A DNA stretch of 63,528 nucleotides, filler included, from Octopus bimaculoides (lineage: Eukaryota), in NCBI RefSeq assembly GCF_001194135.2. It is 5 parts of 4 records of this genome, joined end to end, with 100 filler letters (N's around TTAATTAATTAA, not from the genome) between each part and the next. Parts side by side here need not be neighbours in the genome. Positions count along the whole stretch, not along the records: positions 55,021 to 61,361 come from NC_069007.1; 4 more parts are not named here. One strand, written 5' to 3'. The notes beneath the pieces are model-generated. The model was given only the letters and a program-made list of their open reading frames with translations, was not told where the DNA came from and ran no database searches. Shown here one piece after another: positions 1 to 63,528 of this stretch (positions are counted from its first letter, which is position 1; each line of letters starts with the position of its first letter). Made by a program: the position numbers and the translations under genes.

Positions 1-389
1 ATATATATATATATATATATATATATAAACACACACTTGTTACCAGTTTAAATATGTTTCAGGCTTATTCGAACCCGTAAGGAAGCCATTTTCTCTATTT
101 TGTCGTGGAGAAAATTTCTCACTATAGACAGATAGGTGTAAACACACCAAGTCAATTTGAAGTTCTCTCTAACCAAACTGATGGATGTATGCATTTCGGA
201 GTGGCTATCTCCTCTCAGCATCAGGTACTGGAAAGGCAGACACTACGACGATTATCAGTTGCTCTCCGAAAATACAGAGTAGAAGCACTACAGAGAGGTA
301 TTTGTGTGTGTGTATGTATGTGTGTGTGCGTGCGTGCGTGTATGTGCGTGTGCATATATGTATGTATGTATGTATGCATGTATGCGTGT

Positions 390-1910
390 AGAAGTAATCA
401 AAGTCTGGTTGGAAGACTATCCAGAAGAACTACCGGGCGCATCAACAAGAAGTTTATATTTGAAGCATTGAAATTTGTACCCCAGAACAATTACTTCTTG
501 TTTGATACCAATTACTACATAGAGGAATATGGAATTGCGATGGGGACACAACGCAACCCCAGTTGTTACAAACTTAGAAACAGGATATTTAGAATTGACT
601 ATACATCAAGAATCACTACAAAAATGTAGATATTCATTTTACCAATTCTTTTGGAATGAAAGTATTAATAAACTATTCGAATTTAAAACACTGTTCACTG
701 GTATAAATACCAACATTCAATTTACAATGGAATACGACAAAGAGAAACTTCTATTTCTTGATATTTTGATAATAAAAGAAAGAATCAATAACCAAATTGA
801 AACCGACATGTATTATAAAGCGACAGACTCGAAGCAATACCTGTTTAGCACATACTACCAGAAACACAATAAAATAAATAGTTTAACTTAGCGAAAAGTA
901 TTTGCACAATAGTCTCTGATAGAAATACCCGGGACCTACGACTGCATGAACTGAAAACCCTACTAGTCGAGAGACATTATTCACCTTCGCTAATATATGA
1001 TGGCATAAAACGTGCCAAGAGAATTGATATCCAAGCACTAACAGAGGTAAAACGAAATAGCACATTCGATTTGAAAATACTACTCTATATTTCTACCCGC
1101 AACCCCAGAAACAATGAGTTATATAATACTATTATTCAAAATTTACCTATGCTCACTAGGGAACCTAAGATGAACCACATTCTTCGCACACACAAAGGTA
1201 AAAATACTGACAGGTGCGAAATTATTCCAAACAACGGAACCAAGAGTTAAGAAATGCAGATGAACTAATTTTAGAACATGTCCCTACCTACTGGAAGGTT
1301 CGGAATTCCATTTAAAATAAAGGCAGCGATTCAAAATTAAGACTGAGTTTACCTGTACATCCGAAAACTTAATCTACGACATAACTCGTTTAGAATGTGT
1401 ACACAACTATATAGGGAAAACAAGAATGTCTCTCAAACGTAGAATAATACTGCATAAGGAACACATCCGTTTTCAAAGATGCAAACAAATACTACTAAGC
1501 AAACACGTAGAGAGATGAGTGGGTAATCTCCAGCAAAACTTCAAAATTTTCCCTGTTTACCAATGCAATGGAACAACTGTACAACAACGCTTAAATACAG
1601 AGACTATATTTATTGAAACATATCAACCGCACCAGAATATGAATATGCATCAAATTTGGGATTGCACAAATATTTTAGTTCATAAATATGTACCTCTTTA
1701 ATTTGCATATAATCAACTTATTTTTTAAAAAGCTAATTACCTACCCTGCTTCTAATGATAACATTCACTGATTACCTCCACTAGAATCTATTTACTTCCC
1801 GATTCATATAAAAGAATATCCTTCCTCCTTCTAACATAGAAACTGATTATGACAGCATGAAATTATAACTACTTAGTTATGATTACCCTAAGCGAAACTG
1901 GTCAACAATG
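390..1910 (+). mobile_element. Penelope-like retroelement fragment (RT C-terminus, thumb and GIY-YIG endonuclease), frameshifted
   Basis: Translated pieces: EVIKVWLEDYPEEL; FIFEALKFVPQNNYFLFDTNYYIEEYGIAMGT; NIQFTMEYDKEKLLFLDILI...TDMYYKATDSKQYL; and from about 1330 FKIKTEFTCTSENLIYDITRLECVHNYIGKTRMSLKRRIILHKEHI. These are typical PLE RT and GIY-YIG motifs, broken by stops and frameshifts. Confidence 0.9.
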
Positions 1911-1919
1911 CAAATGTTT

Positions 1920-1950
<31 letters not shown>

Positions 1951-2504
1951 NNNNNNNNNNNNNNNNNNNNNNNNNNNNNNNNNNNNNNNNNNNNNNNNNN
2001 NNNNNNNNNNNNNNNNNNNNNNNNNNNNNNNNNNNNNNNNNNNNNNNNNNNNNNNNNNNNNNNNNNNNNNNNNNNNNNNNNNNNNNNNNNNNNNNNNNNN
2101 NNNNNNNNNNNNNNNNNNNNNNNNNNNNNNNNNNNNNNNNNNNNNNNNNNNNNNNNNNNNNNNNNNNNNNNNNNNNNNNNNNNNNNNNNNNNNNNNNNNN
2201 NNNNNNNNNNNNNNNNNNNNNNNNNNNNNNNNNNNNNNNNNNNNNNNNNNNNNNNNNNNNNNNNNNNNNNNNTATATATATATATATATATATATATTCC
2301 AGCATAACATTTCTGTGCATTTTTCTTCTTTTTATATTTTTTACTACAATCCACCACGTGGAATTTTACCGCGAATTTTTTTACTATAGATAGATAGATA
2401 GATAGATAGATATGCATATGTATGTATGTGTATATGTGTTTGTACATATATATGTATATGTATGTATACACGCATACACATACACACACACGCACAAGCA
2501 CATA

Positions 2505-2668
2505 CATGACATGCTTCCTTCAGTTTCCATTCACTCACCAAACCTACTCGCAAAGCTTTAATCAGCCCAGGTTTATTATACAACACACTTGCCCAAAATG
2601 CCAGGTAGTGTGATTGAACCAAAGACCACATGGTTGAGAAACAAGCTTCTTAATCACATACCCACGCC
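2505..2668 (-). mobile_element. tRNA-headed SINE family B, 5' part, degenerate
   Basis: Similar to the copies at 12450-12695, 25040-25185 and 59632-59757 (cacttgcccaa...actgaacc...catggttg...aagcttctta). Confidence 0.7.
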
Positions 2669-3399
2669 TAAACTTTGGATATTCTTTTTTTCTTTCCTTT
2701 TATTAGATTAATAAACAGTAAAGTATGACCAAAATAAAAGAGGTTGGGATAACTTTGATGTAATAATGTATTAGGACTTTGCATTAAAAAGAATCTCTGT
2801 TGCCACAAACAGCTTGCCTGGAATTAATTGGAACAGACTAAAAAAACAAGTTTTTGTTTACTTGATTATTATATAAACCACTTTTTTCTTTTAGTCAAAT
2901 ATTTTTTTTGAAAATCACCTTACTACGACATCAAGTAAAGAAATATATGTGCAATAAATAATAAATATTTATGAAATTATTTAATTATTTGTATTTGTGT
3001 CAACTTACTCTTAGAGTAAACAAGTTGTTACTAAAAGAGATAGATGTAAGGTAAAATGGATTTTCGTTCAACGTTTGATGTAGAAAGCAAACATGTATGA
3101 GCTATATCACTTCAAATGTAACCTAACTTATTTAGTATTTCCACTATCCTACGCCATATTAAATGGCCTACATTCACGACGAACATATAGGAGGTTCTGT
3201 GTGGTTACTCTTCTGCTAGAAATAGCAGCTAAACCACCTTCAAATCATACGATATTGTTATGAAAGAGAGAATTACTCATTGGATAATATAATTTTAGAT
3301 ATACCATATCTGAAAAGAAGTCATGTCTTCACTGTCTTTATCAGGAGTGAACAACGACAAAACAAGAGCAATTTATTTTCGGGTCACTGACTCGCAAAA

Positions 3400-3700
3400 C
3401 TGATGGTGCACCGAACAAAATGTCTAATGGTATTTACTTTATTTTTACGTTCAAATCCCGCCAGAATTAGCTTTGCCTTTCGTGCCTCTGAATCGATAAA
3501 ATAGATACCAAATAAACTCTGGTGTCCAGTTATCGAGTGGGCCCTCCTCTAAAGTTTAAGCCTTTCTACTCCTATTAAAATAATGTCAGACAAAATGCCT
3601 GATGGTATTTGCTGTGGCTCTTTACAGTTCTGAATTCAAATCTTCACGATGTCAACTTTGCCTTACATCGAGTTGGGATTGATAAAATTATGAACCAGTC
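3400..3700 (+). mobile_element. Two degenerate copies of SINE family A
   Basis: Contain gttcaaatcccgcc...ctttgcctttc...tcgataaaat and ttctgaattcaaatc...gtcaactttgcctt, matching the family A core. Confidence 0.55.
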
Positions 3701-4001
3701 AAGTTAATCAACAAGCCACCTCTCCATAGAACTGCCTTAAGCTTTAATTAGAAATACAAGGGCAACAAATTGATGAAACGCATCCTAGCCTTTGCCGCCC
3801 TGACTTTTCAATGGTATTTAGGACTTCTTTATCTAACATGAGGGATATTTGGCAGCTACTTTTAGCAGGTTGATTAACTGTATAGAGATGTTGTTTTTGA
3901 TGAAGCTGCTATTATTCCTGTTGTTGCTGTCATCGTCGCCATTATTGTTGTCGTTGTTTTGTTCCTATTATATCATTGGTACAGGTAACCAACTATTAAA
4001 T

Positions 4002-4045
<44 letters not shown>

Positions 4046-4651
4046 TTCTATGTGTGACTAGTGCATAGCTGACATCCATTCCGCATAATGATTGTTAGCA
4101 GGCAGCCAGTTGTTATATTTGTCTGGGTATGTGTGGTTAGTTTATTTCAATGGCTGACATCAATTCAAATGTTCACTGTTGGAACATGTCTTAAAGTTAG
4201 TGAATCGCATCGATTCAAAATAACGCAACACGTTTTCTCTAATGAATACTTAGCCATTAATTATACATCTCTATCTTTCTCTCTCTCTCTCTCNNNNNNN
4301 NNNNNNNNNNNNNNNNNNNNNNNNNNNNNNNNNNNNNNNNNNNNNNNNNNNNNNNNNNNNNNNNNNNNNNNNNNNNNNNNNNNNNNNNNNNNNNNNNNNN
4401 NNNNNNNNNNNNNNNNNNNNNNNNNNNNNNNNNNNNNNNNNNNNNNNNNNNNNNNNNNNNNNNNNNNNNNNNNNNNNNNNNNNNNNNNNNNNNNNNNNNN
4501 NNNNNNNNNNNNNNNNNNNNNNNNNNNNNNNNNNNNNNNNNNNNNNNNNNNNNNNNNNNNNNNNNNNNNNNNNNNNNNNNNNNNNNNNNATGCTAACATA
4601 CACATACACATGCACACACACACACGCACACACACACATACATACATACAT

Positions 4652-4679
4652 TTATGCATAATAATAATAATAATAATAA

Positions 4680-4710
<31 letters not shown>

Positions 4711-4800
4711 AAGAAGAAGAAGAAGAAGAAGAAGAAGAAGAAGAAGAAGAAGAAGAAGAAGAAGAAGAAGAAGAAGAAGAATAGTAGTGATAATAATAAT
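4652..4800. repeat. Compound (AAT)n(AAG)n microsatellite
   Basis: Directly visible; it explains the poly-I/R and poly-S/Y ORFs. Confidence 0.95.
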
Positions 4801-4903
4801 GTAGCACAGGGGTGCTAACGAAGGAAGTTACAGCAAAATAGAAAAAACACATTCAACAGACGCCGACTAGCTCTATCCTTCATCAGTTGTCAACCAAATA
4901 TCA

Positions 4904-4975
4904 CTACAATTTCGACATCTTCTGACAATATGGTTCAATTTCAGTAACAAACGTTGCATAATCGGCAAACAAGTC
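4904..4975 (-). CDS. Candidate terminal coding exon DLFADYATFVTEIEPYCQKMSKL*
   Basis: Strong acceptor ttgtatcatactttcag|G, phase 0, 23 codons then TAG. Phase matches the exon at 9290-9350. AATAAA on the minus strand at 4141-4146. Confidence 0.5.
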   Translation of the reverse strand, partial: DLFADYATFVTEIEPYCQKMSKL

Positions 4976-5554
4976 CTGAAAGTATGATACAAATATAAAA
5001 ACAAGATGTGGTTTATAGCACGCATGGTAAATAAAGATAACATATGAACAGAATAGGAAATACATTATGTAACAAAATAAACAAATAGGCAAGGGCAGCA
5101 ACATAAAAAATAGAAAACGACAGTGATATTCATAAACATAGGATATTTTCGACTTAGCCACAAAAATAAGACGAGTTTATGCAAAGTAACGCTAATAGGA
5201 AAGGCAGTAGTCCTTTCGGACGTGAGGAAAATACGTTTATAAAAAAAGATAAGAAGAAGGATATTAGACAAACCAAAACCTGGAACTAGATTCAAAATCT
5301 TAGATAAATTAGGAGCGAGAGAATAAGTGACTAGCTAATAAAACAGTCAATTCAAAAAAGAGGAACAAGATGACGGTTTCAGTGTATCTCGTGGGAGGGG
5401 AGAGAAGGAAAGGGCACAGGTGAGTTGAGAGAAAGACAAAGGGTGAGAGAGGGAAAGAGCCGTTAAAGAGACAAAACAAAATAGGGAGGGGTGAGCAAAG
5501 AAAGGAATAGATCCAAAGTTAGAGATAAATAGAGGAGGGAGGATATCTGCATAC

Positions 5555-5611
<57 letters not shown>

Positions 5612-5619
5612 AAGATAGG

Positions 5620-5698
<79 letters not shown>
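5555..5698. repeat. (GATA)n microsatellite
   Basis: Directly visible; source of the LSIY-repeat ORFs. Confidence 0.97.
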
Positions 5699-5726
5699 CT
5701 GCGGGACAATCAAAGTTTTGCGATAG

Positions 5727-5822
5727 GATTTGGTAGACGGAAACTGAAAGCCCGTTGTGCATGTGTGGGCGGGGTGTCTTTGTGTCTGTGAGTATGTCTT
5801 AGTGCCTGTGTTTGTCCCCCAC
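5727..5822 (+). mobile_element. SINE family B internal fragment
   Basis: gatttggtagacggaaactgaaagcccg...tgtgtttgtcccc is the reverse complement of the family B core at 12500-12580. Confidence 0.65.
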
Positions 5823-5934
5823 TACCTCTTACATCTCAATAAAACGTTTTATGCACATAAATGTTTCAGAATATTTATTCGAAATTTCGCCACATTTATC
5901 GTACAGGATTATTCAAATAGTATACATTCTTTTC

Positions 5935-6115
5935 TACTCGAGGTACAAGGCCCAAAATTTGGTGGGAGGGGGTCAGTTGATTAGATCGATCCCCAGTATG
6001 CAACTGGTACTTAATATATCGACCCCGAAGGATAAAAGGCAAAGTCGACCTCGATAGAATTTGAACTCAACCGTAAAGACAGATAAAATACCGCTTAGCA
6101 TTTCGCCCGGGGTGT
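5935..6115 (-). mobile_element. SINE family A
   Basis: aaggcaaagtcgacctcg...atttgaactca...taccgcttagcatttcgcccgg is the reverse complement of the family A head and core (B-box-like GAGTTCAAAT). Confidence 0.85.
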
Positions 6116-6331
6116 ACGTCACCATTTTTTATTGACTTTTTTGTGGCGGGAGGAGCTTTTTCAATGGTGTAATCTTTCATGCATATTGATATTAAGAAGA
6201 GGAAAACTTATGAGTCGTTATAAAGTAGTAGCTTCTCTTTTGTGTGACATGAGTTTATGTGTAATAAAGAACATATTCTTTTGTTTTTTTAAGAATATAC
6301 CTTTACGCGAAATTGTATCGTGGGTATTGTA

Positions 6332-6510
6332 GATGTTTTCGATCTAGTTTGGATTCTTTGCCATCAGATTTGAATTTTTTGCAATCAAATTTGAATTCTT
6401 TGCAATCAAATGTGAATTCTTTGCAATCAAATTTGATGGCAAAGAATTCAAATTTGATGGCAAAGAATTCAAACTTGATGGCAAAGAATCCAAACTAGAT
6501 CGAAATCATC
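6332..6510. mobile_element. Foldback MITE-like element made of 21-bp units, flanked by TA
   Basis: Termini GATGTTTTCGATCTAGTTTGGATTCTTTGCCATC / GATGGCAAAGAATCCAAACTAGATCGAAATCATC are inverted. Four 21-bp units face three inverted units. TA at 6330-6331 and 6511-6512. Confidence 0.8.
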
Positions 6511-6659
6511 TATATAACTTCTCAACGAAAGTCAAAATTCGTAAAGGCTAGAAAATTCAAACAGGAAGGGTCAAAATTCGAAATGATAGTACTTAGAATA
6601 TAAAATACAGTAAATACAATTAAGCAAACAAGATATATATGCGCGCGCATGTATGTGTG

Positions 6660-6660
<1 letters not shown>

Positions 6661-6726
<66 letters not shown>
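6661..6726. repeat. (GATA)n microsatellite
   Basis: Directly visible. Confidence 0.97.
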
Positions 6727-6727
<1 letters not shown>

Positions 6728-8056
6728 CAGTCAAAGCAAGTCAAAACTAAATTTTAAATTAAAGTAATGTTTTATGGTGTGTTAGTCATAATAGTTAAAC
6801 AGTTTTATGAATGGAGGAACAGAATTAGTGATCTAGTCAGGAGGGTTTTTAGAAGGCCAGAACCTACAAAAATTTGGAGAAATGTCTGCAAGATCCAAAA
6901 TACTGAATGGGTGTTCTGGTAATATTTAGAGGCTTTTGCAGACCGCAATAATGTAATCTTCTCGGCAAAACGTAATGAGCATCTTTTTGTTCAGCTGATA
7001 CATAACCTGCTTTTCTCTTGAATTTTTCATTTACTAGTGTATTCCTTGGGGTTCTCTTTAAGTCCCTAATCGCTTTGTCGAAATACAATTTAACCAAAAC
7101 GTTATTTTGCTTTTTAGAGGTAACTAGGGTAAATTTAGCTGACATGTAATCAAAGGCTTTCCAGCTGTGGGAAACCCATCTTGTCTATAGAAATAATGTA
7201 TTTATTTATTCAATCGAGATAAATTACAAGATTAGTAGAAGTCTTGTTGTGAGACATGAAAGCGATGACATCATCCGCTCCTATTTCTGAAAACATCAGT
7301 AAGATACGAGCTTTTAAGCAGTGACTTAACCTTCTAAAATCGAATGCAATGCTCACACTAACCCTTCAAAAAATTAATGATATGTTGACTAAATGGATAC
7401 AAGCAATAAGATGCGCTTTATGTTTATCCGAGAAACTCTAGATTATAACACAACCACAAGAAATAGATCAGAGATTTCGCCTATTTGCTGTCAAATTCGA
7501 AATCTTAGCCGGTTAATTTTCAAATTCAAACACAGTAACCATCCTTGCCATAAGACATTCTTTCTTCTATAGAAGTAATCACTTATTAAATCACAAGAGG
7601 AGTCCCTAGTACCACGGGGCCCATTAGTGGCGAACATTGTAAGCACGCAGTCATAACTACCCCCACACACTACTCTGAATGTGAGATGGGACGGCTACGG
7701 TTAGGACACATTTACTCATAGGTCTGTTAGTAATAACAACTTAAAGTTATGTTTATACACTTTTGATTGATTGATTTCTTCTTGAATGTCTTCAGTCTAA
7801 GAGAGTTAAGTCATAGACAATTGTTTTACTGATAAGAAATAGTCAAAATAGCCTGAAAACAATTCCATTTTAAACTAGTTCTGTATTCAAACCTAGACAC
7901 ATCCATCAAATTGTTTCCATTGCGTTGATCATTCTTCCAGCAATATTGATTTCTGATATAGGTACGATGCAACACATTTTGAAGGGAGAGAACTGTCTTT
8001 TATGTCTATGCTGGTACTTGTTTGAAAGGACTGTGAATGCGTACATGTTTGTCTGT

Positions 8057-8124
<68 letters not shown>

Positions 8125-9028
8125 NNNNNNNNNNNNNNNNNNNNNNNNNNNNNNNNNNNNNNNNNNNNNNNNNNNNNNNNNNNNNNNNNNNNNNNNNNNN
8201 NNNNNNNNNNNNNNNNNNNNNNNNNNNNNNNNNNNNNNNNNNNNNNNNNNNNNNNNNNNNNNNNNNNNNNNNNNNNNNNNNNNNNNNNNNNNNNNNNNNN
8301 NNNNNNNNNNNNNNNNNNNNNNNNNNNNNNNNNNNNNNNNNNNNNNNNNNNNNNNNNNNNNNNNNNNNNNNNNNNNNNNNNNNNNNNNNNNNNNNNNNNN
8401 NNNNNNNNNNNNNNNNNNNNNNNNNNNNNNNNNNNNNNNNNNNNNNNNNNNNNNNNNNNNNNNNNNNNNNNNNNNNNNNNNNNNNNNNNNNNNNNNNNNN
8501 NNNNNNNNNNNNNNNNNNNNNNNNNNNNNNNNNNNNNNNNNNNNNNNNNNNNNNNNNNNNNNNNNNNNNNNNNNNNNNNNNNNNNNNNNNNNNNNNNNNN
8601 NNNNNNNNNNNNNNNNNNNNNNNNNNNNNNNNNNNNNNNNNNNNNNNNNNNNNNNNNNNNNNNNNNNNNNNNNNNNNNNNNNNNNNNNNNNNNNNNNNNN
8701 NNNNNNNNNNNNNNNNNNNNNNNNNNNNNNNNNNNNNNNNNNNNNNNNNNNNNNNNNNNNNNNNNNNNNNNNNNNNNNNNNNNNNNNNNNNNNNNNNNNN
8801 NNNNNNNNNNNNNNNNNNNNNNNNNNNNNNNNNNNNNNNNNNNNNNNNNNNNNNNNNNNNNNNNNNNNNNNNNNNNNNNNNNNNNNNNNNNNNNNNNNNN
8901 NNNNNNNNNNNNNNNNNNNNNNNNNNNNNNNNNNNNNNNNNNNNNNNNNNNNNNNNNNNNNNNNNNNNNNNNNNNNNNNNNNNNNNNNNNNNNNNNNNNN
9001 NNNNNNNNNNNNNNNNNNNNNNNNNNNN

Positions 9029-9082
<54 letters not shown>

Positions 9083-9289
9083 TGCGTCTGTGTGTGTGTG
9101 TCTGTCTGTCTGCCTGTCTGTCTGTCAGTGTCCATGCATGCATGCTTACATACATAATGCATATATATATGCATACATACATACATACATTTACACGTAC
9201 ATATATGTAGTTATATACGTAAATACATATGCATACATACATAGTCTGCTAATCCACTCCCCAAAACAGATTTTCAGCTTCTTACTCAC

Positions 9290-9350
9290 CTGCCTGGTTG
9301 AATTTGTATTCGTAGCTTCATAAATCATACGTTTCAGATAATCACCAGGT
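9290..9350 (-). CDS. Candidate internal coding exon (R)PGDYLKRMIYEATNTNSTRQ
   Basis: Consensus donor CAG|GTGAGT and acceptor ggtttctctcctggctaaaag|A. Phase 2 to 0, compatible with 39186 upstream and 4975 downstream. An alternative weaker acceptor lies at 9376. Confidence 0.5.
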
Positions 9351-9544
9351 CTTTTAGCCAGGAGAGAAACCAATGCCTATAATCCTTTATAGAACCCCCG
9401 AGATTGGCTGGATGGAAGGAGGAAGATAGCCTTGAACTGGAAATCTGGCTCGAATACTTGTAACAGAGTGGAGTCTGCGAAAAAGCATCCATGTTATCAA
9501 GTGGTGATGTTAAACCGGTCGACGTTCTTCTAGTTCTGTCAATC

Positions 9545-9700
9545 TATCACGTTGGATTGGTACTTTTTTCTTATGAGCCCCATAAGGATGAAAGATAAAG
9601 TTGATGGCAGTGGGATTTGAACTCCCAGAGCAGAAAGTCAGAACAAGTATTACGAAGCATTTTGTCCGACGCTCAAACGACTCTACCGATTCGTCACCTC
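9545..9700 (-). mobile_element. SINE family A, degenerate
   Basis: aaggatgaaagataaagttga...gggatttgaactc...aagcattttgtccgacgct. Confidence 0.7.
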
Positions 9701-10139
9701 TAGTAAACTAAAACGCCAACAGAGAAGAGAAAAGCAGATAGACATCGTACTTCACATATGTGTATTTTCTTTTCTCTCTTTTTTTCTTTAGAAATTTGTC
9801 TTATAAACTCCTTTTGCTCATAATATCAATACGCGTACATATTATCATTTTCCTAATTTTTAGACGTATATCCCCAGAATTTCAATTGAAAAATCTATTT
9901 ATATTTAAAAGTTACAAGTCACACCTTTGCAATGCATTTCTAGGGAGACTATCAACGAGATTGTTGCCGGGCACAAGTGAACAAGTCTATTTTAGATGCT
10001 CAAATTGGGTACTGTAGTCACCAGATGTAAGCGGGCAAAACTATTTTAGCTGATGTAACCTGTAATAATGTATTCTTATATATTGTTTATTCTATTCTAA
10101 TGATTGTCTATTTTATTTTAATATTCTGTCTTTTACTTG

Positions 10140-10585
<446 letters not shown>

Positions 10586-10789
10586 TACGCTTATTCCCAT
10601 CCAATATTTGGAAACTACACTAGTTTATCAGTAAGCACCATGCCCTGAATCATTTTCTCGCAGCCAGCTTCTAAATTTCATTTCTTGTCACTCACTGTAT
10701 TTTTTTTTTTTAATAATGAAAAAGGAAAACAAGGAATAAAAATAGAAGTGACTATCATATCCAATATGTCATAATCTACCTTTTTCTGA

Positions 10790-11345
10790 ATTCGCTAAAA
10801 TACAAGGCAAAAGAATGCCCGAAGATTGTGAAAATAAAATATTGGAGTTAGGGTTAAGGTCACAAATTTATCATAAAAACGAGAAAGCAGGAAGATTTTG
10901 AAATGACACAAATTAGAAACATGAATAAAATACCTATTACTGTTGATGTCCCTACATAAAAACCTAACGGCACCAAAACTATAAAAATCAAAACAACTAG
11001 ACAGTGCAGAAGCTATTATACCATCAGCCTAGCGTTTACAACTGCTTGTAAAAAGTTTCCTTATCCTCATGAAAAATAATTTTTTTCAAAGGAAAAAAAG
11101 TAATTATTGTTGTTAATGCTCATCATAAAGGTTGGATGGATGAAGAAAGACTGAAAATTTAGGTGGAGAAAATGTAGGGAAGACGTCCATGTATATAACT
11201 TACTAGCTATATATCAGAGCTCTTACCTCCATTTCAGTGCAAATACTTTTTAATTATGAAATCAAAGTTGCTGTGATTTGCTGTGATGAAGTCTTCAAAA
11301 AACCAAGATTTCGTACATCAATAGTTTAAAAAGTTCGTTGAGTGC
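10790..11345 (+). mobile_element. pogo-family DDE transposase remnant
   Basis: Translated pieces QIRNMNKIPITVDVP (cf. IGNMDETP.FD.P), GTKTIKIKTT and VNAHHKGWMDEERLKI*VEKM*GRRP (cf. KGWMDE...W.RRP); many stops. Confidence 0.75.
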
Positions 11346-11374
11346 AATAATTGGCAGGATGCAAAGAGCAGAAA

Positions 11375-11570
11375 GAAATATTGGTTTCAAATTTGGGCAC
11401 AAGGCCAGCAATTTACGATTCCAACTTTCATCTGGTACTTAGTTTATCGACCCCCGAAAGGATGAAAGGCAAAGTCGACCCCAGCGGGATTTGAACTTAT
11501 AACGTAATGACGGACGAAATGCTTAGCAGCATTTCGTCCGGTGTGTTGACGATTCTGCCAGCTCACTGCC
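11375..11570 (-). mobile_element. SINE family A
   Basis: ggatgaaaggcaaagtcgacc...gggatttgaact...gacgattctgccagctcac. Confidence 0.9.
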
Positions 11571-12449
11571 TCAGTGCCGAAAGAAATATTACAGCACATT
11601 TTATCCAACACTATATCGATCCACGTATCTACCAACTTGTACATCCACCCATCCTATCTCAAAACAAAAATAATCTAATATTCTATTATGTTCACATCTT
11701 TAATAAATTATTTATGTTTGTAATCTAAGATATCTTAAATGATTAATTCAACTAATCAATAGCAAGGAATATTAAATCAGTATTTACTAGCTTTCACAAA
11801 GACTTAATTCTGTAAGTGAAATATTAATGCTCATCCTTGAATTAAAACCGGCTCGTTGTAATCCGACCTATAGAATTTTAACTTCAATTTTTCAGCTTAC
11901 AAGTTTTCAATTTGTTGCTGTTATGCCAAGAGTAACCTCCCTTATATTTTTTAATGACAGCCAGCTAATTTTTACTGTACGAGTTAGGTATCACACATTC
12001 GAAGTTTTTTCGATAAATGTTGTTGTACCACATTTCAAAAATGTAATGAATATTTAATTGAAACATAAGACATCTTAAAACTATAGCTAACTAGTAATGT
12101 TTTTATAATGAATTAGTACACAAAATTTTCAGAGAAGAAAACATTCTTTAAAAAAAAAATATTAGAATTGTGTCCCTTTAAGACCTAGAATTATCGCCCT
12201 TCGTGGAACGTCTTTCTATGTTAAACTGTCGTATGTCCAAATTTGGCCAAATGCGTTTCATTCAATATTTATTTTTGTTTGCAATATCCTGTTCCTTTGA
12301 TCAAACTACCGTATCTCCAGCTGCTTCAGATGCCAAGATATCGAAATTTATCAAAGTGTAGTACAACGGTTTGGCTATGGAATGGTGAAACTATTTTTCT
12401 GTTTTCTGGAAAAGAAACAACATTTTGGACTTACGACACTTTTGCATAA

Positions 12450-12695
12450 TAGCCGGTACTTATTCTATCGATCACTTTGCCGGTTGTCAGGCGGTGTGGG
12501 GACAAACACAGACACAAAGGCACACACACACACACACACGGTAGGCGTCTTTCAGTTTCTGTCTACCAAATCCACTCACAAGGCTTTGGTCGACCCGAGA
12601 CTATAATAGAAGACGCTTGCCCAAGGTGTCACGCAGTGGGACTGAACCTAGAACCATGTGGTTGGGAAGCAAACTTCTTACCACACAGCCCGCTT
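12450..12695 (-). mobile_element. SINE family B
   Basis: ctaccaaatccactcacaaggctttggtc...cagtgggactgaacc...ttcttaccacacagc. The reverse strand has A-box-like TGTGTGG and B-box-like GGTTCAGTCC. Confidence 0.9.
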
Positions 12696-13249
12696 GCACA
12701 TATTTTTTATTAGAAATTTACAAAAGTTAAAGTAACGAACTCGCAGAATCGTTAGCGGTGTTTCTACTGGGTTTTTTTACGTTCTGAGTTCAAATACTTT
12801 CATCCATTCAAAGTCAATAAAATAAATACCAGTTGAACAGGAGGACATCCAGTTTTGTTTTGTTGAAGACGCCTACATTCACCTATGTACGTCTCTCAGA
12901 CTTTTTGAGAGGATATTGAAGAACTCTTGGCCCTTGAAACCCAAGCTGTTGCAGTATCTAGTCTTGCAATATTAAGAACCAAATAATGATTTCTAACACT
13001 AAAAATTATTAATTCTAACATACGCACAAGGTCAGTGATTTTTAGGGTTGGGGGTTAATCGATTATATCGATCTCGATACAAGACTGATACTGTCATTAT
13101 TCGAATACCAGAGAGAGGGGAAATGGAGTTTCCTTCAGTAGTATTTAAACTCAAATGTAAAAAACCGTGGAAAAAAATTACTGAGGGGCTTTATCCAACG
13201 TTCAAATGAGTCTACAAAACTCGTTCCATTCTGACACTAATAAACCTTT

Positions 13250-13420
13250 CTACTACGGAGACAAGTAATCAGATTTTGGAGGAGGGTACTAGTTGATTGC
13301 ATCGACACCAGTGTCCGAAAGTATAAAAAGTAAAGTCAACCTCGGAGGAATTCGAACTCAGAGCGAAATGCCGCTAAACATTTTGTTCGGCCAGTTAACG
13401 ATGCAGACAGCTTGCCACCT
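13250..13420 (-). mobile_element. SINE family A, degenerate
   Basis: aaagtcaacctcggaggaattcgaactcagagcgaaatgccgctaa...cagcttgccacct; head-to-head with the copy at 13472. Confidence 0.7.
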
Positions 13421-13471
13421 GCGTTCTGAGACTAGTAATAATGATTATTATTATTGTTATTATGGAGTTTT

Positions 13472-13680
13472 ATAAGGTGGCGAGCTAAGCAGAATCGTTA
13501 GCACCCCGGGCGAAATGCTTAGAATCTTTACATTCTAAGTTCAAATTCCGCCGAGGTCAACTTTGCCTTTTATCCTTTCGGGGTCGATAAATTAAACACC
13601 AGTTAGACACTGAGGTCGATGTAATCGACTCGTCTCCTTCCCACACGTTTTTGACCCTGTGCCTATAGCAGAAAGGATTA
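13472..13680 (+). mobile_element. SINE family A, full length with target-site duplication
   Basis: taaggtggcgagc...agttcaaattccgccgaggtcaactttgcc...tgtgcctatagcagaaagga. Flanked by ttattatggagtttta (13457-13472) and ttattatggtgtttta (13678-13693). Confidence 0.92.
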
Positions 13681-13831
13681 TTATGGTGTTTTAGTAGTTT
13701 GTGTTTGTTGCTTTCTTTCTTTTCATATTTTATTACTGAAATTCTCATTGATTGTGTGCAACAGACGTGCACGGTAATTGTCACGTGTTACTTCAATACT
13801 GTCCATGAGCTTAACTACGTCAGTACCTTTT

Positions 13832-13898
13832 GTATTATATGAGTCATACCCGATAAGTTTTCTGTGTGAAAACTTATCGGGTGTGACTCATATAATAC
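13832..13898 (+). ncRNA. 31-bp hairpin, pri-miRNA-like or MITE-derived
   Basis: gtattatatgagtcatacccgataagttttc-tgtgt-gaaaacttatcgggtgtgactcatataatac. Fully paired with one G:U. Function unproven. Confidence 0.3.
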
Positions 13899-14893
13899 TA
13901 AGAGACATCAGTAGCTGTTCGTGCTGACACTACTTTTAAATCAATATTGTGAAAGATCCCAATCATGATCGATATTTTGAGATCCTAGTTTATGTCTTTA
14001 CATTTATGTCTTTCTTTTTTCAATTTTTTTTTTTTTTTTTTTTTTNNNNNNNNNNNNNNNNNNNNNNNNNNNNNNNNNNNNNNNNNNNNNNNNNNNNNNN
14101 NNNNNNNNNNNNNNNNNNNNNNNNNNNNNNNNNNNNNNNNNNNNNNNNNNNNNNNNNNNNNNNNNNNNNNNNNNNNNNNNNNNNNNNNNNNNNNNNNNNN
14201 NNNNNNNNNNNNNNNNNNNNNNNNNNNNNNNNNNNNNNNNNNNNNNNNNNNNNNNNNNNNNNNNNNNNNNNNNNNNNNNNNNNNNNNNNNNNNNNNNNNN
14301 NNNNNNNNNNNNNNNNNNNNNNNNNNNNNNNNNNNNNNNNNNNNNNNNNNNNNNNNNNNNNNNNNNNNNNNNNNNNNNNNNNNNNNNNNNNNNNNNNNNN
14401 NNNNNNNNNNNNNNNNNNNNNNNNNNNNNNNNNNNNNNNNNNNNNNNNNNNNNNNNNNNNNNNNNNNNNNNNNNNNNNNNNNNNNNNNNNNNNNNNNNNN
14501 NNNNNNNNNNNNNNNNNNNNNNNNNNNNNNNNNNNNNNNNNNNNNNNNNNNNNNNNNNNNNNNNNNNNNNNNNNNNNNNNNNNNNNNNNNNNNNNNNNNN
14601 NNNNNNNNNNNNNNNNNNNNNNNNNNNNNNNNNNNNNNNNNNNNNNNNNNNNNNNNNNNNNNNNNNNNNNNNNNNNNNNNNNNNNNNNNNNNNNNNNNNN
14701 NNNNNNNNNNNNNNNNNNNNNNNNNNNNNNNNNNNNNNNNNNNNNNNNNNNNNNNNNNNNNNNNNNNNNNNNNNNNNNNNNNNNNNNNNNNNNNNNNNNN
14801 NNNNNNNNNNNNNNNNNNNNNNNNNNNNNNNNNNNNNNNNNNNNNNNNNNNNNNNNNNNNNNNNNNNNNNNNNNNNNNNNNNNNNNNNNNNNN

Positions 14894-16199
14894 CAGTGAT
14901 ACCTCGCAATACGAGTTTAATTCGTTCCATGACCGAGCTCGTTTTACGATTTACTCGCTTCACAAATCAATTTTCTTCATTGAAATTAATTCAAGTATAA
15001 TTAATCGGTTCCAGGCCCCCAAAACCACCCAAAAATCTTTTTTTATGTGTTTTAAAACAGAAAAGATGCAGATACAAGGAAAATGACAATTATAAAAACA
15101 TAATAAAAGAGAATGCAAAAGAAATGCGTAAACTGGTTTTATTGATTTAATTACTTTAAAGATGGGACGATTTGTGCGCGAGGACGACGATGAAGCGGGA
15201 GGAGGAGAAGGATTGCTTGGAAGGAGAATCTCCTTTCACTAAGTCTTCAGGATGAACAATTTCTGGCGTTTTCTCTCTCATTTCGTTTAATTTAGGTTTT
15301 TTGAACACACTTTCTTCACTTTTCACACTTGCAGGTCGTTTCATTAGAAATATATCAAGAGAAGTCTTCTTTTTCCTGCCTTTCAAAATGTTACGAAAAT
15401 GTGTCAGGGCAGTGTCATTAAATAAAGCAGCTGCATGACCCGTAGATATTTTTTCAGGATGATATCTTTCTACAAATTCAGAAACATACTGTCACTTTGC
15501 CAACACCGCCTTTATGTCAGTTGTAGAGATAGCCTTCTCCGCTACACTGTCCTCCTCCTGGGAACCAATCTCTTCCACCGCATCCGAATGCTGCTGCTCT
15601 TGAAGCTGCAGGAGTTCATCTGTCGTCAGCTTCTCTGAGTATTCCTCGACGAGATCTTTAATGTCCCCATCGTCAACATCGGGGCTCATGGACTTACCAA
15701 GAGACACTGCCTTCTCGACTACAGGTGTCTCAGACTCAAACTCATCGAAGTCTCTTTCGGATACGCAGTCAGGTCACAGTTATCTCCATGCAGAATTCAG
15801 GGTTCTCCTCGTTACACCCTGCAAGTCTATATCGATTTTTCAGGCAGTTAATGTTGTAGTGTTCCTTCTAAAACTCACGAAAGGTTAGATTTGTATTTTC
15901 GGTGACTTCAAAGCACCGACGAAACAAGTGTTTGGTGTACAATTTCTTAAAATTAGACATCATCAGTTGGTCCATAGGCTGCAAGACAGGGGTGGTGGTG
16001 CGTGAAAGGTACAGAACTTTTATGAATTTAAATTCGTCCAGGATATCATTTTCGAAGTTGGGGTGAACAGGAGCAATGTCGAGGAAGAGGTTGACCTTAA
16101 AAGGAAGACCGTTCTCCAGAAGGTACTTTTTCATTGCTGGTCTGAAGATAACTCGGTGAAGAATTACTTGGTGACTAAGACTTTAATGTCTGCCTCCAC
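14894..16199 (-). mobile_element. Tigger (pogo superfamily) DNA transposon, 3' two-thirds, pseudogenised
   Basis: Terminal CAGTGATACCTCG at 14894. Minus-strand ORFs LLENGLPFKVNLFLDIAPVHP...TTPVLQPMDQLMMSNFKKLYTKHLFRRC, VDDGDIKDLVEEYSEKLTTDELLQL and KGRKKKTSLDIFLMKRP are typical Tigger DDE and C-terminal segments. The other end is lost in the gap. Confidence 0.92.
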
Positions 16200-16243
16200 N
16201 NNNNNNNNNNNNNNNNNNNNNNNNNNNNNNNNNNNNNNNNNNN

Positions 16244-16255
16244 TTAATTAATTAA
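16244..16255. other. Assembly linker TTAATTAATTAA between N runs (also 33847-33858, 54965-54976, 61406-61417)
   Basis: Identical six-frame-stop palindrome embedded in about 100-nt N blocks four times. Confidence 0.95.
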
Positions 16256-16299
16256 NNNNNNNNNNNNNNNNNNNNNNNNNNNNNNNNNNNNNNNNNNNN

Positions 16300-17130
16300 C
16301 ACCATCACTACTACCACCACTACCACTACCACTGCCACCGCTTCTACCACCATCACTACTACCACCACTACCACTACCACTGCCACCGCTTCTACCACCA
16401 TCGCTACAACCACCGTTGCCACCACTGCCACCGCCTCTACTACCATCACTACTGATACTGCTATCACTAACATGGTAACTGCTGCCACTACTACCAGCAC
16501 TACTAAATCATCCACCACTATGTCACTACTGCCACCACCACCACCACCATCACTATCACCACCAGAATTTATCAACATAACTGGTACGACCACCAAAGCG
16601 TCAACTAAGTTATCGACATCAGTGGCACATCTCCCCCATCAGTGGCACATCAACATCCCCACCTGACAAGCAACATGAACGCTATTGTCAACGTCATACC
16701 ACCGCCGCAGCTATCTTTTCCACCACCACAAACACTACCACCATCACAATCATCATTAACACAACTTTCTCTTTCAACAACAGCAGCATCATCATTATCA
16801 CTACCATCGTAACGCATGCATCAAATGGGATGGTCACGGTCAAAATGGACAATAATCGCACTTCATTGCGAACAGAGCTGACCTGGAGGGCTAAACGAAA
16901 ACAGCAGCACGACCGCCAGTGTCACACTACGAGACCTTCTGATGCCCAATCAACACAAACACCATTATGACGACGCCGCCATCATTACTCCCACAACATT
17001 CAACAAAACAACGAAAAAAAAACACATCCCCAACACCATTACCACTACTACCATCACCACCACCACCACCAATATCACCACCACTACTACCATTTGCACT
17101 CCACGCTCACACACTCACGAAGCTACGTCA
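16300..17130. repeat. Degenerate (ACC/ACT/CAT)n trinucleotide low-complexity tract
   Basis: Directly visible; 48-bp higher-order units start at 16301, 16349 and 16397. Confidence 0.9.
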
Positions 17131-17290
17131 CTTTTACTCATTTATCCTCCCACCGTTCAATCGTTACTATAATCATCCCTGCCACTTATTGTACTCCCCA
17201 CACATTCATCTACGATCGACCTCCAAAAGCTATTTAACAATAGAAGACATCCCTGCCTCCTTCGCAAACCTATTACTTTCGTTCTCGTAC

Positions 17291-17321
<31 letters not shown>

Positions 17322-17479
17322 TTACACCCCACTCTTTCTCTTTCCTCTCTCTACATCCGCTCTCTCCTTTTACCCGTTCAATTGTTCATTTTCTTTGCCA
17401 ACTTTTATTTCTCTTACCCTTTTTATATTCTTGTCATTTAGTAACCACTCTTTGTTTACATTATCAATCGTCTCTCTCG

Positions 17480-17514
<35 letters not shown>

Positions 17515-17783
17515 GTTACTTCTGCCTTCTATCTCATGTTCTTTCTGTTTGCAGTTTCTTCTCTATTTTCCTCTTCAAATATGATCAACTTCCTCCCTTT
17601 CGGTTCCTCGTCTCCCTCAATATTTATCCAACTCTCTCAATCCAGCTCGACTCACACCTAATTTATCAATGTACTACGATACATTTTCCCTCTCACAGCA
17701 TTTTAAGCCAGCCACGTCCTACTTCATTGTGACATCATTTACATTCTCCTCTTCTCGTTCACTACTTCCATATTTCTTTACCA

Positions 17784-17820
<37 letters not shown>

Positions 17821-18049
17821 AGTAGTAGTAGTAGCGGCGGCTGTCGTCGTCTCAGCCTCGTTGTTGATGGTTTGTCAGAGTTTCTTAACACCAGCGCAAA
17901 TCTATCATCCTTGATAGAGTGAGCGAAGTGAAGGCTACAATTTATTTTATCAACAACGAAAAGACTAAAAGAACAAACCAAATTTTTTCCAGGATTTAAA
18001 CTCAGAAGAAAGAAATGTTGAAACGATGAAATACTGCCACTCATTTTCC

Positions 18050-18190
18050 TCGGCCTCTATAAAGGGCAATAACGGTTTCTGATTGAGGCATAAAGTCCGG
18101 CGGAATTTGAACTCAGAATGTAATGCCTAACAGAATGTCGTTAAGGATATTGTTCGGCGTGTTAACGGTTCTGCCAGCTCACCGCCTTAT
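18050..18190 (-). mobile_element. SINE family A, internally deleted
   Basis: ggcggaatttgaactcagaatg...gttaacggttctgccagctcaccgcctta. Confidence 0.8.
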
Positions 18191-18204
18191 TATTATCATC
18201 ATCA

Positions 18205-18263
<59 letters not shown>

Positions 18264-18290
18264 AATAATAATAAGAAGAAGAAGAAGAAG

Positions 18291-18830
18291 AAGAAGAGTG
18301 CGACTGTTATGGAATGAAAACAATATTTCGACATCTTGTGTGTCTTTCACATTTTGGACCTGTAGAAGATAACAGTCGCACTCGTCTTATTGTATCTTTG
18401 CTTACCGGGGGAGTAACATTAATCCTTTAAATAATAATAAAGCGAAGTTGCTTACTTATCGACCCATCATGCCCGTTTGATTCCAGGATTGTAAAGAAAA
18501 AGAGAGAGAAAAAATCAACCCCTTAAAATCTGAAATAGGGAGAATTTGGAACATGAGAACAGTAAAGGTTATGCCTATAATAATTGGTGCATTGGGAATA
18601 CTAAGTCAAGAAATTGACAAATGGCTGAAGGAGATTGGAACAGAATACTCGGTAGAGCTCCTACAGAAAGTGTGTCTCTTAGGGACGGCACGGATTATCA
18701 GAAGGGTCCTAGGCACTTGACTGTTGAAAACTTGCAGATACCTAAGGTTACAAATAGTAACACGCTATCTACATAATCCCTACCAGGAATAAGACTGAAC
18801 CTGAGACAAATCAAAATCATGGGCCGGGTT
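18291..18830 (+). mobile_element. Non-LTR retrotransposon 3' end with restriction-like endonuclease (R4/Dong- or HERO-like)
   Basis: CLLIDPSCPFDSRIV...LKSEIGRIWNMRTVKVMPIIIGALGILSQEIDKWLKEIG...LLQKVCLLGTARIIRRVLGT* (stop at 18718-18720). Sits beside (AAT)n(AAG)n. Confidence 0.85.
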
Positions 18831-19111
18831 TCCCGGTTTCTTTGGTGTATGTGTCCCCCTCCGCACAGCTGGACGGGACGCCAGTCCATCGCAGCGTTAT
18901 TCAAGATATAGGAAGAAAGAGTGAGAGAAAGTTGGGGCGAAAGAATACAACAGGGGTTGCCACCAACCCCTGCCGGAGTCTCGTGGAGCTTTAGGTGTTT
19001 TCGCTCAATAAACACACACACACACACACACAATGCCCGGTCTTGGAATCGAAACCGCGATCCTCCGACCGCGAGTCGGCTGCCCTAACCACTGGGCCAT
19101 TGCGCCTCCAC
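18830..19111 (-). mobile_element. tRNA-headed SINE family C, variant body 1
   Basis: Reverse strand begins gtggaggcgcaatggcccagtggttagggcagc...ggtttcgattcc (A and B boxes), the same head as 32002. The body contains gctgcgatggactggcgtcccgtccag. Confidence 0.88.
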
Positions 19112-19844
19112 ATATAAACTACTGCATTTTATAAATTCATGGTTATACATCTTTCCTACTCTTCTACTTGCTGTGTTCTGGAAAATTTCGTCGAACAAGC
19201 AATCAACAATATTCTCGTGTGACACACGGCGTACATTTTCTTTCCTTGTTCTGGCTTAAGTCAGGTAGATAAGTTTTTTCAACAATGCTTGCAAGGAGCA
19301 GAGATTTCTTGTTTCGTTAGTCGTGGATAATCGTTCCGATTTATTTTAGATTGTTGGGATTCAAAATAATTTCTCAAATTATTTTTTCCTTTTTTTTTTT
19401 AATTGTACAAGCGTGCTACAACTTGTTTTGTCTAAATGTTCAATGTCTTTGCCTTTTCTCTGGCATATCAGGAAAACAATTTGCAGAAAAACATTTTCGG
19501 GGTGTGTCTGTTTACTTCACAGAAGCCGCAGTTGCTGCCAGTCTGGCCAATACATTTACCTACTATTTGTGGGCTTACCGTTTCTTCATGGGTTTGAATA
19601 TTGCATATAGCTATTTATCAAATACATTTACACATCATGAATTGTCCTAAAGCAAAAAAAAAAAAAATTCTCCGACTCTATTTTACAGACTGGATTACAA
19701 AAAATGCTTTATGCAAAACGGGAACAAAATGACCGTTTTGTGCAAGGTAGTCTGGTAAAAATATTGATAATTTGTTCGGGAGCTCTGACAAAGGCATCCG
19801 TTCACTTCAACAAACAGCAATGTTAATGATGACGATGATAATGT

Positions 19845-19875
<31 letters not shown>

Positions 19876-20166
19876 GATGATGATGGTGATGAAGATGATG
19901 AAGATGATGATGATGATAAAAATGACGAAAATAAACAGCAACAAGAACAGCGAACAATGATAATAAGAATAATGTCGCCGTCGCTTTTTGTTGTAGTTAT
20001 AAACGGATTTATGGAAGAGCTTCAAATGAAATACTATATCGTGTCATGCGGCAGATCTGCTATAAATCAGTGTACTTCGTTTCTTCTAAAAACACGATGA
20101 ATCAGAAATAATTCAGTTCTTTGTTTGTTTGTTTGCTTGTGTTTTTGTTTTTTTTCAAAAATGGTA

Positions 20167-20218
<52 letters not shown>

Positions 20219-20770
20219 TAATAATAACAATAGGGTATACATAAATGAAAATACTTTTTGCAACTTCTAACAACGTATGCAGTAACATCTAATATGTAAG
20301 TCTAAGTATTTCACACAAACATATTCTGGGATAATTGAAAAAAAAAGAAAAAAAACGAATATAAAACACTTGAAATCATAAACATCAAAGGCACACCGTT
20401 TCTACTGAACAATATTATTGAGAAACTTACAGAAAATTATTTAATATTTATTAAAAACAAGAAAACAACCAGAACTGTATGATTTGTAAATACACATAAG
20501 CTTTTATAAACTTTTAATAAAAACAAGGGGAGAAAGCACTATATTTACAACTTGCTACTAAAACGAACCGTGTTAAATAAAACTAGGAGTTAATCTACAT
20601 ATAATTCCTACTAAATTGAAAGCTCGTTTCATAAAGGTCAAGCAGAACGTTGAGAGCAAGCATGAGATCAGTCAATGTGCCCTTACGAATTTATGGAAAT
20701 CTCCCTTCTTTCCGTGGCTAAAGTATTTTCAATGTCACCTAAAATAACCAAATGATACTCTTTATTCTCT

Positions 20771-21025
20771 TTTACTCTTTTATTTGTTTCAGTCATTTGA
20801 CTGCGACCATGCTGGAGCACCGCCTTTGGTCCCAGCAAATCGACCCCGGGACTTATTCTTTGTGAACCTAGTACTTATTCTATCGGTCTCTTATGCCGAA
20901 CCGCTAAGTTACGGGGACGTAAACACACCAGCATCGGATGTCAAGCAATGTTTGGGGGACAAACACAGACACACAAACACAGACACATAAACACAGACAC
21001 ATATGCATATACATATACATATATG
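20771..21025 (-). mobile_element. SINE family B, 3' half
   Basis: tgtttcagtcatttgactgcgaccatgctggagcaccgcc...ccgaaccgctaagttacggggacgtaaacacacc...gggggacaaacacagacac. Confidence 0.9.
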
Positions 21026-21029
21026 GGAG

Positions 21030-21205
21030 AATATACAAATAATAACAACAGACGAGGACAGGTGGTGTAAATAACAAAAGGATATATTAGTATGACGCTC
21101 GGGAATACGGAAAGTCTTTGACGTTTCGAGCTACGCTCTTCAACAGAAAGAATACGGAGACAAGGAGAAAAACACGGAGAAAAAAAATTCGGAGAAAAAA
21201 AATTG
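21030..21205 (-). mobile_element. Penelope-like pseudo-LTR fragment inserted into the SINE
   Basis: SINE B sequence resumes after it (tatatacaacgggcttctttcagttt at 21206-21231). It carries a minimal hammerhead-like motif typical of PLE pLTRs. Confidence 0.6.
21115..21151 (-). ncRNA. Minimal type-I hammerhead-ribozyme-like motif with A6U core substitution
   Basis: Minus strand reads TCTTT-CTGTTGA-A-GAGC-GTA-GCTC-GAAA-CG-TC-AAAGA. Stem I is 5 bp, stem II is 4 bp, stem III is the palindrome ACGT, and the cleavage triplet is GUC. Confidence 0.5.
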
Positions 21206-21231
21206 TATATACAACGGGCTTCTTTCAGTTT

Positions 21232-21324
21232 ACAAAAGAATAAGTCCTGGGGTCGATTTGCTCGACTAAAGGCGGTGCTCCAGCATGGCCACAGTCAAAT
21301 GAGTGAAACAAGTAAAAGAGTAAA
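21232..21324 (+). mobile_element. SINE family B tail in inverted orientation
   Basis: Reverse complement of 20771-20863 at roughly 90% identity by eye. Confidence 0.88.
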
Positions 21325-22530
21325 TAGAGCTGAATGAGGTTTCAAGATTTGTTTATAAAACTAAATAAAAACGTAACACTTGATAACATCTCCGAGATTT
21401 CAATATTTTTAACATGAATACTTAACAAAATATATGCTTTCATATACACACAAAGCAGAGGAACAATCTTTCTTATGAATAAAGAATTCCCTCACAATCG
21501 GAGATCAGCATATATCGTATTTTCGCTAATGGCTTTCTTTTGCTTTCACTCCGGAAAAGATGGCGGCAGATACTTATACCAACTTAAGATCTACAGAAAT
21601 TTGAAGACAGGTGTTTAAGAATATGTAAGAAGTGTATTACTGCACCAGGAGAATCATTGACAACATTTATAACTAGTATAAAGATTATAGAAAAATACAT
21701 TCTAACACATATAAGAATTGGAAGCTGATGAAACGGATTGATAGCTATGAGTCAGGAAAATAAAGAATACAAAATAAAAGATGAACATGTTTGACTAAAA
21801 TATGAAGACCTATTGAAGAAATGGCACTACTGATCACTTGATCTACATGGAGCTTTATCTTTATTTCATTAATTACAATAAAGTTTGTTATGGGTTTTGT
21901 TGTTGTTGCTGCTGCTGTTATTGCTATTGTTGTTGTTGCTGTTGTTATTGTTGTTGTTGTTGTGTAGCCCAGTTCAGCTTTGATATTGCAAATCTATGAT
22001 TGAAAGTGTTCCACTTTTGAACTACTCTTCACTTCGTATTTTGTCACTAATTTGCATAAGCATAGATTAGTTTCAATCGTATTAAATTGTTTGTTGTACA
22101 TCGTAGTTAGTTATTTTATTCGTAACAAACTGTAACCCTGATAGGTCTAGGTCTGGCTTCGTAAAAGAACATCCTGTAAACGATGATGATGATGACTATG
22201 AAGACGAAGAAGAAGAAGAAGAAGAAGAAGAAGAAGAAGAAGCTGTTTCTAAATTACATACAAGACTAGTAATTTTGAAGGGATTAGCCGATAGGATCAA
22301 CCCTAGTAATTGTCTGTTAGTTTGTCTTATCAACACATAAAGGATGAAAATCTAAAGTACCCCTGCCGGGATTTGAACTTAGAATGTAACAATCCGGAAC
22401 AAATAGCGCAATATATGTTTTTCCCATGCAATTAATATTCTACCAATACAGTCTAACATATCATCAATAGCAATAAAAACAACAGTAACAACAAAGGTTA
22501 TACTGATAATTATTATAATTAATGAATCGG

Positions 22531-23160
22531 TATAAGGTGGCGAGCTGGCAGAATCGTTAGCACGCCGGACGAAATACTTATCGATATTTCATCTATCGTT
22601 ACGTTCTGAGTTCAAATTCCGCCGAGGTCGACTTTGCCTTTCATCCTTTCGGGAACGATAAATTAAGTACCAGTTACGCACTGGAGTCGATGTAATCGAC
22701 TTAATCTCTTTGTCTGTCCTTGTTTGTCCCCTCTATGTTTAACCCCTTGTGGTCTTATAAAGAAATAAGAATCATTAGCACACCGGGCGAAATGCTTAGC
22801 GGTATTTCATCTGCCGCTATGTTCTGAGCTCAAATTCCGCCGAGGTCGACTTCGTTTTTCATTTTTTCAGGGTCTATAAATTCAGTACCAGTGAAACACT
22901 GATGTCGATGTAATCGCCTATAATTTCAGGCCTTGCGGCTATAGTAGAATGGTTTATCAATGAATCGTTATGACGCCGGGAAAAATGCTTAGCAGCATTT
23001 CGTCCGTCTTTACGTTCTGAGTTCAAATTCCACCGAGGTCGATTTTGCCTTTCATCCCTTCGAGGTCGATAAAATAAATTGCTGTTGAACACTGGGGTTG
23101 ATGTAAGTGACTTATTTCCCACCCCGAAATTTCTGGCCTTGAGTCAAAATCTGAAACCAT
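22531..23160 (+). mobile_element. Head-to-tail array of three SINE family A monomers
   Basis: Monomers start at about 22533, 22768 and 22962. Each contains gttctgag(t/c)tcaaattcc(g/a)ccgaggtcga. Confidence 0.92.
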
Positions 23161-25039
23161 CATCATCATCATCGTCGTCGTCGTCATCATTACAATAAGA
23201 GTACACTGAACTCGTTTATATCTACTTCAATACTTAATTGATACTTATTTCCTCCACTCTAAAGGGATGAATGTTCAAGTCAACACCAGTGGGATTTTGA
23301 ATGCTGAAGATACATAATTAAACGCTGCAAGGTATTTTGCCAAGCGCTCTACCTCCCTCCATTCTGTTGCTATCCAACACTCTATTGCCATCCAATAATA
23401 TTAAATGATTTAGTTGCCGCTGTCTGGTAGCTGTAGGTAAATGAGTTCCATAAATTGCTTCTAAAGGAACCAGCAATCCTGACAACCAATGTCTTAATAA
23501 CACTAAAACCTTTTATTTCGCCACAAAATCCTACCCCATACAACATTAGTGACCTCATTACACTTAAATCATTTACGCCACACCGCCTTCTTTATCAACA
23601 TAAACCATTCATTGTGGTATCAGACAGGAATCACATTAAGAGCCATTCCTCTGCAAAATGTCCGCCGAAACATTCCGCAAAAGCTGTGGCTGTTGTTCTA
23701 TTCACATATGCAACGTTTTTCATGTATTATTTCTGCACACAAAGCCAGCTTCCAAGAAATACACAAAAACATATTTCATTCTTGCCTTCATCAACCACTT
23801 ATCTGTCAACGGCACCCATTGTAAATCTCTGGTAATCCCTGCTCGGAAATACCGCATGTAAATGTATTCGGTATTTTTATAAGCTATTTTATGCATCGCA
23901 GTATGCTGAGAGAAGGAAGAATCAACACATCGTTCAAAGCGCCCGGAACGTTATATTTTCAACACTATTTTATGTTCTTGATTAATGTATGTAATGCCTA
24001 CTAACCCAGTCAGCATTGTAGTCAATTTGCACTGGCCTTTCACAATGCACCACTATGATATTGAGAAGGCGTATTTTTGGGCGAGTAATGCTGAATAGCA
24101 TAGATGTATCCTCCACTAGTTCTCTCCTATCTATCTTACTTTTGTTTCATACAATGAAGTACATTGTTACTGTGCTTTGTTGCAAGATTATGATGAGCTG
24201 AGGAGAAAGTGCCAACCAACATAACTGCAGGTGTTGTGATTATCACAAAGTATCCAATTTCAATCGAATTAAAAAATTCAGTGGTTCTTAGTAGTTTATT
24301 TGCGCTTGTGTTGTGGGGTGTTTTGTTAGTTTTTTATTTTTCCTTTTTACACATTTTCTTGCATATTGATGGCATTGGTTGATGATTTGCTATGAGGCAA
24401 TTAGTCGGTTCTTATAATCATCACTACAAAAGAAGTTTCCTGATGGAAGCATTCATCCGGCTGTCTTTCCAGAATGTATGGAAGATACGTGGAATAGCGA
24501 TGCTGTAGACGCACAATGCATACGCGAAATATAAATGGTCAAAAAGAAAACATCATAGATCATGGATCTCTCAGTTCAAGATTGAACTGGGACTAAATGA
24601 ATAGTGAACATCAGCAGCAGCACCACCACCAACACCACATTCACCTCCACCACCACTATCATCATCATCAAATACAACAACAGCAGCAGCAACTCATACA
24701 TGACGCTTGTAGACACGTATATATTTACATCCCTATACATAACCAAGGAGAGCACACGATGACACGCAGTTTAGCACCACTATCTGTTCCGTTAACGTTT
24801 TCCACTCGCTTTTAAGAATTCCGCCTACTACTCCTGTTTGAGAATATATAATGCGATCTTGAAATGCTCTAATACTTCAATCCATGACTCATCATTTCTT
24901 TATAAAGTTATGGAAAATATGCAAAAAACATGGGCAAGTGCCCTTCCTAATATTATTTCCGAAGACATAAAATTCCTCATGCTGTGAGCATTGAATTCTC
25001 ATACACACATACACATACGTATGCATACACACATATACA

Positions 25040-25185
25040 ACGAGCTTCTTCCAGTTTCCCTCTACCAAATCCACTCGCAAGGTTCTGGTCGGTAGAAGAC
25101 ACTTGTCCAAGATGACCCGCGGTGGGACTGAACCCTGAACCATGTGGTTAGGAAGCAAGCTTCTTACCCCACAACCACGCCTGAG
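25040..25185 (-). mobile_element. SINE family B, 5' part
   Basis: gagcttcttccagtttcc...ctaccaaatccactc...gggactgaaccctgaaccatgtggttaggaagcaagcttcttacc. Confidence 0.88.
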
Positions 25186-26606
25186 CATATATATAAGAAA
25201 AATATAACACAAGGATGATGGATATCAGTCTTTAATAATAGATAACAATATATTGTGATCTACTATGAAAGCCTGATATCCTCCATTTTCGTGTTATATT
25301 ATTCTTATATAAATCATATGCAAAGAGGAGATCCACATGTGTATCCAGCCCTGAAATATAACATGGCGTTAGATAACAATAACATGTCGTAGCCAAATAA
25401 CAACATAACGGCTCCTAAATGCACTTGGCGAGATTTTACCCCAAATAGATTTTATATTTTATTTGTACACATTTTTTTTATTCTCACTCTGTTCATTTTC
25501 TCTTAGTCCTTTCTGCTGATGAGCGTAGGCTTGAAACATAAAATACTTATTCATTTTCCCGAGCGTCAAAAACTAATACATTTGCTATTTGATCGTACAC
25601 CTGATTTCGTCTTTTCTTTTTCTATGAATTTCAACTGTATATNNNNNNNNNNNNNNNNNNNNNNNNNNNNNNNNNNNNNNNNNNNNNNNNNNNNNNNNNN
25701 NNNNNNNNNNNNNNNNNNNNNNNNNNNNNNNNNNNNNNNNNNNNNNNNNNNNNNNNNNNNNNNNNNNNNNNNNNNNNNNNNNNNNNNNNNNNNNNNNNNN
25801 NNNNNNNNNNNNNNNNNNNNNNNNNNNNNNNNNNNNNNNNNNNNNNNNNNNNNNNNNNNNNNNNNNNNNNNNNNNNNNNNNNNNNNNNNNNNNNNNNNNN
25901 NNNNNNNNNNNNNNNNNNNNNNNNNNNNNNNNNNNNNNNNNNNNNNNNNNNNNNNNNNNNNNNNNNNNNNNNNNNNNNNNNNNNNNNNNNNNNNNNNNNN
26001 NNNNNNNNNNNNNNNNNNNNNNNNNNNNNNNNNNNNNNNNNNNNNNNNNNNNNNNNNNNNNNNNNNNNNNNNNNNNNNNNNNNNNNNNNNNNNNNNNNNN
26101 NNNNNNNNNNNNNNNNNNNNNNNNNNNNNNNNNNNNNNNNNNNNNNNNNNNNNNNNNNNNNNNNNNNNNNNNNNNNNNNNNNNNNNNNNNNNNNNNNNNN
26201 NNNNNNNNNNNNNNNNNNNNNNNNNNNNNNNNNNNNNNNNNNNNNNNNNNNNNNNNNNNNNNNNNNNNNNNNNNNNNNTATCAAGGCTGGTTTCTTCAGA
26301 TGGTGCATTTTTTGGTAAATTTCCTTTAACTCCGATCCGATATTACAGTTTATTTCTTTGCTACTTAGAGTGTAAAGTACAACAATGATAGTAGCTTTAT
26401 TATCAATATTATCAACATATATATATTCATCACTCGCAGGACAGGAAATTGGAATAGTACAGAAGCCAAGTGAATGACTGGGTCACCATTCCAAGTGCGC
26501 AAATACATACATGTGTAGATACATACATTTTTACATTTATACTCTCTATGTCTCGCTCCTCCTCGAGCGCATAGAAGCGGTGTATTCCTACACAAGGAAA
26601 GTTACA

Positions 26607-26732
26607 GAATTTGTTTTTGAAAATGCGCAGTTTTTGTCGTCATGCGTGTGGTTCTTTTTTCTTTCGCTTTTTAAAGCCTAGGGCCCAGTACACGACGGAA
26701 AAAATACGCGACGCATTTTCCAAAACAAATTC
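26607..26732. repeat. 126-bp unit bounded by 21-bp inverted repeats
   Basis: GAATTTGTTTTTGAAAATGCG (26607-26627) vs CGCATTTTCCAAAACAAATTC (26712-26732); one mismatch. Confidence 0.65.
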
Positions 26733-28597
26733 ACCTATNNNNNNNNNNNNNNNNNNNNNNNNNNNNNNNNNNNNNNNNNNNNNNNNNNNNNNNNNNNNNN
26801 NNNNNNNNNNNNNNNNNNNNNNNNNNNNNNNNNNNNNNNNNNNNNNNNNNNNNNNNNNNNNNNNNNNNNNNNNNNNNNNNNNNNNNNNNNNNNNNNNNNN
26901 NNNNNNNNNNNNNNNNNNNNNNNNNNNNNNNNNNNNNNNNNNNNNNNNNNNNNNNNNNNNNNNNNNNNNNNNNNNNNNNNNNNNNNNNNNNNNNNNNNNN
27001 NNNNNNNNNNNNNNNNNNNNNNNNNNNNNNNNNNNNNNNNNNNNNNNNNNNNNNNNNNNNNNNNNNNNNNNNNNNNNNNNNNNNNNNNNNNNNNNNNNNN
27101 NNNNNNNNNNNNNNNNNNNNNNNNNNNNNNNNNNNNNNNNNNNNNNNNNNNNNNNNNNNNNNNNNNNNNNNNNNNNNNNNNNNNNNNNNNNNNNNNNNNN
27201 NNNNNNNNNNNNNNNNNNNNNNNNNNNNNNNNNNNNNNNNNNNNNNNNNNNNNNNNNNNNNNNNNNNNNNNNNNNNNNNNNNNNNNNNNNNNNNNNNNNN
27301 NNNNNNNNNNNNNNNNNNNNNNNNNNNNNNNNNNNNNNNNNNNNNNNNNNNNNNNNNNNNNNNNNNNNNNNNNNNNNNNNNNNNNNNNNNNNNNNNNNNN
27401 NNNNNNNNNNNNNNNNNNNNNNNNNNNNNNNNNNNNNNNNNNNNNNNNNNNNNNNNNNNNNNNNNNNNNNNNNNNNNNNNNNNNNNNNNNNNNNNNNNNN
27501 NNNNNNNNNNNNNNNNNNNNNNNNNNNNNNNNNNNNNNNNNNNNNNNNNNNNNNNNNNNNNNNNNNNNNNNNNNNNNNNNNNNNNNNNNNNNNNNNNNNN
27601 NNNNATATATACATACATGTATGTGTGTGCGCGCATTTGCAAGCATGTGAATGTGTTCATGTTCGTATCTGTGTGTGTGTGTGTGTGTAAGGTGCGTCCG
27701 TAATGTAATGCAGTAGGCATAAATTAGATTCATGATTCAAATGTATGTTATGCCTTCCTACTAATTAATCCGACAATCGTTTATATTGATATTCCCTGCT
27801 TTCCAACTTGTCTTCTTTTTCATGTGCTCTGTTTTATATTTTTGCCTCCTTATTCTTTACAACCGTGCCATCCTCGCTCCAACCTCATCACATGGGCAAC
27901 TACATCTTATTAATCCCCAGGGCGTTTTCGTCAATCGACGACAAAACGTTCAACATGAGACCATTTATCTTAACAGGATTGCCTCTATTGGTGTTAGTAC
28001 CGGAGTTGGTGGAAGGGCAGGAGTTTGGAGTATATATAAAATATTCTACCGCCAATGCTGCTGGTGTTGATCGTAGTGATTGTATTAGTGATAATGTTTA
28101 AAACTGCCATCGGGATGTTTGTTTTTAGTGCTGTTATTCGATAGAAGCTTCTATTTTAATAGTTGTAATCTTTGCTCTGAGGCAATGGGTTGGGATAACC
28201 TTGTGTGTATTTGTTCGCGTGTATATGTGTTCGTGTGTGTGTGCGTGTGTGTGTTTATATATTCATGGTTGTATTTATTTTTATATGTAGTTCGTATGTT
28301 TACGTGTGTGAGAGGAATTTAATGTGATGTGGATGCAGCTATATAACGATTCTCAGTATCATTGTGTTTCAACAATGACAGTGTCATACACTTTGTTAAG
28401 GGGGTATGTTTATGGCCCCGTTTTTCTTAGTCACTTGGAGGCAATACATCGGCAAGCGTCCCATCTACATACTACCACCCCTTCGAAATAAACGATGACA
28501 AAAATGATAACAATAACAACGTCAATGGGAACACCAACAACAATAAATATAACAAAGACAAGCAAAAACGGAAAACCCCGTTGAATACAAAAGAAAC

Positions 28598-28662
<65 letters not shown>

Positions 28663-30204
28663 TGATGATGATGATGATGATGATAATGATGATGATGATG
28701 ATAATGAAAACAATAATAATAATAGCAACAATGATGACAACAACAAGAACATTAAAAATAAAGGAGAAGGGAACATAAATGAGAGGAAATTAATATCATC
28801 GACGGAACACCGCTAGTCGTGTCGCCATTTTGGCTCCAATATGCAAATGACTAACTCAGCGACATACCGATCTTCTGAATGGCAACAATATGGCTGCGGT
28901 TAGAAATATGACATAGCATGCAGCGGTGACAGATATATGTGGCTGTGCATCGGTGCACATTTTTCTTCTTTTTTTTTTTTTACTGCATGGGACGGGAAGA
29001 AAGTTTTCATTGCTGTATCACTATCACACAGATTTTAGCAGCAGCATAGCATCGGAATGATTAGAAATATTTGGCTCTTCTGGTATTATTGGTTGCTTGT
29101 TTGTTTCCATGTTGGTGTGCCTGAATATGTGAATGCGTGTATGGTAGGGATATGTATATTTTACTATGAGTATGCGCATTTGTGTTCATGTATATTTGGC
29201 GTGTATTCGTGATGGGTATTGTCATGGTATGTTCGTGTGATTGCCAGTGTGCTTATATATATATTTGTGTGTGTGTGTGTGTATGTGTGCGTGTGTGTGT
29301 GTATGTGTGTGTGTGTGTGTGTGTGTGCGTGCACTCGCGTGTGCATGTAATATTGTGTGAGTGTAAAATGTAAACGCACAAAAAATAGTGTTCAGGTACA
29401 ATGGAATCTATGTATACGAATAGAATATATTTGCAGGCGTTACGATACTTACATCTGCTATATATAAATATGCATGTATGTATGTATGTATGTATGTATG
29501 TATGTATGTTTTTATGTATGCATGTGTGCGTGTATGTGTATATTCTTTTTTAGATTTTAGTCCAATGACTGTGGCCATGCTGGAGCACCGCCATTGTGAT
29601 CACCTTTCCACTTTCCACCTATGTCGGAGCGGCTTTTGGTGNNNNNNNNNNAATATCAAAATATTTCTCCTACATAAACAGGTTTCTTGCATGAAATAAA
29701 AAAAAAAATCCGATAAGAAAACATGTTTATGAAATGTAAAATACTTCCAACATAAGCGACCCTTTGTCGAATATGAATGGGACATTGCAGCTACAAAGGC
29801 TGTATTAAATGAGGAATATGCTATATTTTGGTTTGGAAACATATCTGATATTCTTGTCTAACATATCTCAACATATAACCAGAACAATAGCAACATCATC
29901 AGCATTTTTAATCAGCCCAATTTCCCGCGGTATATAAAAGCATCTGAACAACTAAAAAAGAAACAAAAGTAACAATTACCAATAACTACAACAATAAATA
30001 TAACATCATTACATGCTACGCCTTCTTCAGCTGCGTTCAACAAACATGGCTTTTCACTTAAACTCATTATGCAACCAAACATAAATCAGCGTTTCATAAC
30101 TAATGACGCCTCTTACTATAAAATATATTCAATCAAATAAAATTCAGTTATTCTTCTTCTTTCCTTTCTGCCATTAAATTTGTACTAAAATCTGGTGCTG
30201 TTCA

Positions 30205-30790
30205 AAGCAGCGAGCTGGTAGTCACGTTAGCACGCCGAGTAAAAATGTTTAGCGGCGTTTCGTCCGTCTTTACATTCTGAGTTCAAATTGTGCTGAGATC
30301 GACTTCGCCTTTCATTTTTTGAGGTCAATAAAATAAGTACCCGTAGAGTACTGAAGTTTATTTACCCCTTTTCTTGAAATTGCTGTCCTCGTGCTATTTT
30401 TTAAATATTTATTAGTAATATAACCTAAGGCGGCGAGGTAGTAGAATCATTAGCACGCTAGACAAAATACCTAGCAGCATTTTCGTCTATAAAATAAGTA
30501 TCAGTTACGAAATGACTCACCGTCCCCCGAAACTGTTGGCCTTGTACCAAAAACTAAAACCAGTATTAGTGCTGTTACCGCAATGTTATTATTGTTGATC
30601 TGGCAGACGCGTTGGACGAAATAATTGACAGCATTTCTTCTGGTTTCTTTGAGTTTAAAATTTGCCGAGATGAACTTTGCTTTCCATCCCTTTGGAAATA
30701 ATAAAACAAGTACCAGCTGAACATTGGAGTCGACATAATCGACTAATCCTTTCCTTACAATTGCTGACCTTGTCCCCAAATTTTAAATTG
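30205..30790 (+). mobile_element. Cluster of three co-oriented degenerate SINE family A copies
   Basis: Heads at about 30208 (gcagcgagctgg), 30425 (taaggcggcgagg) and 30597 (gatctggcaga). Confidence 0.75.
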
Positions 30791-32001
30791 TTATTATTAA
30801 CATAGCGTTGAGTTTTATAATACGCGTTAATTTTCCTTTTCCACAAAAACAAAATACGGTCAACCTTTGGAAACATGATTTCAAATATTTAATGTTACCA
30901 TATATTTTATGAACCTCTAGCTTTAAATACCCAAATATTAGGCTTTTTTTTTAGATACTGCTGGTTTTATAGAAGTGCGTATATATCATTCTAATTATGA
31001 TAATACGAACGCAGCGGACCAATATTGCAATTCGTTTCTTATTTCCTAAAGCATGTTGTAAGTGTCTACAAACACCATAATTTTTATCAAAGTGTAAATT
31101 TCATTGAACAAGAAGTAAATTTGTTAATTACAGACATTTACAAATTTTCTTCTACACAAAATTTAAAACGTCTGAAATTTAATCGAAAGTTTGAAATAGA
31201 TTCATTTTATTAAAAATATATATAAATTTCTTTCTTACTAGCACTTCAGTTTTAACGATGTGTCTTACTTACTTCTAAATTATTACACATCTTATGTGGT
31301 ATTTCTTTTCAGAAAACTATGTTTTGATGCAGGTGCCTGTTCAACATTATTTCATAAGTAAAATAACTTATTCATGTGCTATTTTTGTTATTATCAAATG
31401 AAATTCAAATATTAATGCTAAACCTTTTTGATGCCAGCTCGCATGAGACCACCCTTGGTTTTCTGATACAAAATTCATGTCTTAACATTACCGAAATTCA
31501 AACCTTTCTGCAAAATTTCGTGTTAATTCATGTTCCAAAGAACGGTTTAATAATGACAAATTTATTTTAAGCTGTCTTTCATTATTTTAAATATTAATTT
31601 AAATAAATGCAGTTTATTTCAGCAGAAATATGATAACAAAAGGATAGAATTTTAAATTTCTCCTTTGTCAATTGTTTTATTATGGTCGATTATAAATTAA
31701 AATTACGGAACAAAACAAGGCAAGGATAAATTTACTTTCGAAATGTTGCCTGGTGTGAAGGAAGCGAAGAAAGGTTGAAAACCTTTCTTTTAGATGCCTA
31801 TACATTTAATGACGTTATTGCCATCAGTAATTTCATTTTCACAAACCCAAGGTTCCGCGATCTATTTCGCTCTTCTCAACAATGGGAAAGTCCTTTTCTT
31901 CAAATCACATTATCAGGACGACATAAGGCTTGTACGTAATAATTGAGGAACCGTGCAAATTAAGCGGAATGTAACTATTTCGAAGGAATATTTCATAAGT
32001 T

Positions 32002-32382
32002 GTGGAGGCGCAATGGCCCAGTGGTTAGGACAGCAGACTTGCGGTCATAGAATCGCGGTTTCGATTCCCAGACCGGGCGTTGTGAGTGCTTATTGAGCGA
32101 AAACACCTAAAGCTCCATGAGGCTCCGGCAGGGGATGGTGACGAACCCTGCTGTACTCTTTCACCACAACTTTCTCTCACTCTTACTTCCTGTTTCTGTT
32201 GTGCCTGTAATTCAAAGGTTCAGCCTTGTCACACTGTGTCACGCTGAATATCCCCGAGGGTACACGTGTCTGTGGAGTGCTCAGCCACTTGCACGTTAAT
32301 TTCACGAGCAGTCTGTTCCGTTGATCCGATCAACTGGGACCCTCGATGTCGTAAGCGACGGAGTGCCAACAGTCAACACAAC
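32002..32382 (+). mobile_element. tRNA-headed SINE family C, variant body 2, full length with TSD
   Basis: gtggaggcgcaatggcccagtggttagg...ggtttcgattccc head. The direct repeat ttcataagttg lies at 31992-32002 and 32383-32393. Confidence 0.92.
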
Positions 32383-33134
32383 TTCATAAGTTGCCAAACT
32401 TACAACTAGGGTCTTCTTTGGTACATCTTTTCCCAAAACCACTGTGAATAATCTTTTAGTTGTGACCTCTGTCACCTGTTCACTCTACCAAACTAAAATT
32501 TTAAAAAACCCTCTCAAACAGACCATTTATCACGTGCTTTAGTCACGATATAGATATTTGTGTATGATAGAATCTTGTAACTAATCAAAACAAGCCGGTA
32601 TATGTACGGAAAATTTTAATAACGCACTTCTTTTCTATAACAATATTCTCTACTTTATATGTAACTAATAAAAGGATGCTCAGGACACACATTGGTATTT
32701 ATCTCAGTCAATACATACTGTGCTACATATTATAGTCTGAAATAACTTGCTAAAAAGAACTGTGTTGCAATAATCAGAGTTGAGGATTTTAATAACTATT
32801 AAAGCCATATTTCAAAGAAAAATGTAAATATTTGATAAACTTCGCCACACGAGACACCATGAATAGTGATGATATTAAATATATTAGTTCTTGTAAAGCT
32901 TTGCTTATGGTAATACAAAAACATAGACACAGCATCACGAACATCAGGTTCACACGACATCACTGCGTCACTATTATCATGATCGTCATAATAATGATCA
33001 TCATCATCAGTTGCAGTAAGAGTAAAGTCGTTCTCCTTGTTGACATTGTTGCCATCATCATCGTAGTCTTCCAGATCGTCGCCGCCGCCGTTGTCGAAGT
33101 CGTCGTCGCCGCAGACGTTGTTACGGCCACCAGT

Positions 33135-33165
<31 letters not shown>

Positions 33166-35345
33166 ACAATGTCATTAAACATGCCAGTTGCACTGTGATT
33201 CCCAAGGCGTTAAAGCAAATAACGGGGAGTCCCTTTATAGCTATTAGTTTCTTTATACGTCTGCTAATGTCTCTGTAGCAAATTCTGCCGTGTCTTCTCA
33301 TGCGATATCAAATATTAAAGAGAATTCTAATGCATCGAGAATAGTTGCAGTGGTAGAATTATAATTGGAGCATCATTATGATATTTTTCTTTTTTGAAGG
33401 GTTAGAATATTTCAAATGATGTTTACAGACAAACACAGACGAGTACATACATTTATGTAGAGATATACAAACAAAACTACGATATTCGAATGCAACTCAA
33501 AAATCATTCCTCAAATTTTCTCATCTGCTTTCTCTTTTCACCCCTCTCAAACTGTCTCTTGCATTTTGTAAATACGCAAGCACATGTGTAGAAAGATAGA
33601 TAGATTCATAGACAAAGATAGAGAATAATAGTTAGCTAGCTAGCTAGCTAGATAGATAGATAGATCGATAGATAGATAGATAGGTTTCTTTATTAGCCAC
33701 ACAGGGCTCAACACAGAGGGGACAAAATACAAATGTAGAGTTTTTCTTTTCGAGGGGGTCGAAAACAAAGCAGAAAAAAAAACAAAAGTGGGGACAACGA
33801 TGNNNNNNNNNNNNNNNNNNNNNNNNNNNNNNNNNNNNNNNNNNNNTTAATTAATTAANNNNNNNNNNNNNNNNNNNNNNNNNNNNNNNNNNNNNNNNNN
33901 NNTATATATATATATATATATCCGTGTGTGTGTGTATGAGTGTGTGTGTGTGTATGTGTGTGTGTGCGTGCATGGGTGTGTATGTCGCAACAGTGACTCT
34001 AAATTGATGGAACATCGCATTATAATTCGCAATGACCATTTAGATTTTATATTGCAACCTCAACAATGTATACGCCATTCACATCTTCGGCTTGATATAA
34101 TAATACAGTAGAAGAGGGTATAAATTTGAATAAGATTATTTTCGGATATTTTTTCCCTATATTTATTTCTCTTCGTAGACATCAACCTTTGATATGTTTA
34201 ACTTAAACGCGTTGATTCACTGAACAAACTTGTTCCTTGGAAAGTTATGCGATTAAAAGACGCCTAGCACACTTACTTTCAGCAGTCCTGGATGAAACAA
34301 AGTAAGGAGTTAATATTTATTGCACATTCCTCACGCCACTGAGAAATAAAAAATGACACAACATTGTCAATGTAAGGAAAAAAAAGTTGCAACAGATGAA
34401 ACAGATGAACATTGATAATATTCAGTTACTTTGGATCAATATCGACCGAATTTCAAACCTTATTATTTGTATAAATCACATTATTCTTAAAATATCAATA
34501 TAGTGTGACTGAAAATATGCGACATGAAAGGTTATCACGAACGAAATACCTTTCTTCATATATCTAGAGACATGTGTGATTTCGGGTAACATAATCCACC
34601 ACAACAATAGCTGGTTACTATTCAATTACATGCTCAGGTATGTTGTCAATTAAACAGCACCAATACAGCATAGCATGAAGATTTAGATAACCAGTTGATT
34701 CAGCTTTCAGTTACACTATGTGAAAAGAAAAACAGACTTCAGTAATGCCGTACAATTTATTTCGTTAGTAATTTGAAATTGCTATAATTAAATGAAGTCT
34801 AAATTGCAAAGTGTTTCTGTGATTAATTAAATAACGAAATGTAGATAAAGAAAATCACAAATCCCTTTTGGAAAATTAAGTTTTACGTTACTAAGATAAA
34901 ATTCTGTTATTGTTGTAATACCGAAGTTAAATATAAATAATTGATATATATTCAGACCACATTTGTTAAACGGGAATAGAGTTTAAGACTGGTTTATTAT
35001 GAAGTGCTAATAAATCGTTTAATGAATATTTGCAAATATTAAACATTTCTTCATATACATTTTTAACGAGAATATTTAAAGAGTTAAGTGAATGTGTATC
35101 GTTTAGATTATTCTGATGAAATCATTAACTCTTGCTTCTGCGGCATATGCATTCATGCTATTTCATTAAATTTGTAATACCTCGTTTTCCATTATTTGAC
35201 ATCGAGTTTTGTGTTTCGGTGAACATTATTTTCTCATTGATATTACTATCGAGTGAAACCAAAGAGAAGGAGGTATTACTATATACAATTTTACAGTATT
35301 TAAAGAAAACAGCTGCAAATTAAATTAAGTATTGCGCTAAGAAAT

Positions 35346-35935
35346 TACGAGATGGTATCAAAACTTTCCCAACGAATTCTGTAGTGCGCCGACAAAAGGC
35401 AGAACACGTTCTATGGGCTAGCAGAGACCCTCACGAGGCAGTGTGCCAAGTCACATTACTGTGTTTAATTCGCAAGTTCTGAAATGTGTGTTGTTGTGAT
35501 CACGTGTATAGTGTAGTTTTTGATTTTGTTATGGACAGGAACAAAAAAGAGCCATCGTGAAATTTTGTTTTAAACTTGGGTGGGGGCTGCTACAGAAACG
35601 TTCAGTATGCTTCAGCAAGCTAAAAGCAACAAAGCAATCGGTCGTACACAATATTTGGAGATGTTTGGAGAGGGCATGGTTCCTGCGAAAGCGGAACAAT
35701 CTCACTGCAAGACGAGGACCGATCTCGAAGACATTCCACAAGTGTCACTACCGGAAATTATTATTGTACATCCAGAATCCGTACACCAGTGTTAGACCAT
35801 CAATCGAGAATTATACAGCGACGTTTTAAAGCATTTGTTGGAGAAAATTGCTAGAAAGCAACCGGATATGTGGAGCGGGAACAATTGAATTCTTCACGAC
35901 AACAATGATGTCCCCTGGAGGGCGCTTCTCATTAA
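35346..35935 (+). mobile_element. mariner element, internally deleted
   Basis: Starts TACGAGATGGTATCAAAA (mariner-type TIR). Pieces RAIVKFCFKLG, ATETFSMLQQA, TINRELYSDVLKHLLEKIARKQPDMWSGNN*ILHDNN. Confidence 0.85.
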
Positions 35936-36006
35936 TGTTCTTTTTTCTCCATCGCCTGACAACAGAATATGCAGTTTCACATTGGAAAATCTCTAGATTT
36001 GGAAAG

Positions 36007-36723
36007 AATACGTTTCTAAATCTCTCAGAGAGATTTATGCAGTAGTGATACGATAAAGTAGTTGTATGCTGTCAGCGTAACGTGACAGTCCCTTGAAGGG
36101 AATATTAATACTGTTGGTTAGACCTAGGAAGCAGCACCACTTGCTGTTAGCTTTGACACATTTCCTGTGTCCTTAGATTTACAATAAGCCTGCATCCAGA
36201 GACATGTTTCTGAGCCTTTGCTCGTCATCAGCCTTGAGTAGCATGACCTGCTAGTGAAAGACACCTCTCAATCTCTTGTAAATATATAATAATTCTAGTG
36301 AAATACATTCACTGATTTCAAATTTAGATATAATACATTTCTAAATCTCTCAGAGAGATTTATGTAGTAGTGATACGATGAAGTAGCTGTATGCTGTCAA
36401 CCTGATGTGACAGTCCCCTGAAGGGAATAATTTGAAATCAGTGAATGTATTCCACTTGAATTATTATATGATGACAAGTGTTTGACAGGCATCTTCGACT
36501 AGCAGGTCACGCTACTCCAGACAGATGGCGAGCAAAGACTCAGAAACATGTCTCTGGATGCAGGCTTAGCTGAGTTTAGGTGCTTCTCTCTCCCTTATAA
36601 ACATAAGGACAAAGGAAATGTGTCAAGGCCACAGGAAGCAGTGCAGCTTCCTAGGTCCAACCAACAGTAGTATTATTCCCTTCAGCGGACTGTCACATTA
36701 AGTTGACAGCATACAACTACTTC
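36007..36723. repeat. Complex A-B-C / A-B / C'-B' direct-plus-inverted duplication
   Basis: 36007-36104 is repeated directly at 36332-36429. 36055-36324 is repeated inverted at 36429-36723. Confidence 0.9.
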
Positions 36724-36956
36724 ACCTCTAGATTTGTTTTTCTATTTCTCAAAAGCAGCTGATTTTTAATTTCAGTAGACTTAAGATTATTTTCACTTGA
36801 ATTACGAACATTAATAAACTTTACAAATGTTTATTAATGCCGTTTTAAAATACACATCTTTCATTTTTTTTTTCTTTGTAAAGACCATGTATTCAAGAGT
36901 ACGTCTGTGCCTATCAGTGTACACATAGGTGCATGAATATATATGCACATAGGTGC

Positions 36957-37022
<66 letters not shown>

Positions 37023-37054
37023 NNNNNNNNNNTGTGTGTGCGTGCTTGTATTTA

Positions 37055-37092
<38 letters not shown>

Positions 37093-39185
37093 TGCAGTAA
37101 GTGAGATGGGAGGGGGTGAAGGACAGAAATTTGGGCAGGTCGTAGGGTCTGTATGTAGAAGTTATAAGCTCCCTTGCCTCCGGTGATGAATTTTACATCT
37201 GCCATATGTTGCTGTTAAGTTTATCTGTGTTAATCTTAGCGACAGAATAAAACGCGAACCTGAATAATTGCAGCGAGTTATACAACTTCATCAGTCATCA
37301 ATGATTTCTTTTCTGTAATGAAAATTATGTATCAAATCAAGACTCCTGTAAATATACTCGAACTCCGATACAGCATAAATTATTTGAGCTAATTTGTACA
37401 ACAACATATTGAAAAAGAGAATTGTATAAACACCGTAGTAAAAAATAGACACTGGCTAAGAATAAATAGAAGTACCAGGTAAGCATGAGTCTTCAGTGAT
37501 ACTCACTATGAAAAATTCGAGGTTCACGAGTCATACTTTTTCTCAACAGATGGGATATATATTTCGTAAATATGAATTCTCTGGATTTGTATTCTCTACT
37601 AGTGAAGTCGCATTATTCCTCCATGCACGGATATATGCATTAAATGAGACTAGATTTGCAAGTGAAATCTTTTTCTGATAAAAATTTAACAATGCCACGA
37701 TCTAGACACATCACTATTCATCGATTTTCCGCAAAGCCAAGAAGTAAAGTAATCTTGTAAATACTCAGGTGCGTTTCAACGAGAGGTTGAATTAAATATT
37801 AAAAATAAAACCTTACATGTGTTATTATCTACACAATACTATCGGGTGGAGAAAGAAATAGAATGATGGGAAGAGCAGCAACAAAGTCAGAAAGAAGAAA
37901 ATGAAGTTAATAATGATAACTAGATTTTTATAATTTTTACACAGCAATTTTGAGAGTAGGGAGCAAGTTCATTGCATCGAAATAGCACTGGATTGTTAAC
38001 TATTTTATCGACTGTGTTGCATGAAAAAGAAAGCTGGCATCGGCATAATTTGATCTCAGAATCTAAAGAGCCAGAAGAAAGACGCAAAACATTTTGCCCG
38101 ACACGCTAAATAAGCTGTCAGCTAACATATTTAAAGAAAATATTCATTATTCTTAGTGTGGACAGAATGGCTTAAATTTTAGGGGAAGTGGCTAGATCAG
38201 CCCAGTCCTCAATGGAAAGGAGCAAAGGAGAATTCACCCTCGACAGTATTCAAAGTTTGAACAGGCATTCTTACGAACACTTCACTTTCGGCAGACTTTG
38301 TGTCCAACCGGGAAAGTAGAGGGTAAAGAGAAGGGGAGAGATTTCTGGAAATTATTCACGGAAACCGGATATACAAAAAATTACTCCACGTCAGACACGT
38401 TGGTGGTTTTTGGCTACGCTTATATTTTACACTGATAAATGTTTCATTTGATGCAAATGGTAGTGAGTTGTAAGTGATAGATGATATTCCAGTTTTCAGA
38501 ACCCAAATGACAGATTTTGCCTGAAACAAACTACAGAAGAATAAAACTAAAAGAAAATCAGAAAGAAGGCTGATCGCGCATGTTCACTGTCAAGGAATAG
38601 CTAAAGCTACCTTAACCAAACCGCACGTTAGTGCATCATTGTCCATGGGAAGCCTGTCTTCAGGTTAGCGTGTGTTGACAGCAGATAGGATGTCTGACGT
38701 GTAAAACGTGTCTCTTCTTAAAAAAGCAAACGAGCGAATGCGTCAGACTGAGGAAACTCGAGGATTAAAGGTATTTCATAACGGAGGTAATGGAGGGGTT
38801 CGACATTCCGTAATACACCAGTTTAGCGAAATTGATACATGAGTGTTGATGTGGAACTGTTCAGTTCGTTTCTCAAGGTGGGTCATTGTTGCGTCGACAC
38901 AATGTTTTTTATTTCTGGGACGGGTTGTCCAGCTTTTATACAAATACGTATCAGACCTTGTTCACATGGAAAAGAATGGACAGAACCAGAAATCGAAGAA
39001 ACCTTCCTGCGTTGAATGATGTACTTGGACGGCAGGAATTTCATTCTCCGGGTGCCCATTTGCAGATTATTCAACTTTTCTGTGTTAATTCTAGATTCTA
39101 TCACTACCTGATACATTCTTATTGCGAAGCCGATCACTTCGATTTGCTTTGAGTTCGATTTTATAACAATATAATCTACTAATAC

Positions 39186-39256
39186 CGATACAGGTCTTCC
39201 GGATCTTTCATGCGCATGGTATGCCTTAAAGTGTTCACATTAATATGCACCTTCGC
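39186..39256 (-). CDS. Candidate coding exon ...AKVHINVNTLRHTMRMKDPEDLY(R), 5' end hidden in gap
   Basis: Open frame from the gap edge to the donor TCG|GTATTA (moderate). Phase 2 joins 9350 to give DLYRPGDY. Confidence 0.35.
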
Positions 39257-39439
39257 NNNNNNNNNNNNNNNNNNNNNNNNNNNNNNNNNNNNNNNNNNNN
39301 NNNNNNNNNNNNNNNNNNNNNNNNNNNNNNNNNNNNNNNNNNNNNNNNNNNNNNNNNNNNNNNNNNNNNNNNNNNNNNNNNNNNNNNNNNNNNNNNNNNN
39401 NNNNNNNNNNNNNNNNNNNNNNNNNNNNNNNNNNNNNNN

Positions 39440-39471
<32 letters not shown>

Positions 39472-39619
39472 CGTGTGTGCGTGCATATATATATAAGACA
39501 GTTGTATAAACAACAAGCATGTGTATTAGTTTGACGATCAGGAGGGTGAGATAGTCTATCACGTTTTCCAGCCTGCACAAGATGAAATAAGCAGAGAGAG
39601 AATTAAAACTTGTGGATGT

Positions 39620-40790
39620 ATCGGTCAATCATGGCGACTGGTTCGAAAGAAGATAGTTCGACAGGAGATCTAAGAAGGGGGCCATAATAAAGTACTGGTG
39701 ATCCCAAAATCGAAGGTGCGCGTGCATGTGTGTATGTGATAGAGTGTGTGTGCGTGTGGAGGGGCTAGTGACTCTGACGTATGGCTGGTGTGTGTGTGTG
39801 TGTGTGTGTGTGTGCGTCAGAAATGTGTAAGTGTGTGGATGATGATGTGTGCGGATGATGATAATGTGTGGTGTGATGTGGAGGTGTGGGGATGTGAAGG
39901 GGGGTGTAGTTCTGGGATGGGGCGAGGATATGGGGTGGAGATGCGAGGGTAGGATGCGGGTAGGTAGGAGTGTGATATGTGTGGATGGGGTATGGATGGA
40001 TCGGGAATCATTGAAGAGAGAAGGTGAATTGGATTGTAGAGAGGAAGTAGGTGTCAGATGAAGAGAGTAAATAAGGGCAGTCAGATGAAGATGAGAGAGG
40101 AGTTGAGTCCATGTGGCACAAAGGAATGAAGAGAGAAGACAAATTCCTGTTCAGGGTGAAGGCGGATGTCCCGATGGCGCCATTGCAAAGACGATCCGAA
40201 CACAAGTGTCGTAATGAATGGCCGCTAGAGCAGAAATGGTGCGAGATCGGAGTGTCATTGGCGAGTCTAATGCCTCGGACATGCTCTGCGAAGTGGTCAG
40301 CTAAACGGCGTCCGTTTGGTCCATGTACAGAGAAGAGCAGAAAGAGCAGGAGGTACAGTAAATGACGTTGCTAGATTTCCAGGTAAATGAGACAGTAATA
40401 TGGCAGGGACGGTGGTGGGTGCCTGTGAGGATGATGGTGTAGGAGAGTTAGGGGCAAGTACATTAGCGTGGGCGGGAGCAGGGGAACGAGCCAGGCTGGG
40501 AGGTAGGGTTAGAGAAGAAATTGTGGACGAGGAGGTCAGGTAGTTTGTGGGCCCCTTCGAAGGAAGGAAGGGGTAGATTGGGGAAGATGTGTGAGGTGGA
40601 TGTGTCGTACTGGAGTCGCCGGAAGACTCAGAGATATGGTGCGTTGGAGGGATAGTAGTTGAGGCGAAACGGGAGACGGGTAACGACGGGGCGGGGGCGG
40701 GAGAGTTAGCGCAGGCATGGTCCACCCAACGTGCTCTGGTGAGAGGTGTGTGGTTAGTGGTAGGGGATATTCACATAGGAAGAAGCGGTG
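39620..40790 (-). mobile_element. Penelope-like element 3' end (GIY-YIG), second family, with purine-rich tail and decayed pLTR
   Basis: Minus strand SFPCSRPR*CTCP ... SNVIYCTSCSFCSSLY / GRRLADHFAEHVRGIRLANDTPISHHFCSSGHSLRHLC, with frameshifts. Confidence 0.85.
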
Positions 40791-41424
40791 AGCCATGATT
40801 TGAAACTCTCTCTTTCTCTCTCTTTCTCTCTCTCTCTCTCTTTCTTCTTTCTTCTATTCACTCACTTACCACCCATATCTATCTATCAGGATGCCTGTCT
40901 TTCTCACTATATACCCATGCGGAGCATTTTCATACAAGCTAACCACTTGATCTATTCCTTCAACATGAACGCTGCATTCAAAATACTGCCTGGATTTACA
41001 TGGGATTATACTTAAGAAACTATACCTTCACGGAAGTACAGCCCAACCTCCATAACCTATGGAAGAAGATCAACTGTGAACTTTATTGTCATGTCTGTAT
41101 TCTATCTACTGTTTTACTCTTTATTTTTCTTTTATTTTATTCGTTCATAAACTGTGATTTGCTTGTCTAGAACTTCCAACTTGTCTCTGTTGACGGAATA
41201 ACCAGTGTATGGAGATGCTAAAGTATCACTTGGAATATCACAGAAACAGTTGCAGCAATCCTGTAATTAACTAATTAATCATTCAATTACATTAAATTCA
41301 CATTAATTAAATATTCTAGATGACATGAGATATACGTCCTGCCTTTGTTTTTGTTATCCTTTTTCCTGGCCTTAAATACTTGCTATTAATCGGTTGAGGA
41401 CTCTCTTCCACAGACGGATCTAAT

Positions 41425-43030
41425 ATGGATCCTTACAGTAATGATTATTCTATGAAAATCATGCCTATACCATCCAGGAGACTATATTCTACTAAACTAC
41501 TGGAGAAAATGTCGGATCTTATTAAACGTATGAGATGGAAGGTTTTCTATTGCATCAATGAAGAGTCTACCACAGAGAATAAATTCCATGAAATCATATC
41601 AAAGAAATTCCTTCCAAATATCAAGGATTTAGAATACTTCGAAACAGATCAAACTAAAGGTTATAAACGAAATCAAATTTCGTAATTCCTTTAACACTTT
41701 TCAGCAGAAACTGAAAATAGTCATTTAAACAATTTTTAAAAACAGCACTTTTTTATGATAAAACCAGGAGAATATACCTTGTAGACAACAACACATATTC
41801 ATAACTCCTACATAACAATGTTATCAGTAATTACACTAAAGCTAGACCACATGTTTATAACGGCATTATTCAAGTGGCTAGCATCATCGCCACTAGGCTT
41901 AAATTACATTAAAAAATATATCTATTAAGGACAATAAAAAGAACTTTCTATCTAATACTAAATGCAGACTAATTAACCCTGCAAAGTTAGAAATTGGTAG
42001 AATTAGTAAATACATTTAAAGAAAAACCAATGCTAAAGTTAGAGAGGCAATAACGGTCCAATAGCGTAGTACAATGGTCCAATAGCATAGTTGTTACCTG
42101 GTTTAAAGCAATTAGAAATAAGAAGGCAGCAAGATTTATACAATTAGATTTTGTAGATTTCTATGCATTTATTTCTAGAAAACTGCTAGATAAAGCCGTC
42201 ATTTTCGCAAGTAATTTTACAGACATTAGTGAACAAGATAAGGACCTCATCCTCCATGCCAGAAATACCTTCCACTTCAGTGAGAACATAGAGTAGGTCA
42301 AGACATCTGACGCCGAGGCTGCTTTTGATATGAGCATGGGGTCATTTGACGGAAGAGGCATATGCGATCTCATTCGGCTATTCCTGCTTGACACGTTAGG
42401 AAACGCTTTTCTTGGTATACATTTCGCTATTTATGAAGATGATGCCTTAAATTGAACTAAGAATACAAATGGGCCACTGCAAGATCCGTTAAGGAAGGAT
42501 ATTATCTATCTTATGAAAACATTCGATCTTAGGACACCGGTTGTAAATTTCCTTGAGCTATCTGTGGATTTACAAAAGACTATTTACAAACCCTATAGAA
42601 AGCCCAATAGCATAAACCTTACACAGCTACACAGAACATGTGATTGTAGAATAAGTAATAATTATGTATTTAATAATAACTGCATTAGAAAGGGTGTAGC
42701 ATTTCAAATATGACAGCAAAGTATATGTGGGTGCGATAAAAAAAAACAATATGAAACAGAGACTTAATTATCATAACTATACATTTAGAAACAGAAATAG
42801 GAGAAAGTCTACAGAGTTAAGTAGCTATATATGGGGAACTTAAGGATGAGGGAATTAGCTATAATTTAAATTGGATAATATTAACAACAGCACCAGCGTA
42901 TAACACTGAATATAGAAAATGTATATTAGTTATTAATGAAATTCTCTTTATAATTAGGACTAAGATTCCGTTTATTAACGGCTTTAAGGGACGTAACAGA
43001 TCCTGTCTTCATCAAATTGGGCATTCCTTT
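41425..43030 (+). mobile_element. Penelope-like element, near full span and heavily decayed; resembles the Naiad lineage
   Basis: YSMKIMPIPS...LIKRMRWKVFY; CRLINPAKLEIGRISK; FIQLDFVDFYAFISRKLLDKA; FDMSMGSFDGRGICDLI; IYEDDA; VNFLELSVDL..TIYKPYRKPN; CDCR; STELSSYIW.LKDEGISYNLNWII. Confidence 0.85.
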
Positions 43031-44232
43031 TCCAAGTAGCACTAGAATCTAGTATTAAAATACGCCTACTTACATAATAATAATTATTATTCGAGTTATT
43101 AATGATGTTATACTGTATTATATAATATATGATAATTATGCAGGTATATATCAAAGAGGGCATATTTTAAGTTAGTTATAATTATATACAACGATGTATG
43201 TGTGAGTATATATAACTATTGTTGCTAGTTTTGTATTAATATATGTGGGTATGTGTGTATATATTTATCTATCTTTTTACGTGCACTCACTTCTTTATAT
43301 ACACATATANNNNNNNNNNNNNNNNNNNNNNNNNNNNNNNNNNNNNNNNNNNNNNNNNNNNNNNNNNNNNNNNNNNNNNNNNNNNNNNNNNNNNNNNNNN
43401 NNNNNNNNNNNNNNNNNNNNNNNNNNNNNNNNNNNNNNNNNNNNNNNNNNNNNNNNNNNNNNNNNNNACAGGAATTTATATGGTACCTCATTACAGAACC
43501 AGTAAATTGATTAATTAATCAATTAATTAATCAATTGTTAGATTGATTAAACAATGGACCTAAAGTTTTGAGTATGCTATTATTCTAATTATGGATCTTA
43601 ATAACCCAGAGTTACTTCCCTTGATTCTAGTTATAACGTAAGAACCGCACCTCCACCCCCGAAACCTCTTAAATATAACATTAAAATAATTAAGTGAATA
43701 AATAGACGGATACATATTTCAAAGGACGGAATGACTGATTAGTTCATTAATTATGTGACTCAATACTATTACATAGTCTTGCATTTGAGCCATATTCTCA
43801 GATAAAATAGATTTTAAGCATAATTTAGCGATAAATAACAACAATTTAGTAATATGTAGGTATATATAAATGAGCATGTATGATGATACATATTGAGTTG
43901 GTTCATTAATTTATCAATTAAACACTGTTGCATGGAGAATTGCAATTAATATATTATACAAATATATACAAATACATAAGCTGTATACAGTACATAAATT
44001 ATACAAGCACATAAAATACTAAATAATATACATAAATTTCATAAAATTATAAGTGGGAAATCCCTATGGTGTCTTGCTATACAGGTCAAAGTTTATGATA
44101 TATAAAAAGGAATCTGAAACGATGGAAAAAATATAACGGAAATATAAATATGAGATATAAATCGACACAGTGAAAGAACAAATTATATCTATATTCTTAT
44201 GATTTAGAAAAAAAAGGTAAAACAAAATAACC

Positions 44233-44690
44233 AATCTATCGGGAATCTGTGGAATGTTCCAATTTGTTAAAGATGTATTTAAACATGTGTTTCCATCCAC
44301 TAAGAATCTCTCACCTCGGGTTCCATATCTAGTTCGTGTTCTAGGATCTAAGTAAATTCTGCGCCCTTTCAGCCAAGCGAAGCATACATCCATTAGATCC
44401 ATTCATGTTTATTGTAGTGCTGTCTATTATTCTCTATTTCATCCCAAAACGAAGCTGGCGCGCCATGTTTGAGTCGTGAAACAGAAACATATATCATATG
44501 CCATCAATAGAAAGGTCTAAACTAAACATGAACGGATCTGATTGATATATGCTTCGCTGGGCTGAAAGTGCGCAGATTATATTTAGATCTGAGATTCCGA
44601 ATTCAATACTGAACTCGAATTTTTGTGGATGTAAACACAGGTTTAAATATATCTTTAAAAACTGCAAGATTCACCGATTCCCGATTGATT
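44233..44690. repeat. Old foldback element with about 170-bp inverted arms
   Basis: 44233-44411 vs 44523-44690 are inverted, e.g. ctgcgccctttcagccaagcgaagcata vs tatgcttcgctgggctgaaagtgcgcag. Confidence 0.8.
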
Positions 44691-44899
44691 ATTCTTCTTT
44701 TCTACCTTTCTTTATAACGCGTTAGGATATATCAGGTTGAGTGAAAATTAAGCAACGTTTTGAACCATGAAAAATTTGCAACACATTTTTGAAGAGTTTT
44801 GAAATCTTTTTAAACCTTTTTTTTTTGTAGCTGTCTGATAATGCAGACATAGATTTACCCGAATGCATCAATGAATTAACATTCATCTGAAATAGAACT

Positions 44900-45345
44900 G
44901 TCGAAACGCGATATTCTTAAATGTAACTTTCCAAACGCGATATTCCAGCAATTTTGCTATTGAACTTCAAAAATGGACATAAAGACGCTGAAACTGCTCG
45001 CAATATCAAGGAAAGGTTTGGCGAGGAAATAATCAGTAAGTGGTGAACTTGAAAACATTGTGAGCGTAGAGGACGCACATCAGTCATCAATGACAGTCAA
45101 TTAAAGACGTTTGGTAGACTGCTGGACTCATCCACAATAACTTGTTAAACCCGGAAAAACATTACTGCAGAAATATTGCCATGACATTGACAAAATGAAC
45201 AAAAATCTGCAGTCCTCTGTCCCAGACTGGTCAACAGAAGAGGGCCAATCATTCTTCATGACAATGCTCGACCCTACGCTTCACTAATAACGCATCAGAA
45301 GTTGAGGGAACGTGACTACGAAGTTCTTCTCCACCCAGCTGATTG
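44900..45345 (+). mobile_element. mariner (Hsmar1/SETMAR-like) transposase remnant
   Basis: ILLLNFKNGHKDAETARNIKERFGE; RGRTSVINDSQLK; PRLVNRRGPIILHDNARPYASLITHQKLRERDYEVLLHP. Confidence 0.88.
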
Positions 45346-46769
45346 TAGAGAATGAACCCGTGATTACATTCAGTACTTTTTCTAGGTTTCTGACTACGCC
45401 TGTCCTATAGTGATACGTGGCAGTATATTTTATGTCTAGAATGAAGGCCGTCACTTTTGAGTGAACATGTTTAGTTAGAATCAAGGTACGTCAAATTTAA
45501 TCTGTCTTGCGTGAAAGTAGACAAGAGTCGTTTGTATGTAGACAAGTGCCTCAGGTTTAGGTTGTTATCTGTGTAGGTTCCACGTATTAAGTGGCAGAAT
45601 GAGTTTTGTGTGTGAATAGTTATTTGTGTATGTACATTGTTAACGTTTGTTAAGTCTGAGTTTGTACTTTTGTATGAACGTATTCTCTTTGTTTATCCAT
45701 GTTTCATTTGCGCTATTCACTAACATAGGTAGAATGGAGAAGCCTGGAATTTGGGGGAATTATTTTTTGGCCGTATGTCTATGTGTACACTCAGTGGAAT
45801 TAGTCTAGTACTGGGCCTCGTATTCGTTGTCGGTGAATATTCAAAGCTTGCTCTTACAAATACACTGGCCATTTAAACAAAGCTACTCTAAAAATTAAAT
45901 AGTATGACAGTGAAATTAAAATATGTTACTACATTACTTTAATTTTAATTCCCAGATTTGGAGTGTGATTAATAATTTGAAAATTAGATTTCCTCTATTG
46001 AAGTATGCGATGGTGATTTCTAACAGGGATATGCAGGAATATGTATATAATATCTATTTTGAGGAATATACAACATACAATTATCTGGACAATATTTTCT
46101 ATGTCTACAGTGCTTACGAGTCTAGTTAGCTCTTCGTTATGTACCAACAAACCATTGACGTTAAAATCACATCTTAGATTCATCATATCTTCGCGATTTT
46201 CGGAGTTTTTTCGATTATTCTAGAATTGTTCACTATATCTGAAAAACGTTTGTTGAACAAAACTTCACCGTTGGTTTGTAGATTTTAGACAAGTACCCAC
46301 TAAATGAATTAGCTATAAGGAACAAATAGAAATGCTGACTTTCTGTTAAATGCTTGCCCTATCGAAAATGCAAACACATACTCCTGGTTTTCAGTAGCTT
46401 CAGCTATGTGTTTAACAGAATTTTGTAACTGTCTATTGCACATGAAAACACGGAATCTTTTCATAAATTATATGAAAATATAAATTGTATGAAATCAAAT
46501 GATGTAAATTATGGATGACTAAGAAAATCTAAAACTTATATAGGTTTATTTTCAAATTCTGTTTCTCGTTTATAAAACATTAGAATTAAAAATAATATGC
46601 GTAACATAACAGATAATCCATGCAAAGCACAACTTCATATATTACACTGAATACAACTGACTTGCACGATGACCTTCGAATAAAATATCACGGGGTCGAC
46701 TGAATTAACACCTACATACACACGTACACGTGTACGTATGCATAGATATGCTCATGTAGTGGTAGCACG

Positions 46770-47160
46770 ATGTATCCACTGTACGGCCACTGTAACACGG
46801 AGACCGTGACGTACGAGGCAGAAGTAACAGCAATAGGACTAAATAGGCAACCAAACATACAAAATTAGGTATGGGCAACTGAACCTCCCTTCAGAACCCG
46901 CTATAAGAACCCCAACTATCGCAGAGACTTAACGACATTACACTAGCCAAGCACGTATGGTCGGTAAAAGAAAGATCCGCCGATTACAGTATAAAGTGGA
47001 AGATTTTAGAGAATTGTAAAGCATACTCCAGTTGTGGCAGGAAGTGCACACTATGCCTAGATGAGAAAAGAGCGTTCCCAGGACCAGGGTATTTACCTGA
47101 AGTGCAGAAGTAACATTTTTAATACTTGTCCACATGAAAGGAAGTACATCCTATTACACC
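46770..47160 (+). mobile_element. Penelope-like GIY-YIG C-terminal fragment, Naiad-like
   Basis: PLYGHCNTETVTYEAEV; LAKHVWSVK..DYSIKWKILENCKAYSSCGRKCTLCLDEK; NTCPHERKY. Confidence 0.82.
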
Positions 47161-49129
47161 AGAGTACCCCATTATTGACTATACTCTCCAGTCCCCCAAC
47201 TTCGGCCCTCTACCACTTACATCAGTGTTCGGCAAAACGTCTAATCAGAATGTATATATATGTCTTATGTTCTATTTAAAATAAATGAAAATATGACTTC
47301 CTTGACTTGTAGCTATGTATGACATACGCACAGAGAATTTTGTGCATAATCAAGTGAAATGTAAAAAAATTACAAAGCACACCATATATAAACGTGATAA
47401 TAAATATATGTTTAAAAAGCTAATTCAAACTAAACATAATCTTGTTTTGTATTGTCAACGTAAATAGTAATATTGGTGATATGGTTATAATTATTGTCTG
47501 GTGACTATTGAACTACATAAGCCATACTTGCCTTTACATTCGACTGAATTTAACTAATACTTCACACAAGGTATGGAAGACGAGGATGCAATAAGTAAAA
47601 GAAAATTGAACAGGTAGAAAAAATACAAAAATTCTTACAAGCAGAACAAAAGAAATTCTGAAAGTAAATTATATACAAACACGTATAAAATAAAATAGTC
47701 TAAATGGATTCCGATGCATTTCTTCTCCCATTTGACAATTTGTCTTGGACTTTTTTTTCATAAAATGTCTACTAATATATCTTGTTTATCTTTATTTTAT
47801 TTATTTTCACTTTTCCCTTGCAAGACAGTACGTACTTCACCTGAAGGTCATAAAGACAACTATAATATGCGCGTCAGCTTGTCTTCATCGATATTGTCTG
47901 GAATTGTTCATTTTCTTTTGAAAATAACTTCATTGAAGATAAANNNNNNNNNNNNNNNNNNNNNNNNNNNNNNNNNNNNNNNNNNNNNNNNNNNNNNNNN
48001 NNNNNNNNNNNNNNNNNNNNNNNNNNNNNNNNNNNNNNNNNNNNNNNNNNNNNNNNNNNNNNNNNNNNNNNNNNNNNNNNNNNNNNNNNNNNNNNNNNNN
48101 NNNNNNNNNNNNNNNNNNNNNNNNNNNNNNNNNNNNNNNNNNNNNNNNNNNNNNNNNNNNNNNNNNNNNNNNNNNNNNNNNNNNNNNNNNNNATATATAT
48201 ATATATATATATATATATACATGCATATGCGCAAACACACAGGCACACACATATAAATACATATCCATTTTATGAATATATATCTATGTGTGCCTGTGTA
48301 TGGTTATAACTACATACCTATATATACGTATATTTCTATTGATATTGTTACGTGTCACAAACATGTTAAAGAATTCTACATATGAGCTGTTGAACATTGG
48401 ACATTTAATCTTGATGACGATGATGCTGATGATAATAATGATGATGATGATGATGACAATAATGATAATAATAGTAATAATTGTAATAATATCAAAAACC
48501 AACTGCTATTAAGTGAAACCTGAATACGAAAGATTAACTGCATGGTTGACTGGATATAATAAAGACATGTGATGATATTAATGGTGTAGAAACATTGAGT
48601 GCCGAGAATACTCCAGGACTTCGTTATGACAAGATTAAATTGTTCTCGGAATAAAACATAGAAAAAATCCTTTTGAAATGTGAAAATTCATTACGGAATA
48701 TTTGAAGGAGACTTTCTCTCCCTTTAACTTTTCATCATTGTGTTAAATGCCTCTACCAATTGTGCGGAGAGAAAAAAAAACCTGTCTTGCTGAAGTACTT
48801 TCTTTTTTGTTTGACTGAATATTCTATACATCAACACAGGAATATAGGTAACCATTTCCTTTGTAACGTAGCCAGACGGTCGAAAAAAAATTAAGTGGTG
48901 CTGTGTACTTGCATTACAATGTGCAAAGCTTGAAATCCACATCTTTATCCAGATTAATCTTTATACTTGCAAAATTCACCTTTTTTTTAGAAGTATGTGT
49001 ATCAAGTTTATTTCGGAGATGGTTGAAATCAATATAGTAAAATTCGTTCGACAGATTCACCTACTTCTTTCTTTGAACGAAATGTTCCTTCAACGTTATA
49101 ATTTCCGCAGTCGTGGATCTTTAACCGTG

Positions 49130-49167
<38 letters not shown>

Positions 49168-50019
49168 ACACACACACACACATACACACACACACACGCG
49201 CGTACACACATACACACCCACACACATACACGCACATACACACACACACAGAGAGCGTATATATACTTGACCGCCCTACAGCATTGTCAGTGGAATCTAA
49301 ATCTGCTGAAGGGCCTGTTTATTCACTAAAGCACATTGAAATATATTTAAACACACAAATCTGAAATCTAATTTGTCCCTCAGTCAATTTATGTTACTTT
49401 CAATGTCTAAGGATAAATTTCGAATTTTCTAAATGAACTGGATGATATTTGATGAAGAATATTATATAAAAGTTGTAATCTCAAAATATCTGGGCTTGGT
49501 AAAATTGCCAGCCACATCAAAATACTTTTAAATATTTTCCTTGAACATGTTTTCGAACAGTTATTTTCAAAAATCTAGAGTAACAAATTGTATGAACTCG
49601 CTGTAAATAAGCGTGGTACAACAACAGGCACGATTGGAAGTCTAGATAAAGTGAACGACATGACAGGATGGGAAACGGATGAAAATAAAACCATTCTGAA
49701 TTCCTGAACATATCTTGAGATTTAGATAATTTTTAGGTTTTCTCAGTAGCAAATATTGCAGTGTTTACTTAAACATGTGCAACAACCATCACAATAATGT
49801 TTAAACAAAGGCAGGAACCGCCACGTCTTAACATCTGCACGTTTGAAATTTAGATTTTTTTGTTTATTGATTTTCGTTTATATATATTCAGGAATGTTCA
49901 CACTAGTAGTGACATTTTTGAAACACAAGCACTATAGTGCTATTCATGTGAGGTGCAGAGCGCAAAATAGCACGGATAATATCGTAATTGGTGATATACG
50001 GTATATATGTATATGCATA

Positions 50020-50035
50020 TCTATCTATCTCTCTG

Positions 50036-50078
<43 letters not shown>

Positions 50079-50101
50079 GTCTATCTATCTATCTATCTAT
50101 A

Positions 50102-50164
<63 letters not shown>

Positions 50165-50165
50165 T
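50020..50165. repeat. (TATC)n microsatellite
   Basis: Directly visible. Confidence 0.97.
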
Positions 50166-51119
50166 TGTCTGTCTATATATCTATCTACTATATACACCTA
50201 CATATATATTTATATATATATGTATGCGTGTAAGCGTATATTGCACTGTATAACAAAACTTTTTACTTTTTTAGGCTGGTTATTAACTGTTATTTGTTAT
50301 TTTCTTCAATCTAGAAATTCAGGTAATAACTACTATTTCATTCTGCTTTTGTGACCGGGACATGAATATTTAAATACTGGCCTGATATTTTTTTTATTAC
50401 GTTTCTGAGCGATTGAGCGCTGAGTAGCTGAAGCAGAATTATCTTTATTGTAAACACTTTGCTAAATAGCAAATGTTCTGTTCAGTACAACATATCTGCA
50501 TGTCTGTTGTTTGACCATAACCACTGGAGCATGTCTGTTAGTGGCTGACAATATATACATCTGTCAACACGAGTATTGGGAAAACATCATAGCCATGTTT
50601 TGTGAGTGAATCATTTTAGGCGTGAATAAATATAACAAAATCAAAGTTTGAAGGAAATAGTAGCCATTTTACATAATTCCAGGTATAAGTGATTACGAAG
50701 TAGTAATTGTTATCCAAGGACAAAGATCGTCTTACATTGTGTTCGTGATATTTTGTCTTTAAATCAAGCGTGTATGTCAGTGTTGATAGCAATTTATATT
50801 AGTTCTTAACCTGGTGGGATTGAGAGTGAAGACAATCAAGTGTGACCTGGTGGTTTACATTAGTGATAGATTTGGTGCACTATTATAGAGGTTAGAGTGA
50901 GTTACGTATTCAGAAAGCTAATGGCCAGATCGTATGTTGCAATTGCTTCTCTGTCGGCACTCTGTAATTACAGCTAATCCACACATGGAAAGTCCTCCCT
51001 TAATTGTGGAAATCGGAAGCACCAGAGATTTTTTTTTGTTTTTATAGGTATGTGCTCCTGCACATATTTGCCTACATCACAATAGATTTTACATGATGAC
51101 ATAGAATCATTCTAGTAAA

Positions 51120-51168
<49 letters not shown>

Positions 51169-51380
51169 CATCTACTACTACTACCGCCGCTGCTGCTGCT
51201 GCCTCTACCGCTGTCACTAAAACTGAATGCAAGTGCTGCCATTGCCACAACTACAGTTGGTTGCTTTGGTTGTAGTATTTCTGCTGCTACCATTACTAAT
51301 ATTTATGGTCAGCAAATATACTGAAGAACATTCGCAATGCTAATGGACATAGTTCTGATCATTATAATTAGGAACTGCAA

Positions 51381-51597
51381 AGCAGCGAGCTGGCAGAAAT
51401 GTTAACCCACCGGACGAAGTGCTTAGCGGTATTTTGTCCGTCACTACGTTGTGAGTTCAACTTCCACCGAGATCGACTTTGTTTTTCATACTTTCGGTGT
51501 CGACTAATTAAGTATCAGTTGCGTACTAGCATCGATCAAATCGACTGGCACCCTCCTCCAAAATGTCAGGCCTTGTGCCTAAAGTATAAAAGATAAT
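51381..51597 (+). mobile_element. SINE family A
   Basis: gcagcgagctggcagaaatg...gagttcaacttccaccgagatcgacttt...ggccttgtgcctaaagta. Confidence 0.85.
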
Positions 51598-52713
51598 TAG
51601 GAAGTCTACGATAAGGATTTTATCAAAATGTATTAATATTCATTTAAACAATCATTTGTAAAACTTTATAACGAAAGTGGAAAATAAATAGATGTTAACA
51701 ATAATACTGATCTTAGTAGTAGCAGCAGCAGCAGCAGCAGCAATAGTAGTAGTAGTAGTAGTAGCAGCAGCAGTGTTGATGGTGGTGGTGGTAGTGGTGT
51801 TTGTATTAGTTGTAACAGTAGTAGTGGCAGTAGCAGCAGCAAAATCCTTTGTTTGGCACATCTTCCGAAATGTTACACAAGTTAACTGTTTATTAGTTTG
51901 TTGTCAAATTTAAACATTAGAACTTCGACGATAAACTCAGCCAAGAAGCCATCAAACCATCAACTCATCTGTCATTTTTGGACATCAGATATCTTTTAAT
52001 TTACTTTCAATAGAAATGTTTATAGACGAAAAAATATCACGTTATATACAAGCTGTCTGAATAGAAGATGATTTCACTTTTAATTCACTGATATACTACA
52101 AACAATGTCTCATATATTCTATGACTCAATATGATATATAGCATCACTTCTGTAGAAAATATTACTAATAAATATAATTGAAGTAAACTGGTTGAGTTTT
52201 GACTCCAAGCATCTGTTATCGATTGTTCATGTCACTGGACATATTCTTGACGTCAATGGCTGAAGCGACAAAACAAATGCTATGAAAATTTTCTACAGAT
52301 ATTTCGTACTGCATTTATTTAAACGTTGACGGTAAGTTATGAAAATTGCTTTGTCTCGACAACTTTTCCTTTACCCAGCGTAAAATTGGTTAGCATTGTG
52401 CGAAACTAGAATACGAACCAAAGAAAAAGAATAGTGTTTGAGAGATTTGGCGTCGTTGTGATCCACATTTCCTGTGTTATAAATGTGACATGTGTTGTAA
52501 AATCATCTACGGCGCCCGAGAATGACAGTATATACTAACAAATGCATCTTTACTTTGTTGTTTAATGAATGAAAAAAGAAGAATTCAATAGGTATACTAT
52601 ATTCTCCATTTGTTCCCTACTTCATTGAGAGATAAAGTATAGTAAAAAGAGAATGTTATGCTAAATACTATTTAGTATTATAATGTGAGTGTATGTGTGC
52701 GCGCGCGCGTGTA

Positions 52714-52746
<33 letters not shown>

Positions 52747-54107
52747 GTGTGTGTGTGGGTGTGTGGGTGGTTGCATCAGCACTCCCTCAGAAAAGTTTGG
52801 CATGCATGGACTGAAGTAATTTAAAATAAATACAGGAGGTTTTGACATACAAGTGGCTTCTGTTTACGATTTTTGGTTATCAATTATTCCCGAAGAGAAC
52901 TAAAAACAACAAGTTGCAGCTCTTGTGCAGAAAAGCTGCCACATTTTACCTGAAAAAAAAATAACGTTCTTAACGTCATGACGCGAGTAATCTAAATTAT
53001 GAAAACATTCTGAACCCCATCCGTTTTATTGCTAACTGAAAGTCGATACGCCAAGTAAATGATAATCTATATTATTTCAATGAGTCTAGTTTGTGTTTGC
53101 TTATGTAAATATTTGAGTAACGAAGGTTTTCTCCAACCTCCGTGATCTGTCTCTGACTTTTCTCGCTCTCGTTTTATCATACACCTCATGTGTATATTTG
53201 TGTGCATATTTCTGTGTGTATTTGTGCGCATATTTGTGTTCATTCTCGAATGTGAATGGAAGTTTTGTGGCGTATGCGTTTGTTTTGGAATTGTTCTTTG
53301 CCTAAATGTGCATTATATGCGATTGTCTATGACAGAAACAATGTAAACAAATGAGAGAAAACCGATAAACTGTTGTCTTTGAAGAAAATCCTTTGCTATG
53401 TGTTGCCCGCTTGAGATACAGAGACAGTCCCTCGCCATTGAAACCACTGTAAATGCGGTGAAATGCATTTAACATCTAAAATGTACATAAAAATATTAAT
53501 GTTTTCGCAGATTGAACCTCGAATAAAAAAGTACAATACCCAACACATCACTAAAAAGTACGCATAAATGTAAGCATAGTATTGTTGTGGGAAGAAAGGA
53601 AAATATAGCTTAAAATTCTTTGCATTTTATAAGAACTCAACAGTTCAAGATGTATGAGATGAATAGAACTAAGGTTGGTCCATTTAGAAAGTGCAGTGAC
53701 TGAAGAAGCAGCTTTATTTTTACTTCCATTGGTATTTGTGAACATTTCTGTTTTGTTATATTATGCACATTAATAAGTCTGCACGGCTATTACCATTCAA
53801 TTGTACTCGGTACCTTTCTCCAATATTTTTCTTAATGGATGCACTCTTCTTGATCATTATTAACATCTAATGAACTTTCAAAAATTAAGAGAAATGACCG
53901 TGAAGGAAATCTACTTTAAAACTCATATACATCTTACATCGTATCTTCTATGTGTTCTACGTAAATACTTCGGCGGGTCTTTACAATTTGCTTCGTTGCT
54001 AGCATTCAAGACTCTACGCACAACTTCTGTGAATGCAAACAAGGATGATTTCGCTATCAGTTTAAGGAAGCTTATGAACACTCCCTTTTCATAATATTGT
54101 TATTATT

Positions 54108-54535
54108 AGCGAGCTGGCAGAATGGTCAGCACGCCGAGGCAGTGCTTGGCGGTATTTCGTCTGGTTCAAATTCCGCCGAGGTCGACTTTGCCTTTCAAGC
54201 CATTCGGGATCGATAAATTCATTACCAGTCGCGTACTGGGGTCGATCTAACCAATTGCCGCCTCCCCCAAAAGTTCGAGCATTGTGCCTAGAGCAGAGAA
54301 TGATATTGTTATTATTGGCGAACTGCCAGAATTGTTTGTTCGCCGAGCGAAATGCTTAGCGGCATTTCGTCTGGCGCTAAATTCTGAGTTCAAATCCCGC
54401 CGAGGTCGATTTTGCCTTTCACTGTTTCGGGATAGATACATTAAGTGTCATTTGAACACAGGAAATGGGGGGTCGATATTTTCGACATTTCCCCTCCTCC
54501 AAAATGGCTGCGCTTGTGGCAAAATTTGTAATCAT
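54108..54535 (+). mobile_element. Tandem pair of SINE family A monomers
   Basis: Heads at 54108 (agcgagctggcagaat) and 54316 (ggcgaactgccagaat). Both contain gttcaaat.ccgccgaggtcga. Confidence 0.88.
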
Positions 54536-54569
54536 TATTATTATTACTATTATTATTATTATTATTATT

Positions 54570-54920
54570 CAGTAGTTTTATTTTTATAACGTGCTTTCAC
54601 TTCACTACCGAGCGCTGCTCTGTGCGCCTTGGGTATGTGCTGTGGTTTGCTGTGGTGCTCTTATGTTTACTGTATTGAAAGTGTTTTGCGTAGAACGTGT
54701 GCAGTACCCAGTAGTGCAATTTTCTGTATGTTATATATATTTGTAAGTCCTGGTGTTTTTGTTATGTATTTGTCTGAATATTTTTTTATTATACCTAAGG
54801 CACCTACTATGATAGGAATTGTTTCTGTTTTTAGATTCCACATTCGAGTTATCTCTATTTCCAGGTCTTTGTATTTTGAAAGTTTTTCCATTTCTTTTAG
54901 AGAAACGTTGTCATCTGCTG
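54570..54920 (-). mobile_element. Second RLE-type non-LTR retrotransposon 3' end with (TAA)n tail
   Basis: ORF 54667-54891 EKLSKYKDLEIEITRMWNLKTETIPIIVGALG...IQKIALLGTAHVLRKTLS. (TAA)n on the minus strand at about 54534-54570. The 5' part runs into the gap. Confidence 0.88.
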
Positions 54921-55118
54921 NNNNNNNNNNNNNNNNNNNNNNNNNNNNNNNNNNNNNNNNNNNNTTAATTAATTAANNNNNNNNNNNNNNNNNNNNNNNN
55001 NNNNNNNNNNNNNNNNNNNNAAGAAGAAGAAGAAGAAGAAGAAGAACAACAACAACAACAACAACAAGAAAGAAAGAAAGACAAAAATGAAACCGACAAA
55101 ATGTTTGCGAGTATTTAC

Positions 55119-55255
55119 CAGTTCCGTTGACTTCTGCCTGAAGACGAATTGATTTCCCAAGTGGCAAATCTTGGTTAATTTTGGTTGAAGAATCTTCTAC
55201 AACCGTCAAGCTTCCTTTGGATTTATCGACCATTGCAATATTTCCAGGTGGTTTC
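55119..55255 (-). CDS. Coding exon of probable ZP-module protein (linker and start of ZP-C)
   Basis: Acceptor ttattgttttag|G and donor CTG|GTAAAT; 137 nt, phase 2 to 1. Encodes KPPGNIAMVDKSKGSLTVVEDSSTKINQDLPLGKSIRLQAEVNGT. Confidence 0.7.
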
Positions 55256-55589
55256 CTAAAACAATAATTATTACACGATGGTTTGACCAGAGGACGAAGC
55301 GCTGATTGGGGGAACATCGCTAGAGCTAATTAGAGAATTAACTGCAGAAACTAAACGTCTGTATATCGAGGGTTGCTGTGAGGTAAAGAGAACCATTGCC
55401 AAAAACGAAATATTACATGGACTAAGTGAATGCATCTGCCTTAAGTGGGTTAAATACTTGTATCGCCTGAAAATAGGCTAAATGTATCTACCTCAGCATC
55501 GAAAGTGACTGTATGCCCTGCACAAAGTGGGATAAGTTAATGTATAGACCAAAAGTTGGCAACAACAGCGACGACGACAACAATGATTA

Positions 55590-55804
55590 CGGTTTCAAGA
55601 TTTGGTACAAGATCGGTAATTTTAAAGGGAAGGGTATGTAGAATATATCGACCCCAGTATGTAACTGGTACTTATGTTATCGACCCTGAAAGGGTGAAGG
55701 GCAAGGTCGACGTCGGTGGAATTTAAACTCAGAATATAAATCCAGAAGAAATGTCGCTAAGCGTTTTGTGCGGCGGGTTAACAATCTGCAGGTTTGCCGC
55801 CTTA
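55590..55804 (-). mobile_element. SINE family A
   Basis: atcgaccccagtatgtaactggtactt...aaggtcgacgtcggtggaatttaaactcaga...gtttgccgcctta. Confidence 0.85.
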
Positions 55805-56660
55805 ACAACAGCAACAATAATAACAGTAAGAACGACGACCACAACAAGAACAACAACGTCATCCAGTGCTATCTTAAGGCATGGGGATCCTAGACAGGTA
55901 CCTCACGGGTTTCGGGTCCCAATTCGGATCTATATATACTGTGGTTTACAGTCAAATAATACATACTATAGGGCCCAGTGCATTTAGTTGCCAGTGGTGT
56001 GACTACAGTACTGTTAAGTTAGCGCTGATGACAATGATGACAACAACAACAACAACAACAACAACACCAACAGCAATAATATAATTGCTCTGCAGTTTAG
56101 AAACAAAAACACAGTTGAAGATTTTAGTTTACGCTGGAGTTACTTACCCTACAATATGTATAAGGTCTGGTCCTAAAATGGTGGCCGGCTTTGTAGTGTT
56201 GCGGAAGTCACATGACAAGCTGAAGATCTGATCGTTTGCCACGACAATATACGGAAGATGTTGTATTACTACTTTTACGCTATAATTACCGGTGGAGCTC
56301 GACTGCAGATGAAAGCAAAGCAAACGGAGAAAATAACAACAAAAATAATAAGCGTTTCTTATTTTGGCACAAGGCCAGCAACTGTGAGATGTGGGGAAAG
56401 TGCGTGACTCTAAGAGGGGAAATATGTTGAATAAAACCATAATTAACTGACCCTCCTGTATTTTCTTTTGCTCAAAGCCAGGTAGTTTTCAGCACCCTTT
56501 CATATATACACATATGCATGCATGTAAATGTAGGTGTGCATATATCAATATACACACATATGTAGAGATGCTGACTTTTTTCAGTCGTGTTTACTCTAGA
56601 CCAGGGATACCAGACATGCGAAGCACTCAGCCATATATTTAAGTACAAGTAATTACATAC

Positions 56661-56930
56661 GTAAAAAGAGAACATCCCACCTGAAAAAAGCAGGTCTCGT
56701 TTGATGACGTGTCATCTGTTAGGGTCCCACCTGGTTTTACCGAAATACACAGCCTATAAGGGTCGTCTGGGGACCCCTTACCATCGACCTTTCCCGCCTG
56801 TTTACTGCAACTGTCTCTCATCTCTTCCACATAGATATCATATAAGCTGGTGTGGCGTGACCACGTGGACAAAGGGTCGGTTCTGTCACGGTCTTCACTA
56901 CTGCCGCTGGTGTTATTTGAACCCGTATCG
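56661..56930 (-). CDS. Coding exon of probable ZP-module protein (ZP-N-like)
   Basis: Acceptor tgtgtttctgtatag|C and donor TAC|GTATGT; 270 nt, phase 2 to 2, open and relatively GC-rich. Ends YRLCISVKPGGTLTDDTSSNETCFFQVGCSLF. An alternative donor CAG|GTGGGA at 56681 would break phase. Confidence 0.7.
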
Positions 56931-57435
56931 CTATACAGAAACACAATCATCTTTCTGGATTGATCACAGACATAACGACCTGAAGATAAATGTCGAAAAT
57001 TTCATTAAAAAAATGTTTAAATTGACAAATACTTATTAAAATATTTAATCCATTCAATGACCGGAACATGTGAGAAAGCAGAAGAAAGAATATATGAAGG
57101 TATGTAAATATGTATGTAATTATGCACACACACACACACACACACACACNNNNNNNNNNACCATATATATATAAACATATATAGTACGTATATATACGTG
57201 CAAACATATGCACTCATACACACGTACGTATGAATGTATTTATATATATCTATACCTATCTCCTTATGTGTGTGTGTGAGTGTGTGTGTGTGTGTGCGTG
57301 CGTTTATATGTATGCATATATATATATATATATATGGTATATATTATGCTGATTAACCTTTTCGTATTCACTGGAGATACATAACAAACAAATTAGATTT
57401 TGGCATTAAATTTAAATTCGGCAACCATAATAATT

Positions 57436-57470
<35 letters not shown>

Positions 57471-57967
57471 GCTGTTGTTGCCGCTGCTGCTGTTGTTCTT
57501 GTTCTTAGATTATGAGCGGCGCTGACGAAAATTTATTTAAAAACCAATTAAGAAATTGAATATAAAGGAGTTGTTTGTTCTTTATTTATATATCGTTTGT
57601 GAGTTCTATAAATCGATGAGAGTTTAATTTAATTAGTTCGGAAGCAGAAAATCCAGATGTAAGATACATTGCAGTTAAATTAGTATTTGAGGAATGATAT
57701 GTCGGTAACTAAAGATAGCTATAATTCTCCGATGAGTACACCATTCAGCTGAGTGGTGTCCATATTAACTTATGCTGTAGAGTTTATCTCTCATTGTTAA
57801 CAAACATCAATAGCACCATGGATACATGTTAAAACATGCTAGGCAAGATCTTTTGTCTCTGGATTGATTTATTATATTTGTATTTGTGATCTTGTACTAA
57901 TATTTTGAGTCTAAGCCGATTAAATCCGTTTACAGTCTTTGGAGATTCCATAGACAACATGGATTAC

Positions 57968-58085
57968 CAGAGAAGATGCTGTATGAACTGTTCGGGTCTA
58001 TTTTTGGTTACATTTGTCGCAAGTCCGCCCCGAATGTACAAAGCAAAACCTATTTCTGATCTTTGAAGCGAATATACGAGAAGTG
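57968..58085 (-). CDS. Coding exon upstream of the ZP-N-like exon
   Basis: Acceptor aagaacctttcag|C and donor CTG|GTAATC; 118 nt. Only phase 1 is open. The phase-2 end creates a Cys codon (TG|C) with the next exon. Confidence 0.65.
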
Positions 58086-58487
58086 CTGAAAGGTTCTTGG
58101 CTTTGGATAAAAGAAAATATACGAGGATCGGTTAATTATTCAACATATTCCCCCTCTCACACTCACACACTTAATTGCAACGGTCTTTCGGTTCTTCTAA
58201 AGCCTGTAAAAGAACCCGGAAGGCTGAACCTCCAGCCAGGCCTTTCGCGACATCCTTAAAGCCAAGAACTTTTCATCGCCCGCTTGTACATTGTACATAT
58301 TTAAAAGTACGGTTTGGAGATCAAAATTACTGTGATATATCATACACTTATTTTAAAGAACAAGTTGGAGACTGTGGGAGGCCTTCTACTTATTTTAAAG
58401 TAGAATATGAAGATCAAAATAAGATTGGCATACCTTGAACTTATTTTAAGGTACTACTTAGAAATCGAGATGTCTATGGTATATTTT

Positions 58488-58688
58488 ACTTATTTCCCCC
58501 ACCACTGCTTGACAACCGGTATTGAAGTGTTTATGTTCCCGTAACTTAGCAGTTCGGCAAAAGAAGCAGATAGAATAAGTACCAGCCTAAAAAAAAAAAT
58601 AATTAATTAGTACTAGGGCTGACTCATTCGACTGAAAATTATTCCGGGCGGTGCTCCAGCATGGCTGCAGTCTAATGACTGAAACGGG
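58488..58688 (+). mobile_element. SINE family B, 3' half
   Basis: gcttgacaaccgg...ccgtaacttagcagttcggcaaaaga...ggcggtgctccagcatggctgcagtc. Confidence 0.85.
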
Positions 58689-59337
58689 AAAAAGATTGCA
58701 CCACAATAGAACTAACTATTGCTGTAGATTGGTGGAAGGTTTTTCCTAACAACAAAATAACACATTTCAGGATTGGATCGTTTTAAAAAATGAAATAAGA
58801 AAAGAAATTTTCTTTCTCGCTGTTTCTGATTAGTTTTATTTACAGCAAACTACACACTTTTCTTTGCTTTCCTGCCAGGCACACAGACACACATGCGGAC
58901 GGGCAGACAGGCAGATATGCTGGCAGTCAGACATGCAGGAAGTCAATGAGGAGAATACGATTGCTTTCTACGAGAAATCTCAACTTAATTTTTTTCTCTC
59001 TCCATGTCACGCAATGGCGCCCGGAAATATAAGAGATATTGACTTCCTGTTTTTATGATAACACATAAAAGACTGCATCTCGATAGTTTTCCTTCAATTC
59101 TTAATTTGTTTGCTTCTTTTACAGATATTTTATTTATATTTTCCATTTGCTTATTTATTTTCGTCTTTTATATATTTCTCTCAACAAAAATTTATTTTTC
59201 TCTCTTCTCTTGTTTATTTTTTGGCAAATATTATACAGAATTGAGGCTGTTATCCTCCTCTCCCTCCGTCTCATAATCAACATTCGATAACAACATTATC
59301 ATCATCATCACACCCTCCATATTATTATTACTATTAG

Positions 59338-59500
59338 TATTGTGGTTAGGGTGTTGTGCTCACGATCTGTAGATCGTGATTTCAATTCCTAACCCGGGTG
59401 GTGCGTTGTGTTCTTAGGCAAAGCATTTCATCTCACGTTGCTTTGTGATCACTTCGGTACCTCACATGTGGTACACCATGCACCTGTTCAGACAACGTCG
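59338..59500 (+). mobile_element. Degenerate tRNA-headed SINE of another family
   Basis: gtggttagggtgttgtgctcacga...atttcaattcc...gcgttgtgttcttaggcaaagca (A/B-box-like head). Confidence 0.55.
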
Positions 59501-59631
59501 ATGTGATGGAATTTTTTTATATTATTTATTCACCATTACGCATGTTCCATTTTCTAGTAGGAATCACAAGTTTTTACTTGTCTAACTTTGTAATTCCGAG
59601 TGGCATATGAAACACATGTTTCCTTCTTTAA

Positions 59632-59757
59632 AATCCACTCACAAGGCTTTGGTCGGCCCGAAGCTTTAGTAGAAGATACACGCCAAGGTGCCACTCAGTG
59701 GGACTGAACCCAGAACCATGTGGTTTGAAGCAAACTTCTTACCACACAACCACACCT
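59632..59757 (-). mobile_element. SINE family B, 5' part
   Basis: aatccactcacaaggctttggtcggcccga...gtgggactgaacccagaaccatgtgg...cttcttaccacacaaccac. Confidence 0.88.
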
Positions 59758-60075
59758 ATTACACATGTACGCTTATTACACCACACTCATATATACACAC
59801 ACATATATTTGTATGTATGTATGTATGTATGTATTTATGTATGTATTTATGTATGTATGTATGTATTTATGTATGTATCTATGTATGTATGTATTTATGT
59901 ATGTATCTATGTATGTATGTATTTATGTATGTATGCATGCATGTATGCATGTATGTATGTATGTATGTATGTATGTATGTATGTACACATTTATATGTAA
60001 TAGACATAACAATATATTCGCCCTGTTACACATAAGAAGATTAGTTTTCATTAAATATTAAGATTTCAGACTTAC

Positions 60076-60094
60076 CTGATGTTGAGAACGATGC
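60076..60094 (-). CDS. 19-nt microexon GCATCGTTCTCAACATCAG
   Basis: Acceptor ttttccatttttgtttttatcag|G and perfect donor CAG|GTAAGT. Read phase 0 to 1 (ASFSTS+G) it joins 58085 in frame. It could instead be UTR. Confidence 0.6.
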
Positions 60095-60473
60095 CTGATA
60101 AAAACAAAAATGGAAAAATATACATATAAATCTTTATATATATATATACACATACCTATATATACATGTCTATATATAAACATCAGCCATTATCAACCAT
60201 TGAAAAGAACCATGGAAAATGTACTTAACAGCGCTAGGGTTAGAACCCCGAACTACACTGTCACGGAACAGCCGGGTCATTATGACTCTGCTGGTTTAGA
60301 GTCACAGAAAGGGCCAATGGACGATGGACCAGCTGTCTCTGAGACAAATATAAAGAACACCTTTTTGTGCTGCAGAAGAACCACAAAAATTGGTATATAT
60401 TTATGTATGTATATATTTGTGTATATATACGCATATAATTATACATATATTTCCACATAATGAAACGTACATC

Positions 60474-60511
<38 letters not shown>

Positions 60512-60768
60512 NNNNNNNNNNNNNNNNNNNNNNNNNNNNNNNNNNNNNNNNNNNNNNNNNNNNNNNNNNNNNNNNNNNNNNNNNNNNNNNNNNNNNNNNN
60601 NNNNNNNNNNNNNNNNNNNNNNNNNNNNNNNNNNNNNNNNNNNNNNNNNNNNNNNNNNNNNNNNNNNNNNNNNNNNNNNNNNNNNNNNNNNNNNNNNNNN
60701 NNNNNNNNNNNNNNNNNNNNNNNNNNNNNNNNNNNNNNNNNNNNNNNNNNNNNNNNNNNNNNNNNNNN

Positions 60769-60826
<58 letters not shown>

Positions 60827-61614
60827 TCAGTGTGTAAAAAAGCACATAAGCACTATTCTAAGGATATTCACAGACAGACAGTCAGACAGACAGACAGAGA
60901 AGCAATTACATTTCAAACAAGCCACATACATCAGAGCGTTTAAACAAATAAACAGAGTAAGTGACAAATTCAACAGCAACTGAAAACACACGTCTTCTGC
61001 ATGAAGGAGCCAGAAATACATCATGGCGTCTTGAAATCACAAAGAACCGTAAACATGCATAGCAAGCGTTTAAACAAATTCGCACTGAGAGAGGAATGGG
61101 GAGGAAAAGGGAGAGAAGGTGGAGACAGAGAGGGAGGAATGAGAGCAACCCAACAAACCCATCAACCAATGATAACACACATCGCAGAAATCAAATAAGC
61201 TACGAACACCAAATAACCGTTTGCCGCCAATTTGTTTTGAGAATCAATACGAGATGATGACGTAGAGAAGCCTTTACACCAGCTTAACTAAATAGACTAA
61301 ACAGCAAAATGACGAAATATTTGGCTTTTAATATGTGTGTGTTTGTGTGTGTGGGGGGGGCNNNNNNNNNNNNNNNNNNNNNNNNNNNNNNNNNNNNNNN
61401 NNNNNTTAATTAATTAANNNNNNNNNNNNNNNNNNNNNNNNNNNNNNNNNNNNNNNNNNNNGTATGTATGTATGTATGTATGTATGTATGTATGTGTAAA
61501 TATTTATGCATATAAATATACAAATATATATTTGTATAGAATATGCGTGCAAACATGTATGTCTCCCCACCCCTATCTGACCAGCGATATGTCCGCCTCT
61601 CTGTCTATATATCT

Positions 61615-62245
61615 CAGCAGAGAGTGGCCTTGAGCTGGTCTCAGAAACGGCATTTGGGAGCTCTGCGTGGTCTGGTCCCTGGGGTCAGCTCCCCCGTCAA
61701 CTCTTGTTTGTGGTTTTGGTCCCAGACACCAAATCATGCGGAGCCCCCAAAATTCCGTTTCCGAGCTCAGACACACCTCTCCCGTCAATTCCCCTTTGCG
61801 GAATTGGCCTCAGGCACCAAACCACACGGAGACGGCAAATGCAACTTCCGAGCTCAAACATGCCTCCGACGTCAACTCCAGTTTGTGGAGTTGATCTCAG
61901 ACACCAAACCATGGGGAGCTCCCAAATTCTGTTTCTGGGACCAGCTCAAGGCCATTCTCCTCCGCTGCTCCATTGACCCAAATACCTGAGACACAATCAC
62001 CAAGGACCGCTCAAACTGAGCAGACCTGATGGGAAAATAACAGACTCCAAGAGGCCGAAGAGATCAGGCGTCAAAGAAGCAAAGAGCGATTCGCACTTCC
62101 TCGTCCCCCACCAACTCTACCATGCGATAAATGCCTCCCGTTCTTCTATACTCCTTTGCCAGAACAGCCACCTCGGACATCAAAACCATCTGCACCCATC
62201 GCTCTACATTCAATACTCGGACACGAGTTAATGCCGACGACGTTA
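61615..62245 (+). mobile_element. RTE-clade LINE 3' fragment with internal tandem and inverted duplications
   Basis: RQLQFVELISDTKPWGAPKFCFWDQLKAILLRCSIDPNT(W)ETITKDRSN and PTLPCDKC match the RTE C-terminal pattern QLL.GEL..G.R..G.PK.R.KD.LK..L..C.ID...WE. Confidence 0.8.
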
Positions 62246-62721
62246 TATATATATTCGACTAAAAATTCTTCAAAGCGGTACCCCAGCATGGCCGCAATCA
62301 AGTAGAAGATGCAAAAAAGGAAGATGTGTGTGTGTGTGTGTGTGTGTGATGAATCCAACACCTTAACCACGAAGCCACGCGCCTCCGCTAATATGTGTTA
62401 AGATTCTTGCGAATAATGTTCAACTTTCATAATTAACAGGTAACAGTTTTACCATAATCAACTCTTCTTTAAACGTGTGTGTGTGTAGGTGGGTAGGTTG
62501 GTGGGTGGGTGTTTGGGTGGTTGTTGTGTGTACGCATGCGCGCCTACCTGTCCATACTATTTATTCAGATTACAAGATTGAAAAGTAGAAACTCGAGACC
62601 GAAAATGTCAAAATAGTTGTTATTAATTTCATGAGAGAGTTTCTTCGGAAATACGAACTGACACAAGATTCAGTTTGGGGGCGTGGGAGACGCACATGAG
62701 TACTTTCTCTTTAACACGCGG

Positions 62722-62939
<218 letters not shown>

Positions 62940-62940
<1 letters not shown>

Positions 62941-63476
62941 GTGTGTGCGTGTGTATATACGTGCGTGTGTGTCTATGTATGTATATTTGTATATGCGTAT
63001 ATGTATACATACGTTGTCTATATATATATAAGTGTATATCCATAAGCATGAAGTATGTATACATGTATGTATATGTGTATATGCAAGTATATACCCATAC
63101 TGTATGTTGCTGCTAATATGTATGTATACATGAATATATGTATATGTACTCACATGTATCTATACGTATGTGTGTGGTTCATATATGAGGATTTATAAGT
63201 ATGAAGTATGTATGCGTGTGTATATATATATATATATAGGTATGTGTATGTGCACGTATATATACGTATTTCTAACCACATGCTTTATATATGTATGTGT
63301 ATGCATGTACATGTGTATGTGTGTACGCATAAGTACGCAGTATGTATAAATGTGTGTGTATGTGTATGATTATGTATGCATGCATGTGTGTATGAGTTTG
63401 TTCGTATGTATTGTGTGTGTGTGTACGTATGAGTGAAAATGTGTATGTGTGTGTGTTTGTGTGTCTGTTTGTGTGT

Positions 63477-63528
<52 letters not shown>
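62940..63528. repeat. Mixed (TA)/(TG)/(TATG) cryptic microsatellite tract
   Basis: Directly visible. Confidence 0.9.

Follow-up and report, generated by a model that had tools for sequence, protein, structure and literature searches.

Transcript-backed exons for the ZP-N half of a probable VERL-like ZP-module gene in Octopus bimaculoides

The minus strand of the piece studied here, positions 55,119-60,094 of the window (the whole 63,528-nt stretch of Octopus bimaculoides DNA that was analysed), very probably carries the middle of a protein-coding ZP-module gene from a mollusc-wide, uncharacterised VERL-like ZP family. We put the probability of this reading at roughly 0.85. Three exons, named C', E and D below, are transcribed and spliced together. 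Their 197 codons are open, without a stop, and the resulting 197 residues comprise the interdomain linker, the first ZP-C strands and, ahead of both, the whole ZP-N domain, in which four cysteines (C5, C57, C97 and C131 of the peptide) are conserved. The rest of ZP-C lies downstream of the piece. Egg coats, among other extracellular filaments, are made of ZP-module proteins. To our knowledge, no cephalopod egg-coat ZP protein has been characterised, and a literature search found no paper on this ZP family in cephalopods. The gain is chiefly in annotation: for one octopod ZP gene, the exons of the ZP-N half are now corrected and backed by transcripts. The public O. vulgaris and Argonauta models leave out all or most of that half. 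The gene is a candidate to consider in work on octopus egg envelopes; it does not represent a new kind of system.

Three exons are joined in RNA contigs

The transcribed features are as follows.

Exon C', 56681..56979, minus strand: 299 nt; first three quarters of ZP-N, conserved cysteines 1-3.
Intron C'-E, 56303..56680, minus strand: 378 nt; skipped by RNA contigs.
Exon E, 56148..56302, minus strand: 155 nt; last ZP-N strands, fourth conserved cysteine and interdomain linker.
Intron E-D, 55256..56147, minus strand: 892 nt; skipped by RNA contigs.
Exon D, 55119..55255, minus strand: 137 nt; remaining linker and first ZP-C strands.

The gene was found in four RNA runs of one study, each holding a contig of ~1.5 kb from a related octopod (~92% identical). 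This contig aligned to the piece as 56983-56681, 56302-56147 and 55254-55118, joining C', E and D exactly and at canonical sites. The E-D joint was also present in an RNA contig of a second species, and a perfect-match contig of O. bimaculoides stopped precisely where exon E ends on its 3' side. In two deep RNA runs of O. bimaculoides, no reads fell on these exons, which suggests that expression is restricted or low.

Exon C' lies between an acceptor at 56979/56980 (cttcag/GT) and a donor at 56681 (CAG/GTGGGA), and it encodes (G)RYVCDQSRKMIVFLY...PYRLCISV...NETCFFQ. Exon E encodes SSSTGNYSVKVVIQHLPYIVVANDQIFSLSCDFRNTTKPATILGPDLIHIVG, in which YSVKVVIQHLPYIVVANDQIFSLSCDF represents the last ZP-N strands, and exon D encodes KPPGNIAMVDKSKGSLTVVEDSSTKINQDLPLGKSIRLQAEVNGT. 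The E-D intron contains (GTT)n runs and abundant dispersed repeats, with very high repeat depth at 55650-55760 and 55975-56080. On the minus strand, stop-free blocks of at least 250 nt bounded by AG and GT occurred 3 times, against 0.86 in shuffled sequences, and these three blocks hold C', E and D. Searches of the piece for tRNAs and Rfam families gave no match.

Revision of an earlier four-segment chain

An earlier note on this DNA had proposed a four-exon chain made of segments A (60094-60076), B (58085-57968), C (56930-56661) and D (55255-55119), all on the minus strand. The four segments are indeed present, bear AG/GT flanks and join without a stop into the peptide that was given; the RNA contigs use C'-E-D instead. 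Exon D was drawn correctly and is covered by these contigs. As for exon C, its core was right, with an overlap with C' at 56681-56930, yet its start was placed 49 nt late (at 56930 rather than at the 56979/56980 acceptor) and its end 20 nt late (at 56661 rather than at the 56681 donor), and the stretch read there as coding (VGCSLF) is the first 20 nt of the C'-E intron (56680-56661). As a gene model, the chain has to be given up: RNA contradicts two of its three junctions, and both the fourth conserved cysteine and the closing strand pair of ZP-N sit in exon E, which it missed. The cysteine said to exist only across a splice junction is not real either, since that junction is not in use.

The two upstream segments are:

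Segment B, 57968..58085, minus strand: outside the transcript seen.
Segment A, 60076..60094, minus strand: 19 nt; open frame that would join C' in frame (ASFSTS/GRYVC).

The most likely reading of segment B is that it is intronic and that its frame is open by chance. RNA depth was zero at 57973-58074 in the four runs holding the gene, where the depth of the gene contig was 15-32. An open block of this size is not evidence for an exon, because blocks of at least 118 nt are expected by chance (16 on the minus strand vs 12.6 in shuffles). Its donor phase is incompatible with the real acceptor of C', and its acceptor adjoins a dispersed repeat at 58083-58172. Compared with O. vulgaris, it showed 3 synonymous and 6 non-synonymous changes plus a 6-nt indel (pN/pS 0.62). 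Segment A, at 19 nt, is below the length that read or contig alignment can place. It ends in TCAG, and the contig extends past the C' acceptor by the same 4 nt (56983-56980), a weak support given that many exons end in CAG, and the segment was not found in Argonauta when sought with up to 3 mismatches.

The exons are conserved in other octopods

Exons C', E and D together differ from O. vulgaris by 21 synonymous and 11 non-synonymous substitutions (pN/pS 0.15), and this comparison of sequences indicates purifying selection on all three. Exon C' is 96% identical to its O. vulgaris counterpart, with mostly synonymous changes, and exon D shows 9 synonymous changes and a single non-synonymous one. 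In Argonauta hians, the acceptor and donor of exon C' are the same, and exon E is also conserved.

Public models exist for both orthologues. The O. vulgaris one (P0001, 'ZP domain-containing protein', 159 aa) is 98% identical to exon D over its residues 10-54. It is truncated: its start is an ATG within the intron that precedes exon D, ZP-N is missing altogether, and the coding sequence of C' and E found here is absent from it. The Argonauta hians model (GAB1605586.1, 119 aa, partial), 74% identical over exons E-D, begins in exon E and is truncated as well. The shortness of these models is accounted for by missed exons.

Assignment to a VERL-like ZP family

The earlier note had also assigned the product to the ZP family, and this call held with the corrected peptide. 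A Pfam search with the former 181-aa chain returned no ZP family, just a sub-threshold DUF7866 match; it was the inclusion of exon E that turned a chain without a Pfam match into one matching VERL_C (PF25272). For the C'+E+D peptide, this match took in residues 91-196 and, of the 231 profile positions, 38-148; its score of 26.2 bits (E = 8.6e-6) falls 1 bit short of the curated threshold of 27.2 bits because the edge of the piece truncates the match. When the O. vulgaris C'+E+D sequence was extended with the downstream P0001 exons, VERL_C rose to 57.7 bits (cut-off 27.2), the ZP-C family PF00100 was matched at 36.2 bits (cut-off 24.6) over residues 179-280, and CUT_C reached 29.9 bits (cut-off 30). 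The window peptide alone cannot attain the PF00100 score, since the piece holds just the first ~45 ZP-C/linker residues. The part encoded in the window gave no match to a stand-alone ZP-N model.

A word-indexed protein search yielded few relatives, and it was an exhaustive representative search with HMMER that revealed the family. It returned 23 relatives, none with a descriptive name beyond 'ZP domain-containing', and every one whose source was looked up came from a mollusc. VERL_C, the ZP module of the abalone vitelline-envelope receptor and the family of VERL/VEZP, likewise molluscan, ranked first among Pfam families for the window peptide as well as for 12 of 15 relatives, and ZP-C was found in 8 of the 15. 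Against solved structures, the family profile matched chicken ZP3 (E = 6.4e-7), 28yj, a subunit of a vertebrate egg-coat ZPD filament (E = 1.6e-5), and a second ZP3 (E = 0.026). When the composite protein was compared with PDB sequences by phmmer, the only matches were chance ones to antibodies. Collectively, these profile matches establish homology to ZP modules at the level of sequence.

Cysteines and predicted fold of ZP-N

In an alignment of 17 ZP-N units of the family, C5, C57, C97 and C131 fall in nearly invariant cysteine columns. The canonical ZP-N disulfide pairing is C1-C4 and C2-C3. The family-profile alignment places the C4 strand of exon E on the ZP3 strand IECHY, and exon E on the ZP3 strands ...VIIRTNPAVIPIECHY. 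The ZP-C opening strand that the earlier note had recognised (LPLGKSIRLQAEV, exon D) aligns in the same way to the matching ZP3 strand (QLGDILNIQAEV).

An AlphaFold model of the 141-residue ZP-N was all-beta, with a pLDDT of 79.2 and a pTM of 0.72. Among the Foldseek matches listed, those with the highest TM over the whole model were ZP-N domains, all with E-values >0.2: ZP2-N1 (9h4r) at TM 0.52-0.53, the VERL repeats (5mr3/5iia/5iib) at 0.42-0.49, and uromodulin (6tqk), with a probability of 0.66. E-values were non-significant for both the 197-aa and the ZP-N models (best 0.2-0.5), and the top rows by E-value were unrelated short local matches. The structure search is only suggestive of a ZP-N fold.

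Comparison with VERL and ZP3, and a possible role

Full-length relatives resemble the VERL plan on a small scale: their ZP module is preceded by an additional ZP-N-like unit and followed by a basic cleavage site and a membrane anchor. The cleavage site (RRRR/RRKR) followed by a transmembrane segment was seen in relatives P0003, P0004, P0006, P0014, P0017 and P0021. VERL repeats were also among the full-length structural matches of highest TM to the octopus ZP-N model. Unlike VERL, the family lacks a long array of ZP-N repeats and has its own ZP-N motif, C-S-K-x-x-G-x-x-x-G-x-G-S-x-x-x-P-Y, to which octopods, as seen in the window peptide, add a loop of ~24 residues within ZP-N. The alignment of the profile to vertebrate ZP3 (3nk3, 8bqu) starts in the last strands of ZP-N and extends through ZP-C, including the C4 strand of exon E and the first ZP-C strand of exon D. 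In contrast, identity is very low, the cysteine spacing of ZP-C and the tail differ, and the N-terminal half of ZP-N is unaligned by sequence.

A paralogue of the same family, with ~28-33% identity, is represented by XP_014778313.1 in O. bimaculoides and CAI9741722.1 (404 aa) in O. vulgaris. It has two ZP-N-like units and an RRRR site, and the O. vulgaris copy sits on the opposite strand of the same chromosome, at a distance of ~95 kb. A fusion of its units N1 and N2 came up as an idea for the origin of the ZP-N studied here; BLAST scores to the two units are too close to separate them.

By analogy with ZP3, uromodulin and VERL, the product would enter the secretory pathway and polymerise head-to-tail via ZP-N and ZP-C, giving extracellular filaments or a matrix; any role in the egg coat is equally putative. 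A more specific proposal, which we regard as speculative and rather improbable, is that in cephalopods this gene and the paralogue near it might correspond to abalone VERL/VEZP, namely as structural and sperm-facing components of the octopus egg envelope. The atypical ZP-N, with its CSKxxGxxxGxGSxxxPY motif and its octopod-specific, acidic and Ser/Thr-rich loop, might then serve as a species-specific recognition surface, and the orthologue might also be without the usual cleavage-site and anchor tail.

Alternative readings of the locus

Three other readings were weighed. The locus might be a decaying, non-functional ZP copy that is still transcribed. The truncated public models (159 aa in O. 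vulgaris, 119 aa in Argonauta), the C-terminal processing region not found for the O. vulgaris orthologue and the low or absent expression in several runs would all fit such a pseudogene. Nevertheless, 197 codons are open with a pN/pS of 0.15, exons and splice sites are kept from Octopus to Argonauta, and 4 of 4 ZP-N cysteines are retained, which makes it unlikely that the copy is decaying. Even less probable is a genuine second isoform of this gene that follows the A-B-C(long)-D chain and skips exon E. All four of its segments do carry canonical AG/GT sites and join in frame, the frame of segment B is open in O. vulgaris too, and VGCSLF, the peptide past the true donor, is similar to VGSSLF of the Argonauta read-through. 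Yet no RNA contig or read carried the A-B, B-C or C(56661)-D joints, bearing in mind that Logan contigs lose rare variants, and segment B, of a size expected by chance, had zero depth. Moreover, the chain matches no protein family, without E the product would lose its fourth conserved cysteine together with the final two strands of ZP-N, and a 1-nt insertion that O. vulgaris carries just past the C' donor, within the 20-nt extension, would break the earlier frame.

The comparison with EGF-ZP matrix proteins made in the earlier note did not survive: an EGF domain was found by Pfam in 0 of 15 family members, whose matches were limited to VERL_C, ZP-C and CUT_C, and the upstream unit of full-length relatives is a second ZP-N-like unit. 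Octopods, moreover, have no mineralised shell. An EGF-ZP shell-matrix-type product is accordingly the least probable of the three, even though EGF-ZP proteins exist in cephalopods (PMC9290575, which has an 'MZP1' clade). The reading of the piece as the middle of a VERL-like ZP-module gene is preferred.

Ends of the gene and the assembly gap

At least 229 nt of the transcript lie 5' of exon C', either further upstream or in a gap. Read and contig alignment in 57565-58560, 58561-59795, 60030-60470 and 60835-61361 recovered only dispersed repeats when this 5' transcript was sought, and the piece yielded neither a start codon nor a signal-peptide exon with support. At 59107-59190 there was a weak signal, which does not scale with the depth of the gene's contig. 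On the other side, no furin site, hydrophobic patch or membrane anchor was found downstream at the orthologous locus of O. vulgaris, nor was a C-terminal exon homologous to the paralogues' tails found in that species. The annotated last exon of P0001 looks doubtful.

The gap itself is placed as follows.

Assembly gap, 57150..57159, no strand: 10 N; in a (GT)n/(TA)n microsatellite of the intron that precedes C'.

It lies ~170 nt upstream of the C' acceptor, and no reading frame crosses it in either gene model. DNA contigs of O. bimaculoides stop at 57142/57144, and no DNA read or contig spans it. Between flanks that match those of the gap, O. vulgaris has ~1.5 kb of extra sequence.

Transcripts define the chain C'-E-D

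Read on the minus strand, the piece studied (55021-61361, from NC_069007.1) is AT-rich, carries microsatellites throughout and is interrupted by two runs of N (57150-57159 and 60521-60767). The earlier note had joined four segments into a divergent ZP gene:

60094-60076, minus strand, segment A, AG/GT flanks
58085-57968, minus strand, segment B, AG/GT flanks
56930-56661, minus strand, segment C, AG/GT flanks
55255-55119, minus strand, segment D, AG/GT flanks

These segments and their frames are present as described, and A-B-C-D joined yields exactly the quoted peptide, but the junctions are not those of the transcript. A fifth open segment on the same strand, exon E (56302-56148), is bounded by a strong acceptor and by GTAAGT as donor. 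Its translation starts SSSTGNYSVKVVIQHLPYIVVANDQIFSLSCDFRNTT and, judged by sequence, resembles the strands that close a ZP-N domain. Exon E is in frame only with an end of exon C 20 nt earlier, at CAG/GTGGGA (56681). Among open AG..GT blocks in the piece, those of 118 nt or longer were as common as in shuffles (16 vs 12.6); those of 250 nt or longer numbered three, against 0.86 expected, and these hold C', E and D.

RNA data from three species bore on the chain. In organism C, a related octopod (~92% identical), four RNA runs gave one contig each (1504-1579 nt); the contig aligned to 56983-56681, 56302-56147 and 55254-55118, and these blocks were contiguous within it. A 326-nt RNA contig from a second species, organism A, connected 56147-56284 with 55118-55254. 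In O. bimaculoides itself, a 164-nt contig matched 56147-56279 perfectly and ended at the exon edge, and two deep runs of this species held no reads on the C', E or D exons. The true chain is C'-E-D, with canonical sites throughout:

56979-56681, minus strand, exon C', RNA contigs and canonical splice sites
56302-56148, minus strand, exon E, RNA contigs and canonical splice sites
55255-55119, minus strand, exon D, RNA contigs and canonical splice sites

The original model had placed exon D and the greater part of exon C correctly, but two of its three junctions were contradicted by RNA and it had missed exon E. The cysteine said to exist only across a splice junction was an artefact, as transcripts do not use that junction.

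Exon B and the 5' end

Exon B is most likely not an exon: RNA depth was zero at 57973-58074 in runs where the gene contig had a depth of 15-32, and its donor phase is incompatible with the true C' acceptor. Since exon B is not transcribed, the A-B junction is wrong. Nearby RNA signal began only at 58083, within a dispersed repeat. Compared with O. vulgaris, exon B showed 3 synonymous and 6 non-synonymous differences and a 6-nt indel, a ratio of 0.62 from counts too small to distinguish from neutral evolution. The dispersed repeat is present in two copies of opposite orientation, at 56398-56495 and 58083-58172, ~75% identical to each other and matched at ~87% by many unrelated RNA contigs; the "acceptor" of exon B comes from the latter copy. 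Other short interspersed repeats (59618-59757, 58645-58686 and 55650-55760) reached RNA contig depths of 10^4-10^5. They are SINE-like, and neither ARAGORN (tRNA) nor Rfam gave a match at these three.

Exon A (19 nt) is too short for read alignment; its last four bases are TCAG, and a junction to C' would keep the frame (ASFSTS/GRYVC). The 4-nt overhang at 56983-56980 (TCAG) in the organism C contig arises because the alignment cannot tell these bases from the last ones of the upstream exon. That contig holds at least 229 nt of transcript 5' of C', which read alignment to 57565-59795, 60030-60470 and 60835-61361 did not place in the piece, and no supported signal-peptide exon was found there. 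The 247-N gap at 60521-60767, bordered by (TA)n and (CA)n repeats and lying upstream of the ZP exons, could conceal part of the missing 5' exon or exons. The 10-N gap at 57150-57159 falls within a (GT)n/(TA)n tract, with the true C' acceptor 170 nt downstream; in the original model it lies in the B-C intron, and no reading frame crosses it. Same-species DNA contigs showed no difference from 56700 to 57142/57144, then ended in the microsatellite, and none spanned this gap. O. vulgaris carries ~1.5 kb extra between the matching flanks.

The exons are conserved in octopods

A word-index protein search returned a sole match, the 159-aa O. vulgaris "ZP domain-containing protein" P0001. Its N-terminus reads MTCNNYCFR/KPPGN..., with the ATG inside the intron preceding exon D. 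The O. vulgaris locus was 90-93% identical to this piece, and exons C', E and D were 96%, 93% and 93% identical, respectively. Across the three exons, synonymous differences numbered 21 and non-synonymous ones, mostly in the linker, 11 (pN/pS 0.15). Argonauta hians shares the C' acceptor (ttcag/GT) and has the donor of this exon at the same codon; exon E is conserved there, and the annotated model begins only in exon E.

A few codons beyond the C' donor are still open (window 56680-56642; 7884-7930 in the Argonauta locus, L003), reading VGCSLF in O. bimaculoides and VGSSLF in Argonauta. In O. vulgaris, one extra nucleotide immediately behind the true donor breaks the "VGCSLF" extension. This stretch is probably conserved intronic splice-region sequence and not coding.

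The public gene models of the orthologues, at 10001-18654 of the O. vulgaris locus (L001, OX597840.1) and 10001-23633 of L003, are truncated, and exon C' is conserved yet unannotated in both species. The last exon of P0001, 6.7 kb away, looks doubtful. A 308-aa "gene" called on the minus strand inside the O. vulgaris E-D intron (L001 9028-9954) is almost pure poly-Glu/Gly and is most likely a spurious low-complexity translation of a microsatellite.

The product belongs to the ZP family

The original 181-aa chain had no relevant Pfam match; adding exon E to it brought up VERL_C, the abalone VERL ZP module (E = 1.1e-5). The corrected 197-aa peptide scored 26.2 bits against a VERL_C cut-off of 27.2, its match being cut off by the piece edge. 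We then scored a composite of O. vulgaris C'+E+D plus the downstream exons of P0001.

Pfam scores of the orthologue composite
VERL_C: 57.7 bits, cut-off 27.2
ZP-C (PF00100): 36.2 bits, cut-off 24.6
CUT_C: 29.9 bits, cut-off 30

A profile of the window peptide and P0001, run in an exhaustive HMMER search, gave 23 relatives. The ten whose source was checked include Argonauta, an O. bimaculoides/O. vulgaris paralogue, Lymnaea, Physella, the chiton Liolophura and the mussel Sinanodonta, with no characterised protein among them. Full-length relatives carry a signal peptide, a pair of ZP-N-like units and ZP-C, together with an RRRR-type site and a membrane anchor. The family profile matched solved chicken ZP3 over the final ZP-N strands and on through ZP-C (E = 6.4e-7), the vertebrate egg-coat ZPD filament subunit 28yj (E = 1.6e-5) and another ZP3 (0.026). 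With VERL_C and ZP-C above cut-off in the composite and the profile matching ZP3, the ZP family call proved correct. The comparison with EGF-ZP proteins did not hold: among 15 family members, VERL_C was found in 12, ZP-C in 8 and EGF in none. Via VERL_C, abalone VERL/VEZP is the closest named family. The ZP gene is real but ordinary, and the practical value lies in the corrected exon model. A published survey that includes O. bimaculoides describes the mollusc ZP clades VEZP, EGFZP and "MZP1" (PMC9290575); our search of the cephalopod literature found no paper on this ZP family.

ZP-N features and possible assembly

Alignment of 17 ZP-N units showed nearly invariant C5, G67, G69, C97 and C131, a mostly conserved C57 and the motif CSKxxGxxxGxGSxxxPY. 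An octopod-specific Ser/Thr/Asp-rich insertion of ~24 residues (peptide 17-44; 56931-56848) lies between the second ZP-N strand and the conserved YD-x-Y motif; it is absent in gastropod, bivalve and chiton relatives and was modelled at low confidence. An additional fifth Cys (PYRLC) is common to the window peptide and Argonauta.

The 197-aa structure model was mediocre (pLDDT 66.8), and its fold search was not significant. Modelling ZP-N by itself (141 aa) gave pLDDT 79.2, pTM 0.72 and eight beta strands. For this model no Foldseek match in the PDB had an E-value <0.2, and the model-spanning matches of highest TM were ZP-N domains.

Foldseek matches of the ZP-N-only model
Mouse ZP2-N1: TM 0.52-0.53
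VERL repeats 2 and 3: TM 0.42-0.49
Uromodulin filament: probability 0.66

These matches of a predicted structure are suggestive of a ZP-N fold; the family assignment comes from the profile results, not from the fold search.

What is seen of the gene extends from ZP-N over the linker into the beginning of ZP-C. By analogy with established ZP-module proteins, the precursor would be secreted, and ZP-N and ZP-C of adjacent subunits might assemble head-to-tail into extracellular filaments, a step that in such proteins usually follows cleavage at a basic site freeing a C-terminal inhibitory strand. Neither a cleavage site nor a membrane anchor was found in the O. vulgaris locus.

A 404-aa paralogue lies ~95 kb from the O. 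vulgaris orthologue on the opposite strand (L002, OX597840.1 9.885-9.915 Mb, reverse strand), and in Argonauta the accession numbers of the orthologue and of a paralogue follow one another directly; the family thus appears locally duplicated.
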